A DNA stretch of 64,000 nt from a candidate division FCPU426 bacterium. Its GTDB lineage: Bacteria > Oederibacteriota > Muellerivitia > Muellerivitales > Muellerivitaceae. Location of the stretch: assembly GCA_963796105.1 (NCBI GenBank), contig CAWCKJ010000008.1, positions 128,001 to 192,000 on the forward strand, in the 5' to 3' direction. The position numbers were made by a program, and so were the translations under genes. The notes under the pieces were generated by a model that searched no databases, was not told the DNA's origin, and was given only the letters and a program-made list of their open reading frames with translations. Of the stretch, positions 1 through 64,000 are shown piece by piece (the first letter of the stretch is position 1; the number at the start of each line of letters is the position of its first letter).

Positions 1-810
1 CGAAGACCTAAAAATAACGCTATTATCGCAAAAATCAGTGGGACCGTTAATTTTGGTACTGCCTCAAAGGGCTATCAAAGAGTAATTATTGCAAATACTG
101 AGGGTAAAAAGACAATCGAGGAAGAATACGCGATACCCTATGGTAAGCATTTAAATGTTCATGAAAGTGATTATGTTCGGGCCGGGGATGCTTTGACCGA
201 TGGACCAATAGATCCTCACGATATCTTGGAAGTACAAGGTGAAGCAGCGGTACAAGAATATTTATTAAGCAAGGTTCAAGAAGTATATCGGCTTCAAGGT
301 GTAAAAATTAACGACAAGCATATTGAAGTTATTGTCAGGCAAATGATGAGAAAAGTACTTATTCAGGAAGCTGGGGATACTGAATTCTTGCCCAAACAAC
401 AAATTGACAAGGGGAAATTCAGTAAGGAAAATGACAAAATACAAGACAAGGATGGAAAAATATCTACGGCAAGGCCGCTTTTATTGGGAATTACTAAAGC
501 ATCTTTGGGAACGGAAAGTTTTATTTCCGCAGCGAGTTTTCAGGAAACGACAAAGGTTTTAACTGAGGCAGCTGTTTCTGGAAAAATTGATGAATTACGT
601 GGTCTCAAAGAGAATGTGATAATGGGGCATTTAATTCCAGCTGGGACTGGAAGCCCCTCTTATCGGGCATTGAAAATTAAAGTTGATGAATTAGATGAAG
701 AATTACCCGCCGGTATAACTGCAACTCAGCAAACGGCTGAATTTATTGAGGAAAATGAATTTAAAGGTGAAGAAGCTTTTTTGAATAAAAAAAGCCTTGA
801 CCAAACATAA
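1..810 (+). CDS. rpoC: RNA polymerase beta' subunit, 3' part (5'-truncated by window)
   Basis: Frame open from base 1; motifs [50 protein letters not shown]. Confidence 0.98.
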
Positions 811-825
811 GCGTTTTGATAGCCT
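797..825 (+). promoter_or_regulatory. Putative sigma70 promoter for the str operon leader
   Basis: TTGACC (797-802), 17 bp spacer, TAGCCT (820-825) with an extended TG. Confidence 0.5.
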
Positions 826-990
826 TCCCGTCTGCGTTTTTACATCGATAAGGCTAGACGTAGTTGAAAATCCTCCTTTTGAATGGAAATTTAAGTTTCA
901 TTTTCATTCAAAATGGTGAGCCAGAGGAGGGCTTTGCTTAAGGAATCCTACCGGGGATGATACCTGGGTTGGGAAAAAGAATTCTTACTT

Positions 991-1027
991 GGCAAAGACA
1001 GAGCTCATTGTCTTTGCCTTTTTTTTT
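991..1027 (+). terminator. Intrinsic terminator/attenuator immediately upstream of rpsL
   Basis: Perfect 10-bp stem GGCAAAGACA/TGTCTTTGCC, 8-nt loop, then 9 T. Confidence 0.85.
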
Positions 1028-1045
1028 AAAAATTTGGAGGATTAT

Positions 1046-1438
1046 TTGCCAACGTTAAATCAATTGGTCCGATTAGGCCGGGAAAAAAATAAACATAAAA
1101 CAAAATCGCCAGCTCTAAAGGCATGCCCTCAAAGACGCGGTGTTTGTGTAAAAGTTGCGACGATGACCCCTAAAAAACCTAATTCGGCTTTGAGAAAAAT
1201 TGCTAGGGTTCGTTTAACAAATGGAATGGAGGTTACCTGTTATATTCCGGGAGTGGGGCACAATTTACAAGAACATTCGATTGTTTTAATCCGGGGCGGA
1301 CGCGTAAAGGACCTTCCGGGAGTTCGTTATCACATTATCCGTGGAACGCTAGACGCTGCTGGGGTTGTGGATAGAAAACAAGGGCGTTCTAAATATGGTA
1401 TGAAGCGACCCAAAAAAGAGACGCTTCCGAAAGGTTAA
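1046..1438 (+). CDS. rpsL: 30S ribosomal protein S12 (TTG start after GGAGG)
   Basis: [30 protein letters not shown]; the ORF-track start at 989 runs through the terminator. Confidence 0.98.
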
Positions 1439-1447
1439 GGTGTTCTT

Positions 1448-1918
1448 ATGCCTCGCAGAAAAGTTGCTGCCCAAAGAGAAGTGCTTTCAGATTCCCGATA
1501 TAACAATAAACTTGTTACGAAATTCATAAATTCAATGATGTATAACGGAAAAAAAATGGTGGCTTCGCGAAGTTTTTATGATGCTATGGATATTTTAGGG
1601 CAGAAACATGGTGAAGGGGCGTTAAATGTTTTTAAAACGGCGATAGATAATGTAAAGCCTGTTTTGGAAGTCAAATCAAGGCGAGTTGGTGGCGCCACTT
1701 ATCAAGTACCTGTCGAGATTCGACCTGAGCGTAGAACTTCACTAGCAATTCGATGGATTCTTATAGCTGCCCGTGCGAGAAAAGAAAAAACAATCGCAGA
1801 AAAATTAGCTGCCGAATTAACGGATGCATTTAAAAATCAAGGTGTTTCGATAAAGAAAAAAGAAGATACTCATAAAATGGCGGAAGCTAATCAAGCTTTT
1901 GCTCATTATCGTTGGTAA
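1448..1918 (+). CDS. rpsG: 30S ribosomal protein S7
   Basis: [32 protein letters not shown]. Confidence 0.98.
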
Positions 1919-1930
1919 CCGAGGAAGAAA

Positions 1931-4009
1931 TTGCCGAGACCTATACCATTAGCGAAAACCAGAAATATTGGAATCATGGCTCATATAGATGCTGGCAAAA
2001 CCACTTTAACCGAACGTATTCTTTATTACACTGGGAGGACTCACAAAATCGGCGAAGTGCATGATGGGACTGCCACCATGGATTGGATGCCGCAAGAACA
2101 GGAACGAGGGATAACTATTACTTCGGCGGCTACTACTTGTTTTTGGAAAAATCATCGTATCAATATTATTGATACTCCTGGCCACGTTGATTTTACAATA
2201 GAAGTTGAAAGATCATTGAGGGTTTTGGATGGCGCCATTGGTGTTTTTGGTGCTGTCGAAGGGGTGGAGCCGCAATCTGAAACTGTTTGGCGGCAAGCTA
2301 CTCGTTATGGAGTCCCGCGTATTGCGTTCGTGAATAAGATGGATCGCATTGGAGCTGATTATTTCAGCGCGATCGATCAAATGAAAAAGAAGCTGAATGC
2401 CAATGCTCACCCGTTAACTTTACCTGTCGGCGCAGAAGAAAAATTTGATGGAATTATTCATCTTGTTGAAATGAAAAGATACCGTTGGCTTGATGACAAT
2501 CTTGGCGCTCAATTTGAGATTGAGGAAATCCCGGAAGAAATGAAACAAATGGCGCAGGAATATCGCCAACAGTTATTAGAAGCTGTTGCCGAGTTTGATG
2601 ATGTGGTAATGCAAAAATATCTTGATGGAAAGCCAGTTACTGGAGAAGAACTTAATAATTGCATTCGTAAAGGGACAATCCAAAATAAGTTCAATCCGGT
2701 ATTTTGTGGATCTGCTTTTAAAAATAAGGGAGTTCAGCCTTTGTTGGATGCGGTGTTGGCTTATTTGCCTTCACCAATAGATATACCTCCTGTAAAGGGT
2801 CACAATCCAGAGACGAACGCTGAGGAGATTAGAGAAACAAGTGATGAAGCTCCATTTTCAAGTTTGGCTTTTAAAATAATGACCGATCCACATGTTGGAA
2901 AACTTGTTTATTTTAGGGTTTATTCTGGGGTTCTTTCAACTGGTTCATATGTTTACAATTCAACCAAGGGAAGTAGAGAAAGAATTGGAAGATTGTTGCA
3001 AATGCACGCAAATAAACGCGAGGAAATTAAAGAAGTGCATGCTGGAGATATTGCTGCAACAGTTGGTATAAAAGCTATTACCACTGGGGATACGCTTTGT
3101 GATGAGAATAAGTCCATTGTTTTGGAAAGAATGGTATTTCCTGATCCGGTCATTTCCGTTGCTATCGAGCCTAAAACTAAAGCTGATCAGGAAAAATTGG
3201 GTTTGGCATTGAGCAAGCTAGCCGAAGAAGACCCATCCTTTAGGGTGAAAACGGATGAAGAAACAAGTCAGACAATAATACAAGGAATGGGAGAGCTTCA
3301 CCTTGAGATTATTGTGGACCGAATGATGCGAGAATTTAATGTTCAAGCCAACGTTGGAAAGCCCCAGGTCGCATATCGGGAAACTATTAGGAAGAGTGTT
3401 GAGGCCGAGGGGAAATATATTCGTCAAACGGGGGGGAGAGGTCAATACGGACATGTTTTCATTACCATGGAGCCACAAGAACCTGGTAAGGGCATAGAGT
3501 TTAAAAACGCTATCGTTGGTGGCACTGTTCCAAAGGAATATATCCCCGCCATTCAAAAAGGCATTGATGAAGCAAAAGATACGGGTGTTCTTGCTGGGTA
3601 TCCAGTGGTGGATTTTAAAGTTACCCTAACAGATGGTTCATACCATGAAGTGGATTCATCTGAAATGGCGTTTAAGATTGCGGCATCTATGGCTTTTAAA
3701 GAAGCTATGCGCAAAGCAGATCCCATCATTTTAGAACCAGTTATGGATGTTGAAGTAGTTACTCCAGAAGATTTTATGGGTGCTGTTATGGGGGATCTTC
3801 AATCTAAAAGAGGAAAAATAGAAGGAATGGAATTGCGCGGCCAAATGCAAACCATCCGGTCGAAAGTGCCTTTGTCTGAAATGTTTGGCTATTCCACAAA
3901 TTTGCGTTCAATGAGTCAAGGAAGAGCAACGTATACAATGCAGTTCGCACATTATGAGGAAACGCCTCGATCAATTCAGCAGGAAATAATTGCTAAAGTA
4001 AAAGGTTAA
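1931..4009 (+). CDS. fusA: Elongation factor G
   Basis: [29 protein letters not shown]; 692 aa. Confidence 0.99.
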
Positions 4010-4051
4010 TTAAGTACACTGAAACAGTTTGAATGAAAAGGAGGCGAATAA

Positions 4052-5242
<1,191 letters not shown>

Positions 5243-5272
5243 AGATTAAAAGAAATAATGAGGTAGGGAATA

Positions 5273-5590
5273 ATGGCCACGGCCACAAGTCAGAAAATCA
5301 GGATTAAGTTAAAGGCTTATGATCATAGATTATTGGATCGATCAACGGTTGAGATTATTGAAACGGTTCGGCGTACAGGTGCTGTTGTATTAGGCCCTGT
5401 GCCTCTCCCGACAGATATTAATCGTTATACGGTATTAAGAAGTCCGCATGTTGATAAGAAATCAAGGGAGCAGTTTGAGATACGAACACATAAAAGACTT
5501 GTTGATATTGTTAATCCAAACCAAAGAACAATAGATGCATTAATGAAACTTGATTTGCCGGCTGGTGTCGATGTCGAGATTAAACTGTAG
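5273..5590 (+). CDS. rpsJ: 30S ribosomal protein S10
   Basis: [24 protein letters not shown]. Confidence 0.98.
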
Positions 5591-5601
5591 AGGAAATTTT
5601 A

Positions 5602-6240
5602 ATGAGCGAAATATTACAGACATTAATTGGCAAAAAATTGGGACAAACGACTTTTTTTGAAGAAAGCGGAAAGGCAAGTCAAGTTACTGTATTGGAAATC
5701 GGGCCTTGTATTGTAATTCAAAAAAAGACGATAGAAAATGAAAGCTATAATGCTGTTCAAATTGGATTTAAAGAAAATAAAGAAAAACATACAACTAAAT
5801 CGCTTCAGGGCCATTATAAAAAATCTGGCGCGACGCCCAAGGTGGTTTTAAAAGAAGTGAGAATACAAGATCCTTCCCAGTACCAAGTCGGACAAATCTT
5901 GACTGTCGAGAACTTGAAAAATATAAATTGGGTTGATGTAACTGGGATTTCCAAAGGAAAAGGATTTCAAGGAGTTGTTCGTAGGCATGGATTTAAGGGT
6001 GGCAGGAATTCCCACGGAAGTATGTTTCATAGAGCGCCGGGTGGCATTGGTGCGTCTTCAGATCCTTCGCGTGTTTATCCCGGGAATAGAATGCCCGGCC
6101 ACATGGGAACTCAAAAAAATACTGTTTTAAATTTGAAAGTGATTAGGGTCGACATGGACAACCAGTTGTTATTTGTGAGAGGCGCTGTTCCTGGGGCTTG
6201 TGGTGGAACTGTCATGGTTCGTCCGAGTATAAAAAAATAA
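5602..6240 (+). CDS. rplC: 50S ribosomal protein L3
   Basis: GKKLG, SKGKGFQGVVRRHGF, RMPGHMG. Confidence 0.97.
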   Translation: MSEILQTLIGKKLGQTTFFEESGKASQVTVLEIGPCIVIQKKTIENESYNAVQIGFKENKEKHTTKSLQGHYKKSGATPKVVLKEVRIQDPSQYQVGQILTVENLKNINWVDVTGISKGKGFQGVVRRHGFKGGRNSHGSMFHRAPGGIGASSDPSRVYPGNRMPGHMGTQKNTVLNLKVIRVDMDNQLLFVRGAVPGACGGTVMVRPSIKK

Positions 6241-6251
6241 GGTGAAAATCT

Positions 6252-6893
6252 ATGCCTAAAACGACAGTTTTTAATTTGAACGGTCAATCCACAGAACAAT
6301 TGGAATTGCCTGAAAAATTATTCGGTTTGAAACCACGGGTACATCATTTATGGAGGGGCGTAACAACTTATTTGTCGAATCAACGATTAGGAACAGTAAA
6401 GACGAAGCGCAAAGGGGAAGTTTCGGGTGGTGGTAAAAAGCCCTTTAAACAAAAAGGAACTGGTAATGCCCGCCAAGGATCAATTCGTGCTGTTCAATTT
6501 GTTGGTGGGGGCATTGCGCATGGACCAAAGCCGAGAGATTATTCACTTGGTTTTTCAAAAAAAATGAAACGGCAATGTTTGGCTGAATCCCTTTCCGATA
6601 AAGCAGCTCAAGGAAAAGTTATTGTTATGGAGAGTCTGAATTTTGGTACTCCTAAAACTAAGCAAGCAATAAGTGTGCTGAAGCATTTAGGCATTTATGG
6701 GAAAAAATGTTTAATTATTTTAGGGCATTCTAATTTACCTACTTTTAATAGTTTTCGTAATATTCCTACAGTTACGGTTATTTCGAATGAAAATTTAAAT
6801 ATTTATGAGGTAATAAATCATGACGTCGTGTTATTGACAAAAGATTCGTTAAATAAACTAACTTTTCTAAATTCTCAGGCGAGGAAAGTATGA
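6252..6893 (+). CDS. rplD: 50S ribosomal protein L4
   Basis: GEVSGGGKKPFKQKGTGNARQGS. Confidence 0.97.
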   Translation: MPKTTVFNLNGQSTEQLELPEKLFGLKPRVHHLWRGVTTYLSNQRLGTVKTKRKGEVSGGGKKPFKQKGTGNARQGSIRAVQFVGGGIAHGPKPRDYSLGFSKKMKRQCLAESLSDKAAQGKVIVMESLNFGTPKTKQAISVLKHLGIYGKKCLIILGHSNLPTFNSFRNIPTVTVISNENLNIYEVINHDVVLLTKDSLNKLTFLNSQARKV

Positions 6894-7186
6894 AAAAAAA
6901 AGAAGAAGTTATTATTCGGCCATTGATCACCGAGAGAAGCACTGCTCTTCGTGAAAAAGGAAAATATTGTTTTGAGGTTCATCCAAATTCCACAAAAAAA
7001 GAGATTAAGGAAGCTGTGGAAAAAATTTTTAAAAAAGAAAAAATAAATGTTTTGAAGGTTAATACTATGAAGATTTCTGGAAAACTTAGACGTTTTGGGA
7101 AAAATCTATCCAAATCTTTTCGCTGGAAAAAAGCATTTGTTACTCTTAAACCTGGTCAAAAATTAGAATTTTTTGAAGGGGCCTAA
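6890..7186 (+). CDS. rplW: 50S ribosomal protein L23
   Basis: [18 protein letters not shown]; position in S10 operon. Confidence 0.95.
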
Positions 7187-7188
7187 AA

Positions 7189-8013
7189 ATGCCGATTCGA
7201 TTTTATAAACCAACTTCACCGGGTAGAAGGGCTATGACTGCGGTAAGCGCAGAAAATTTGTCTAAAAAAAGACCCGAGAAAAATCTGACAGTATCCATAA
7301 ATAAAACTGGTGGTCGTAACATGTATGGCCGCATTACCAGCAGACACCGCGGGGCAGGTCATAAGCGTAGATACCGTTTATTGGATTTTGAGAGGAATAA
7401 ATCAGGAATGCGGGGAAAAGTATTGGCTTTAGAATATGACCCGAACAGAACATCTAGGATTGCCCTGGTTCAGTACGCTGATGGTGAAAAAAAATATATT
7501 ATTGCCCCGGATGGTTTGAAAAAAGGTGATCCAATTTTCTCGGGTTCAGGTGCAGACGTTAAACCAGGGTATTCAATGAAATTGAAAGATATACCATTGG
7601 GTACGATGATCCATAATATTGAAATTAAGCCCGGTAAAGGTGGTCAATTAGTACGTTCTGCTGGGGCGGTTGCACAGTTAATGGCGAGGGAGGGAAGCTA
7701 TGCGACTATTAAATTGCCATCAGGAGAAATTCGGAAAATACACATTGAGTGTAATGCTTCTGTGGGCCAGGTTGGAAATATTGAACATATTAACGTAAGC
7801 ATAGGTAAAGCGGGACGAATGAGATGGATGGGAGAAAGGCCACAATCTAGAGGAGTTGTGACTCGTCCTGGAGACGGACATCCCATGGGAGGAGGCGAAG
7901 GCAAATCTTCCGGAGGAAGACATCCTACAACACCCTGGGGAAAACCGACAAAAGGTTATAAAACACGTCAAAACAAATTAACTGAAAAATTCATTTTAAA
8001 ACATCGTAAATAA
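7189..8013 (+). CDS. rplB: 50S ribosomal protein L2
   Basis: [28 protein letters not shown]. Confidence 0.98.
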
Positions 8014-8037
8014 ACTTACTAATAAGAGGTTTGAACA

Positions 8038-8325
8038 ATGGGACGATCACTGAAAAAGGGGCCATATGTCACTTTAAAACTTTTGAAAATTGTTCAAAAA
8101 ATGAATAGAGTCGGGGATAAAAAGGTGATTAAGACATATTACAGGAGATCCTCAATCCATCCAGAAATGGTTGGGCATACTTTTGCGATTCATAATGGGA
8201 AAAAATTCATTCCTGTGTTTATCACCGAAAATATGGTAGGCCATAAACTCGGTGAATTTTCCCCGACAAGAACTTTTAAGGCTCATGGCGTTGTTAAAAC
8301 AGAAAAGGCAGTTGCGCTTAAGTGA
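8038..8325 (+). CDS. rpsS: 30S ribosomal protein S19
   Basis: [22 protein letters not shown]. Confidence 0.98.
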
Positions 8326-8350
8326 AAATGTAATTAAGTGAGGTTTTTTA

Positions 8351-8701
8351 ATGCAAGCAAAGGCGATTTCCAGGTTTACGAGGCTAACTCCTCGAAAAGC
8401 AAGGCAAGTAGTTAATTTAGTAAGGAAAAAAAAAGTTGTTGATGCGTTAAATATTTTGGCATTTACAAAAAAAAGAGCTGCTACCGAAATTGCGAAAATC
8501 ATTAAAGCGGCAGTATCCAATGCGGGGCAAAAAAACCGAGTGGATGTGGATAAGCTTTTTATTAAATCTATCCAGGTTGATGGTGGCCCTATGCTTCAAA
8601 ATGTCCGGCGTTTTATACCTCGGGCCATGGGAAGGGCTAGTTTAATTCATAAAAGAACAAGTCACATACAGGTTATTGTGTCCGACGAGAGTAAAAATTG
8701 A
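8351..8701 (+). CDS. rplV: 50S ribosomal protein L22
   Basis: TPRKARQV, PRAMGRA, KRTSHI. Confidence 0.97.
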   Translation: MQAKAISRFTRLTPRKARQVVNLVRKKKVVDALNILAFTKKRAATEIAKIIKAAVSNAGQKNRVDVDKLFIKSIQVDGGPMLQNVRRFIPRAMGRASLIHKRTSHIQVIVSDESKN

Positions 8702-8725
8702 TTGTAAAAAAATACGGAGGGTCTC

Positions 8726-9460
8726 TTGGGTCAGAAAATTAACCCGATTGGTTTAAGGGTAGGAATTATCAAAGATTGGGAATCATTGTGGTTTATTGCA
8801 AAGAAAAAAAATTATACATCAACCCTTCTTGAGGACATAGAGATACGAAGATTCGTTAAATTAAGATTAAAACATGCAGGAATTGCAAAAGTTATATTGA
8901 AAAGAAAAGGAGAAATGGTTGAGGTGGATATATTTGCATCCCGGCCGGGAATAGTTATAGGGAAAAAAGGTTCGGAAGTAGATAAGTTGAAAGAAGAATT
9001 GCAGAGATTCACAAAAAAAGAAATACGCATAAACATTAATGAGGAAAAGCACTCTGAAACAAATGCCCAATTGATAGCTGAAAACGTAGCGGGACAGCTT
9101 GAAAAAAGGGTTGCGTTTCGAAGAGCAATGAAAAAATGCATTCAAAGTGCATTGGATGGTGGGGCTAAGGGTATAAAAATAATGTGTTCTGGCCGTTTAG
9201 CAGGAGCTGAAATTGCTCGTAGCGAATGGTATCGGGAAGGTCGAGTTCCACTTCATACTTTAAGAGCGGATATCGACTTTGGAATTACTGTGGCAAACAC
9301 CACTTTTGGAACAATTGGAGTGAAGTGCTGGGTTTTTAAACGCGAAATATTTGGCCTTAAAGAAAAGTTCATGGAAGATACCGCAACCTCTAAACCAAAA
9401 CCAATAGGAAAAGATCGTAAAAATAGTAATCGCGATCTTAATCTGAAAGCTAATAATTAA
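8726..9460 (+). CDS. rpsC: 30S ribosomal protein S3 (TTG start)
   Basis: GQKINPIGLR, GRLAGAEIAR, GRVPLHTLRADID. Confidence 0.98.
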   Translation: MGQKINPIGLRVGIIKDWESLWFIAKKKNYTSTLLEDIEIRRFVKLRLKHAGIAKVILKRKGEMVEVDIFASRPGIVIGKKGSEVDKLKEELQRFTKKEIRININEEKHSETNAQLIAENVAGQLEKRVAFRRAMKKCIQSALDGGAKGIKIMCSGRLAGAEIARSEWYREGRVPLHTLRADIDFGITVANTTFGTIGVKCWVFKREIFGLKEKFMEDTATSKPKPIGKDRKNSNRDLNLKANN

Positions 9461-9475
9461 ATAAGGAATGAATTC

Positions 9476-9901
9476 ATGCTGATGCCAAAGCGAGTTAAAT
9501 ACAGAAAAACGATGAAGGGGAGGATGAGGGGAAAAGCAAAAAATGGTTTTTCTTTTGCTTTTGGTGAATACGCTTTGAAATCTGAAAGTGCTAGTTATGT
9601 TACTGACCGTCAAATTGAGGCTGCGCGAGTAGCGATTAACCGGCACATGAAAAGAGTTGGAAAGTTATGGGTACGTATATTCCCCGATAAGCCTATTACT
9701 CGTAAACCAGCTGAGGTTCGAATGGGGGGTGGAAAAGGTGCTCCTGATCATTGGGCTGCTGTAGTAAAGCCTGGGAGAATATTGTTTGAAGTAAGTGGAT
9801 GCCCAGAACCCATAGTTCGCGAGGCGTTTGAGCTTGCAGCGCATAAACTTCCAGTCATGACAAAATATATTAAAAGGGTTAATGCCGGAGGTCTTTCATG
9901 A
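9476..9901 (+). CDS. rplP: 50S ribosomal protein L16
   Basis: [20 protein letters not shown]. Confidence 0.98.
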
Positions 9902-10107
9902 AAATAAAAGAAATTCGTGAATTGAATGTTGAACAATTAAAACAGCAGTTGATTTCTAAAGAAGAGGAATTATTCAATTTGAAAATACAGCTATCAACAA
10001 AACAATTAGAAAATCCGATGAAGATACGCGAAGCGAGGCGTCATATTGCGCGTTTGAAAACTATTCTGAAAATTAAAGAAAAAGGTTCAAGAATTGAGAG
10101 GAGCTAA
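9898..10107 (+). CDS. rpmC: 50S ribosomal protein L29
   Basis: [20 protein letters not shown]; synteny. Confidence 0.95.
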
Positions 10108-10114
10108 GTCTTTG

Positions 10115-10402
10115 ATGAAACCAAAAAAAGATATTAAGGGACCTCGTTTAAAAAAGGCAATTGTTTTGAGCCGCAATATGGACAAAACGGCTATAGTTTT
10201 AATTGAAGGCGTTGTGAAACATTCTTTTTATAAAAAATTGGTAAGAAAACGAAGTAAATTTAAAATCCATGATCCGAAGAATGAAACCAATAAAGGGGAT
10301 ATCATTCTAATCTCCGAGACTCGCCCCATCAGCGCTGAAAAACATTGGCGGCTGGTAAAAATATTAAAGAAGGCAGTCGAGATCCAGGAGGCCCTATTAT
10401 GA
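10115..10402 (+). CDS. rpsQ: 30S ribosomal protein S17
   Basis: [22 protein letters not shown]; start taken at ATG after GAGGAG. Confidence 0.94.
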
Positions 10403-10767
10403 TAATGCCTCAAACTATGTTAACTGTTGCTGACAATAGCGGCGCCACAAAGATAATGTGTATCCATGTTTTAGGCGGAACAAAAAGACGATATGCGTCC
10501 ATTGGTGACATTATTGTTGCTGCCGTAAAGGAAGCGATTCCGGGCGCCGGAGTAAAAAAGAGCGAAGTGGTAAAGGCTGTTGTAGTTCGGCAGAAACGTG
10601 TTTATACCCGTCCCGATGGCTCAAATATACGTTTTGATGAAAATGCCGCAGTTATTATTAATGATCAAATGAATCCGCGAGGGACGAGAATTTTTGGTCC
10701 AGTAACTAGAGAATTGAGGGAAAAAAATTTCATGAAAATAATATCTTTAGCTCCGGAGGTTTTATAG
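10399..10767 (+). CDS. rplN: 50S ribosomal protein L14
   Basis: [27 protein letters not shown]; start at ATG 10399 after AGGAGG. Confidence 0.98.
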
Positions 10768-10770
10768 GCC

Positions 10771-11091
10771 ATGCATGTACACCGTGATGACACAGTGTTG
10801 GTATTAACCGGAAAAGACAGAGGGAAAAAAGGCCGGATTATCCGTTTATTCCCGTTAAAAAATAAGGCTTTGATTGAAAAAATCAATATGGTTAAAAGAC
10901 ACACGAGGCCCAATCAACAAATGCCCCAGGGTGGAATTGTTGAAAAAGAATCACCCATACACATATCAAATTTAAAAGTCATATGTTCTAAGTGCGGAAA
11001 ACCAACACGTGTTGGATATAAAAAATTAAATGAAAATAAATCAACCAGAATATGTAAAAAATGCGGGGAAATTCTGGATAGGGAAAAGTAA
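10771..11091 (+). CDS. rplX: 50S ribosomal protein L24
   Basis: [29 protein letters not shown]. Confidence 0.97.
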
Positions 11092-11092
11092 G

Positions 11093-11644
11093 ATGAAAAA
11101 GACAATTATTAAAGAAAAATACGAAAAAGAAATAATACCAGCTTTGATGAAAAGATTTGATATTAAAAATATTATGAAAGTTCCTAAAGTAGAAAAAATA
11201 GTTATTAATATTTGTGTTGGCAAAGCTGCCTCGGAAAACAACATTAAACTGCTCGATATTGCGGTTGATGAATTAAAACTCATTAGCGGGCAAAAACCAG
11301 CAATTACTCGCTCGAAAAAGGCAATTTCCAATTTCAAACTTCGTGCTAATCAACCTTTGGGAGCAAAAGTAACATTAAGAGGGGAGCGAATGTATCAGTT
11401 TATGGAACGCTTATTTATGGTGGCGTTGCCAAGAATCCGGGATTTTAGAGGGGTTCCGACAAGGTCTTTTGATGGCAGAGGTAATTACACGCTTGGTTTG
11501 AAAGAACAGATAATATTTTTAGAAATTAATTTTGACAACGTTCAATCCATTCATGGCATGGATATTACTTTTACGACATCTACCCAAGATGACATGCAGG
11601 CAAAAGAACTATTAACCTTGCTGGGCATGCCTTTTAGAAATTAG
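11093..11644 (+). CDS. rplE: 50S ribosomal protein L5
   Basis: [29 protein letters not shown]; start moved to ATG 11093. Confidence 0.97.
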
Positions 11645-11652
11645 GAGATTTC

Positions 11653-11838
11653 ATGGCAAAGAAATGTTTGATAAATAAGCAAAAGTTGACGCCTAAGTTT
11701 AAGGTTAGGGCGTATCATCGTTGTAAACTTTGTGGACGTCCTCGGGGTTACTTGAGACGTTTTGGAATGTGTAGAATTTGTTTTAGGAACCTTGCGGGTG
11801 AAGGGAAAATACCTGGCGTGATTAAAGCTAGCTGGTAA
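11653..11838 (+). CDS. rpsN: 30S ribosomal protein S14, Zn-binding (type Z)
   Basis: 61 aa, RCKLCGRPR...MCRICFR. Confidence 0.97.
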
Positions 11839-11854
11839 GAGGAGTAATTATATT

Positions 11855-12256
11855 ATGTCAATGACTGATCCGATTGCTGATATGTTGACCAGAATTCGTA
11901 ATGCTAATCACACATATAAGGAAAAAGTGGATGTGCCTTTTTCTAAATTGAAACTCGAAATTTCCAGAATACTTTCTGAAGAGGGGTTTATAAAGAATTA
12001 CAAAGTTGTAGAAGAGAAAGGAAAACCCTCTTTAATTCGAATTGTTATGAAATATGGAGATAATAGAGAAAGGGTCATTTCAACTATTAGCCGCATTAGC
12101 CGTTCAGGTAAGCGTTATTACGCCCAAAGAATGAACGTCCCAAAAGTAATTGGGGGCATGGGCATCGCCATTCTTTCAACATCAAAGGGAATTCTAACTG
12201 ATCAACAAGCTCGTCAACAGGGTGTTGGCGGCGAAGTACTCTGCTTGGTTCATTAA
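11855..12256 (+). CDS. rpsH: 30S ribosomal protein S8
   Basis: [20 protein letters not shown]. Confidence 0.98.
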
Positions 12257-12278
12257 GTTCTAATCAAAGGGAGATTTT

Positions 12279-12851
12279 ATGGCGCGAATCGCCAAAAAAC
12301 CAATAAATATACCACCTGGCGTGAAAATCAAAATCGAGGGGAAGAAAGTTGTTGTGGAGGGATCAAAAGGTATTTTATCACATGATTTGCTACCTGGAAT
12401 TAAAGTAGCACTTACCGATAAAAATTTACTCGTTTCACCTGAACCCATAGAAAATGCCGATATGAAATTATTAAATGCTCGTCAAGGCTTAACTCACGCT
12501 TTAATTAAAAATATGGTTTTAGGCGTATCGTTTGGATTTGAAAAAAAACTGGAAATTCAAGGTGTGGGTTATCGTGCCTCATTAGATAAGGGTAAATTAA
12601 GCATGACTTTAGGATTCAGCCATCCAGTTCTTTTAGATTTACCCAAAGGCGTATCAGTGGAAATTGAAAAACAAACCCTATTAACGGTGAAAGGAATTGA
12701 CAAATATCAAGTGGGAGAAATGGCAGCGAAAATACGCCAATCAAAACCACCGGAAGTTTACAAAGGGACGGGTATTCGTTATCTGGGTGAATATGTAAGA
12801 AAGAAAGTTGGGAAAACAGGAGCCACCGGTAAAACGGATGGGGCGAAATAA
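12279..12851 (+). CDS. rplF: 50S ribosomal protein L6
   Basis: [24 protein letters not shown]. Confidence 0.97.
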
Positions 12852-12867
12852 AAACAAGGGGCTAAAG

Positions 12868-13233
12868 ATGTCATCGAAAATACAAAAAGAATCTAGGATC
12901 CACCGGCATTTACGAATCCGAAAAAAAGTATTTGGATCTCTTGAAAGACCGCGTTTGGTAGTCCATCGCGGCGCTAAAAACATCACTGCTCAAATTATTG
13001 ATGATTTGAGAGGTGTTACGTTGGTTTCTTCGGCGAGTTTTGATAAAAATCTCCGAAAAAACATTAAAAGCGGCGGAAACATTGAGGCTGCAAAGAAGGT
13101 TGGTGAACAAATAGCCATTTTGGCAAAAGAGAAATCTGTTACTAGAGTGGTTTTTGACAGAGGTGGATATCTTTTCCATGGGCGTATTAAGGCATTGGCG
13201 GATGCAGCCCGTGCCAATGGTCTTCAATTCTAA
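12868..13233 (+). CDS. rplR: 50S ribosomal protein L18
   Basis: [25 protein letters not shown]. Confidence 0.97.
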
Positions 13234-13247
13234 AGTTAAGGAAACTT

Positions 13248-13760
13248 ATGGCACGGATAGATGTTTCAAAGCTTGATTTGAAGGAAAAGGTAATTCACAT
13301 TAACCGGGTTGCTAAAGTGGTAAAAGGCGGAAGAAGGTTTAGCTTTTCAGTTCTAGTGGTTGTGGGGGACGGCCATGGTTTTGTTGGAATTGGAATGGGA
13401 AAAGCCAGTGAGGTACCGGATGCTATTCGGAAAGCAGTTGAAGATGCCAAGAAAAACTTAATTAAGGTTCCTTTGAAAGGTTTTACTTTATACCATGAAA
13501 TTATAGGTGTTTTTAAAGCTTCACGAGTCCTATTAAAGCCAGCGGCGCCTGGAACAGGTATCATCGCTGGAGGTGGAGTCAGAGCAGTATGTGAATTAGC
13601 CGGTATCCACGATGTATTAACTAAATCGATCCGGTCTGATAATGTTTTTAACGTTGTTCAGGCTGCATTAAATGGTCTTAAGAACATGCAATCGCCGGAT
13701 AAGGTGTTGTTGTTAAGAGGGAAGCTAATTGAGGGTATGGTAGGGGTGGGTAAATCATGA
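13248..13760 (+). CDS. rpsE: 30S ribosomal protein S5
   Basis: [23 protein letters not shown]. Confidence 0.98.
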
Positions 13761-13933
13761 CAGATATTAAAATCCAATTAATTAAAAGTCTAAATGGACG
13801 TTTGCCAAAACATGTCCGCATCGCAAAAGCGTTAGGACTACAAAACGTTCGGCAAATCATAATTAGGCCGGATACTCCGGTAATTCGAGGAATGATAAAT
13901 AAAATTGGCTACTTGTTAGAAATAAAAAAATGA
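13757..13933 (+). CDS. rpmD: 50S ribosomal protein L30 (not in ORF track)
   Basis: Manual translation [58 protein letters not shown] (58 aa), between rpsE and rplO. Confidence 0.93.
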
Positions 13934-13946
13934 AAAGGTAATTAAA

Positions 13947-14384
13947 ATGAAAATCGTTGATCTTAAGCCTGCGCACGGAGCTACAAAAAGGCGGAAAATT
14001 GTTGGAAAAGGTCCTGGCTCTGGACACGGGAAGACATCAACCAGGGGAAACAAGGGCCAAAATTCTCGAACGGGCGGTGGTGTCCGTGCCGGATTTGAAG
14101 GGGGACAAACTCCCGTTTATCGACGGTTGCCAATTCGGGGTTTCAAGTCTCTAAGTATTTCTCGGTTCTCGATTGTCAATTTGGATCAGTTATCGATTTT
14201 TGAAAATGGATACACAGTTACCCCTGAGGTTTTGAAAGAAAGAGGCCTTATTCATGATCTCAAAAAGGTAAAGGTATTAGGCGATGGAGAATTAAAAAAC
14301 AAACTTACTATAAAAGCACATGCTTTTAGTACCTCTGCGATGGAAAAAATCAAAAAAGCCGGTGGAACAATGGAGGTATTGTAA
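13947..14384 (+). CDS. rplO: 50S ribosomal protein L15
   Basis: GSGHGKTSTRGNKGQ, GFEGGQTP. Confidence 0.97.
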   Translation: MKIVDLKPAHGATKRRKIVGKGPGSGHGKTSTRGNKGQNSRTGGGVRAGFEGGQTPVYRRLPIRGFKSLSISRFSIVNLDQLSIFENGYTVTPEVLKERGLIHDLKKVKVLGDGELKNKLTIKAHAFSTSAMEKIKKAGGTMEVL

Positions 14385-15725
14385 GTGTTTTCAGCTTTTA
14401 CCAATATTTTTAGAGTTCCAGAATTAAAGTCACGCGTTTTATTCACTTTTGGTATTTTATTGGTTTACCGCATTGGAATTCATATACCTATTCCCGGTGT
14501 GAATGTCGGTGTTTTAGAGAATTTTTTTAAAAGCCAGGGAAATGGAATTCTGGGATTTTTAAATCTTTTTTCGGGAGGAGCTTTAAAACAATCTTCTATT
14601 TTTGCACTTGGTGTCATGCCCTATATAAGTATGTCGATTATTCTTCAACTATTAACAGCTGTTATTCCCACTCTTGAAAAACTTTCTAAGGAAGGGGAAA
14701 CCGGGCGAAGAAAAATAACGCAATACACAAGAATAGGAACAGTGGCTCTTTGTATCGTTCAGGGGACAGGAACCACTTATTTATTGCGTAGCTTAGGAGA
14801 AAGTTTTGTGTATCACTGGGGTTTTGGTTTTCAAGTAATGACTGTTTTGGCATTAACGACTGGTACCATATTCATCATGTGGCTAGGAGAGCAGATTACA
14901 GAATTTGGGATTGGAAATGGAATTTCATTAATAATATTCGCGGGTATTGTAGCGGGGTTGCCCGGCGAATTGGCCGCCACATTTAGGCTTTTTAAAATTG
15001 GACAGGTGAGTCTTTTTTCATTCTTGTTTTTTGCTCTTTTTACTATAGCAACAATTGCTTTTATCGTTATCCTCCAACAAGGCGCCCGGAAAATCCCGGT
15101 TCAATATGCAACTCGGGTTGTAGGAAGACAGGTATTTAAAGGACAATCGACTCAATTACCTTTAAAAGTGGATTATTCTGGAGTTATTGCCGTTATTTTC
15201 GCTTCCTCCATTTTAGTTTTCCCCGCCCAGGCAGCTAAATATATACAAACTCTCCCGATTGTTTCTTCTGAAGTCAATGGATGGGTCTATAACTTCGCGG
15301 ATTTAATCATTCGAAATTTATCACCGGGAGCGTTTTTTTATTATGTTTTATATTCCGGGTTAATTGTCTTTTTTTGTTATTTTTATACCGCAATTGCTTT
15401 TAATCCTACTGATTTGTCCGAAAATATGAAGAAGTACGGTGGTTTTATTCCTGGTATTCGTCCTGGCCAACCGACCGCTGAATTTATTGATAGAACGTTA
15501 ACAAGAATTACGATTTGGGGTGCTCTTGCGGTTTGCGTTGTCGCGGTGGCACCTGATGTATTAACACGGAAATTAAATATCCCAATATATTTTGGGGGTA
15601 CTTCTCTTTTAATTATTGTTGGGGTCGCTTTGGATACCATGAAACAGATTGAGTCGCATTTGTTAATGAGACACTACGATGGTTTTATGAAAAAAGGCCG
15701 TTTAAAAGGACGGAGCGCCTTTTAA
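14385..15725 (+). CDS. secY: Preprotein translocase SecY (GTG start)
   Basis: SIFALGVMPYI, GIGNGISLIIF, IPGIRPG, GGTSLLI. Confidence 0.98.
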   Translation: MFSAFTNIFRVPELKSRVLFTFGILLVYRIGIHIPIPGVNVGVLENFFKSQGNGILGFLNLFSGGALKQSSIFALGVMPYISMSIILQLLTAVIPTLEKLSKEGETGRRKITQYTRIGTVALCIVQGTGTTYLLRSLGESFVYHWGFGFQVMTVLALTTGTIFIMWLGEQITEFGIGNGISLIIFAGIVAGLPGELAATFRLFKIGQVSLFSFLFFALFTIATIAFIVILQQGARKIPVQYATRVVGRQVFKGQSTQLPLKVDYSGVIAVIFASSILVFPAQAAKYIQTLPIVSSEVNGWVYNFADLIIRNLSPGAFFYYVLYSGLIVFFCYFYTAIAFNPTDLSENMKKYGGFIPGIRPGQPTAEFIDRTLTRITIWGALAVCVVAVAPDVLTRKLNIPIYFGGTSLLIIVGVALDTMKQIESHLLMRHYDGFMKKGRLKGRSAF

Positions 15726-16381
15726 TGAGAGTTATTTTATTGGGGGAGCCTGGAGCAGGAAAGGGAACTTATTCATTAGAGATAGTGCGAAAATATAATA
15801 TTCCCCAAATCTCAACTGGCGATATGTTACGAAATGCGATTAAACACGGAACGAATCTGGGCCTTCATGCACAAGAATTTATGAAAAAGGGTGAATTGGT
15901 TCCAGATTCACTTGTGATTGGATTAATTCATGATCGGATTAAACAATCTGATGCGGTCGATGGATTCATATTAGATGGGTTTCCAAGAAACGTGTCTCAA
16001 GCAGTAAAACTTGAAGAAATTTTATCAAGTGAAAAAATACAGTTAAATATTGTTTTGAAAATAGAAGTGGATAAACAAATTATAGTCAGAAGATTAACGT
16101 CGAGAAGAGTTTGCCCCAATTGTAATTCGACTTTTAATATTGAAACAATGAAACCTAAGACGGAAGGTATTTGCGATAAATGCGGTGAAAAGTTGATACA
16201 AAGATCAGACGATCGAGTAGAAACAATTGAAAATCGCCTGGCCGTTTATCAAAAAGATACTGCTCCATTAATTAATTTTTATGAAGAAAAGAAATTGTTA
16301 AAAAAAGTTTTATGTAATGGGGATCTAAAAAATTCGTTAGAGAAAATTTTCAATGTGCTGATGAAAGCGGTCATTGATTAG
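15725..16381 (+). CDS. adk: Adenylate kinase with Zn-lid
   Basis: GEPGAGKGT, STGDMLR, LDGFPR, CPNC...CDKC. Confidence 0.97.
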   Translation: MRVILLGEPGAGKGTYSLEIVRKYNIPQISTGDMLRNAIKHGTNLGLHAQEFMKKGELVPDSLVIGLIHDRIKQSDAVDGFILDGFPRNVSQAVKLEEILSSEKIQLNIVLKIEVDKQIIVRRLTSRRVCPNCNSTFNIETMKPKTEGICDKCGEKLIQRSDDRVETIENRLAVYQKDTAPLINFYEEKKLLKKVLCNGDLKNSLEKIFNVLMKAVID

Positions 16382-17127
16382 TGATTACTATTAAGTCTGA
16401 GTATGAATTGAAGCTAATGCGAATTAGCGGCCGGGTCGTTTGCGAAGCTCTACAAGAACTTCACAAATTAATAAAACCTGGGTTATCAACTGTGGAGTTG
16501 GATAAATTCGCATATGATTTCATCACTCGGAATAAATGCAAACCAGCTTTTTTAGGGTATCACGGATATCCTGCTACTATATGTACTTCTATTAACGAAC
16601 AAGTTGTTCATGGAATACCTGGAATCCGGATTTTAAAAGAGGGGGATATAGTCGGAATCGATATTGGAGCTTTTTATAAAGGCTATTGCGGTGATTCGGC
16701 CCGGACATTTGCTGTCGGCGAAGTTGCTCCGGAAGTGAAAATGTTACTTGATATTACATATTCAGCTTTGAATGTTGGAATTAGTAAATGCCGTGAAGGG
16801 AACAGAATTTCTGATATAGGATTTGCAATCCAGAATTTTGTTGAAATGAATGGTTATTCAATCGTTAGGGATTATGTAGGTCATGGAATAGGGCAGGAAA
16901 TGCATGAAGAACCTCAAGTCCCTAATTATGGAGTACCAAACCAGGGCCCTCCAATCGTTTCGGGTATGTGTTTAGCGCTGGAACCGATGGTAAATATGGG
17001 TTCTGAAGAGGTAAAGATTTTGGATGACGGCTGGACAGTAGTGACTAAAGATGGTAAATTTTCCGCCCACTTTGAAGATACTATTTCAGTTGGATTGAAA
17101 GGTATAGAGAACTTGACGCGGGTTTAA
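16381..17127 (+). CDS. map: Methionine aminopeptidase type I
   Basis: [27 protein letters not shown]. Confidence 0.97.
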
Positions 17128-17150
17128 CCCCCAAAAGGGGATGGAGAGGT

Positions 17151-17369
17151 ATGGCCAAAGAAGAAGCGATTTCAATAGAAGGAACCGTAATTGAGGCTCT
17201 TCCAAATGCGAGTTTTAGGGTTGAATTAGAAAATAAGCACGTTGTATTAGCCCACGTGTCAGGGAAGATGAGGATGAATTTTATTCGCATACTTCCTGGT
17301 GATCGAGTTACAGTTGAATTATCACCCTATGATTTGACTCGAGGGCGAATAACTTACCGATTTAAATGA
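17151..17369 (+). CDS. infA: Translation initiation factor IF-1
   Basis: [23 protein letters not shown]. Confidence 0.98.
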
Positions 17370-17400
17370 TGACGGGAATGTAAAAAGGAGATGTTCAAAA

Positions 17401-17514
17401 ATGAAAGTTAGATCATCTGTTAAACCCATCTGTGATAAATGTAAAGTCATTCGACGGAAACGTGTAATACGAGTTATTTGCACTAATCCGAAACATAAAC
17501 AAAGGCAAGGCTAA
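17401..17514 (+). CDS. rpmJ: 50S ribosomal protein L36 (not in ORF track)
   Basis: Manual translation [37 protein letters not shown]. Confidence 0.97.
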
Positions 17515-17531
17515 TCAAGGAGTAAAGATAT

Positions 17532-17912
17532 ATGGCAAGAATTTCGGGCGTGGATTTACCTAAAGAAAAGCGCATGGAAACAGCTTTAACATATGTTTAT
17601 GGAATCGGGTTGGCGCTTTCCAAGGGAATTTTGATCAAGGCAAATGTTAATCCTGATATTCGTGTAAAAAATCTTAAAGATGACGAAGTCGCTAGAATTC
17701 AGAATATTATAAATACAAATAATATTAAGGTAGAGGGTGACTTGAGAAGAGAAATATCGATGAACATTAAAAGATTAATTGATATCGGGACTTACCGAGG
17801 CATGAGGCATAGAAAAGGTCTCCCAGTAAGGGGCCAGCGGACTAAAACGAATGCACGAACAAGGAAGGGACCAAAGAAAACAGTTGGAAGCGGTCGAAAA
17901 AAAGAGGAGTAA
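17532..17912 (+). CDS. rpsM: 30S ribosomal protein S13
   Basis: [28 protein letters not shown]. Confidence 0.98.
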
Positions 17913-17998
17913 TAAATGGCCGCTAAGTTTTGCGGCATTTATCCTTGTTGGATAATTAATATTTATTGAATATAAAAATGTTACTAGAGGAGAAATAA

Positions 17999-18442
17999 GT
18001 GGTTGAAAAATCAGATAATTCTGAAGAGAAAGAAATAAAATCGGAAGGAAGTGAGAAGGCTATGGTCTCATTTTCTCCTAAAAAAGGAAAAAAAGCCCCA
18101 AGAAATGGTGTTGTTCATATTCAATGTACTTTTAACAATACCTTAGTGACAGTGACAGATCCAAAAGGTAATGTTATTGCTTGGTCTTCTGCAGGTTTAA
18201 TGAATTTTAAAGGAAGCCGAAAATCAACACCCTTTTCCGCTCAAGTTGCCGCTGAAGCTGCGGGAAAGAAAGCTGTTGATGCCGGGATGAAATCAGTTGA
18301 AGTTTATGTAAAAGGTCCCGGCTCGGGACGAGAAGCAGCCATTCGCGCAATCCAAACAAGTGGGTTGCAGATTTCCATGATTAAAGATGTTACCCCTGTG
18401 CCGCATAACGGATGTCGACCGCCGAAACGCAGACGGGTTTAA
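17999..18442 (+). CDS. rpsK: 30S ribosomal protein S11 (GTG start, N-terminal extension)
   Basis: [26 protein letters not shown]. Confidence 0.97.
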
Positions 18443-18453
18443 AGGAGAATTTA

Positions 18454-19074
18454 ATGAGTGATCAATCCGTATGTAGGATTTGCCGGCGTGAGGGGATGAA
18501 GCTTTATTTAAAAGGGAATCGCTGTGACACTGAAAAGTGCGCTTTTGAAAGAAGAAGTTATGCGCCTGGCCAACATGGCCAGAAGCGTCGTAAAGACACG
18601 GAATACGGGACACAATTACGTGAAAAACAAAAGGTTAAAAGAATTTATGGACTTTTTGAAAAGCAATTCAAAAGATATTTTTCAATGGCTTCACGCAAAA
18701 AAGGTGTTACGGGGGAAACTCTGTTGCAATTATTAGAACAACGGTTAGACAACACCGTTTATCGATTGGGTTTTGCTGAGTCTCGTTCGCAAGCGCGTCA
18801 AATTGTTCGGCATGGAATGATTATGGTAAATGGAAAAAAGGTTGATATCCCTTCATATACCTTAAAAGCCGGGGATAAGATTTCAGTGGTTGATAAATAT
18901 AAAGAGAACTTAGTGATTAAACGTTCTTTGGAAATTCTCCAAAAAAAGAATGTTCCCGAGTGGCTTGAAGTGGATGCTAGCTCTCATTCAGGTGTTTTCA
19001 AAAAAATTCCGACAAAAGAAGAAATCGCACTTCCGGTTCAAGAACAATTAATTGTTGAGTTATATTCAAAGTAA
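18454..19074 (+). CDS. rpsD: 30S ribosomal protein S4 (Zn-type)
   Basis: [27 protein letters not shown]; start moved to ATG 18454. Confidence 0.97.
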
Positions 19075-19125
19075 TCAGTAATAAAAAATGTCTCATGTTT
19101 TGGGACAATTCTCGCAGGAGGCGTT

Positions 19126-20139
19126 ATGCAAATCGGAAACGTACAAATTCCGAAATTTTTGGATTACGAAAAAGAGAGTCTTACTCCGACTTATGGAAAG
19201 TTCATAGCGGAACCTTTTGAAAGGGGATATGGCCAATCAGTCGGTAACTCTTTGCGAAGAATCTTACTTTCGTCGATCACCGGCGCGGCGGTTACATCCG
19301 TCAAATTTCAAGGTGTTTCGCACGAGTTTTCCTCAATCCCGGGCGTAGTAGAAGATACAACTGAAATCATACTGAATTTGAAAGAATTAAAAATAAAACT
19401 ATTTAATTCAAGTTCAAAAGTTTTGCATTTAGAAATAAAAGGCGAAAGAAATGTAGTGGCTGCTGACATACAAACTGATGGCGATGTTGAGATGTTAAAT
19501 CCTCAGCTACATTTGGCGACCTTGACGGAGGAAGAGGCTTCTCTTGATATTGAAATAGAAATATCGGAAGGGCGTGGGTATGCTCCTGCAGAACGGAATA
19601 AAAGAGAGGGACAATCCATAGGCGTAATCCCGATTGATTCAATTTTTACACCAGTCATACAAGTGAAATACTCGGTGGAATCCGCTCGTATTGGCCAAAT
19701 CACTGATTATGATAAACTCATAATAGAGATTTGGACTGATGGGAGAATTCGACCTGAAGACGCTTTGGCGCATGCATCAAAAATACTTAGAGATTCTCTT
19801 CAGATTTTTATTAATTTTGAAGAAGAACCAATACAACAAGATGATTCGGTTAGCGAGGAAGAAGAGCGCCTTCGTGAGTTGTTGAATGAGAGTGTTGAAG
19901 AACTCGAGTTATCGGTGCGTTCCGCCAATTGCTTGAAAACGGCTAATATTAAAACTATTGGGGATTTGGCAAGAAAAACCGAATCAGATATGTTGAAATA
20001 TAAAAACTTCGGCAGAAAATCGCTTAATGAAATCAAGGAAATCCTAAATGGAATGGGGCTTTCTTTTGGAATGGATGTTGATTCAATTTTAGCTAAAGGA
20101 AAACCTGTTTCTTTGCCGCGTGTTGAAACAAACGTTTAA
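19126..20139 (+). CDS. rpoA: RNA polymerase alpha subunit
   Basis: [37 protein letters not shown]. Confidence 0.98.
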
Positions 20140-20164
20140 ATTGAAGAGAAATTAGGAGAATAAA

Positions 20165-20650
20165 ATGAGGCATAGAGCTCATCACGGACATCTTGGTGTT
20201 CAACCCGCGCACCGTCGCTCCATTTTAAGAAATATGGTGACATCCCTCTTAAAACATGAACGTATTAAGACAACAAAAGTTAGGGCAAAAGAAGTAAGAA
20301 GATTTGCGGAAAAAATGATCACTCTTGCTAAAAAGGAAACCTTAGATTCAAAAAGAAGAGTTCTTGGTTATATCCGTGAAAGAGAAGTGGTCAATAAATT
20401 ATATAAATCCCTGGTTTATCGATATGCCCAAAGAAAAGGAGGGTATACTAGGATTCTAAAGCTGGGATTTAGAGCTGGCGATGGTGCGGATATGGTGTTT
20501 TTAGAGTTGGTGGACCGGCCAATTACAGAAGTGCCTGTGGATAATAAAACAGAGAAAAAAGGCAAAAAGGAAAGTAACGCTATACCGGAATCTTCTGATA
20601 AAGCGGTAGATAAGAAAAAGCCAAAAGAAGTTGCTGTTTCTGAAAAGTAG
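20165..20650 (+). CDS. rplQ: 50S ribosomal protein L17 with Lys/Glu-rich C-terminal tail
   Basis: MRHR, HERIKTT, GGYTRILK. Confidence 0.97.
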   Translation: MRHRAHHGHLGVQPAHRRSILRNMVTSLLKHERIKTTKVRAKEVRRFAEKMITLAKKETLDSKRRVLGYIREREVVNKLYKSLVYRYAQRKGGYTRILKLGFRAGDGADMVFLELVDRPITEVPVDNKTEKKGKKESNAIPESSDKAVDKKKPKEVAVSEK

Positions 20651-20692
20651 CCTCTTTCGCCAGAAAAATGTTCCAATCGATTCAATTTTCTT

Positions 20693-20721
20693 TTGACCGA
20701 GTTCTTTTAATTTCGTAAAAT
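20693..20721 (+). promoter_or_regulatory. Putative sigma70 promoter
   Basis: TTGACC, 17 bp, TAAAAT upstream of the ORF at 20734. Confidence 0.5.
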
Positions 20722-20733
20722 GAAAGTAATAAT

Positions 20734-21255
20734 ATGAAAAATAATCAGAAAAACCTCTTTAAAATTTTCTTCACCCTCTTTTTTTTACTGTCCACTATAC
20801 ACTTATTCGCTCAAAGTTCAGATACTGGTTTATCAGGTAGTCTTGAGACTAATCATCAAAGTTATTTTTATAAGGATCCCAATAAGGCGTTCCTACTGGC
20901 CTTTTTTCCAGGTCTTCTAATTCACGGTTATGGACATTTTTACGCCGAGGATCATTTGACGGGTGATTTATTATTGACCGGTGAAGTAATCTCTGTGCTT
21001 TCTGTTGGCATGGGAGCCCTCATCAAATCCGATACAAACACATTTTCAGGCGGGTTGTTAGGTGACCCCAATAATGCAAAAGATGTTGGCACTAATTTAA
21101 TCTGGGGCGGGGTCATAGCCTTTACTGCATTATGGATTGTGGATATGGCTCATGCGCCTACGGCAGCTAAAGACTATGATGATGAGCATGGTTTAAAGCC
21201 CATTGCTTATATAGATCAGAATAGACCGACATTAGCTTTGGCTTTACGTTTTTAA
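20734..21255 (+). CDS. Hypothetical exported/membrane protein
   Basis: Signal-peptide-like N-terminus, KDPNKAFLLAFFPG..GHFY motif, C-terminal ...LALALRF. Confidence 0.7.
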   Translation: MKNNQKNLFKIFFTLFFLLSTIHLFAQSSDTGLSGSLETNHQSYFYKDPNKAFLLAFFPGLLIHGYGHFYAEDHLTGDLLLTGEVISVLSVGMGALIKSDTNTFSGGLLGDPNNAKDVGTNLIWGGVIAFTALWIVDMAHAPTAAKDYDDEHGLKPIAYIDQNRPTLALALRF

Positions 21256-21945
21256 TCAGGGAATAATTTAGATCGCTTCACCTCGATTCATTTCCATTCT
21301 TCGCTTAATTCCAAAAGCAACAAATTCTTTTATTGCTGAATTTACGGAGTAAGTCCAACACTTCGCCGGAAGACTTCCGCCGGAGTTTTAAAGCCCAAAC
21401 ATTTTCTGGGCCTGTTATTAAGCCATCTTTCAATGGCTTTGAATTCTTTGAGGGACACTTTAGCAAGGTCGGTCTTTTTTGGCAAATATCGGCGAACCAG
21501 ACCGATAGTATTTTCCACGGTGCCTTTTTCCCAACTGTGGAAAGGAGCACAGAAAAAGGATTTGGTACCAAGCACGTGGTTGGTTTCCAGGTGGTTGGTG
21601 TTTTTGGTTCCGTTGTCATAGGTCAGACTCAGACGGGCTTCTTGAGGAAAGCGGCATAAAGTGCGGTTGAGGCTGTGGCTCATTTGGAGTGCAGTCTTTC
21701 GCTTGAACTTTCCCAACTGCGTATGGCGGTGAAAGAGGCCAGTCAAGACGGAACGAATCCGGCCACCTGTAACGGATGAAAGCGGCCACCTGCGGAGCGA
21801 AGCGACGAGGGTTATCCTCTTGATGTTGGAAGAAACATTTGATCCTTCCGTGTTGAAACTCAAATAGTTCAGGGGATGATAGTCCAATTTAACCTCGTTT
21901 GAAAAGGTTTGATTAAATCCTCCCTTCGTATAATCCTTTTTCCCA

Positions 21946-22686
21946 TTATTTTCGACCTGCCCTTCGGGTTTTCCGCATGGATTCTCCCTTCATGGTGATC
22001 TTGTGAGCGTTGTGCACCAAACGATCCAGGATGGCGTCGGAAAGAGTTGGGTTTCCCAAAGCGTCATGCCATTTCTCCACCGGAATTTGGGCGGCTACTA
22101 GAGTGGACTTGCGGTCGTAGCGATCTTCCAGAATCTCAAATAAAGCCCGCCGTTGTTCATCTACCAATGGCATGGAAGCCCAATCGTCCAAGATCAAAAG
22201 ATCAAACTTGGCCAGGTAGGAAAGAAGTTTTAAATACTTTCCGTCCACCCGGGAGACAGCCAATTCCTCAAAGAGCCGGGGGAATCTCAAGTAAAGAACC
22301 CGATGGCCTTCCCGGCAGGCCTTTTGCCCAAAGGCACAAGCTAGATAACTCTTGCCCGCCCCTGTGGGCCCCACAATCAGACAGTTATCGTGGTCTGAAA
22401 TCCATCGGCACGAAGCCAGGGACATCACTTGGCCTTTGTCCAGCCCTCGGGGTTGCTTGAAGTCTAAATCTTCCACACAGGCGTTCAAGCGAAGCTTGGC
22501 CGTGCGGAGGCGGCTTTTGAGCTTTTTGTTCTCCCGTGTCGTCATCTCCCGGTCCACCAAAAGCCCAAGTCTTTCTTCGAAACTCAAGGATTTGCAGTTC
22601 TTGTTTTCTATCTGCTCCTTGTAAGCCGTAAGCATTCCTTCCAGGCGTAAGTCGGACAGCTTTTCCAACATCGGTTGAGCCAACAT
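21946..22686 (-). CDS. istB: IS21 helper ATPase IstB
   Basis: GPTGAGKS Walker A, LLILDDW, AILDRLVHNA. Confidence 0.95.
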   Translation of the reverse strand: MLAQPMLEKLSDLRLEGMLTAYKEQIENKNCKSLSFEERLGLLVDREMTTRENKKLKSRLRTAKLRLNACVEDLDFKQPRGLDKGQVMSLASCRWISDHDNCLIVGPTGAGKSYLACAFGQKACREGHRVLYLRFPRLFEELAVSRVDGKYLKLLSYLAKFDLLILDDWASMPLVDEQRRALFEILEDRYDRKSTLVAAQIPVEKWHDALGNPTLSDAILDRLVHNAHKITMKGESMRKTRRAGRK

Positions 22687-22696
22687 ATTTTCTCCT

Positions 22697-24254
22697 TTAG
22701 TTTTGAGTTTGGTAATACTCCGCGCCTCTCACAAACTCATGGGTGAGGGCGGGTAATACCGGCTGTTCGGACTCAAGGGGTTTTTGATCCAGTCCCAACT
22801 TGAGGATGGACTCGATGTTGTGATAACGGGGAGAAGGGATGCTCGAGGCCCTGCGGCAGGCTGCTTCCAGACGATCCTTGCCGTATTTTTTGCCCAACCT
22901 CATAATGCCAAGACAAGACCTGTAACCCTGCTCAGGGTGGAAGTGAGAAGCCAATATCTTCTCCACCACGGCCCTTGTGGCTTCACCCGACTCACCCGCC
23001 CATTGGGCCAACCTCACCGGTGTCCATTCGGCATACTGGCGGTGGCCTTGAGGCATATGCTCCAAAACCGTTGTGTGTCGGTGCTCAACGAAAGATCGTG
23101 CGTGACTGGCCACTCTTTTGCCTTGGTGGAAGATTTCCACCACACTAGAGGTAAGCCGGACATCCAGTTGTTGGCGCACCAGTTGGTAGGGCACGCTGTA
23201 ATAATGCTTTTGGACTTCAACGTGGTAGTCAATGTTCACCCGAACCTTTTTCCATTCAGCGAATTCGTAGGGCTGTGAGGGTAGTGGCTTCAAAAGGGGT
23301 TTTTCCAGGGTTTCAAAGAGGGTTTGGCGGTTGGAAGAAAGCTTTTGGAAGGGCCGCTGGTTGTAGACCTGAAGGAGTTCCCAAATGGCTTCATTGAGTT
23401 CTTGAAGGGAGAAGAAGGTACGGTTGCGCAAAGGAGCCAGGATGCGGCGCTCTACCCCTTGAACTCCCACCTCCACTTTTGCCTTGTCCCGAGGTTTGAC
23501 TGGGCGGGCAGGGAGAACGGCGATGCCGTAATGCTCAGCCATTTCCTGATAGGTGCGGTTGAGGAAAGGTTCATACCGATGGGCGGTGGTAACTCCGGAC
23601 TTCAAATTGTCCGGGATCAGCAGTTCGCAAACTCCACCCATGAACTCGAACGTTCTTACGTGTGAGGCGATCCAGTTGGGCAGTTCCTGGCTCCAAGTGG
23701 CTTCCACGTAGGTATAGTTGCTCGCTCCTAGCACGGCCACGAAGATACTGGGCTTCCCTCACTTCGCCGGTTTGACGATCCACTACACCCATGGTCATTC
23801 CGGCGTAGTCCACGAACATCTTTTCACCGGCCTTGTGGGTCTGCCGCATCACCGGCTCCAACGTCTTCTCCCACTGTCGGTAATGCACGCGGAACTGTGT
23901 GTACTGGTAGCCTTGAGGGTTGGCCTGCTGGTATTCCTCCCACAAAAGCTGGAGGGTAACCCCTTTCTTTTTGAGTTCCTTGTGGAGGTATAGAAAATCA
24001 GGAAAGGGTCTTGAGGCGTTTTTTTCGAACTTTAAAGGGCCGGAGGGAAAAAAGAGTTTCTCCAACTGCACATCGTTCAATTCTGGTGGCAGGGGCCAAG
24101 TGAGTTGGGCTTGAGCCGCCTTCTTGAGGAACCCTTGGATGGTTGTCCGGCCAACCCCGATGGCCTGAGCCATCTGTCGTTCACTGAGGTTTTTCTCGAA
24201 TCTCAACCGCAAAACTTCACGAATCTGGCGCATAGGTATCCTTGCTCTTGGCAT
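22697..24254 (-). pseudogene. istA: IS21 transposase IstA with +1 frameshift at ~23747
   Basis: [31 protein letters not shown]; deleting one base near 23747 gives [14 protein letters not shown] and joins the two ORFs. Confidence 0.88.
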
Positions 24255-24359
24255 GGTTCCTCCCGTTGATAGTGTCCAACGGGGAGTCACCGTACCATTT
24301 TGGTAAGGATTCCCTCTGTCGCTTGGTCCTAAAAGCTCCTCAATAAACTATCCGGCAAA

Positions 24360-24450
24360 GGTGGCCGGATTGGGCCGTCACAGGTGGCCGCTTTGCTCCG
24401 TTTTAGGTGGCCGGATTCAACCGTTTTGGGTGGCCGCTTTCGTCCGTTTT
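24360..24450. repeat. Four ~23-bp subterminal repeats of IS21 (transposase-binding sites)
   Basis: GGTGGCCG...CCGT x4; three related inverted copies at 21726-21790. Confidence 0.85.
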
Positions 24451-25373
24451 ACGCACCCAACTTGAAAAAACGACTTTGACGCTCGACGAGAGCCCGCATA
24501 GCAACCTTACTTTGGCGAGAGATCATGGTGTCAGTTTCCCAATGACCGAATTGTTTACGCTGGTTGACAGCCTTGGGTCTCTTGTCGATGGAAATACGGC
24601 CTGGGATATGGTTTTTTGCGTGCTTGCGACTGTGACCGAAGGAGAGACGTCGCCGGTGGTGTCGAACCAGGCAAGGAATCAGATCAGTGGCTTCAGCGTA
24701 AACCCACTGATAGATAGCTTCAGGGCCAATGCTTTGCTTTGGCTGTAGGTGACCTAAACGACCTGAAATGAGTTCCGGGGACCAGCCTCGTTTCAATTGA
24801 CGGCGAACGTAGGCACGATTTCATTTTGTTTTCAGGCGTAAACGGCGAGCCCGTTGTTGATTGCGGGCAACATACCGTTAATGTGCCCGATGAGAAAGAT
24901 AATAACCAGAGCAGATGGGGGGGAGCATTGCGCTTGAGTTCTCGGGAGAGGGTGGAGGGGGACCTCTTCAAGGCCCGGGAAATGGCTCGAAGGCTAAGGC
25001 CCTTTCCTTTCAAGACGGATAAATGATCTCTTTCTTCGATACTTAAATGCTTGTAGTTCTTTTTCATGGCCGCATATCCTATTCATGCGGCCTTCTTCAG
25101 GCACTAAGTGTTGTACTTACTTATGGAACTCGGGATTAATATTTTTCCAAAAGTCTCCAGAGTTTTAGTTTAGTCAAGAATGATCCTGCGGGGATCTGAT
25201 ATTTCGTACTTGAAAAGTTGAAGCTAGAAGAAATGTAATTGTAGGTATGAAAAAATTTACAGATAGAAGCAAATACTTATCTTATTTCCAATTTCGTCAG
25301 AATAAAACAAAGAGTAGAATTTGTATTTTATTAGGAGGATTAGAATTTTAAATGCCTCTCCAAACGGTACCTG

Positions 25374-25401
25374 TTGAAATAAAGGAATACAGGAGTATAC
25401 T
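25374..25401 (+). promoter_or_regulatory. Transposase promoter conserved in both IS1595 types
   Basis: TTGAAA, 16 bp, TATACT; same layout in the type 2 element on its coding strand. Confidence 0.55.
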
Positions 25402-25421
25402 CATTGTTGGAGGGGCAAATT

Positions 25422-26333
25422 ATGAACTACCAACGGATGAAGGGGATTGAGATTTTCAAGGAAATCGATACAGAAGAAAAGGCACGTCAATGGGTGTGGA
25501 AGAGCCGTTTTGCCGGAAAAGACTTTGTTTGCCCACAATGTGAAGGAGAAAGTTTCTGGCAACACAAAAACCGCCCCGAAGTGCGGGAATGTGACTATTG
25601 TCGAAAGCAAATACGGCTTCGAGCCGGAACGATCTTCCGGAAATCCAAGATCCCAATCTTAACCTGGTTGAGGATGATTGGATTGGTGATGCAAGGGAAA
25701 AGGGGCATTTCAGCCCTGGAACTTCAGCGGCAATTGGGAATGCCCTCCTACGATACCGTTTGGAGGATGTTGCATAAGATTCGGGAAAGTCTTCGACAAA
25801 GGGATGAAAATTACCAACTCAAGGAAATCATTGAGTTGGATGGGGCTGTATTCGGCAAGAGAGAAAAGGAAAACCAGGCTGAAGTGCTGGTGGCGGTTGA
25901 AAGCAAAGAATGGATAGATGAGAAAGGGCGCAAAAAAGAGAAAGCGGGTTTTGCAAAGATAAAGGTGACCGCAGAAACCAAGTGGGAAGCCCAAGCATTC
26001 GTCGATCAAGCAATCCAGAAAGGCGCCATGATAAACACGGATGCCAGTCCCAGCTTGAGAAACTTGGAAAACGTGGATGTGGAGTACCAGGTAACAGCCA
26101 ATGACCCAGTGGTGTTAAATCACTGGTTACCTTGGGTCCACCGATTCATTTCCAACGCCAAGGCTTGGATCCTAGGAACCCATCATGGAGTCAACGTGAA
26201 ATATCTGCCTGGATACTTGAGCGAATATACTTATCGGTTCAATCGTCGCCATGACCCAGATTCCTTATTTCACCGGGCCTTAACCGCTTGCGCTTTGGCA
26301 AAACCCATTACTGCGCAAGCGTTGTTCGGATAG
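25422..26333 (+). CDS. IS1595-family transposase
   Basis: CPQC...CDYC Zn ribbon, AGTIF, GISALEL, IELDG, NTD, EYTYRFNRR. Confidence 0.95.
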   Translation: MNYQRMKGIEIFKEIDTEEKARQWVWKSRFAGKDFVCPQCEGESFWQHKNRPEVRECDYCRKQIRLRAGTIFRKSKIPILTWLRMIGLVMQGKRGISALELQRQLGMPSYDTVWRMLHKIRESLRQRDENYQLKEIIELDGAVFGKREKENQAEVLVAVESKEWIDEKGRKKEKAGFAKIKVTAETKWEAQAFVDQAIQKGAMINTDASPSLRNLENVDVEYQVTANDPVVLNHWLPWVHRFISNAKAWILGTHHGVNVKYLPGYLSEYTYRFNRRHDPDSLFHRALTACALAKPITAQALFG

Positions 26334-26437
26334 GCATGGAATTTTACATTTGTATTAAATGAGAGAAACGGTTCGGCTAATTGGATAGAAAAGCTTGAGT
26401 TATAAACGCAGGATATCATTGGCACATTTAAATTGAA

Positions 26438-26692
26438 GGGGTAGTTTCCCGCAGATCAAATAAGGAACTGATCAAGGTATCCAAACGACCAAATTCAAAG
26501 GAGATGCCTGTAAAAAAGTAGAATGTTGAAAGCTAGATCAAAATACCTTTCAACAGTCGTCCAAATTGATGAAGCCAAGCTTAAGGATCACCTGGGGATG
26601 GTCGTGCAAAATACAGTTGAAAATACTCTTAACCAGATGTTGGACGCTGTAGCGGATGTATTTGCGAGGGATAAATTATGAAAGAAGTCAAT
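26438..26692 (+). pseudogene. IS256-family transposase 5' remnant
   Basis: Manual translation from 26556: VVQIDEAKLKDHLGMVVQNTVENTLNQMLDAVAD, then YERSQ out of frame; resembles the IS256 N-terminus. Confidence 0.6.
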
Positions 26693-26716
26693 ATCTGTTA
26701 GAAAACGGAATAAAGA

Positions 26717-26760
26717 AAACCCGTTAAAACCCTTGGGGCGGTCCCGGGGTTTTAGCGAGT
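26717..26760 (-). terminator. Probable intrinsic terminator after the 26784-27248 gene
   Basis: Imperfect stem TAAAACCC...GGGGTTTTA, followed by a T-rich tract on the minus strand. Confidence 0.5.
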
Positions 26761-26783
26761 ATGAATAAAGCGTATTGAGAGAC

Positions 26784-27248
26784 TTAAGACAGAGACGAAT
26801 TAGAAGTTGCTACCTCTTGTTCTTCCTTTTTAAAAATTTGGTTAGAATTTTTGTGAGAGCCTTTTGTTAAGCGATATCCAGCGGCTTCTAACGCTTGTTT
26901 CCAGCTACCGAATTCTCTGCGGGCTGCAGAATAAAGGGCCAAACGATCACGATATGTCGTTAATAAATTTTTGGAATCGGCTGATCTAACCAAATCAAGA
27001 ACTTGGTCTTTTGACCATTTAGTTAATTTTTTTCGGCGGCGAGATTTTCCCGCCTCCAAAATCTGCTCGTAATCAATTCCGGCTGCTTTTATTGCATTTG
27101 CCCAACTTGCAAAATAACGTCTGGAACAAGCGGCGGTAAAAAGGGGAATATAATTCTTGGAAATATTACTGGCGGAAATATCAATGTTTTGTTTTTGCAA
27201 ATCCTTTATAGTCTCAACAATTTTTTCTTTAGACCATTTTTGCTTCAT
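26784..27248 (-). CDS. Small two-repeat putative DNA-binding protein (homing-endonuclease-associated repeat-like)
   Basis: Two copies of KWSK...(R/E)-F-(A/G)-SW..A..AAG; basic; AAGGAG RBS. Confidence 0.7.
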   Translation of the reverse strand: MKQKWSKEKIVETIKDLQKQNIDISASNISKNYIPLFTAACSRRYFASWANAIKAAGIDYEQILEAGKSRRRKKLTKWSKDQVLDLVRSADSKNLLTTYRDRLALYSAARREFGSWKQALEAAGYRLTKGSHKNSNQIFKKEEQEVATSNSSLS

Positions 27249-27312
27249 TTTTCGTTCTCCTTGTAATTTAGATAAATAAAGTGGAAAAATTGAAAAGACT
27301 ATAACCTAAGCA

Positions 27313-27350
27313 ACATTATGATATGTTATGACATGTTATGACATTATGAT
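27313..27350. repeat. TTATGA direct-repeat array upstream of the 26784-27248 gene
   Basis: TTATGA at 27316, 27326, 27336, 27344; flanked by inverted AACCTAA/TTAGGTT. Confidence 0.7.
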
Positions 27351-27386
27351 TTACATTAGGTTGTGATGAATATTATTAAAATATTT

Positions 27387-28372
27387 TATGCTTATGCACA
27401 AAGTGACCGTGCTGTAATGGGTTTTGCTAAGGCACATGCGGTCAAAGCACGGTGAAATAAGGAATCGGGATCATGACGACGGTTGAACCGATAGGCATAT
27501 TCACTTAGATACCGGCCTAAATACTTAGCATCAACGCCATGATGAGTTCCAATGATCCAGGCCTTGGCGTTGGAAATGAACCGGTGTACCCAGGGCAACC
27601 AACTTTCCAACTCTTTCGGGTCATTGGCCATCACCCGGTAGTCTGCCTCCACTCCTTTGAGTTCACGCAAGGCTGGCGAAGCATCTGTGTTGAGGAAAGA
27701 GCCTTTTTCCATAGTCTGATTCACGAATTCCTGGCTCTCCCACTTGGTTTCCATAGCTACCTTCACCTTGGCAAAACCCGCTTTTTCCTTCTTGCAACCA
27801 TTCTCATCCACCCATTCCTTGCTTTCCACCGCCACCAAGACTTCCACTTGGTTTTCCTTGGCCTTTTTCCCAAAAACCGCCCCATCCAACTCAATGACGC
27901 CCTTTAGAGTATAGCTTTCGTCCTTTTGCCTAAGACCTTCCCGGATCTTATGCAATAGAAGCCATGCCGAATGATCCGAAAGATTTAAATGCCGCTTCAG
28001 TTCCAGGGCCGAAATACCCCGTTTGCCCTGCATCATCAAACTGATGGCCCTGACCCAGGTTAAAAGAGGCAGCTTGGAGCTTTCAAAAATCGTCCCGGCG
28101 CGAAGCCGAAGACGTTTCCGGCAATAGTCACATTCCCTCACTTCAGGCTTGGCCTGGTGTTGCCAGAAGCTTTCGCCCTCACATTGGGGACAAACAAAGT
28201 CTTTCCCGCCGAAACGGCATCTCCACACCCATTGGCGGGCTTCTTCTTCCGTGTGGATTTTCCTCAGAATTTTAATGCTTTTCATCCGCTGGTAGCTCAT
28301 GTACCACCTCCCGTAGCGGACAGTATACCTATGTATTCCTTTATTTCAAGGGTCACTTAATACAGAAGCATG
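27387..28372 (-). mobile_element. IS1595-family element type 2, copy A (986 bp)
   Basis: 22-bp imperfect IRs TATGCTTATGCACAAAGTGACC / CATGCTTCTGTATTAAGTGACC; target duplication AAATATTT. Confidence 0.92.
27392..28300 (-). CDS. IS1595-family transposase
   Basis: Same motifs as the type 1 transposase; clearly homologous but diverged. Confidence 0.95.
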   Translation of the reverse strand: MSYQRMKSIKILRKIHTEEEARQWVWRCRFGGKDFVCPQCEGESFWQHQAKPEVRECDYCRKRLRLRAGTIFESSKLPLLTWVRAISLMMQGKRGISALELKRHLNLSDHSAWLLLHKIREGLRQKDESYTLKGVIELDGAVFGKKAKENQVEVLVAVESKEWVDENGCKKEKAGFAKVKVAMETKWESQEFVNQTMEKGSFLNTDASPALRELKGVEADYRVMANDPKELESWLPWVHRFISNAKAWIIGTHHGVDAKYLGRYLSEYAYRFNRRHDPDSLFHRALTACALAKPITARSLCA

Positions 28373-28800
28373 AAATATTTTAATGGGACATTTAGGAGCC
28401 AGAAAACAATAAATCGTGTAATTTAAACAAGTTTATATATTGTCAAGTATTTAATGGCTAGAAAGCCTTATAAAAGACGCATGAGTTACTTTGGGACAAC
28501 TTGCAAGAATTTGATCAGCCCCTAAATACTTTCAAATAATAGTACTAAGAATTTTTGTCAATCATTATTCCGAATATCCAAATTTCGTTAAAGGAATGAT
28601 CGTATTTAAGTTAGATAATTTCCGGTTTCTAAAGAAAATGCGTGTTCTTTGGACATAAAAGAAATTACTAGTTAAATAAACATGAATTATTCACCAATGG
28701 GGTAATAAGCTAACTTATCTCCAATCATTAGATTCAATGACTACTATTCAAATTTAGATTGTTTAAATCAATTTACCTATTCACAAGGCAGGTATTTTAA

Positions 28801-29511
28801 GTGAATAAAATAAAATTAAGCATTCAACTAATTATTTTCTTTTCACTTTCTTTGGTTCTGTACTTTCTTTTTTTATCGATTGGATCATTTAATCAAGTTG
28901 ATCACGTTTTCCCATTTGCGTTTGGAAGTTTAGATCAAAATAAAACCAACGGATTTTTAAATATTATTTTCGCATCCACGTTCATTATCGCATTTTTGGG
29001 TTCGATCCTAATAGCGTGGATTCCCAGATTGAACCCGGGTATTGCCTCCAATCTATTGGCGATGACTTTTTTTTATCTTTGGTTATTAGGGACGTTAAGC
29101 GCAAAAAACCATAACCATTTCAGTATTTATTACTTATCAATTATTTTGGGGCTGATATTTTTATATCTATTTTTTTATATTATTGACGCTTGCCTCCCCG
29201 AAGAAACAAATCGGAATTCAACTCCAGAATGGATCCATAAAATTGTCATCGGCTGGCTCTGGTGTTGGATGGGATTTTATTTCATCCTTTCTGCTATTTT
29301 GGCTTTAGAATCATTTGGATATTCACACGATAGACTTTATTATTCTTTTGGCTCGTTGGCGCTTTGTTTTTCTTATTTTCTTGTTTATTTGCATTTGAAA
29401 AATACGAAACAAAAAAGCTTCACGATATTTTCTTTCGCGGGAAGAATGGTTTTCATTTTTTGGTTATTTTTATTATTTGTTTTATGGGTGGCCCAAAAGA
29501 TTCTGATTTGA
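28801..29511 (+). CDS. Hypothetical multi-pass membrane protein
   Basis: 236 aa with about 7 hydrophobic segments. Confidence 0.7.
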   Translation: MNKIKLSIQLIIFFSLSLVLYFLFLSIGSFNQVDHVFPFAFGSLDQNKTNGFLNIIFASTFIIAFLGSILIAWIPRLNPGIASNLLAMTFFYLWLLGTLSAKNHNHFSIYYLSIILGLIFLYLFFYIIDACLPEETNRNSTPEWIHKIVIGWLWCWMGFYFILSAILALESFGYSHDRLYYSFGSLALCFSYFLVYLHLKNTKQKSFTIFSFAGRMVFIFWLFLLFVLWVAQKILI

Positions 29512-29761
29512 CGAATAAAAATATTGAAACCTCTGAAAAACTAAAATAAAGTTTCGAACAGAGGTTTCGACCCCTTAGATTTCCGCAGGCTTTGGTTTTG
29601 GGGGTACATAGAGGATTTTCCCTAAGATCGCCGTCAAATCGGGAGTTAAGATCAATGATTGCTGAAAAAACCGACAATATGCGACTTTTTCAGCACTTAC
29701 ATATTTTATAAACCATTCCATTCAACCCCAAGCTTTAAAGACTGGTATGATCAATGTATTA

Positions 29762-31405
29762 CCTGAATTTTGCGCCTAATAAAAAAACCATCTAGGAAAC
29801 CATTATAGGATAAGGGTTGCGAAGCCAACTCATCCTAAAAGAGGGTCCCCCAGATGGTGAAACGTCAAGATACGCCTCAGAAATCAAACCCGCAAGTCCA
29901 GAAAAAAGCCAATCGAAACGGGAGAATCGCGCCCAAGATTACGGCCAATACTCCCGTAGGTATTTGCGAAGACCGCCTAACAGCTTTTGGCGGATTGTTG
30001 GCATTGGCGAAGATGTTCGACCTTCTTGATTTTGAGCGGGAATTCAAAAAACACTATGCCGCACCTAAACGCCTTCCGAATTTGGGCCACTACCGGATGG
30101 TAAGCGGCATCCTAATGCTTCTTTTCATCGGGTTTCAAAGGCTTGGCCATTTTGCCTACCTGAGGGGTGAGGTCATGCTGTGCGGTTTACTGCGGGTTCC
30201 CTTGTTGCCGGTAGTGACAACTTTTTGGAGATACCTGAGGTCGCTGGGGATCGGGCAGTCGGCATCGTTGCTGAATCTGAGTGGGGCGTTACGGGCCAAG
30301 GTTTGGGGACAGGTGAAATATGCCCCCAAGAAGGTGGAGATCAACATCGATACCACCACCGCAACGGTCTACGGAAATATCGAGGGAAGCCGAAAAGGAT
30401 ACAACCCCAAGCACCGGGGCAAGAAGGGACTGAGGCCCATTCTGTGTTTTCTCCAGGAAACCCGGGAATATTTGTGCGGAACCCAAAGACGCGGAACCAC
30501 CCTTAGTTCTGAGGAAGTGGCCCGCCAAATTAGACAATTCCGGCGACTCTTGCCGTCCTGTGTCCGGACGATTCTGGTGCGCGGTGACGGTGAAATGATC
30601 GGCTGGGAAAGCGTGAAAGCCTGTGAAAAAGAAGGGTTTTCTTTCATCTTCGGGAACAAGCGGCATGACCCGCCTTTCACGAAAAAGGGTTGGTACCGCC
30701 ATGGAGAACACGAATACAACGAATGTGTCCATCAACCCATAGGCTGGCAACAACCAGTCCGGTTTGTGGCGATGAGGACGCTGGATGAAAAAGCGCGGGA
30801 GAAACAATTGAGCCTTCCTGAAATGGAAGGATATGTCTACCGAATCTTCGCGACCAACTGTCTGGGAGCACCCCATCGGGTGGTTGAGGAATACGACCTG
30901 CGCGCGGATGTGGAAAACCTGATTGGTGAGGCGCAACGGGAGGGGTTATTAGCAATTCCCTCTAAGAGTTTCCAAAGCCACCATGCTTTTTTCCAGATCG
31001 TGATGCTGGCTTACAACCTCTGGAGGTGGATGAAACTAATGGTGGGCCATTGTGGAAAAGAAAAGCGACCGGGAAAGAAGCCACAGGAGAAGGAACAGAT
31101 CACCATGCCGGACCATACCCTTCGGATCGCACGTTTGAAGATGCTCTTTGTAGCCGCCCGAATCCAGTATCACGGCCATCGGGATGTGGTGAGGTATTCA
31201 ATCCATGATGATAGGACAGCGGGCCTATTGGGTTTCCTCAAATACCTTGATCGAAAACGATTGGAAAGACCCAGGGCGGCCTAGAAGTGGCTTGGTGCAA
31301 AAAATTCTTTGCACATAAGTTCACTTCTGATGAAAATGGCCACTGTCGGGTCCCGATTCAGGCCGATCTGGCCACGGAATCGGTAAACTCGGTGCAAAAT
31401 TCAGG
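29762..31405 (+). mobile_element. IS1380-family element (1,644 bp)
   Basis: IRs CCTGAATTTTGCGCC / GGTGCAAAATTCAGG; 5-bp target duplication TATTA. Confidence 0.92.
29854..31284 (+). CDS. IS1380-family transposase
   Basis: INIDTTTATVYG, GYNPKHRG, VRGDG, YDLRADVENLIGE, LAYNL. Confidence 0.9.
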   Translation: MVKRQDTPQKSNPQVQKKANRNGRIAPKITANTPVGICEDRLTAFGGLLALAKMFDLLDFEREFKKHYAAPKRLPNLGHYRMVSGILMLLFIGFQRLGHFAYLRGEVMLCGLLRVPLLPVVTTFWRYLRSLGIGQSASLLNLSGALRAKVWGQVKYAPKKVEINIDTTTATVYGNIEGSRKGYNPKHRGKKGLRPILCFLQETREYLCGTQRRGTTLSSEEVARQIRQFRRLLPSCVRTILVRGDGEMIGWESVKACEKEGFSFIFGNKRHDPPFTKKGWYRHGEHEYNECVHQPIGWQQPVRFVAMRTLDEKAREKQLSLPEMEGYVYRIFATNCLGAPHRVVEEYDLRADVENLIGEAQREGLLAIPSKSFQSHHAFFQIVMLAYNLWRWMKLMVGHCGKEKRPGKKPQEKEQITMPDHTLRIARLKMLFVAARIQYHGHRDVVRYSIHDDRTAGLLGFLKYLDRKRLERPRAA

Positions 31406-31530
31406 TATTAATAAACCAACATGATCAGAAGCTTCAAGGGTTTGAACCCCTACTTTTCACTCAAGGATTGACTTGATTTTAACCGAACTGCAAACTAATG
31501 GCGATATATGAACGGGAAGGACGTTGATTT

Positions 31531-32232
31531 ATGAGTTGGGCCTCAGTTTTAATTCTGCCCGTTTTACTTACAGCGTTGGGAAAGGGCTGGAAATACATTC
31601 TAGAGACGTCAGAAGATTTGAACTTAATTCGGGTTTTGGAACCATGGTATTGGTTTTTATTCTTAAATCTCGTTTTGAGCTTGATCACTTCTTATTATGA
31701 TTATCAATTTATTTATGTCGGCTTTTTATTTCAAGTTGCCCTATGCGCCTGGTTCTCGATTTCCATGTCCTGGATCGTAAAAATTTGTCCCCATAAAAAG
31801 GCAATCCAATATCACAGTTGGTTTCAAAAGGGGAGACAAGCAAGGTTTTGCTATCGATGTGGAACTCGCCTGCCGAAAGATCATCATGGGGTGGTTATGA
31901 ATGTAATGTCATGGGAAATTTATATTTTCCAAATCCCTCCTCATCTTTTTAAATATGTCATATTTTGGATCATTCAATCCGTGATGGGATTAATCTCTTT
32001 ATTCCTTATTTTAAGGCTTGCCAAAAGGCCCGAGACGCAAATATCCATCAGCCTAATTTCTATCCTGATAGTCATATTTGGACCACCCATCATTTATTAT
32101 TTCGGGCGTTTTAGGAAATATTTCTCGGAAAATAAGGGGCTTATCTGGTGGGATGATTTCAAAAATTCGTTTATATTTTGGGGAGTCTTTTCAGCATTCC
32201 TCTGGGTTTTATGGAAGTGCTTTAAAACGTAA
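31531..32232 (+). CDS. Hypothetical membrane protein with possible Zn-ribbon
   Basis: Hydrophobic segments flanking ICPH...FCYRCG. Confidence 0.65.
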   Translation: MSWASVLILPVLLTALGKGWKYILETSEDLNLIRVLEPWYWFLFLNLVLSLITSYYDYQFIYVGFLFQVALCAWFSISMSWIVKICPHKKAIQYHSWFQKGRQARFCYRCGTRLPKDHHGVVMNVMSWEIYIFQIPPHLFKYVIFWIIQSVMGLISLFLILRLAKRPETQISISLISILIVIFGPPIIYYFGRFRKYFSENKGLIWWDDFKNSFIFWGVFSAFLWVLWKCFKT

Positions 32233-32254
32233 ATATTTATATGGTTCAATCCTC

Positions 32255-32283
32255 TTGACTTGAAAAAGTAGGTAAGATATATT
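32255..32283 (+). promoter_or_regulatory. sigma70 promoter of ilv-leu operon
   Basis: TTGACT, 17 bp, TATATT. Confidence 0.65.
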
Positions 32284-32317
32284 TCAATTCATTCTTTAGA
32301 TGGTTTTAGGAGAAAAA

Positions 32318-32395
32318 ATGTCCTTCGGAACTGCAAAAAATTCAGTCCATTTAATACTGGTATCTGTATTGCGTCCGAAGGCGGAACGCTCCTAA
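32318..32395 (+). CDS. ilv/leu attenuator leader peptide (25 aa, not in ORF track)
   Basis: MSFGTAKNSVHLILVSVLRPKAERS after AGGAG; Val/Leu/Ile cluster; terminator follows. Confidence 0.8.
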   Translation: MSFGTAKNSVHLILVSVLRPKAERS

Positions 32396-32408
32396 AGATA
32401 GTTTTTAG

Positions 32409-32451
32409 GCCGCGGAGTCCCGCCAAATGGGGCTGCTGCGGCTTTTTTTTT
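32409..32451 (+). terminator. Attenuator terminator upstream of ilvB
   Basis: GCCGCGGAGTCCC-loop-GGGGCTGCTGCGGC followed by 9 T. Confidence 0.85.
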
Positions 32452-32584
32452 ATGCAGTCCCTCCTGGAAGGCTCTCCAAATCAAGTAAAAAGCCTTTTTT
32501 GCTGTATTAGATTCAAAACTATTGGGTTTATTGTAAAATCTAACCCTTTCACCTCTGATGGGGAAAGGCATTAAGGAGATAAAA

Positions 32585-34360
32585 ATGCCAAGACACAAGA
32601 AAAAACTTAAAACCGGGGCGCAAATGGTGATTGACCTATTGGTGGATGAGGGAGTCGAGATCCTTTGGGGTCTGACCGGTGGAGCCGCCCTGCCTTTATT
32701 TGACGCTCTTTACCAAAACAAAGACAGGATACAAACTGTGGATACCCGCCATGAACAAGGGGCTATCCATATGGCTGAGGGTTACGCGAAATCAACTGGT
32801 AAAGTGGGTGTCTGTATCGCCACTTCGGGCCCGGGCGCAACTAATCTTGTGACTGGCTTAGCGGATGCATATATGGATTCAGTGCCCTTGGTTGCCATTA
32901 CTGGGCAAGTTCATTCCAGCATGATCGGGACAGACGCATTCCAGGAAGCGGATGTGGTCGGGATCACGCGCTCCTGCACCAAACACAATTACCTTGTGAA
33001 AAATATCCAGGAATTGCCCCAAATCTTGCGTGATGCTTTTTTTATAGCGAGGACCGGCAGGCCGGGACCGGTGTTAGTGGACATACCGAAAGATATCGCC
33101 GCCGCGTCAGCTGAAATTCCCTATCCCAAGCATCCCACGATTCCCTTATCCAAATTCGTTCCCCATTTCGAGCAGGGACAAATCGATAAAATGGCTGAAT
33201 TGTTCCGCCACGCGAAAAGACCCTTGATTTACGCGGGAGGAGGAGTCATCAACGCGAACGCCTCAGAGGCCTTATATAAATTTGCACGAAAAACCAATAT
33301 TCCCGTGACTTTAACCCTTATGGGCCTGGGCGCCTATCCTGCGGGGGACCGCCAATTCGTGGATATGCTTGGAATGCACGGCTCTTATAGGGCCAACATG
33401 GCATTGACCCATTGCGATCTCTTGATTGCCGTCGGCAGCCGTTTTGACGACAGGGTGACAGGAAAAATCTCGGAGTTTTCGCCGAACTCCAAGAAGATCC
33501 ATATCGATGTCGACCCGACTTCCATAGGTAAAAACGTGAAAGTGGATGTCCACGCCCTTGGAGACATGGGCCTCATCCTATCCTCACTGAGTAAATTGGT
33601 GGGTACCCAAGATTATGATGAGTGGTACAGCCAGTTAGACCAATGGAATAAGAAGCATCCCTTGGCTTATACGCAAAATCCCAATGGGCCCATTTTGCCC
33701 CAATTCGCTGTGGATCAAATTTTCAGGATTACCAAAGGCGACGCCATTATCACGACGGAGGTCGGCCAACACCAGATGTGGGCCGCTCAATTTTATAAAT
33801 TCAACAAACCTCGCCGTTGGATCACTTCGGGAGGGCTTGGAACGATGGGTTTCGGGTTTCCTGCCGCCATCGGGGCGTCCTTCGCTTTTCCAGATTCAAC
33901 CGTGGTGGATATCGCGGGGGATGGAAGCTTCCAGATGACCCTTCAGGAATTAGCAGTCGTGAAACAGCACAACCTGAATGTCAAAGTCATCATTCTCAAC
34001 AATAAATTTCTAGGAATGGTGAAGCAATGGCAGGACCTCTTTTTTGACAAGCGTTACGCGTCCACCTCCATCCCCGCTCAGCCGGATTTCGTGAAATTGG
34101 CGGAAGCCTATGGAATCAAAGGGTACCGGGCCGAGAAGCCCAAGGATGCTACCCAAGTTCTGCAGGATGTCTTCCGCTCCAAGGAACCTTGCATCGTGGA
34201 CTTGGTGGTGGATCCGGAGGAGCATGTTTATCCCATGGTTCCGGCCGGCGGAGCGGTCAAGGATATGGTCCTTTCCAGGGTCGATGAAAAGCAAAGAATG
34301 GAAATTGAAAATAAAGGCAAGTCTATTGAACGAATTCAAGGCAAGGGGGGGCGGAAATGA
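32585..34360 (+). CDS. ilvB: Acetolactate synthase large subunit
   Basis: RHEQGA, TSGPGATN, GGLGTMGFG, GDGSFQM; start at ATG after TAAGGAG. Confidence 0.96.
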   Translation: MPRHKKKLKTGAQMVIDLLVDEGVEILWGLTGGAALPLFDALYQNKDRIQTVDTRHEQGAIHMAEGYAKSTGKVGVCIATSGPGATNLVTGLADAYMDSVPLVAITGQVHSSMIGTDAFQEADVVGITRSCTKHNYLVKNIQELPQILRDAFFIARTGRPGPVLVDIPKDIAAASAEIPYPKHPTIPLSKFVPHFEQGQIDKMAELFRHAKRPLIYAGGGVINANASEALYKFARKTNIPVTLTLMGLGAYPAGDRQFVDMLGMHGSYRANMALTHCDLLIAVGSRFDDRVTGKISEFSPNSKKIHIDVDPTSIGKNVKVDVHALGDMGLILSSLSKLVGTQDYDEWYSQLDQWNKKHPLAYTQNPNGPILPQFAVDQIFRITKGDAIITTEVGQHQMWAAQFYKFNKPRRWITSGGLGTMGFGFPAAIGASFAFPDSTVVDIAGDGSFQMTLQELAVVKQHNLNVKVIILNNKFLGMVKQWQDLFFDKRYASTSIPAQPDFVKLAEAYGIKGYRAEKPKDATQVLQDVFRSKEPCIVDLVVDPEEHVYPMVPAGGAVKDMVLSRVDEKQRMEIENKGKSIERIQGKGGRK

Positions 34361-34899
34361 GGCATACCATCTCAGTTTTAGTCCATAACCACGCGGGGGT
34401 TCTTTCCCGGGTGTCTAATTTATTCTCTGCCAGGGGATACAATATCGACAGCCTGGTGGTTGGGGTGACAGATAATTCCAAAGTTTCCCGGATGACCATC
34501 GTGGTCAGGGGCGACGACCGGATTATCGACCAGGTGGAAAAGCAGTTGAATAAATTGGTGGATGTCATAAAGGTCCAGGATATGACCCATGAGGATTTTA
34601 TCACCCGGGATTTGACGTTGATTAAAGTCAAGGCGGAGGCGGCTTCCCGGACGCAGGTCATGGAAATCGTCCAATGTTTTGACGGGAAGATCGTGGATGT
34701 GGCGTTGAAGAGCTTTATTATTGAGGTGACCGGCAAGGAAAGCAAGATCAACGGGATAATCGAGCTTTTGAAGAATTACGGAATCATTGAAATGGTTCGC
34801 ACCGGCGAAGTCGCGATTTCCCGGGGGAAGCGGGTCCATGAAGAGGAAGAGAAAAAAGTAAAGGTGAAAGCCGGTAAAGCAGGCCAGTCGAATTTATAA
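34357..34899 (+). CDS. ilvN: Acetolactate synthase small subunit
   Basis: [29 protein letters not shown]. Confidence 0.96.
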
Positions 34900-34994
34900 A
34901 ATGTGTTTTAAAAAAGATGAGACGATTCTTCAATATTGTTGCGGCAGGGTTGAATAGCTTGATTCAAGATGTCAAAAAACGGGAGGAAGCGAAA

Positions 34995-35990
34995 ATGGCA
35001 AAGATTTATTACGAACAGGATGCGGATTTAAATGTTCTGAAGGGTAAAACGGTCGCTATCATTGGTTATGGAAACCAAGGGCGCAACCAGGCCTTGAATT
35101 TAAAGGATTCGGGGATATCCGTAATCATCGCCGAGAAATCCGAGAAGGCCATCCAACAGGCCAAGGAGGATGGAATCGCGGTTTATAACGCCAAGGAAGC
35201 GGCGGCCAAGGCCGATATCATTCAAATCCTCATCCAAGACGACCTTCAAGGGTCTCTCTACAAGAATGATATCCTCCCCTCGATGAAGGCGGGAAAAGCC
35301 TTGATGTTTTCCCATGGTTTCAATATTCATTTTGGGCAGATTGTGCCGCCGGCCGACGTGGACGTATTCATGATTGCCCCCAAAAGCCCCGGCCATTTGG
35401 TCCGCCGGACTTATTTGGACGGCAAGGGGGTTCCGGCCTTGGTGGCTGTATACCAAAACGCTTCTGGAAACGCTCTCAAATTGGCCTTGGCCTATGGCAA
35501 GGCGATCGGGGCTACCAGGGCGGGAATTTTGGAGACCACTTTCAAGGAGGAAACCGAAACCGACTTGTTCGGCGAACAAGTGGTTTTATGCGGGGGCTTG
35601 ACGGAATTGGTGCGGTCCGGTTTTGAGACCCTGGTAGCGGCTGGGTACCAGCCCGAGTCGGCTTATTTTGAATGCCTCCATGAGGTGAAGCTTATCGTGG
35701 ACCTCATGTACGAAAAGGGAATCAGCGGTATGAGGGACGCCATTTCAACGACCGCTAAATATGGGGATGTCACCCGGGGGCGCAGGATCATTAACGATAA
35801 TACCAGACATGAAATGCAGCGAATTCTCGCCGAGATCCAGTCGGGGTCCTTCGCGAGGGAATTCATCCTCGAGAACCTGGCGAACCGCCCGGTTTACAAC
35901 GCCTTATTAAAGAACGATTCACAGCATTTAATCGAGAAAGTCGGGGCCCAAGTCAGGAGCATGTTCAACTGGAGCAAAACTGAAAAATAA
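34995..35990 (+). CDS. ilvC: Ketol-acid reductoisomerase
   Basis: [25 protein letters not shown]; start moved to ATG 34995. Confidence 0.97.
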
Positions 35991-36658
35991 TGAGGCTGCC
36001 ATTCGTCAAAGAAACCTGGAGCATGGTTGTGCCAACTTTATTGGTTGGCATAGCCCTGCTCGGCTTGGGAAAATATTTTGGGGTGGGTTGGCTGTTATTC
36101 GCGGCTATATTGATTTTAGAGGCTGCGGTTTTGATGTTGAATTTTTTCAGGGATTTTGAGCGAAGTCCGAACCGTCAACTGGAAGCAAACGAGGTGATCA
36201 GTCCGGCGGATGGAAGGATCGTGGTTTTTGGGGAAGGGATAGAAATTTTTTACCTCAAAAAACGAGTCTTCCATATCGCCATATTCATGAATCCATTGAA
36301 CAACCATGTTCAACGGGCGCCCATGGATGGCAGGGTGATAAAAAAAGTTTACCACCCGGGAGAGTTCCTGGCAGCTTATGACGACAAGGCCGACTTGAAA
36401 AATGAGCAGGCTCATTTGGTGCTGGAGACATCGGGACGAAAGAAAATAAAGATAGTCCTCAAACAGATCGCCGGTTTTTTGTGTCGGAGGGTGAAGACCG
36501 ATGTCGAGGTTGGAGAGAACCTCAAGCGTGGAGGGCGGTTTGGGCGGATCCTCCTCGGATCAAGGGTAGACTTGTTTTTGCCGTTGGAATTTATACCAGC
36601 CGTTAAGCTGGGAGACCAGGTCATGGCTGGAATGACAGTTTTAGGAAAAATAAAATGA
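35990..36658 (+). CDS. psd: Phosphatidylserine decarboxylase (short type)
   Basis: FFRD, SPADG, IFMNPLNNH, QIAG, GSRVD cleavage motif. Confidence 0.92.
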   Translation: MRLPFVKETWSMVVPTLLVGIALLGLGKYFGVGWLLFAAILILEAAVLMLNFFRDFERSPNRQLEANEVISPADGRIVVFGEGIEIFYLKKRVFHIAIFMNPLNNHVQRAPMDGRVIKKVYHPGEFLAAYDDKADLKNEQAHLVLETSGRKKIKIVLKQIAGFLCRRVKTDVEVGENLKRGGRFGRILLGSRVDLFLPLEFIPAVKLGDQVMAGMTVLGKIK

Positions 36659-37557
36659 GAATAGTCAAATTCAAACCTTATGCCTCCAGCGTGGAACGGC
36701 CGGCTTCCTCCAGGCTCCGGAAAAGCATTTACCTGCTCCCGAACCTGTTTACCGCAGTCAACATGGTTTTGGGGATCCTCGCGATCATCTTCTCTATCAA
36801 TGATTCCCTTACGCTTTCCTTGGCCGCTGAAACCAAGGTGATCCCTTTTGTTTTGCCGGCCAAGCTCATCATCATCGCGGCTTTCGCCGACTTTTTCGAC
36901 GGTTTGGTGGCCAGGGCGACCGGGACCACCTCCAAGTTCGGCATGGAGTTCGACAGCTTGTCGGACTTGATCAGTTTCGGGATGGCTCCGGCCCTCTTGA
37001 TCTACCTTTCCGTTTTAAGGTACCACTCGGTCTGGGGCTTGGCCATCACGGCGCTTTATGTGGTTTGCGCGGCGATCCGCTTGGCGCGCTTTAATGTCCA
37101 GGCCCAAGTGGAGGAAAAATTGCATTTCATGGGCTTGCCGAGCCCCGCCGCGGCGGGCTGTCTGGCCAGTTACGTCCTGCTTTCCCGTTGGCCGGGTTTT
37201 TACGGAAAAGACATTATCTTGAATAAAGTGATGGGGTGGTACGAGGAGAACATGAACTTTGTCGAGCTTTACATCATTCCCATCATGACGATTGTGATCG
37301 CCCTTGTCATGGTTTCCACCATCAGCTACCCAAGCCTGAAGAAGCTGAAATTGGAAACGGTCAAGCCTTGGACCTTCGCTTTCATAATCCTTTCCCTGTT
37401 TTTGCTGATCTACGCGGCGGAGTTTACGGCCTTTATTCTTCTGACTTTTTACCTTTTATGGGGAATAGCGCTGGCCCTGACCAAAAAAAGCGTAGAGAAG
37501 ATAAAAAAAAGAAAAACCGTTAGTCCGCAAAATATAACCACCATTGATCGGATTTAG
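36655..37557 (+). CDS. pssA: CDP-diacylglycerol--serine O-phosphatidyltransferase
   Basis: LPNLFT, DFFDGLVAR...G.EFDSLSD, RLARFN, F.GLPSP. Confidence 0.93.
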   Translation: MRIVKFKPYASSVERPASSRLRKSIYLLPNLFTAVNMVLGILAIIFSINDSLTLSLAAETKVIPFVLPAKLIIIAAFADFFDGLVARATGTTSKFGMEFDSLSDLISFGMAPALLIYLSVLRYHSVWGLAITALYVVCAAIRLARFNVQAQVEEKLHFMGLPSPAAAGCLASYVLLSRWPGFYGKDIILNKVMGWYEENMNFVELYIIPIMTIVIALVMVSTISYPSLKKLKLETVKPWTFAFIILSLFLLIYAAEFTAFILLTFYLLWGIALALTKKSVEKIKKRKTVSPQNITTIDRI

Positions 37558-37571
37558 ACGAGGAGAAACGA

Positions 37572-39149
37572 ATGAGACCAAAACCCAGTTTCAACAAGAA
37601 AGAAAAAATTTACATCTTTGACACGACCCTCAGAGATGGCGAGCAGGCTCCCGGGGCCAGCCTCAATACGGATGAGAAAATGAAGGTGGCAGTCCAATTG
37701 GAGAAACTCGGAGTGGATATCATAGAGGCCGGTTTTCCCGCGGCCTCGCCGGGGGATTTTGAGGCGGTCCGGAAAATCGCGAAAAGCCTCCAAAAAACCA
37801 TTGTCGCGGGGTTGGCTCGGGCGATTAAAAAGGACATCGAAGCCTGCGCCAAGGCCATCAAGCCAGCCAAGCGTGGGAGGATCCATACCTTCATCTCCTC
37901 CTCGGATATTCACCTCAAGTACCAATTCCGCAAGACCCGGGAAGAGGCTCTTCAGGCCGCCATTGACTCGGTGAAACTCGCGCGCCGTTACGCGGAAGAC
38001 GTCGAGTTCTCCGCCATGGACGCCACACGCTCGGATTTGGATTATCTCTGCCGGATGATTGAGATGGCCATCAAACACGGCGCCAGAACCGTGAACATTC
38101 CTGATACCGTCGGCTATATCGTCCCGGACGAGTTCGGGAAGGTTATCGGCTACATTCGAAACAAAGTGCCCAATATTGACAAAGCCGTCATTTCGGTCCA
38201 TTGCCACAATGACCTGGGCCTATCAGTGGCTAATTCCATCAGCGCCATCCAGAACGGAGCGCGCCAAGTGGAGTGCACGATCAACGGGATCGGCGAAAGG
38301 GCCGGGAACGCCAGCATGGAAGAAATCGTGATGATCCTAAAAACCCGCCCCGACAAGTTCCAGTTTTACACCGGCGTCGATACCACCCAGATCTATAAGA
38401 CCAGCAGGCTCGTTTCAACCCTGACTGGTTTCATGATCCAGCCCAACAAGGCCATCGTGGGAAGCAACGCTTTCGCCCACGAGAGCGGCATCCACCAGGA
38501 CGGCATGCTCAAGTACCGCCAGACTTACGAGATCATGACCCCGCAATCCATCGGCATCCCCTCCAGCAGTTTGGTGATGGGGAAGCATTCCGGGCGCCAT
38601 GCCTTCAAGAAAAGGCTGGAGGAACTGGGCTATCCCCTCACCGACGCGGTCTTGGAAAATCTTTTCGAGAAATTCAAGGAACTCGCGGACAAGAAAAAGA
38701 GCGTTTATGACGAGGACATCGAGGCCCTGGTCGAGGAAAAGATCGCCTCATCCCAGGAAATATACCAGCTGATTTATCTCCACACCTCAGCCGGTTCCAC
38801 GACCCTGCCCACAGCCACTTTGAAGTTAAAGAAAGGCGAGGTTGAGACCCAGGAAGCCGCTACGGGGGACGGGCCGGTGGACGCGGTTTTCAACGCCATC
38901 GACCGGATCACGGGTTTCAAGGGAAAACTGGAAAACTACAGTTTGAAGGCCTTGACCCAGGGCAGGGACGCCCAGGGGGAAGTGACCGTCTGCCTCGCCG
39001 TCAACGGGGACGAGGCGAATGGGCGAGGAGTCTCCACCGACGTCATTGAGGCTTCCGCAAAAGCTTACTTGAACGGCGTGAATAAACTTCTTTTAAAACA
39101 CAACAAAAAGAGCGCTAAAGCGGCCTTCACCGCCATCAAAGGCATTTAA
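37572..39149 (+). CDS. leuA: 2-isopropylmalate synthase
   Basis: FDTTLRDGEQ, HCHNDLG, GERAGN, HESGIHQDG. Confidence 0.96.
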   Translation: MRPKPSFNKKEKIYIFDTTLRDGEQAPGASLNTDEKMKVAVQLEKLGVDIIEAGFPAASPGDFEAVRKIAKSLQKTIVAGLARAIKKDIEACAKAIKPAKRGRIHTFISSSDIHLKYQFRKTREEALQAAIDSVKLARRYAEDVEFSAMDATRSDLDYLCRMIEMAIKHGARTVNIPDTVGYIVPDEFGKVIGYIRNKVPNIDKAVISVHCHNDLGLSVANSISAIQNGARQVECTINGIGERAGNASMEEIVMILKTRPDKFQFYTGVDTTQIYKTSRLVSTLTGFMIQPNKAIVGSNAFAHESGIHQDGMLKYRQTYEIMTPQSIGIPSSSLVMGKHSGRHAFKKRLEELGYPLTDAVLENLFEKFKELADKKKSVYDEDIEALVEEKIASSQEIYQLIYLHTSAGSTTLPTATLKLKKGEVETQEAATGDGPVDAVFNAIDRITGFKGKLENYSLKALTQGRDAQGEVTVCLAVNGDEANGRGVSTDVIEASAKAYLNGVNKLLLKHNKKSAKAAFTAIKGI

Positions 39150-39188
39150 CTTAACTGACGGCTCAGGGCCGTTGAAAGGGTATGCTCC

Positions 39189-40258
39189 TTGAACTTTCAT
39201 ATCGTCGTTCTAGCCGGGGACGGAATCGGTCCTGAAATATGCCGGGAATCCATGAAAGTGTTGGACCGGGTGGGGGAGGTATTCGGCCACAAATTCGAGT
39301 TTGAGCCGCAGGACGCGGGTGGCGCGGCCATTGACAAGTTCAACACGCCGCTTCCCGACCACACACTCAAAGCCTGCCAGGGGGCTCACGCGGTCCTGAA
39401 GGCGCCCATGGGCGGGCCGAAATGGGACAAGCTCGAGAATAAAAAGAGGCCTGAGGCGGGGATCTTGGGGCTTCGAAAAGGCCTGGACTTGTACGCCAAC
39501 CTCCGGCCCGTCAAACTTTTCAACTCGCTCAAACAAGCCTCCACCTTAAAGACCGAGGTCATCGACGGGGTGGATATGCTCATTGTCCGGGAACTGATAT
39601 CAGGCATTTATTTCGGCGAGCCCAGGGGATCTTCGGGGAAGGGAAGGAAAGATTCGGAGTCAATACTGAAATCTACCGGACATCCGAGGTGGAAAGAATC
39701 GCGGAACTGGCTTTTGAGCTAGCGAAGTTAAGACGCAAAAAAGTCACCAGCGTGGACAAGTTCAATGTCCTGGAATCCTCGCGGCTTTGGCACGACGTGG
39801 TGGATGAAACGGCTAAAAAACATCCCGAAGTGGCGTTTGAGCACCAACTTGTGGACAACGCGGCCATGCAGTTGATCCTCAACCCGAAGCAGTTCGATGT
39901 TTTGGTCACAACCAATATGTTCGGGGATATTCTCTCCGACGAGGCATCCATGCTGACCGGTTCTTTGGGAATGCTTCCATCCGCCTCCCTGGGCGGAAAA
40001 GTCGGCCTATACGAGCCCTCTCATGGGTCGGCCCCTGATATCGCCGGGACGGGGAAAGCCAATCCCTTGGCCATGATTCTATCGATCGGCATGATGCTCA
40101 AGTATAGTTTCCATCTTTTGAAGGAGTCCGCGGCGGTTGAGAACGCTGTTGAAAGGGTCCTGGGCCAGGGATATCACACGGCGGATTTGGCTAAAAAGGG
40201 GGAAAAAGCATCCTCTTGTTCGGAAATGGGCGATTTAATATCGAAAGAAATAAAATAA
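39189..40258 (+). CDS. leuB: 3-isopropylmalate dehydrogenase, split by one missing G at 39625-39628
   Basis: [32 protein letters not shown]; adding one G gives [21 protein letters not shown] and joins both ORFs. Confidence 0.9.
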
Positions 40259-40355
40259 CCTGTTTGGAGTAAGGTGTTTAGTTGACATTGGCTCGATGTA
40301 TTCAAAAGATACGCGAAGGTTTTAAAAAACTCATGTTTTTTCGGAAGATTTCCAT

Positions 40356-40985
40356 TTGAAATTCAGGATATTAACATTCAGTTTCCTTTTTATGAATTCG
40401 TTATTTTCTTATTGCCAAGTTTTGACACCCACCACTCCCCAGGCCGTATCCACCACCCCTAATTTTCAGCCCTCAACCACTTTGACTCCCACCTCCACCC
40501 CGACGCTTTCCCTGACGCCCACCGCGACTTCAACCCATACCCCCACGGGAACACTTTCCCCTTCCTTGACGCCGACCCCCACCGCGACCATTACCAAAAC
40601 TCCCACCATCACCCCGACCAAAACCATCACTTCCAGCCCTACCCCCACCATTACCTCAACGCCAACAGCCACGCCCGGGATATTTAAATTCTCCGTTTCA
40701 CCCAAACCTGACGATGCGGGGCTGGTGAAATTCATGTGGGGGGTGAACATTCCCGTCGAAAGAGCCTTTATAAAGATCTATACCTCGGGATTCAGGATCA
40801 TTAAAGGTTACGAGTTCAACAAAAAGGAAAAACCGGAATACTTGACGTCCGGATACCACGAATTTTCATGGGATGCTAAGGACGAGGAAGGAAGGCTCCT
40901 GCCTCCGGGAGTCTATCTTTGTTTTATTGATTTGCCGGTCGGTAAGAAGCGGTATGAAGCCAGCGGCAAGACCGAAATCCAGTAG
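40356..40985 (+). CDS. Secreted Thr/Pro-rich protein with C-terminal FlgD-Ig-like domain
   Basis: Signal-like N-terminus, TPT linker, IKIYT..FR...WDAKD..G..LPPGVY. Confidence 0.75.
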   Translation: MKFRILTFSFLFMNSLFSYCQVLTPTTPQAVSTTPNFQPSTTLTPTSTPTLSLTPTATSTHTPTGTLSPSLTPTPTATITKTPTITPTKTITSSPTPTITSTPTATPGIFKFSVSPKPDDAGLVKFMWGVNIPVERAFIKIYTSGFRIIKGYEFNKKEKPEYLTSGYHEFSWDAKDEEGRLLPPGVYLCFIDLPVGKKRYEASGKTEIQ

Positions 40986-41103
40986 TTGGACATATCGTGG
41001 ATTGGGTACGCGCAAAAGGCCTTCAGGCATTGAAACTGCATATAAATATGATATTCTTTCATTCCCCAGATTCAAATATTTCGAGTTTTAAAGAGGTCCT
41101 TTG

Positions 41104-42183
41104 ATGAAAAAGAAAAAAATCGCGGTGGTTGGGGCGACTGGTGTTGCCGGCCAGCAATTTTTAGCCTCCCTCCCGGATCATCCCTACTTTCAAGTGGTGG
41201 CGTTAGCGGCTTCCGAGCGTTCGGCAGGAAAACTATTCAAGGACGCGATCACCGACGCCTCGGGCGCTTTCCGGTGGTACTGCCAGGACCCCCTCGATCC
41301 CATCTTCGCGAAAATCATGGTTGAGGACGCCTCGAAATTGGACGCCTCCAAGGTGGATTTGATTTTTACCGCGGTGGAATCGGACGCGGCCAAGGATCTG
41401 GAACCACGCTACGCTAAAACCACCCCTGTTGTTTCCACCGCCTCGGCCTACCGCTATGAGAACGATGTTCCCATTTTCATCCCCGGTGTCAACCTGGACC
41501 ATGACAAGCTCATCCCAGTTCAAAAAAAGAACCGGGGCTGGAAAGGGTTCATCACACCGGTTCCTAACTGCACAACCACCGGCTTGGCCATGACCTTGAA
41601 GCCCCTCCATGAGGCCTTCGGGATCCAGCAGGTTTTGATGACCTCCATGCAGGCCTGCTCCGGGGCGGGGAGATCCCCCGGAGTCCTCGGGTTGGATATC
41701 CTTGATAACGTCATTCCCTATATTCCCAAGGAAGAGGAGAAGGTCGAGAAGGAAACCCAGAAAATCCTGGGCACCATCAAGGGCGGGGAGGTGTCGCCGG
41801 CTCCTTTTCCCGTTTCCGCCACCTGCACCAGGGTCCCCGTGTTGGAGGCCCATACCGAGGCTGTTTATGTCTCGCTGAAAAAGAAGGTCTCCTTAGGGGA
41901 TGTGAAATCGGCCCTGAGCGGGTTCGGCAAGGCTTTTATCTCCTTAAAATTGCCTTCCTGCCCAAAACGGCTCATCGAAGTGACCGAGGACCCTTTCCGC
42001 CCCCAGCCGAGGCTCGACCGGGACAAGGAGGGAGGAATGCTGACCACTGTTGGAAGGGTTCGGGCCGATCATGCCCTGCCAAACGGTTATAAATACGTTC
42101 TGGTGTCGCATAACACTAAAATGGGAGCGGCCAAAGGCGGTATATTGGTGGCGGAATATTTGAACCAGAAGGGTTTTATTTAA
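41104..42183 (+). CDS. asd: Aspartate-semialdehyde dehydrogenase
   Basis: VVGATG, PNCTT, QACSGAG, TCTRVPV, SHN. Confidence 0.93.
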   Translation: MKKKKIAVVGATGVAGQQFLASLPDHPYFQVVALAASERSAGKLFKDAITDASGAFRWYCQDPLDPIFAKIMVEDASKLDASKVDLIFTAVESDAAKDLEPRYAKTTPVVSTASAYRYENDVPIFIPGVNLDHDKLIPVQKKNRGWKGFITPVPNCTTTGLAMTLKPLHEAFGIQQVLMTSMQACSGAGRSPGVLGLDILDNVIPYIPKEEEKVEKETQKILGTIKGGEVSPAPFPVSATCTRVPVLEAHTEAVYVSLKKKVSLGDVKSALSGFGKAFISLKLPSCPKRLIEVTEDPFRPQPRLDRDKEGGMLTTVGRVRADHALPNGYKYVLVSHNTKMGAAKGGILVAEYLNQKGFI

Positions 42184-42352
42184 TCAAGGCCTTCCGGAAG
42201 CGGCGTTAGACGTCTAAAAAGTGATTGGTTTAAAGATAGATGGGGCATCGAAATACATTTAAACGAAGATTCCCTTGGAAAAACTCGGAATATTTTGTGT
42301 GTCCGCCGTTTTTACCTTTTAAAATGAAGATTTAACTGAAACTTAAAAGGAC

Positions 42353-44554
42353 GTGATGATGTTTATTCCGTTTGGGTTGTTATTTACCGTTTTCTTTTTC
42401 TACCTGCGCACCCATTGCGGGACATTCAATATCAACGATTCCGGCGAAACCATCATGGTCTGCGACCTGTTGACCATCAGCCATTCGCCCGGATACCCAC
42501 TGCACGCCCTCTGGGGAAGGGTGAACTGCCTTCTGCCCCTGGGAAAGCCTATGCTCCGGGTCACCTTCGCTTCCGTCGTTACCGGGACCTTGTCCGTGGT
42601 TGTCGTCTATCACATCTTGAAAATGATGCTGAAGGAAATCTTCAGCCCGACGGATCCGGTTGACGGGACCGTCAAGGAAAACAAATCGGGGCCTTGGATC
42701 TGGGAAATTCCCTCCTTGTTCGGCGCCTTGATCTTCGCCTTCTCCTACCAGCAATGGTTCCAGGCCTGCGGGGCCAAGGGCGGTATCTATACGCTCAATA
42801 CCTGCATCTCAGTCAGCGTGATATTCTTTTTATTCAAAATGAGGGAAAACGGGAAGTTCATCAAGTCCTTCCTCGTGATGGCTTTCGTTTACGGGCTGGG
42901 CCTGGCAAACCATTATCATGACCAGCTCGCACTGACTCCCGGTTACTTGATCCTTTTCATGGCTGCCCAGCGGCGCGTGCCGATCAAGAAAATATTGGGG
43001 TCACTCCTGAGGCCCTTTGACTTCACGGAGAATATGCTCAACATATTGTCCGCCCTTGGCACGGTGAACTTGATCCGAGCGGGTTGTTTTGCCTTTTTAC
43101 CAGCGTCCGTTTACATTTACCTCCCGCTCAGGGCTATCCAGAATCCGGTGGTGAATTGGTGGAATCCCAATAACTTCGAGAGGCTTTGGGGCACCTTTGT
43201 CCGAAAAGGCTATGAGAACATCGGCGATGTCGCCCATCCCTGGGATTCCTTCGTCCGCAACGTCAAACGGTATTTCTTCCACGCCCAGGACCAGTTTGGC
43301 TCCGTTTTCACCTATCTAGTGGTTCTTTTGCTCATCTTGGGAATTATCTGGCTGTTTAAACGGCAAAGGGCGAGTCTGGCGAGTTTCTTGACGATGGCTT
43401 TTTGCATTCTGATGGCCGTATGGCTCTATTGCAAACCCCTGGAAGGCTACCAATGGACCCTGGATAACTTCTTCACCACGGTTTTCCTGATGGAATCCAT
43501 ACTGGCCGCGGCTGGGTTCGCGGCGATCTTCGAATGGGTGACTAGGGAATGGACCCACAGGCTGATTCCTGTCTTCTTAGGGGCATTATGCCTTGGGTTC
43601 GGCTTCATGCCCTTGGAGCTGAACTATCCCGTCAGCGACCAATGCCGCTATATCAGCTCTTATGACGAGGGAATCAACATGCTCAAGTCCGTCAACCGGA
43701 CAGGGGTCATTCTTTGCAACGGCGATATCGACATCCTTCCACTCTGGTACCTCCAATTCGTGGAGAACAAGCGCACCGAGGTGGCCTCCTTCACCATGCA
43801 GTTGATCCCTTATGATTGGTACAGGAATCCCTTGTTCGAGCGCTGGCCTTTCCTCAAGGTACCGATGAGGCGGGATATTTACGGGCACGAGGACATCCGT
43901 CCCGAGACGGTCGTTCAGGATATCATCGACCAGCACGCCGAGGATCGGTCCTTTTATTTCACGAACATCTATACCGCCCCCTGGATGAGGGAGAAGAATC
44001 CCTCCGTGCCGGAGGGGTTCTTATGGAGGATTGTCAAGACCAAGGACCTGAGTTACGCCTTCTCCTCGGACCGGCTGAACAAGACTTGGTCCACCTACCG
44101 CTTAAGGAACATGAACGCTCCCGACAGGGGTTATTGGGACGAATACACCGATGTCATGAAGGATTCCTACGGCATCGGCTACGATTTCACGGGTTATTTC
44201 GCCTTGATGAACAAGATGCCGGACTTGGCCCTCTGGAGCTTTGGAAACGCCTTGAACTACCGCCAGTCCCAGACCTTGTCCCGGATATACTTGATGCTGG
44301 GCGAAACCTATTACAACATGGGCAATTGGCAGTCCGCAGTCAACAGCTACCAGGACTCCATCAAAAGGGATTCTCGGAACCCCTACGCTTTCGCTCGAAT
44401 GGGAGATTGCTACCGCATGATCAACGATTATAACGACGCGGAGCAGGCCTACCGCGCGTCCTTGTCCATGAACCCCCAGCAAAAGGAAGCCCAGGACGGT
44501 CTGCAGTTGTTAAGCCAATCCGCGACCTATGGGGAGCCTGGCCACAAACCGTGA
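42353..44554 (+). CDS. DUF2723/TMEM260-like membrane glycosyltransferase with C-terminal TPRs
   Basis: DSGE...ISHSPGYPL, GLGLANH, YLPLRA.QNP.VNW.NP, many TM helices, TPRs. Confidence 0.78.
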   Translation: MMMFIPFGLLFTVFFFYLRTHCGTFNINDSGETIMVCDLLTISHSPGYPLHALWGRVNCLLPLGKPMLRVTFASVVTGTLSVVVVYHILKMMLKEIFSPTDPVDGTVKENKSGPWIWEIPSLFGALIFAFSYQQWFQACGAKGGIYTLNTCISVSVIFFLFKMRENGKFIKSFLVMAFVYGLGLANHYHDQLALTPGYLILFMAAQRRVPIKKILGSLLRPFDFTENMLNILSALGTVNLIRAGCFAFLPASVYIYLPLRAIQNPVVNWWNPNNFERLWGTFVRKGYENIGDVAHPWDSFVRNVKRYFFHAQDQFGSVFTYLVVLLLILGIIWLFKRQRASLASFLTMAFCILMAVWLYCKPLEGYQWTLDNFFTTVFLMESILAAAGFAAIFEWVTREWTHRLIPVFLGALCLGFGFMPLELNYPVSDQCRYISSYDEGINMLKSVNRTGVILCNGDIDILPLWYLQFVENKRTEVASFTMQLIPYDWYRNPLFERWPFLKVPMRRDIYGHEDIRPETVVQDIIDQHAEDRSFYFTNIYTAPWMREKNPSVPEGFLWRIVKTKDLSYAFSSDRLNKTWSTYRLRNMNAPDRGYWDEYTDVMKDSYGIGYDFTGYFALMNKMPDLALWSFGNALNYRQSQTLSRIYLMLGETYYNMGNWQSAVNSYQDSIKRDSRNPYAFARMGDCYRMINDYNDAEQAYRASLSMNPQQKEAQDGLQLLSQSATYGEPGHKP

Positions 44555-45339
44555 GGATGAAAAACATCCGCTTGACGGTGGAGTATGACGGGACCGCCTA
44601 TGCCGGGTGGCAGAAGCAGGCCCAATCCCCGACGCTCCAAAGCACCCTCGAGGAGCGTCTCCGGAAAGTTTGCGGCCATCCCCTGGACCTTCTGGTGGCG
44701 GGTAGAACCGATTCCGGGGTCCATGCCCTGGGCCAAACAGCCAATTTCCATACTTCCTCCGCCCTGCCGGTCCAAAGGATCCATACGGTCCTCAACCAGC
44801 TTTTACCCCATGACATAAGGATCGTGTCGGCCAAGGAGGTTCCCGAGACCTTTCACGCGACTTTCCACGCCAAGGCTAGGCTTTACCGGTATGTCATAAG
44901 GAATTCCGCCGATTACACGGTGTTTGACCGCAATACCTACCATCATGTCCGTCCCCTTTTGGATGTCCAGGCCATGGCGAGAGCCGGCAGGGAATTGCAG
45001 GGAGAGCACGATTTCACCGCCTTCCGGGGAACCTTGGGGAAAAGGGCCAATCCCAGGAGAAATCTGATCAAGGTGACGGTTAAGAAAAAAGGTCACGATA
45101 TATTTATGGAGTACCTGGGCGAATCCTTCCTGCACCAAATGGTGAGGATCCTCAGCGGCACCCTCCTTTACGTGGGCCTGGGAAAGTTCAAGCCCGAGGA
45201 CATGAAATCGATCCTTCTATCCAGGGACAGGAAAAAGGCGGGACCCACTTTGCCCCCGAACGGTTTATTCCTGGTCAAGGTTTTTTACCCTAGGGTATTC
45301 CCGGAAGTGAAAAGATGGGGAAAGAAGGAAGTGGAGTGA
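44551..45339 (+). CDS. truA: tRNA pseudouridine(38-40) synthase
   Basis: YDGTAYAGWQ, AGRTDSGVHALGQ, FLHQMVR. Confidence 0.96.
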   Translation: MRMKNIRLTVEYDGTAYAGWQKQAQSPTLQSTLEERLRKVCGHPLDLLVAGRTDSGVHALGQTANFHTSSALPVQRIHTVLNQLLPHDIRIVSAKEVPETFHATFHAKARLYRYVIRNSADYTVFDRNTYHHVRPLLDVQAMARAGRELQGEHDFTAFRGTLGKRANPRRNLIKVTVKKKGHDIFMEYLGESFLHQMVRILSGTLLYVGLGKFKPEDMKSILLSRDRKKAGPTLPPNGLFLVKVFYPRVFPEVKRWGKKEVE

Positions 45340-45932
45340 AAATGGGCATGGCCCTTTTTTATACGGGAGCTTTGGGTATGTTCCTGACCTTCGGGGTTTT
45401 CGGGGAAGAACCTATCGCCGGGGCGTTGAGGCAAAACCCAACCGGCCTGGCCGGCCCTTTCATCCTCTTTGGTTTCGCCGGATTATCGGGAATTCTTCTT
45501 TTATTTGTCCGCTCAAAATCGTTTATCGCCAACAGTAAGACGCTCCTGTATTTCACTCACGGGACCGCTTTGATCTCGATTTTTTGGCTACTTCTTTGGT
45601 GTTTCGTCTGGCTATACATGATGGGAAACATGGGGGACAAGGCGGAAATGTATATCAAACACACATCTTATCTGCACCTATTTGGGGTGGGATTTTCCAT
45701 GGGAGGATACGTCACTGGCTGGATGACGCCGGTAAAAGGTAAAAGATCCGCCCGTTTCCTGATGGTTCTGGGTTGGGCGGTCAGCTACATGGCTTGGTTC
45801 AATTTAGTCCTACAGCCTACTTTGAGGTTTCTTTGGGCTCCCGCGATAGGGGGATTGTTGGTTGTTTTAGGGGCATTTCTTGTTGCGCGGTCGTTAAAGG
45901 CCCCTGTTGAGGCTCCCATGCAGGTAGCGTAG
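45315..45932 (+). CDS. Hypothetical membrane protein
   Basis: About 6 hydrophobic segments; exact start uncertain. Confidence 0.65.
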   Translation: MGKEGSGVKMGMALFYTGALGMFLTFGVFGEEPIAGALRQNPTGLAGPFILFGFAGLSGILLLFVRSKSFIANSKTLLYFTHGTALISIFWLLLWCFVWLYMMGNMGDKAEMYIKHTSYLHLFGVGFSMGGYVTGWMTPVKGKRSARFLMVLGWAVSYMAWFNLVLQPTLRFLWAPAIGGLLVVLGAFLVARSLKAPVEAPMQVA

Positions 45933-45966
45933 AATGCCATTCCTTAATTCCAAGCAAGGACTTCAG

Positions 45967-47418
45967 ATGTCTTATTCCTCGTTAAACGATTTCGTTGAAA
46001 AACTCGAGAAAAAAAATGAACTGGTACGGATCCAGGACGAGGTGGACCCAGTATTAGAAATCACTTCCATCGCAGACAAAATGTCCAAGTCTCCCCAAGG
46101 GGGAAAGGCCCTATTGTTCGAGAAAGTCAAGGGTAACTCTTTTCCGGTCCTGATAAACGCCTTCGGGTCTTACTCCCGTATGAGCCTGGCCTTGGGAGTG
46201 GGGGACCTGGAAGAGCATGCCAAGGCGATCAAGGATCTGATGGAAATGAAGCCCCCAAAGGGGTTCGTTGACAAGGTCAAGCTTTTTCCCAAGCTGGTTG
46301 AGATCTCGAATTATCCCCCCAAGGAAGTCTCCGCCGGTGCCTGCCAGGAGGTGGTGGAGAAAATCCCGGACTTGAATTCCTTGCCGGTATTGAAGTGCTG
46401 GCCCCAGGACGGGGGTCGTTTCATCACCCTGCCCTTGGTTTATACCCAGGACCCGGAAACGGGCAACCGAAATATCGGCATGTATCGCATGCAGGTATAT
46501 GACGGGAAAACCACCGGAATGCATTGGCAGGTCCACCACCACGGGGCGGCCCATCACCGCGCGGCGGAAAAGCTGGGCAAGCGTTTGGAGGTAGCGGTAG
46601 CTTTGGGCGGAGATCCCGCCTTGACCTATTCCGCCACAGCGCCTTTGCCGGATGGGTTGGATGAATTGTTGTTCGCCGGGTTCCTACGGAAAAAACCGGT
46701 CGAGTTGGTGAAATGCAAGACCGTCGATTTGATGGTGAACGCGGACGCTGATTTTGTATTGGAAGGATACGTAGAGCCGGGTGAGAGGCGCAAGGAAGGT
46801 CCTTTCGGGGACCATACGGGTTATTACAGCCTGGCCGATGACTATCCGGTCTTTCACATCACATGTATCACCCATCGGAAAAATCCCATTTATCCTGCGA
46901 CTATCGTGGGAATACCTCCGATGGAAGACGCCTATTTCGGGAAGGCCACTGAGAGGCTGTTTCTTCCCATCCTCCAGAAGATCTTGCCGGAGGTGGTGGA
47001 TATGGACCTGCCATATGACGGCATATTCCATAACCTGGCGATTGTCTCCATCAAGAAGCAGTATCCCCAGCATGCCCGGAAAGTCATGTTCGCCCTCTGG
47101 GGTTTGGGGCAGATGATGCTTAATAAGGTTGTAGTGGTAGTGGATGAGGACACAGACGTCCACAATTACGGCCAGGTCCTATGGAGGGTGGGGAACTGCA
47201 TGGACGCCAAGAGGGATGTGGTCATCACGGAAGGGCCATTGGACGTGCTGGACCATACTTCTCCCCAATGGGGTTGGGGGGGGAAGATGGGGATTGACGC
47301 CACGAGGAAGTGGAAAGAGGAAGGTTTCAACAGGGAATGGCCTGATGAGTTGAAAATGGATCCAAAAGTGGAAGAACATGTCAGGCCGATCCTTCGAAAG
47401 TTGGGTCTTATAAAATAA
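45967..47418 (+). CDS. ubiD: UbiD-family decarboxylase (menaquinone-pathway type)
   Basis: CWPQDGGRFITLP, NIGMYRMQ, EGPFGDHTGYY, GIDATRK. Confidence 0.92.
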   Translation: MSYSSLNDFVEKLEKKNELVRIQDEVDPVLEITSIADKMSKSPQGGKALLFEKVKGNSFPVLINAFGSYSRMSLALGVGDLEEHAKAIKDLMEMKPPKGFVDKVKLFPKLVEISNYPPKEVSAGACQEVVEKIPDLNSLPVLKCWPQDGGRFITLPLVYTQDPETGNRNIGMYRMQVYDGKTTGMHWQVHHHGAAHHRAAEKLGKRLEVAVALGGDPALTYSATAPLPDGLDELLFAGFLRKKPVELVKCKTVDLMVNADADFVLEGYVEPGERRKEGPFGDHTGYYSLADDYPVFHITCITHRKNPIYPATIVGIPPMEDAYFGKATERLFLPILQKILPEVVDMDLPYDGIFHNLAIVSIKKQYPQHARKVMFALWGLGQMMLNKVVVVVDEDTDVHNYGQVLWRVGNCMDAKRDVVITEGPLDVLDHTSPQWGWGGKMGIDATRKWKEEGFNREWPDELKMDPKVEEHVRPILRKLGLIK

Positions 47419-47490
47419 GTGATTGTTTATTGGGGAAACCATCCCAGGGGGGATGGGGATTATAAAAAATCAAATTTGAAAGGCTTAAAA

Positions 47491-48180
47491 ATGAGCGCGA
47501 CGATCCAGGATATGTTTTCACGCATCGCAAGTACCTATGATCAGGCGAACCACCAGTTGTCCTTTAACAAGGACATCCAGTGGCGGAAGGATTCGGTGAA
47601 ACAGCTATTAAGCGGTGGATTCACGCCCAACAAGGTCTTGGACCTTTGCGCGGGAACGGGTGATTTCGCCTTGGCGGTCAAGGAACAGGTGCCCTCGGCC
47701 CAGGTCATTTTGGCGGATTTCGCCAAGCCCATGCTCCAATTAGCCAAGGGAAAGATCGGGTCGAAAAACGGTTTTAATCTATTGGTGGCGGACGCCTTGA
47801 AACTGCCCTTCCATGACATGGCCTTTGACACCGTGCTTTGCGGGTTCGGGGTGCGGAACCTGGATTCCGCGGAGGCGGGATTGAAGGAAATAGCCAGGGT
47901 GCTGAAACCAGGGGGAAGGGCCGTGATCCTGGAGTTTTTCAAGCCCACCGGATTCTGGACCAAATTGGCCTATGCCTTCTATGTGGGAACCATCCTGCCC
48001 ATTAGGGGAGGGGTTGTTTCCAAGGATAAGACTGCCTACGATTATCTTCAGAAGTCAGCGAGGAGTTTCTCCTCGGCGGAGGATTTCCAAAAGCTCGTCG
48101 AGAAATGCGGGTTCAAGGATGTCGTGAGCGATAGCAAAACCATGGGAGTGGCGGTCAGCGTGATGGGAATACGTAAGTAA
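47491..48180 (+). CDS. menG: Demethylmenaquinone methyltransferase (UbiE/MenG)
   Basis: MFSRIASTYDQANH, VLDLCAGTGD, GFGVRN, RVLKPGG. Confidence 0.9.
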   Translation: MSATIQDMFSRIASTYDQANHQLSFNKDIQWRKDSVKQLLSGGFTPNKVLDLCAGTGDFALAVKEQVPSAQVILADFAKPMLQLAKGKIGSKNGFNLLVADALKLPFHDMAFDTVLCGFGVRNLDSAEAGLKEIARVLKPGGRAVILEFFKPTGFWTKLAYAFYVGTILPIRGGVVSKDKTAYDYLQKSARSFSSAEDFQKLVEKCGFKDVVSDSKTMGVAVSVMGIRK

Positions 48181-48189
48181 GGCGAAAAG

Positions 48190-48459
48190 ATGCCTATCAT
48201 TTCATCCTTTTATGGAATTATCGTTATGATGTATTTCTTGGATAAAAACCGGCATAAGCGCGCTCATATTCATGCCCGATACCAGAATCATGAAGTGGTC
48301 ATAGGCGTTCCTGAAGGGGATGTTTTGGAGGGCCGCCTGCCACCTGATAAAATGAAGCTATTGCAAGCTTGGGTGGAAATCCATAAACAAGAATTGATGG
48401 ACGATTGGAAAAAGGCATCCATCGGAAAGCCTATCTCCAAGATAGAACCATTGAGGTAA
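48190..48459 (+). CDS. DUF4160-family protein (putative toxin-antitoxin component)
   Basis: MPIISSFYGI...HIHARY...W.EIHKQEL...W...IEPL. Confidence 0.85.
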   Translation: MPIISSFYGIIVMMYFLDKNRHKRAHIHARYQNHEVVIGVPEGDVLEGRLPPDKMKLLQAWVEIHKQELMDDWKKASIGKPISKIEPLR

Positions 48460-48463
48460 AAAG

Positions 48464-48790
48464 ATGAATCCGAGAATTAAACAAGTTAAAGCAGAGGATA
48501 ATTATTGCCTGAGGCTGACCTTTGAAAATGGTGAAACGCGGATGTTTGATATGAAACCGTACCTATCCAAAGGTATATTCCGCAAACTACGGAAGCAAGA
48601 TGCTTTTCGGTCGGTAAAAGTTTCTTTTGGGTCAATCCAATGGAAAGACGGCCAGGATCTTTGCCCTGATACGCTTTATGAAGAAAGTAAGCCATTTTCC
48701 CGAATTGAATCGGTTTTGGCGATTCATGAGAAATCTGCGGAGTATAAATCTAGAATGAAAAAAAGCCGCTTAAGTGCAAGTGGGAAATGA
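48464..48790 (+). CDS. DUF2442-family protein (putative antitoxin)
   Basis: LRLTFENGETRMFD, GSIQW..GQDLCPDTLY. Confidence 0.85.
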   Translation: MNPRIKQVKAEDNYCLRLTFENGETRMFDMKPYLSKGIFRKLRKQDAFRSVKVSFGSIQWKDGQDLCPDTLYEESKPFSRIESVLAIHEKSAEYKSRMKKSRLSASGK

Positions 48791-48819
48791 TGAGTATCAG
48801 TTTGGAGGCTGAATTGGCA

Positions 48820-49407
48820 GTGAAAAAGATTCTAGTGGCGGTAACAGGTGCTTCGGGGACCCTCTATGCCAGGAGGTTTTTCCAGCACCTTCCCTATGAC
48901 GATTGGGAGGTTCACGCGGTGGTATCTTCCGCAGCGCGGATCGTGGCGTCCCATGAGGGCGGCTTGAGCCTTCCGCCCCACGTAAAGGAATGGGATGAAA
49001 ACGACCTAACGGCTCCCTCCGCCAGCGGCTCGAATAAATTCGAGGCCATGGTGGTCATCCCATGTTCCACGACCACTTTGGGGAAGCTGGCCCACGGAAT
49101 AGCGGACAACCTCATTACCCGTTCGGGAGAGGTGTTCCTAAAGGAGCGCCGCAAGCTGATATTGGTACCCCGGGAAACACCCCTATCCCTTATCCAAATC
49201 AAGAACATGGAGCTTCTCACCCTGGCCGGAGCCCACGTTATCCCAGCGACCCCCAGCTTTTACGGCAATCCCCATACCATCGAGGAACTCGTGGATACGG
49301 TCATTGCCCGGGTTTATGACCATGTCGGCATCGAGGCTGAAGTTTCCAAGAGGTGGCGAGCGGAAGAGAAGAAACAGGTTAGAAGCGGGGAAGAATCAGC
49401 TTTTTAG
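48820..49407 (+). CDS. ubiX: Flavin prenyltransferase UbiX
   Basis: VAVTGASG, ASGS, PCS, RETP, P.FY; GTG start inferred. Confidence 0.93.
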   Translation: MKKILVAVTGASGTLYARRFFQHLPYDDWEVHAVVSSAARIVASHEGGLSLPPHVKEWDENDLTAPSASGSNKFEAMVVIPCSTTTLGKLAHGIADNLITRSGEVFLKERRKLILVPRETPLSLIQIKNMELLTLAGAHVIPATPSFYGNPHTIEELVDTVIARVYDHVGIEAEVSKRWRAEEKKQVRSGEESAF

Positions 49408-49412
49408 TTCCG

Positions 49413-49670
49413 TCATGAAACCGGCAAGCTTGGCGACGATGCCCCCTCCAGGATCCTTTGGTCGGCCTGGGCCGTCTCCAGGGTCTTTTGCCCCCCGGTC
49501 ATAGCCAAGTGAATCTCGTAATCCTCCCCGCCCTTGTATTTGACCTTGATATTGGGGCCTAAATCCTTCCAATCCTCGGCAAAAGGATCTTTTTTCTTGT
49601 TTTGCTCTTTTTCATTGTGATCTCGGACAAAATCATGGGGTTCTCCACCGTTTTGTACCCATTCGATCAT
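49413..49670 (-). CDS. Small hypothetical protein
   Basis: ATG with GGAGAGG upstream; C-terminus uncertain (possible slip in a G run). Confidence 0.4.
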   Translation of the reverse strand: MIEWVQNGGEPHDFVRDHNEKEQNKKKDPFAEDWKDLGPNIKVKYKGGEDYEIHLAMTGGQKTLETAQADQRILEGASSPSLPVS

Positions 49671-51264
49671 TTTTTTAACCTGCGCCTCTCCGGAATTCTG
49701 TAATTAATAATGGGTTCCAGGCTGTCACAGATCAAAACAGGGTCCTCCAGGACGGCTCAAGCAATGGGGCGGTGTTTGGAAAAAGAAGAATGGGCGTTTA
49801 TTGGAAAGCCGGACTTGGGATCAATTGCCTGAGTTTGCTGTGAAATAAAGTTGAAAAGCTGTGTCCGAGAAGTAAGGTTATCCAGGGTTCATTCCTAACT
49901 TTCCTCTCCAAAATCCACACATAATCCTTCTGCCGATTAATAAGAAATCATCTTGGATATGTCTGGAGACGCATGAATGGGAAAATAGAACGTAACAAAA
50001 ATAAAAAACAAATAGAATTGAACGTAATCAGGCCACTCGGGACAGAAATACAACAAAAAATTTCCATTTTTTTCTTTCGTTTAACGAGAAATTGTTTTTT
50101 TCGCTGGTTTCAGACGTTCGGTTCATCTCAACCATTTGGTGGCCGCGTTGGAAGAAGTTCAGGTTATGTCTTTGTAAAAAAATAATTATTTATTATTAAA
50201 AATTATTTTTATGCGGTAATATTCTCTCGAATTTATTTTTAAAAAAAGTTTATCTGCTTAAAAAATTTCTAGGCGAATCGTATGAATAGAATTGGACCTG
50301 ACAATCCAGCCCCGCGAAAAACAAAAAGCTTCCTTTCTTTAATTCTTGTCATTTCAACCTCAGCCTTTTTCTTCCTCATCATGGCTTTTATTTCCATTTT
50401 TTCTTCCTCGGCTCTTTCCTGGGAATTCCCATGGAACTCTGGTAGCGTTTCAGCCGACGCCGGCAATCAGAAAGTAATTTCGTATTCAACCACCCCGACT
50501 CCTACTCCTTCTGGTTATAACAGGGTAAAAAATAAATATCCCCGCCATGGCGGCTCTACATGGAATTCGACCAATCAAGGGACGCTCGGTTCACACGCGC
50601 CTAGCACGGTGATTTGGGGTTTTAGAAATAAACCCACTACGACCAGGACTGCAATGGTCACTGGGTCTCTCACGCCGACCTCCACAGGTACTCAAAGCCC
50701 CACCGCGACTCCGATAGCGACCTATAGCCGGACCCTAGATGATTTGAAAAGGCCTTGGGATTTTACTGCCAGTCTCGACAGTGGAGCTGTGGTCTTAACC
50801 TGGCGCTCCCCCCGGGCGGGGACCTTCAGCCATCCCATGGGCTATCACATTTACCGTTCCGAGGGGCCCGCCGATACCTTCCAAATGATCGGGACCATTT
50901 TGGCGGATGAGGGAACAAGCAGTAAATCTTTCGCGATGTTCAAGGATTACGCCTGGCCGGGAAATTGGTGCTATCAGGTGACGGCTTTCATCATGAACCC
51001 CGTGGCGGAAAGCGAGCCGTCGAATGAAACCTGCGTGGAGTTGAATTCTCCGCCGACTCCCACGCTTACCCCGACAAAATCACCAACAGCAATTCCACCA
51101 CCCACCATTACCCCTAGCCCGACTGAGATTCAAAACAAGACATCTTCTTTTGCGGATATCAACCCAATGGCTTCAACGAACACATTCACGCCGACAAAAA
51201 CTTCCACCAAAACATCAACGCCTACCGCGACATCAACTTCAACAAAGACCTTCACTTGGACATC

Positions 51265-51835
51265 AACTTTTACCCGGACGTATACACCAAACAGTTATAC
51301 GCCGACACCGACCTATACACGCACAAATACCCCAAATAGCTATACGCCGACTCCGACATCGACGAAAACTTTTACCTACACCCCATCCTATACCCGCACA
51401 TCCACGCCGAATAGTTATACGCCCACGAAAACCACGACTAAAACTTGGACAATGACTTTTACCCGTACTTACACGCCGAGTAGTTATACGCCGACACCAA
51501 CCTATACAAAAACCAACACGCCGACCCCCAACGCCACCCAAACTTTCGCGCTAACCGCTACGTACCAAGCGCAGGAAACCCAAACTGAAAATGCCTTCCT
51601 GAGTTTCACTCCAACCCCGACCCTGACCAATACGAACACATTCACTAATACCAATACTTATACCCCCACAGTTCCAACCCCGACCTTTACCTACACATAC
51701 ACGCCTACAGTGCCGACGCCGACATTCACTTATTCTTACACTCCCATAGTTCCAACCCCGACATTTACCCGTACGTATACGCCCACAGGTCCGACACCGA
51801 CATTTACCTATACTTACACGCTGACGACGCCGCCG
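51265..51835 (+). repeat. Coding tandem repeats in the Thr-Pro stalk
   Basis: TRTxTPNSYTPT-like units, then ~5 x 39-bp units encoding TYTPTVPTPTFTY. Confidence 0.8.
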
Positions 51836-52579
51836 ACGCCCTGCGTGACTAACGCGGTCACTTGGAGCGGGAACATGAGCTACCCGTCTGGGGTGGTATA
51901 CGGGGCGGACGGGAACGTCTATGTGCTGAACAACGGGAGCAACCTGGTGCAGGTGTTCACGGCGCAGGGGGTGTATTTGAGGGGGTTCATCGTACCCACA
52001 AGCGACCCGCGGGGAACTGCGCAGGGGCCGGACGGGAACCTGTACATCAGCGACAACGGGAACAAGCGTGTGGACGTTGTGAGCACGCAGGGGGTGTCGT
52101 TGTCGGTAATCGGAAAGGGGGTGTTCGGGAGCACGCAGGGAATGGCTTTCGGGCCCAACGGAAACCTGTACGTGGCGGACCCGGCGGACAACGTGGTGAG
52201 GGAATACCAGGTGAACGGGACGGCGGTGACGCAGTTTGGGACAGGGAAGGCTGATTCTTTCCTGGGAGACTTGAACAACCCGCAGGCGGTGGCGTTGGAC
52301 GCCTCTGGGAACGTGTATGTGTATGACAAGAACAACAGCCGTGTGGAAGAGTTCAATCCCTCGGCATTGGCTTTGAGGGTGTGGGGAGAGGGGAACGAGA
52401 ACACATACCAGATGAAATTCGACGCGAACGGGTTCCTGTGGGAAGTGGACAACTCTAACAACCGTTTATTGGTTTACGACGTGAACGGAAACCAGAGGGA
52501 GATCGTCGGGAGCGGGGGGGAGGATCGGGACAGTTTAACAGTCCCTATGCGCTGGATATTGACCCGAATGGAAATATTT

Positions 52580-53567
52580 CATGCCTATCCGAACAACGCT
52601 TGCGCAGTAATGGGTTTTGCCAAAGCGCAAGCGGTTAAGGCCCGGTGAAATAAGGAATCTGGGTCATGGCGACGATTGAACCGATAAGTATATTCGCTCA
52701 AGTATCCAGGCAGATATTTCACGTTGACTCCATGATGGGTTCCTAGGATCCAAGCCTTGGCGTTGGAAATGAATCGGTGGACCCAAGGTAACCAGTGATT
52801 TAACACCACTGGGTCATTGGCTGTTACCTGGTACTCCACATCCACGTTTTCCAAGTTTCTCAAGCTGGGACTGGCATCCGTGTTTATCATGGCGCCTTTC
52901 TGGATTGCTTGATCGACGAATGCTTGGGCTTCCCACTTGGTTTCTGCGGTCACCTTTATCTTTGCAAAACCCGCTTTCTCTTTTTTGCGCCCTTTCTCAT
53001 CTATCCATTCTTTGCTTTCAACCGCCACCAGCACTTCAGCCTGGTTTTCCTTTTCTCTCTTGCCGAATACAGCCCCATCCAACTCAATGATTTCCTTGAG
53101 TTGGTAATTTTCATCCCTTTGTCGAAGACTTTCCCGAATCTTATGCAACATCCTCCAAACGGTATCGTAGGAGGGCATTCCCAATTGCCGCTGAAGTTCC
53201 AGGGCTGAAATGCCCCTTTTCCCTTGCATCACCAATCCAATCATCCTCAACCAGGTTAAGATTGGGATCTTGGATTTCCGGAAGATCGTTCCGGCTCGAA
53301 GCCGTATTTGCTTTCGACAATAGTCACATTCCCGCACTTCGGGGCGGTTTTTGTGTTGCCAGAAACTTTCTCCTTCACATTGTGGGCAAACAAAGTCTTT
53401 TCCGGCAAAACGGCTCTTCCACACCCATTGACGTGCCTTTTCTTCTGTATCGATTTCCTTGAAAATCTCAATCCCCTTCATCCGTTGGTAGTTCATAATT
53501 TGCCCCTCCAACAATGAGTATACTCCTGTATTCCTTTATTTCAACAGGTACCGTTTGGAGAGGCATT
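52580..53567 (-). mobile_element. IS1595-family element type 1, copy B (988 bp)
   Basis: Same length and translated protein as 25351-26338; flanked by AAATATTT on both sides. Confidence 0.94.
52585..53496 (-). CDS. IS1595-family transposase
   Basis: Protein identical to 25422-26333. Confidence 0.95.
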   Translation of the reverse strand: MNYQRMKGIEIFKEIDTEEKARQWVWKSRFAGKDFVCPQCEGESFWQHKNRPEVRECDYCRKQIRLRAGTIFRKSKIPILTWLRMIGLVMQGKRGISALELQRQLGMPSYDTVWRMLHKIRESLRQRDENYQLKEIIELDGAVFGKREKENQAEVLVAVESKEWIDEKGRKKEKAGFAKIKVTAETKWEAQAFVDQAIQKGAMINTDASPSLRNLENVDVEYQVTANDPVVLNHWLPWVHRFISNAKAWILGTHHGVNVKYLPGYLSEYTYRFNRRHDPDSLFHRALTACALAKPITAQALFG

Positions 53568-53575
53568 AAATATTT

Positions 53576-54561
53576 TATGCTTATGCACAAAGTGACCGTG
53601 CTGTAATGGGTTTTGCTAAGGCACATGCGGTCAAAGCACGGTGAAATAAGGAATCGGGATCATGACGACGGTTGAACCGATAGGCATATTCACTTAGATA
53701 CCGGCCTAAATACTTAGCATCAACGCCATGATGAGTTCCAATGATCCAGGCCTTGGCGTTGGAAATGAACCGGTGTACCCAGGGCAACCAACTTTCCAAC
53801 TCTTTCGGGTCATTGGCCATCACCCGGTAGTCTGCCTCCACTCCTTTGAGTTCACGCAAGGCTGGCGAAGCATCTGTGTTGAGGAAAGAGCCTTTTTCCA
53901 TAGTCTGATTCACGAATTCCTGGCTCTCCCACTTGGTTTCCATAGCTACCTTCACCTTGGCAAAACCCGCTTTTTCCTTCTTGCAACCATTCTCATCCAC
54001 CCATTCCTTGCTTTCCACCGCCACCAAGACTTCCACTTGGTTTTCCTTGGCCTTTTTCCCAAAAACCGCCCCATCCAACTCAATGACGCCCTTTAGAGTA
54101 TAGCTTTCGTCCTTTTGCCTAAGACCTTCCCGGATCTTATGCAATAGAAGCCATGCCGAATGATCCGAAAGATTTAAATGCCGCTTCAGTTCCAGGGCCG
54201 AAATACCCCGTTTGCCCTGCATCATCAAACTGATGGCCCTGACCCAGGTTAAAAGAGGCAGCTTGGAGCTTTCAAAAATCGTCCCGGCGCGAAGCCGAAG
54301 ACGTTTCCGGCAATAGTCACATTCCCTCACTTCAGGCTTGGCCTGGTGTTGCCAGAAGCTTTCGCCCTCACATTGGGGACAAACAAAGTCTTTCCCGCCG
54401 AAACGGCATCTCCACACCCATTGGCGGGCTTCTTCTTCCGTGTGGATTTTCCTCAGAATTTTAATGCTTTTCATCCGCTGGTAGCTCATGTACCACCTCC
54501 CGTAGCGGACAGTATACCTATGTATTCCTTTATTTCAAGGGTCACTTAATACAGAAGCATG
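53576..54561 (-). mobile_element. IS1595-family element type 2, copy B (986 bp)
   Basis: Same length and translated protein as 27387-28372; flanked by AAATATTT. Confidence 0.94.
53581..54489 (-). CDS. IS1595-family transposase
   Basis: Protein identical to 27392-28300. Confidence 0.95.
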   Translation of the reverse strand: MSYQRMKSIKILRKIHTEEEARQWVWRCRFGGKDFVCPQCEGESFWQHQAKPEVRECDYCRKRLRLRAGTIFESSKLPLLTWVRAISLMMQGKRGISALELKRHLNLSDHSAWLLLHKIREGLRQKDESYTLKGVIELDGAVFGKKAKENQVEVLVAVESKEWVDENGCKKEKAGFAKVKVAMETKWESQEFVNQTMEKGSFLNTDASPALRELKGVEADYRVMANDPKELESWLPWVHRFISNAKAWIIGTHHGVDAKYLGRYLSEYAYRFNRRHDPDSLFHRALTACALAKPITARSLCA

Positions 54562-57500
54562 AAATATTTATGTGGCGGATTGGACGAATCAGAGGGTGGA
54601 CAAGTGGTACTCCTGTGGAATGGTTCCCACGATGACTCCTACGATAACATTGACTCCCACTCAGACTTACACCAATACCAATACTTGGACTTACACCCCG
54701 GATGTAACCCAAACCATGTCCAATACGCCTGTTATTACCAACACCCCTTTAAGCACTTTCACCTTTACGAATACGGCGACCTATACCGCCACTTACACAT
54801 ACACCGCTACTTACACAAATACCTTTACCAACACGATGTCATACACCCCTACCTTTTCCTATAGCCCGACCCCTACCGGCAGTCCGTCGCCCATTTCAAC
54901 GTCAACCTTCACTCCTATTTACACTAATACAAGCACTTTAACCCCCACCATCACATTAACACCTGTTAATTGCACCCTTTCCTTGATAACGGATAATTCC
55001 ATGAATGGCCCGGAGGCGGTGGGGGTTGATGCTCAAGGGAATATTTATGAGGTCGAATCGGGTTCCAACCAGCTTCAGGTGTTTAATTCATCGGGTGTTT
55101 CCACCAACTCCTGGGATGGTTCTTCCTCCGGCGTGGTTTTTAACGATCCTGAAGGCTTAGCGGTGGACTCGAATAACCAAATGGTTTACGTGAGCGATAC
55201 GGGAAATGCCCGGATCGTGGTTTTCAGCCTGGCCGGCAATTACCAGTCGCAATGGAGCACTTCTATAAACGGGCAGATGAGTTCCCCGGAGCAGATAGCA
55301 GTACCAGGGGACGGCTATGTCTATGTGGCTGATGCCGCCGCAGGGCTCATATTGAAATACCTGCCGAATGGGACTCTATTCAATCAATTCACCGGATCGG
55401 GTAACGGGTTGCTGGTGAATCCCACGGGCGTGGCGCTGGATACCTCTTACAACCTTTATGTCGCCGACATGGGGACCAACCAAATAGTGGCCCTGAATCC
55501 CTCCGGCGGTGTTATCACCACCTGGGGAATTTTCGGAACCGGGATAGGACAGTTTATCGATCCGGAGGAAATATTGGTGGCGCCAGATTCCATCGCTGGT
55601 CTCGCGCAGGCGGTTTACGTGGCGGATTCCGGCAACGCCAGGGTGCAGGAATTCGATCCATCCGGCAATTTCATCAACCAAACAACGGGAGCGGGATTTT
55701 ACCAGGCTGGTTTGGGCGACCCGTCTGGAATTTGCGTGAGGGATTCCAGCCACATCTATGTCGCGGACAATGAAAATAATAATATCACCGTATTCGGATT
55801 ATGTTCCGGCATCATTACCCCGACCTTTACCATCACCTTAACCCCGACCTATACATCCACCCCGACCCCCACTGGCACTTACCCGACCTTCACGCCAACC
55901 AACACTTCCACTTCCACCATTACCGACACCTTTACCATTACGAATACGCCCACGAATTCATTTACGATCACGCCATTCTCCACTTCAACCCCGGTATTCT
56001 CATCCACGCCTACCTACAGCCCCTCGATCACATACACCCCCAACAGCTTCTCGCAAACGGGCGTGTGCCTGTCGTTCTCGAACAGCTTCATGTCCCCCAA
56101 TTCCAACGATATCAATGGAAGCGCTGTGGACGGGAACGGCAACCTTTACTTGTCCCAAAACGATATCGTAGTGTTGAATGCTCAGGGATCCGCGTTAACG
56201 GAGTGGGGCGGCACAGTGCTCCAGTATCCTGAGGGGTTGGCGGTCAACAACGCCGTGAGTCTTGTGTACGTTGTGGACGGTGATGCCAATCAAGTGGATG
56301 TGTTCAATTGGCAGGGAGTCCTTCAGACCCAGTTCTCAGCCGTTTCCAACGGGACCACCCTCAACAACCCCACGGGAATCGCCCTGGACGGCAGTGGAAA
56401 CGTGTATGTGTCTGACACGGACAACAACCAAGTGGGGGTATTTGGACAGGCGGGAAATCCCTTGACCGTCATTACTGGCTTAAATTCACCCGAGGGGATC
56501 GCGGTGGACGGCGGGGGAAATATCTATGTGGGAGAAGCCGGGTCGGCCCAGGTGACCAAATTCAACTCCGCCTTCCAGAGGCTTTTTAGCTTCAATGGGA
56601 ATGGCGCGGTGGGAGAACCCTATGAGATGAAAACCGATTCCATGAATTTATTGTGGGTAGGCGACGGCCAGAACGACCAATTGATGGTGTTCAACTCAAA
56701 CGGAGCCCTGTTGAATAGTTTCTCGGGTCCCGATATCGGCGGGGCTTCTTTCGACATGCCCATGGTTTCGGTCGATTCCCAGGAAAATGTCTATGTCCCG
56801 GACACGACCGGGTCCTTGATCCAGAGATTCACCTTCTGTGAGGCGACTAACACCCCTACGGTGACTTTAAGCCCTACCATTACCAACACTCCGACTTTCA
56901 CCTACACCTTCACACCATCGCCGACCCCCACTATCACACTCACCTTTACCATTACCCCCGCCCTGGAATCCAAGGCCACCGCAACCTTGACGCCAACGGG
57001 CACCTTCCCCACGGGCACCCCGACCGGATCGGCCACGCCGACGCCGACCCCCACCCAGGCCATTGCCTACACCCCTGTGCCAGGCGCTTACATTTCCCGC
57101 ATCAACGTGGCGGGGGAATTTTATAACGATGCCCAATCGAATTACTGGATGGCGGACCAGGGTTACGAGCCGGGCGGCGGCGCCGGTTTTGTCGTGGATT
57201 CGGATCCCTATTACACCACGGACATAGTCACGGGCACCTCGGATCAACCCCTTTACAATACTTTCGTGGCCGGGACCGATATCGAGTATAAATTCGACGT
57301 GGCTCCCGGTATCTACCAGGTGAAGTTGAAGATGTTCGACGCCTTTTACCAACAAGCCGGGCAGGGGATTTTCAGCGTGACGGCCAATGGAACCACCATG
57401 GTTTCCAACCTGGACCTTTACGCCGTTTCGGGGTATTTCAACGCTTATGATGTCACTTTCTTGGTGACGGTCTTAAATTCCACCCTCGATTTGGCGTGGA

Positions 57501-57600
57501 GTTCCAGCGCGGGACTGGCAACCGTCTCTGCCATTCAGGTATCCGGCATGTCGGTAATCCCTTCGCCCACATTCACCTATCCGCCAAATTTTACCCCCCC

Positions 57601-59346
57601 GCCCACGCCTTGCTTGACCTATGTTTCCCGGGTGCAAGTGGGGAATTGGCCGATAGCGGCTGCGGTCGATCCCTTGGGTAAAGTGTATGAGCTGGAATAC
57701 AGCGGAGATGAAATCCAGGTATTCAATTCAGCCGGAGTATTCCTGAACAAGTTCGGGAGCCAAGGAACCGGGTTGGGCCAGTTTGAAAAGCCGTTGGGAA
57801 TGGTGATAGGGCTCAATGGGAACCTTTATGTGGTGGAAGGGGACGGCGCTAACCACCGGGCGCAGGAATTGACAACGGCCGGTGTGCCAGTAACGGCGTG
57901 GACCGGATCTGCGGCCGGGGGAAACTTTGTAGCGCCCCGTTCCATCGGGGTGGATGCCGCGGGAAACATCTATGTCGCGGACGGGAACACCATTCAAATC
58001 TTCGACCAAAACGGGAATTACTTGAAGAAGTGGACCAAGCAAGCCGGTTCATTGGAGAATCAAGCGGCTGGGTTTATGGGAATCGCGGTGGATGGGAATG
58101 GAAATGTTTATTTGGGTGATCTAAACCAAAGGGTGGACGTGTTCGACAATAACGGGAATTTCCTGAGGATGTGGGGCAGTTCGGGAAGCAACCCGGGGCA
58201 GTTCAACAACATATGGGGAATGCAACTTGACACCCAGGGAAGGTTGTGGGTGTGGGAGGACACTGGGAACCGGGTGCAGGTGTTCGACAAGTACGGGGAT
58301 TTCCTGTACCAATACAACCATCCTGGCGGGGGTGCTGGGCAGTTCTCCCGTCCGTTGGGGTTCACGGTGAAGCCGGACGGGTCGGCCTATGAGGCGGACT
58401 GGAATACCGGAGATTTGCAGTATTTCTTGCCCTGCGGGACCGTGCCAACCATGACACCCACCATGACTCTTATGCCCACGCCTTGCCTGACCTATGTTTC
58501 CCGGGTTCAAGTGGGGAATAGCCCAATTGCGGCGGCGGTTGACTCCTCTGGAAATGTTTATGAGTTGGAAGATGGCGGTAATGAAATCCAGGAGTTCAGT
58601 TCGGCCGGAGTATTCCTGAACAAGTTTGGGAGCCATGGGACTGGTCTGGGCCAGTTCGAGAATCCATTGGGTATGGTGATAGGGCCCAATGGGAACCTTT
58701 ATGTGGTGGAAGGGGACGGCGCTAATCACCGGGTGCAGGAATTGACATCGGCCGGTGTGCCTGTAACGGCATGGACTGGGTCTGTGGCGGGTGGAAACTT
58801 CACGAATTGCCGTTCCATTGGGGTGGATGGGAATGGAAACATTTATGTTGGTAACAACAACACCATTCAAATTTTCGATCAAAATGGGAATTACCTGAAG
58901 AGTTGGTCAAAGCAGAGTGGCTCGTTGGAAAACCAAGCGAATGGATTTATGGGAATCGCGGTGGATGGGAATGGAAATGTTTATTTGGGTGATCTAAACC
59001 AAAGGGTGGACGTGTTCGACAATAACGGGAATTTCCTGAGGATGTGGGGCAGTTCGGGAAGCAACCCGGGGCAGTTCAACAACATATGGGGAATGCAACT
59101 TGACACCCAGGGAAGGTTGTGGGTGTGGGAGGACACTGGGAACCGGGTGCAGGTGTTCGACAAGTACGGGGATTTCCTGTACCAATACAACCATCCTGGC
59201 GGGGGTGCTGGGCAGTTCTCCCGTCCGTTGGGGTTCACGGTGAAGCCGGACGGGTCGGCCTATGAGGCGGACTGGAATACCGGAGATTTGCAGTATTTCT
59301 TGCCCTGCGGGACCGTGCCAACGATCACCCCAACCCCCACCCTGAT
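57601..59346 (+). repeat. Tandem duplication of an 873-bp NHL propeller module
   Basis: Two units offset by 873 bp; 58073-58449 matches 58946-59322 exactly by eye. Confidence 0.92.
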
Positions 59347-60823
59347 GTCCACGCCCTGCGTGCAATTCCAGGGGGTGCGGATCAGCGGGAGCGTTCTCAA
59401 CAATCCCTACGGTGTTGCGGTAGGGCCGGATGGGAACATCTACGAGGGTGATTGGTCCGGGAAAAAGGTGCAGGTGTTCAGCCCAATGGGTTTGTGGCAG
59501 AGGAGTTTTGGAGTGACCTACCCAAGCGGGATGGTGTTCGGCTCCGACGATAATTTATATGTGTCTCAGTATTCCATGAACCAAGTGGGGGTTTACAACC
59601 CGCAAACCGGGCAGGCGGTGGCGACGATCGGGAGTGGATTAGTCAATAGCCCGGCTGGCGAGTGCTTTGACAGCGCGGGATACTTGTACGTGGCGGATAG
59701 CGGACACCACAGGGTGTTGAAGTTTAATACCGCTACCGGCGGGGTGTCACAAGTGTTTGGGGCTGGCGTTACGGGACCGTACCTGGGAGAAATAAGTAAT
59801 CCCGACGGGATCGCGCTGGATGGGCAGGGGAACCTGTATGTGGCCGATGTGTACGTTAATCCCGGGGATACTTCTCGTATCCAGGTATTCGCGCCCAACG
59901 GGGTGGCTTTACGGCAATGGGGTAGTTATGGGAGCGGAGTAACGCAGTTTTCGGATGATGTCAAGCTGTTGATGGGCGGGAATGGGTTGTTGTGGGCGGT
60001 GGACCGGGACAACCATAGGATCGAGATTTATGATTTCTACGGGAATTTACAGGAGACGATCGGGCCCGCCGTGAGCGGGTTGTCGGGCGGCTTCGGCGAC
60101 GTGGGAGATATAGCGTTTGGGGCGAATGGGCAGGTATGGGCGACCGAGTTCTGGAACAACCGGGTGGATTCTTTCTTCTTTTGTAACCAGTCCTCAAATA
60201 TCATGCCGATTCCCACGCCGGCGCCCGGCACTTACATCCTCCGCCTGGACAGCGGCTCCTCACAAACCTATAGCGATCCCAACTCCAACCTTTGGCTCTC
60301 GGACCAGGCCTATGCCTCGGGCGCATACGGCTATACCCAAGGCGGGTCGGTTTATACCACGACTACCACCGTATCCGGTACCAATAGCCCGGCCCTGTAT
60401 CAAACTTACCGGGCTGGCTCCACCCTCGCCTACAGCTTCGCCTTGCCGGCGGGACATTACCAAGTGACCCTCAAGTTCGCGGATTTCATCAGCACCGGGG
60501 CCGGGCAGAACGTTTTCAACGTGGCCCTCAATGGAACGGCCATGAGCCAGGGTTTGGATATCTTTGCCGGGGTGGGATCAGCGGTGGCCACCGATCGAAG
60601 CTACCGGGTGGATATCACGGGAATCACTCCCTTGACCCTGCAACTGTCCGCCACTCAAGGCCAGGCCTTCCTTTCGGCCATCGAGATCAAGGGCCTTCAG
60701 GCCAATGTGAACTCGTTAATAAATTATTTCTACTCACCAGGCGGTGGGTCGTTGCTTCCTTAAGCCGGAAAGAATCCGCTTTGTTTTAATGATTTAATTT
60801 GAGTATTGAACGGAGAAGTGGAA

Positions 60824-63800
60824 ATGCGGTTGAAAAATAAAAAATACAGGCTTTATTTTTTGCGGCTGGTTTTGTCCTTCCTCATGGTCCTGGGGAATCC
60901 AATGCCCTTCATCGCGGCGATGGCCTCCCTCTCCCTGAGGGCGGCGCTTCCGGCTTTCGCGGCCTCTTTGCTTTTCTCCGCCAGAAGGGCTTATGCCCGC
61001 GTGGCCTATGCCAATCCCGGGCGGGCGGTGGATTTGAGCCGCTTCAACCTCAGCAACGACCCCACGGACGAGGACTTCCAAAAGGTAAAGGCTTTTGACG
61101 AGCCCTTCGTGCCTTTGGAGATTCCCGCGGACCCGAATGAGAACGCTGATTTGGCCAAGGCCTTGAACCAGGAAGTTTCAGACAAAGCGGACGAATCCCT
61201 CCAGGTTCTGGGGGATTTTGTGGCCCAACATCCCCATAGCCGGTGGGTCTTGTCCGTGGAACTAAACAGGGGACTGGCCCTCGCGCGGAGGGGTTATTTT
61301 ACAAAGGCGCTGAAGGCCTTTCAGACAGCCTGGGACGCGGGTCAAAAGGGGACCGGGACCGCCGGAAATTTGGCCGACCATGCCCTTTCGGAATTAATGC
61401 GAATGGAAAGCCGGGTGGGGCTCCAGGACGAATTAAAAAGCGAGTTGGAACTGATGAAAGGCCGCACTCCCCAAGGCTTGGCGGCGCGCCAAACGGAGGA
61501 GGCCCGGATGGCCCTGGGAGCCATGCAAAAACACCCGGATAGGGCCTTCAGGTGCGGATCACAAGCCCTTGAAAGAATATTGGCTTTTAAAAAATCAAAA
61601 AAAGCCCAGGATTCCTTGTTCATGCAAACGAAATCCACTGAAAAAGGGATTTCTTTGGATCAGGTTTACGGCCTTTCGGAACAATTAGGGATGGGAATGC
61701 AAATGGCCAAAAGGGAACCGGGGGCGAAGGTCCTGTTGCCGGCCGTGGTGCATTGGAAACTGGGGCATTACGCGGCCTTGTTGGAGGAAAAAAACGGAAT
61801 GATCCGGTCCCAGGACACCGCGTTTATGAACGAGATTTGGATTTCGGAAAAAGCCTTGAACGAGGAATCTTCCGGTTATTTCCTGGTGCCGGGGGGAGGC
61901 CTGCCGGCAGGGTGGAGTCCCGTCAATATGGACGAAGCGGCGACAATTTGGGGAAAGGGTGGTACCGATGGTTCGTCTCCACCCCCACCCTGCGGGGGAG
62001 GTCCCACTAGCGGCGGCGGCGGTGCTCAAGGGGGTACATGCGGTATGCCTAGGACCAACATTGACTTGGCCACGACCTCGGCCATGGTGGTGGATACACC
62101 CCTATGGTACAAGCCGCCTGTAGGCCCGGAAATGCGCTTCATGTTGACCTACCACCAAAGGACGCCGGACGCTCTGCCCTACACCAACTTCGGGACCAAT
62201 TGGAATTTTAACTGGCAGGGTTTTATCGAATATTCATTTAGCGGCTCCCAGGCCTCAAATTACATCCTTGTGGCAAGGGGCGGGGGGGAAGACCCTTTTT
62301 CTGGACCGGGAGGGACCACCAAATATCTGACCTACCTGGTCAATGCCACGACGACCTTTTCAAGCGGCCCGGCGGCTGGTTTGCCCTCGGCCTTCACCGT
62401 GCAAAAGCCTGACGGGGGAATGGAAACATACGGGCTGGGCTTCGCAAACCCGGGCGGCCTAGTCAAATGCTTATTGACCCAGATGACCGATCCCCAGGGC
62501 AACAATATGACGATTCAATACGATTCAATGAACAGGATCCAGAGTGTCACAGACGCCCTGGGGCAACAAAGCACCTTCAGCTACGGCGCTGACAATTATT
62601 TCAAGGTCACTCAGATCACTGATCCTTTCGGTCGACACGCGAATTTCACCTATGATATTCATGGCTTCCTGCAATCCATCACTGACCAGCTGGGCCTGAC
62701 CAGCAGTTTCACCTATATCATGTTGGACCCGGCGGCTTCGGGAGGTACTGCGGGAACTATGGTGCACGTATTTTCTGACGCGGTGTTGAGCATGACCACT
62801 CCCTACGGTACGACCACCTTCGATTACTCGGGTACGGATGATACTCTCAACAAACAAGAAGTGGAAATCACAGACCCGCTTGGTCAAAAAGAGCACGCCA
62901 AATATTTTGACTCCGGCACCATACCGGATGATAACTTAAACCCGCCCGCGGGGATCATGGCTGACGCAAATCCCGGCAGTTTATTGAGCATGAGGAATGT
63001 ATTTTACTGGGACAAGAAAGCCATGGAGGACGATCCCTTGGATCCCAACTCGGCAACCATCTATCACTACCTGCATACGTCCTCGGATCTTTCGGTGAGG
63101 GCCCTGGTGCTGGGAAGCTGGAAAAAGCCGCTGGAAAACAGGGTTTATTTCGGTTACACAGGGCAATATGACGGCTACCAGGAGTCCAGCGACCTGATGC
63201 CTCCCCTGCCCAACGTTGTGGCGAGGTACCTGGCTGACGGCAGCACCCAGGCCTACCATTACACTTATAACATCTTGGGGAAAAAGACGAGTTATATGGA
63301 CCCTAAGGGAAGAAATTTTATTTACGACTACGCGAATAACGGTATTGACCTGTTGGACGTGAAGGATGGAAACGGGGACATGCTGGCGGCCTATGGCAAC
63401 TACGCGAACCACAAGCCGGGGACCTATACCGACACGGCGGGACAAGTGTGGAGCTACCAGTACAACGCAGCGGGGCAGATGACTTCGATGAGGGCGCCCC
63501 AGGGCGAGACGACGTCTTACAACTATGACTCGAACGGATTTTTAACTTCCGTGGTATCATCCCAGCCAGGGGCGGGAGTAACCTACACTTATGACAATTG
63601 TGGAAGGACGCATACCAGGTCAGACGCCGCCAATGGAACCCTTGTTTATCATTACGACAACGGGGATCGTGTAACGAGAATCGATTTCCCGGATTTGACG
63701 CATGAGACCTATTCCTACGCCAAGCTGGACTTGGTCTCCTTCACGGACAGGCAGAACCGCACGACCGGCTACCAATACGACGCAGTCCAAAGGTTGACAG

Positions 63801-64000
63801 CTGTGACCGACCCCAAACAGCAATCCACCGGTTATGGCTGGTGCGCCTGTGGGGCATTGGCAAGCCTAACCGACCCGAAAGGAAACAAGACCTCCTGGAA
63901 CAGGGATCTGGAAGGACGTGCCATCAGCAAGACCTACCAAGACGGGAGCCAATACATTTACCAGTATGATTCGGCTGGCGAGCGGTTGTTCCAAGTGACG
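60824..64000 (+). CDS. RHS/YD-repeat protein with N-terminal C39-peptidase-like domain (3'-truncated; not in ORF track)
   Basis: ATG 60824 after GGAG; first ~1.4 kb translated by hand and window end reads in the same frame: hydrophobic leader, FRCGSQAL, VVHWKLGHYAAL, QD, then DTPLWYKPPVGP...NFGTNW and YD repeats (TDPQGN, YDSMNR, YQYDSAG). Confidence 0.88.
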   Translation, partial: MRLKNKKYRLYFLRLVLSFLMVLGNPMPFIAAMASLSLRAALPAFAASLLFSARRAYARVAYANPGRAVDLSRFNLSNDPTDEDFQKVKAFDEPFVPLEIPADPNENADLAKALNQEVSDKADESLQVLGDFVAQHPHSRWVLSVELNRGLALARRGYFTKALKAFQTAWDAGQKGTGTAGNLADHALSELMRMESRVGLQDELKSELELMKGRTPQGLAARQTEEARMALGAMQKHPDRAFRCGSQALERILAFKKSKKAQDSLFMQTKSTEKGISLDQVYGLSEQLGMGMQMAKREPGAKVLLPAVVHWKLGHYAALLEEKNGMIRSQDTAFMNEIWISEKALNEESSGYFLVPGGGLPAGWSPVNMDEAATIWGKGGTDGSSPPPPCGGGPTSGGGGAQGGTCGMPRTNIDLATTSAMVVDTPLWYKPPVGPEMRFMLTYHQRTPDALPYTNFGTNWNFNWQGFIEYSFSGSQASNYILVARGGGEDPFSGPGGTTKYLTYLVNATTTFSSGPAAGLPSAFTVQKPDGGMETYGLGFANPGGLVKCLLTQMTDPQGNNMTIQYDSMNRIQSVTDALGQQSTFSYGADNYFKVTQITDPFGRHANFTYDIHGFLQSITDQLGLTSSFTYIMLDPAASGGTAGTMVHVFSDAVLSMTTPYGTTTFDYSGTDDTLNKQEVEITDPLGQKEHAKYFDSGTIPDDNLNPPAGIMADANPGSLLSMRNVFYWDKKAMEDDPLDPNSATIYHYLHTSSDLSVRALVLGSWKKPLENRVYFGYTGQYDGYQESSDLMPPLPNVVARYLADGSTQAYHYTYNILGKKTSYMDPKGRNFIYDYANNGIDLLDVKDGNGDMLAAYGNYANHKPGTYTDTAGQVWSYQYNAAGQMTSMRAPQGETTSYNYDSNGFLTSVVSSQPGAGVTYTYDNCGRTHTRSDAANGTLVYHYDNGDRVTRIDFPDLTHETYSYAKLDLVSFTDRQNRTTGYQYDAVQRLTAVTDPKQQSTGYGWCACGALASLTDPKGNKTSWNRDLEGRAISKTYQDGSQYIYQYDSAGERLFQVT

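Follow-up and report, generated by a model that had tools for sequence, protein, structure and literature searches.

A C39-RHS protein and its neighbouring NHL-malectin adhesin, predicted to dock through a lent beta-strand, in a candidate division FCPU426 bacterium

The stretch of DNA analysed here (the window; 64,000 nucleotides, G000:C8:128001-192000) ends in two neighbouring plus-strand genes, the first for a giant adhesin and the second for a protein that combines a C39 peptidase domain with an RHS shell (C39-RHS). The 5' piece of the adhesin gene (50282..52579) encodes a hydrophobic leader (aa 14-47), an FN3-like domain (about 50729-51038; matched at 0.91 in ESM Atlas to a cluster made up to 73% of fn3, with no Pfam match), a Thr/Pro stalk and most of NHL propeller 1, which starts at 51842. 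The 3' piece (54570..60763, same strand) encodes the end of propeller 1, propellers 2-3 (54971-55804 and 56066-56839), malectin 1 (57092-57502), propellers 4-6 (57611-58435, 58484-59308 and 59357-60184) and malectin 2 (60236-60649). Each of the six NHL modules lies between a pair of cysteines and is about 260-280 aa long, as judged from sequence; propellers 4 and 5 share 90% identity, and the genome has many NHL repeats (136 matches). All of these features, the leader, the FN3-like domain, the six propellers, the malectin pair and the Thr/Pro stalks, had been proposed in an initial annotation of this DNA and are borne out here, as are the 60 bp that separate the end of the adhesin gene from the RHS start codon (ATG at 60824).

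A single protein of about 2,830 aa, as that annotation also had it, is not what the assembly encodes: 2,830 aa is the read-through length, with an X placed at each of two breaks. The ORFs present are 50282-52648 and 54572-60763, with two minus-strand ORFs between them, and the gene is split by two IS1595-family elements and a one-base frameshift. Element a (52580..53567, minus strand, 988 bp, transposase at 52585-53514) and element b (53576..54561, minus strand, 986 bp, transposase at 53581-54489) lie in tandem, flanked and separated by three copies of AAATATTT (52572..52579, 53568-53575 and 54562-54569). Their assignment follows from an ISXO2-like DDE transposase, the 8-bp target duplication and their multiple copies, with 24 full and near-identical copies of element a and 30 of element b in the genome. 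Removal of the elements alone leaves the adhesin frame still off by one, as the reading frame of the NHL text shifts at a run of seven G (52514..52520). This frameshift may be a genuine mutation or a homopolymer assembly error; small indels are rare in the assembly, 54 IS copies together showing 1 gap over 53,293 bases. The adhesin gene is, in the present assembly, inactivated by the two IS1595 copies and the frameshift.

The C39-RHS gene occupies 60824..64000 of the window, on the plus strand, and is completed on contig C8 past the window end, where we use L001 coordinates (window position minus 57000); it ends at L001:9052, equivalent to window position 66052, and encodes 1,742 aa. The order is signal peptide (by hydropathy, in agreement with the hydrophobic leader first noted for this gene), helical domain, C39, YD shell, core and tip. 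The C39 domain (61553..61888, plus strand) is matched at 22.8 and 25.5 bits against a cut-off of 22; its residues C244, H315 and D331 are unchanged in all four aligned relatives, and it is followed by WGKG (aa 376-379), of which GKG is present in four of four close relatives and in most other loci compared. The YD repeats match PF05593 with 163 bits, and the RHS core (L001:8411-8638), found on extension of the contig together with a variable tip, matches TIGR03696 with 61.4 bits (cut-off 32.5) and contains a bipartite aspartate motif, DPMG plus DLLG, the second having Leu for Pro. The tip (L001:8639-9049) is hydrophobic, 137 aa long and matched no known family in family searches. Directly 3' of the gene lie two small two-helix membrane ORFs (L001:9074-9310 and 9264-9542), which, by position and hydropathy, are the candidate immunity genes that had been expected there. 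Further downstream (L001:9514-15627) lie a 108-aa ORF plus an RstR-like HTH (minus strand), a 750-aa ORF and two tyrosine recombinases. For this downstream element the designation IntKX was considered and dropped, since IntKX are defined as integrases of ICEs in the relevant passage of PMC8138268, and the label 'primase' was not kept for the 750-aa ORF, as Pfam, NCBIfam and named PHROGs offer no support for it.

The genome carries four RHS copies (on C8, C9, C11 and C12) with four different tips, each followed by different genes, and C8 ends in a further, orphan RHS core fragment. VgrG and PAAR, originally noted as missing from the window, were not found in the 96.8%-complete genome either, nor was TssC (no match to PF05943, TIGR01646 or PF05488); two secretins are present. 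Promoter and terminator scans gave results at shuffle level, with no terminator listed between the adhesin and RHS genes.

The two genes are neighbours in relatives as well. A strong match to the N-terminal half of C39-RHS was found in 3 of 60 relatives, with 13 more matching weakly via YD repeats. One example is G027, in which an intact FN3-NHL-malectin gene encoding 2,559 aa ends 18 bp before C39-RHS, and another is G006, in which such a gene (3,179 aa) precedes C39-RHS in the same order. In G023, C39-RHS sits after another RHS end. The adhesin-RHS pair is found again in metagenome loci L090/L091, L096 and L097, and L045, L065 and L092 contain one and the same pair, which was counted once; a quick tree groups the RHS protein of the window with that of L065, a Ca. 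Firestonebacteria record. The number of propellers differs among relatives, and in other phyla the partners possess LamG, Ig, FN3 or other domains in place of NHL, with C39-RHS following unrelated LamG/Ig/FN3/beta-helix proteins in records of Verrucomicrobiota, Lentisphaeria, Gemmatimonadaceae and Acidobacteriota. The family is large: at E<=1e-20 it takes in 1,163 of the 7,990 proteins scored. Single-chain arrangements are also seen: in G014 (4,846 aa) and G019 the same cargo is fused to a DUF6531-type RHS with no C39 match, and in G003 a cassette of FN3, cargo and stalk lies inside the RHS chain, apparently in the same loop as the Ig insert described below, with the same domain order in G015. 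Single-chain giants of the G014 and G019 kind resemble the present pair in carrying FN3, NHL, malectin, Ig and LamG cargo on an RHS shell, but differ in that the linkage is covalent, C39 is listed for none of 55 (3,050-5,000 aa), and 30% of the query at most is matched.

The initial annotation had described the pair as a two-gene, teneurin-like system. The two-gene part stands, in that the pair is conserved and the RHS protein has a core and a variable tip, with candidate immunity genes behind it; the teneurin part does not. In teneurin-like proteins (TLPs), according to the sections of PMC13018210 on their architecture, an FN-plug, NHL and a YD shell are combined in a single chain in invariant order. 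It could be argued that the present genes are a teneurin split in two, with a propeller of the adhesin packing against the shell in the manner of NHL in TLPs, given that FN3-like, NHL and YD parts are all present over the two genes and that the adhesin has one partial TEN_NHL match (a single stretch, profile 133-170 of 357). We consider this highly improbable. The RHS chain has no NHL match, NHL sitting in the upstream gene; NHL is, with its 136 matches, a common domain in this genome; partners in other phyla do without it; and propeller number varies. Moreover, the model of the shell (aa 408-1605, pLDDT 89.7) is, by Foldseek, closest to the Rhs cores of type VI secretion systems (T6SS; TMq 0.68-0.72 for 8qjc, 8qjd, 7pq5 and 8uxt), as compared to a TMq of 0.45 for the TLP structure 9ifo, compared over the shell as a whole, and of 0.3-0.4 for teneurins. 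As described in PMC13018210 and 9ifo, TLPs share with the present system a signal peptide, variable adhesion modules, a YD shell, a self-cleaving core, a tip of about 15 kDa (hydrophobic in BiTLP, as it is here), one or more genes directly downstream and no evident delivery machine; they differ from it in the lower structural similarity, in NHL, which is here in a separate gene, and in the C39 domain, here N-terminal on the RHS protein. With T6SS-linked Rhs proteins it shares the closest shell structures, the RHS core and the variable tip, and differs in its signal peptide, helical domain, C39 and Ig insert, and in that PAAR, VgrG and TssC were not found in the present genome. The system is a variant of RHS polymorphic toxin systems and not a teneurin-like protein.

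The Ig-like insert (L001:7817-8020) is positioned just before the last YD hairpins of the shell. It matches the Glucodextran_B profile only at positions 20-79 of 83, with 17.4 bits against the Pfam cut-off of 27; 14 of 20 insert members also match this profile, the one in L073 at positions 19-81 and above the cut-off. The model of the insert has six strands (pLDDT 86.5), glucodextranase is its best fold match in both searches (Z 7.8, rmsd 2.6, 70 aligned), and for several free-standing Ig/FN3 chains the alignment with it starts no earlier than residue 12-19; matches of the insert profile to PDB sequences are weak only. In 49 of 50 measured inserts the strand-B glycine is 17-19 residues past the preceding YD repeat, and strand A therefore has no room. 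The insert is predicted, in large part from these models, to be an Ig fold minus its first strand (A), and so to be an acceptor.

The predicted donor is the free C-terminal tail of the adhesin, INYFYSPGGGSLLP (60719..60760, plus strand), which would provide Ig strand A. Adhesins of the close family end alike (NYFYSPGGGSLLP, NYFFEPGGTGLMP and IFLSEPGGGALAP), with PGG in the tail, and tails of distant partners have no Gly-Gly and are of the kind PPxITLTxPxxAxxxP. The first strands of intact related domains, such as ITAPLPGGAVP in L122 and AVTQPRPGAAVP in a sulfite oxidase, have in common with the tail motif SPGGGSLLP the spacing P-x-x-G-x-x-hydrophobic-P. A tail profile run against 1.84 billion proteins gave 111 matches, 75 at or near the C-terminus, 35 internal or repeated and 1 not recovered. 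Each of the seven internal examples inspected forms the first strand in an Ig domain that is intact, and a match to the insert profile follows 33 of 179 internal tail stretches, versus 328 of 7,000 random positions (4.7%). In the present genome the strict tail motif ends the window adhesin alone among 2,370 ORFs, and the base rate of the broader tail pattern is 25 of 2,370 ORF ends. The tail of the window is the most diverged, ranking 85th of 2,370 ORF ends by a profile of ten distant tails, by which its four relatives are placed 6-12; when the test is reversed, 4 of the 10 distant tails come out low. Tails compared by HHalign with intact Glucodextran_B-like domains of relatives, a set dominated by one family, gave a probability of 0.2%, and Pfam gave no match for 12 isolated 30-aa tails.

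The distribution of inserts and tails was compared over 57 loci, reduced to 36 by removal of 19 not reaching the core and 2 duplicates. Of these, 21 have the insert and 14 do not, L075 (nested insert, variant tail) being set aside. A tailed upstream gene was found in 15 of the 16 insert loci that could be judged, the window included (5 more have no upstream DNA), and in none of the 13 judged loci with no insert (frameshifted L088 set aside). Thirteen of the 15 tails were recognised by pattern, that of L067 across a frameshift and that of L091 one small gene further upstream; the insert locus L093, whose RHS is the second in an array, has no tailed gene directly upstream. A sister class emerges from the no-insert loci: in 9 of the 13 a YDxNGNL hairpin is absent at the insert site, and all nine of these shells have a neighbour with a mature N-terminus like Q..F.YD..GNL, as compared to none of the four complete shells. 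More broadly, of 120 homologues, 108 reach the core, and 94 of these are incomplete at this position of the shell (55 with the insert and 39 with the hairpin missing, versus 13 complete and 1 unresolved). The hairpin has a base rate of 2 in 2,152 ORFs of the present genome, and when 265 other ORFs of at least 300 aa in the loci are considered, RHS partners own 15 of the 16 tails and 11 of the 11 hairpins.

The tail pattern was drawn up from the discovery set, and the rules were fixed before fresh regions were taken. Eleven such regions, less one duplicate and one fragment, gave nine loci. A tailed upstream ORF is present in all five fresh insert loci, from five genomes (four inserts by HMM and that of L157 by eye; four tails by pattern and that of L155 by eye), and in all four fresh hairpin-less loci, all from one genome, a hairpin partner lies directly downstream. 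The loci are kin, and a quick tree requires two changes for each of the insert and hairpin classes, so these counts are not independent and represent few evolutionary events; for the same reason Fisher tests on the pairing are not relied on. Both pairings, insert with tail and gap with hairpin, persist across phyla and with wholly different cargo. The feature common to the partners is the putative docking strand at the adhesin terminus and not the NHL propeller.

Since the tail matches the strand predicted to be missing from the insert, the two proteins likely snap together, and motif identity and co-occurrence suggest that the strand is likely supplied in trans by the partner. A precedent is found in the pilins of chaperone-usher pili, which have an Ig fold lacking strand G that is completed by an N-terminal extension. 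The likeness lies in an incomplete Ig fold filled in trans by the terminal extension of another chain; here, unlike in pili, strand A is apparently the one absent, the donor is C-terminal, the acceptor is part of an RHS shell, and no polymer is formed.

Would the same observations be expected if the tail were either a leftover of a gene that split long ago or a signal for sorting, and the two proteins were only co-expressed, with no binding between them? The fused adhesin-RHS chains in the same family (G014 and G019) and the weak likeness of the window tail to distant tails could be read in this way, and we regard it as improbable, if less so than a split teneurin. The fused chains have another shell type, DUF6531-like with no C39 match. 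The strict tail motif ends a single ORF of 2,370, whereas other large proteins of the genome are marked by FlgD_ig (68 matches, none in the adhesin), and tails and hairpins are owned almost entirely by RHS partners. Moreover, some 1,350 codons, which include those for the signal peptide and C39, separate the tail from the insert, and a single gene break could not yield both.

The C39 domain could in principle provide yet another link, by cutting at the Gly-Gly of the tail and joining the adhesin covalently to the shell. The PGG of the close-family tails and the invariant catalytic residues of C39 would fit, but distant tails have no Gly-Gly, and C39 is also found on hairpin-less RHS proteins whose partners have no tail; we see very little chance for such a reaction. 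C39 peptidases cut after pairs of small residues, and by analogy to this specificity the domain would instead trim the N-terminal pro-region near WGKG.

The mechanism that we favour, and that we hold in its entirety to be probable, is that the adhesin lends a missing beta-strand to what is likely an RHS toxin capsule and thereby docks on it. Both chains would be exported via Sec, the tail of the adhesin would fill the Ig fold of the insert and so tether the capsule to the NHL/malectin arm, and this arm would bind glycans on the surface of either a target cell or the producer itself. The RHS core would cleave itself, freeing the hydrophobic tip, which would attack membranes and be restrained by the two small membrane proteins. 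The docked adhesin would likely aim the capsule at target cells.

Docking could also be real and the RHS protein no weapon, serving instead in adhesion, kin recognition or signalling. We consider this unlikely, though of the alternatives it is the one to be taken most seriously. The tip has no family match, that of a relative, L045, is Pro-rich and of low complexity with no evident catalytic part, and a role in communication is left open for TLPs in the discussion of PMC13018210. Against this, four copies with differing tips and differing genes following, along with orphan cores, present the layout of polymorphic toxins, and the combination of a hydrophobic tip with downstream membrane proteins is reminiscent of BiTLP, whose tip, when given a signal peptide, permeabilised Escherichia coli, as stated in the pertinent part of PMC13018210.

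C39 domains have been noted in related contexts. One example is the giant proteins of Omnitrophota, in which C39 near the signal peptide, a placement shared with the present protein, has been proposed to process the chain (10.1101/2023.11.21.568195). Another is polymorphic toxin systems, in which C39-like domains occur and in which, as Tox-PL-C39, the domain is itself the toxin (PMC3482391), unlike the N-terminal C39 here. The passages of these two sources on C39 mention no RHS shell that has a C39 at its N-terminus and an adhesin as its partner, and in titles and abstract openings of the literature, mostly open-access, no C39-RHS with a strand-donating partner was found. C39-RHS with a probable docking adhesin is apparently an undescribed variant of RHS polymorphic toxin systems. 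More generally, and with somewhat less confidence than in the docking itself, we lean toward viewing C39-RHS as a toxin platform that is widespread and independent of the T6SS and that offers a plug-in port at a fixed site of the shell, at which swappable adhesins of about 200 to more than 3,000 aa would be docked by a C-terminal Ig strand A, docked by an N-terminal YD hairpin, or covalently inserted. If so, one adhesin could equip several capsules, and the toxin tip could be exchanged without a change in target range, and vice versa. This would address the question of how RHS/YD capsules lacking a type VI machine reach their targets, which is described as open, even for TLPs, in the part of PMC13018210 devoted to it. 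If binding holds, the pair would also present a natural split-domain coupling by which adhesin and toxin modules are exchangeable with no gene fusion, and the docking idea reduces to a peptide of 14-20 residues and a domain of 70 residues.

With the adhesin gene inactivated by IS1595 copies and a frameshift, the capsule would lack its adhesin partner in the present genome, and, as the 3' piece that encodes the tail has no leader, the system would be undocked in this assembly. Contigs from 4 of 9 listed read runs matched IS copies and short, 99%-like pieces, and none of them spans the IS insertion site. Relatives possess unbroken copies of the adhesin gene.

Behind the RHS genes lies an element composed of an HTH gene, a 750-aa Walker-A-like open reading frame and two tyrosine recombinases, with orphan RHS ends close by. 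This element, or its 750-aa frame, is represented at L001:9514-15627 (L001 being the stretch of contig C8 numbered from window position 57000), at L003:1-2726, in loci L091 and L093, and in the genomes of relatives (G019:C97, G017:C33 and G013:C3), where the frame is also found near other types of RHS genes. The element may serve in shuffling of the RHS tips, the variable C-terminal domains. It was not found in the sequence available downstream of the RHS gene in L065, and in L096 and L097 the downstream DNA is too short for a judgement. HicB-like and HicA genes are encoded to the right of the recombinases (L001:15744-16213).

Remnants of the element are also present on contig C3 of the genome that contains the window (G000), next to a leader-FN3 paralogue on the minus strand (L004:12839-15637, equal to C3:509839-512637). 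This paralogue, at 58% versus the leader-FN3 region of the adhesin, carries as its cargo a different, unclassified domain and a long Thr/Pro stalk, and stops at inserted IS elements, followed by the remnants and an RHS end.

The IS1595 pair interrupting the adhesin gene (window 52580-54561) is one of five such pairs in G000, the others being at C3:859236-861215, C4:829924-831905, C4:1025906-1027887 and C6:9614-11595, together 10 of the 54 full copies. The pairs occur in several orientations, with a spacing of exactly 8 bp and a target duplication common to both elements, and such side-by-side insertion at five sites suggests a preference for a target already used. More copies of the two elements are found at window 25404-26333 and 27392-28300.

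As to other variants, beta-propeller genes ending in VITTK/VDITTS-like strands precede C39-RHS genes (L083, L086, L101, L108-L110, L117), whose shells are complete wherever this can be judged, possibly representing a third pairing mode. In the RHS gene at L075:4470-12419, the Ig-like insert is itself interrupted by extra domains, and the gene upstream carries a variant tail.

Secreted-looking paralogues of 110-121 aa, with a motif like GKLTKDQAKxLK, adjoin several RHS loci (G000 C3:502187-502552, C3:326051-326416, C3:735130-735489 and C4:1476989-1477333), and a look-alike is positioned between adhesin and RHS in L090/L091 (L090:9598-9930); these small proteins are a possible accessory factor. 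Across G000, 68 FlgD_ig matches, many within open frames of >1,000 aa, and 136 NHL matches represent a large set of likely exported proteins.
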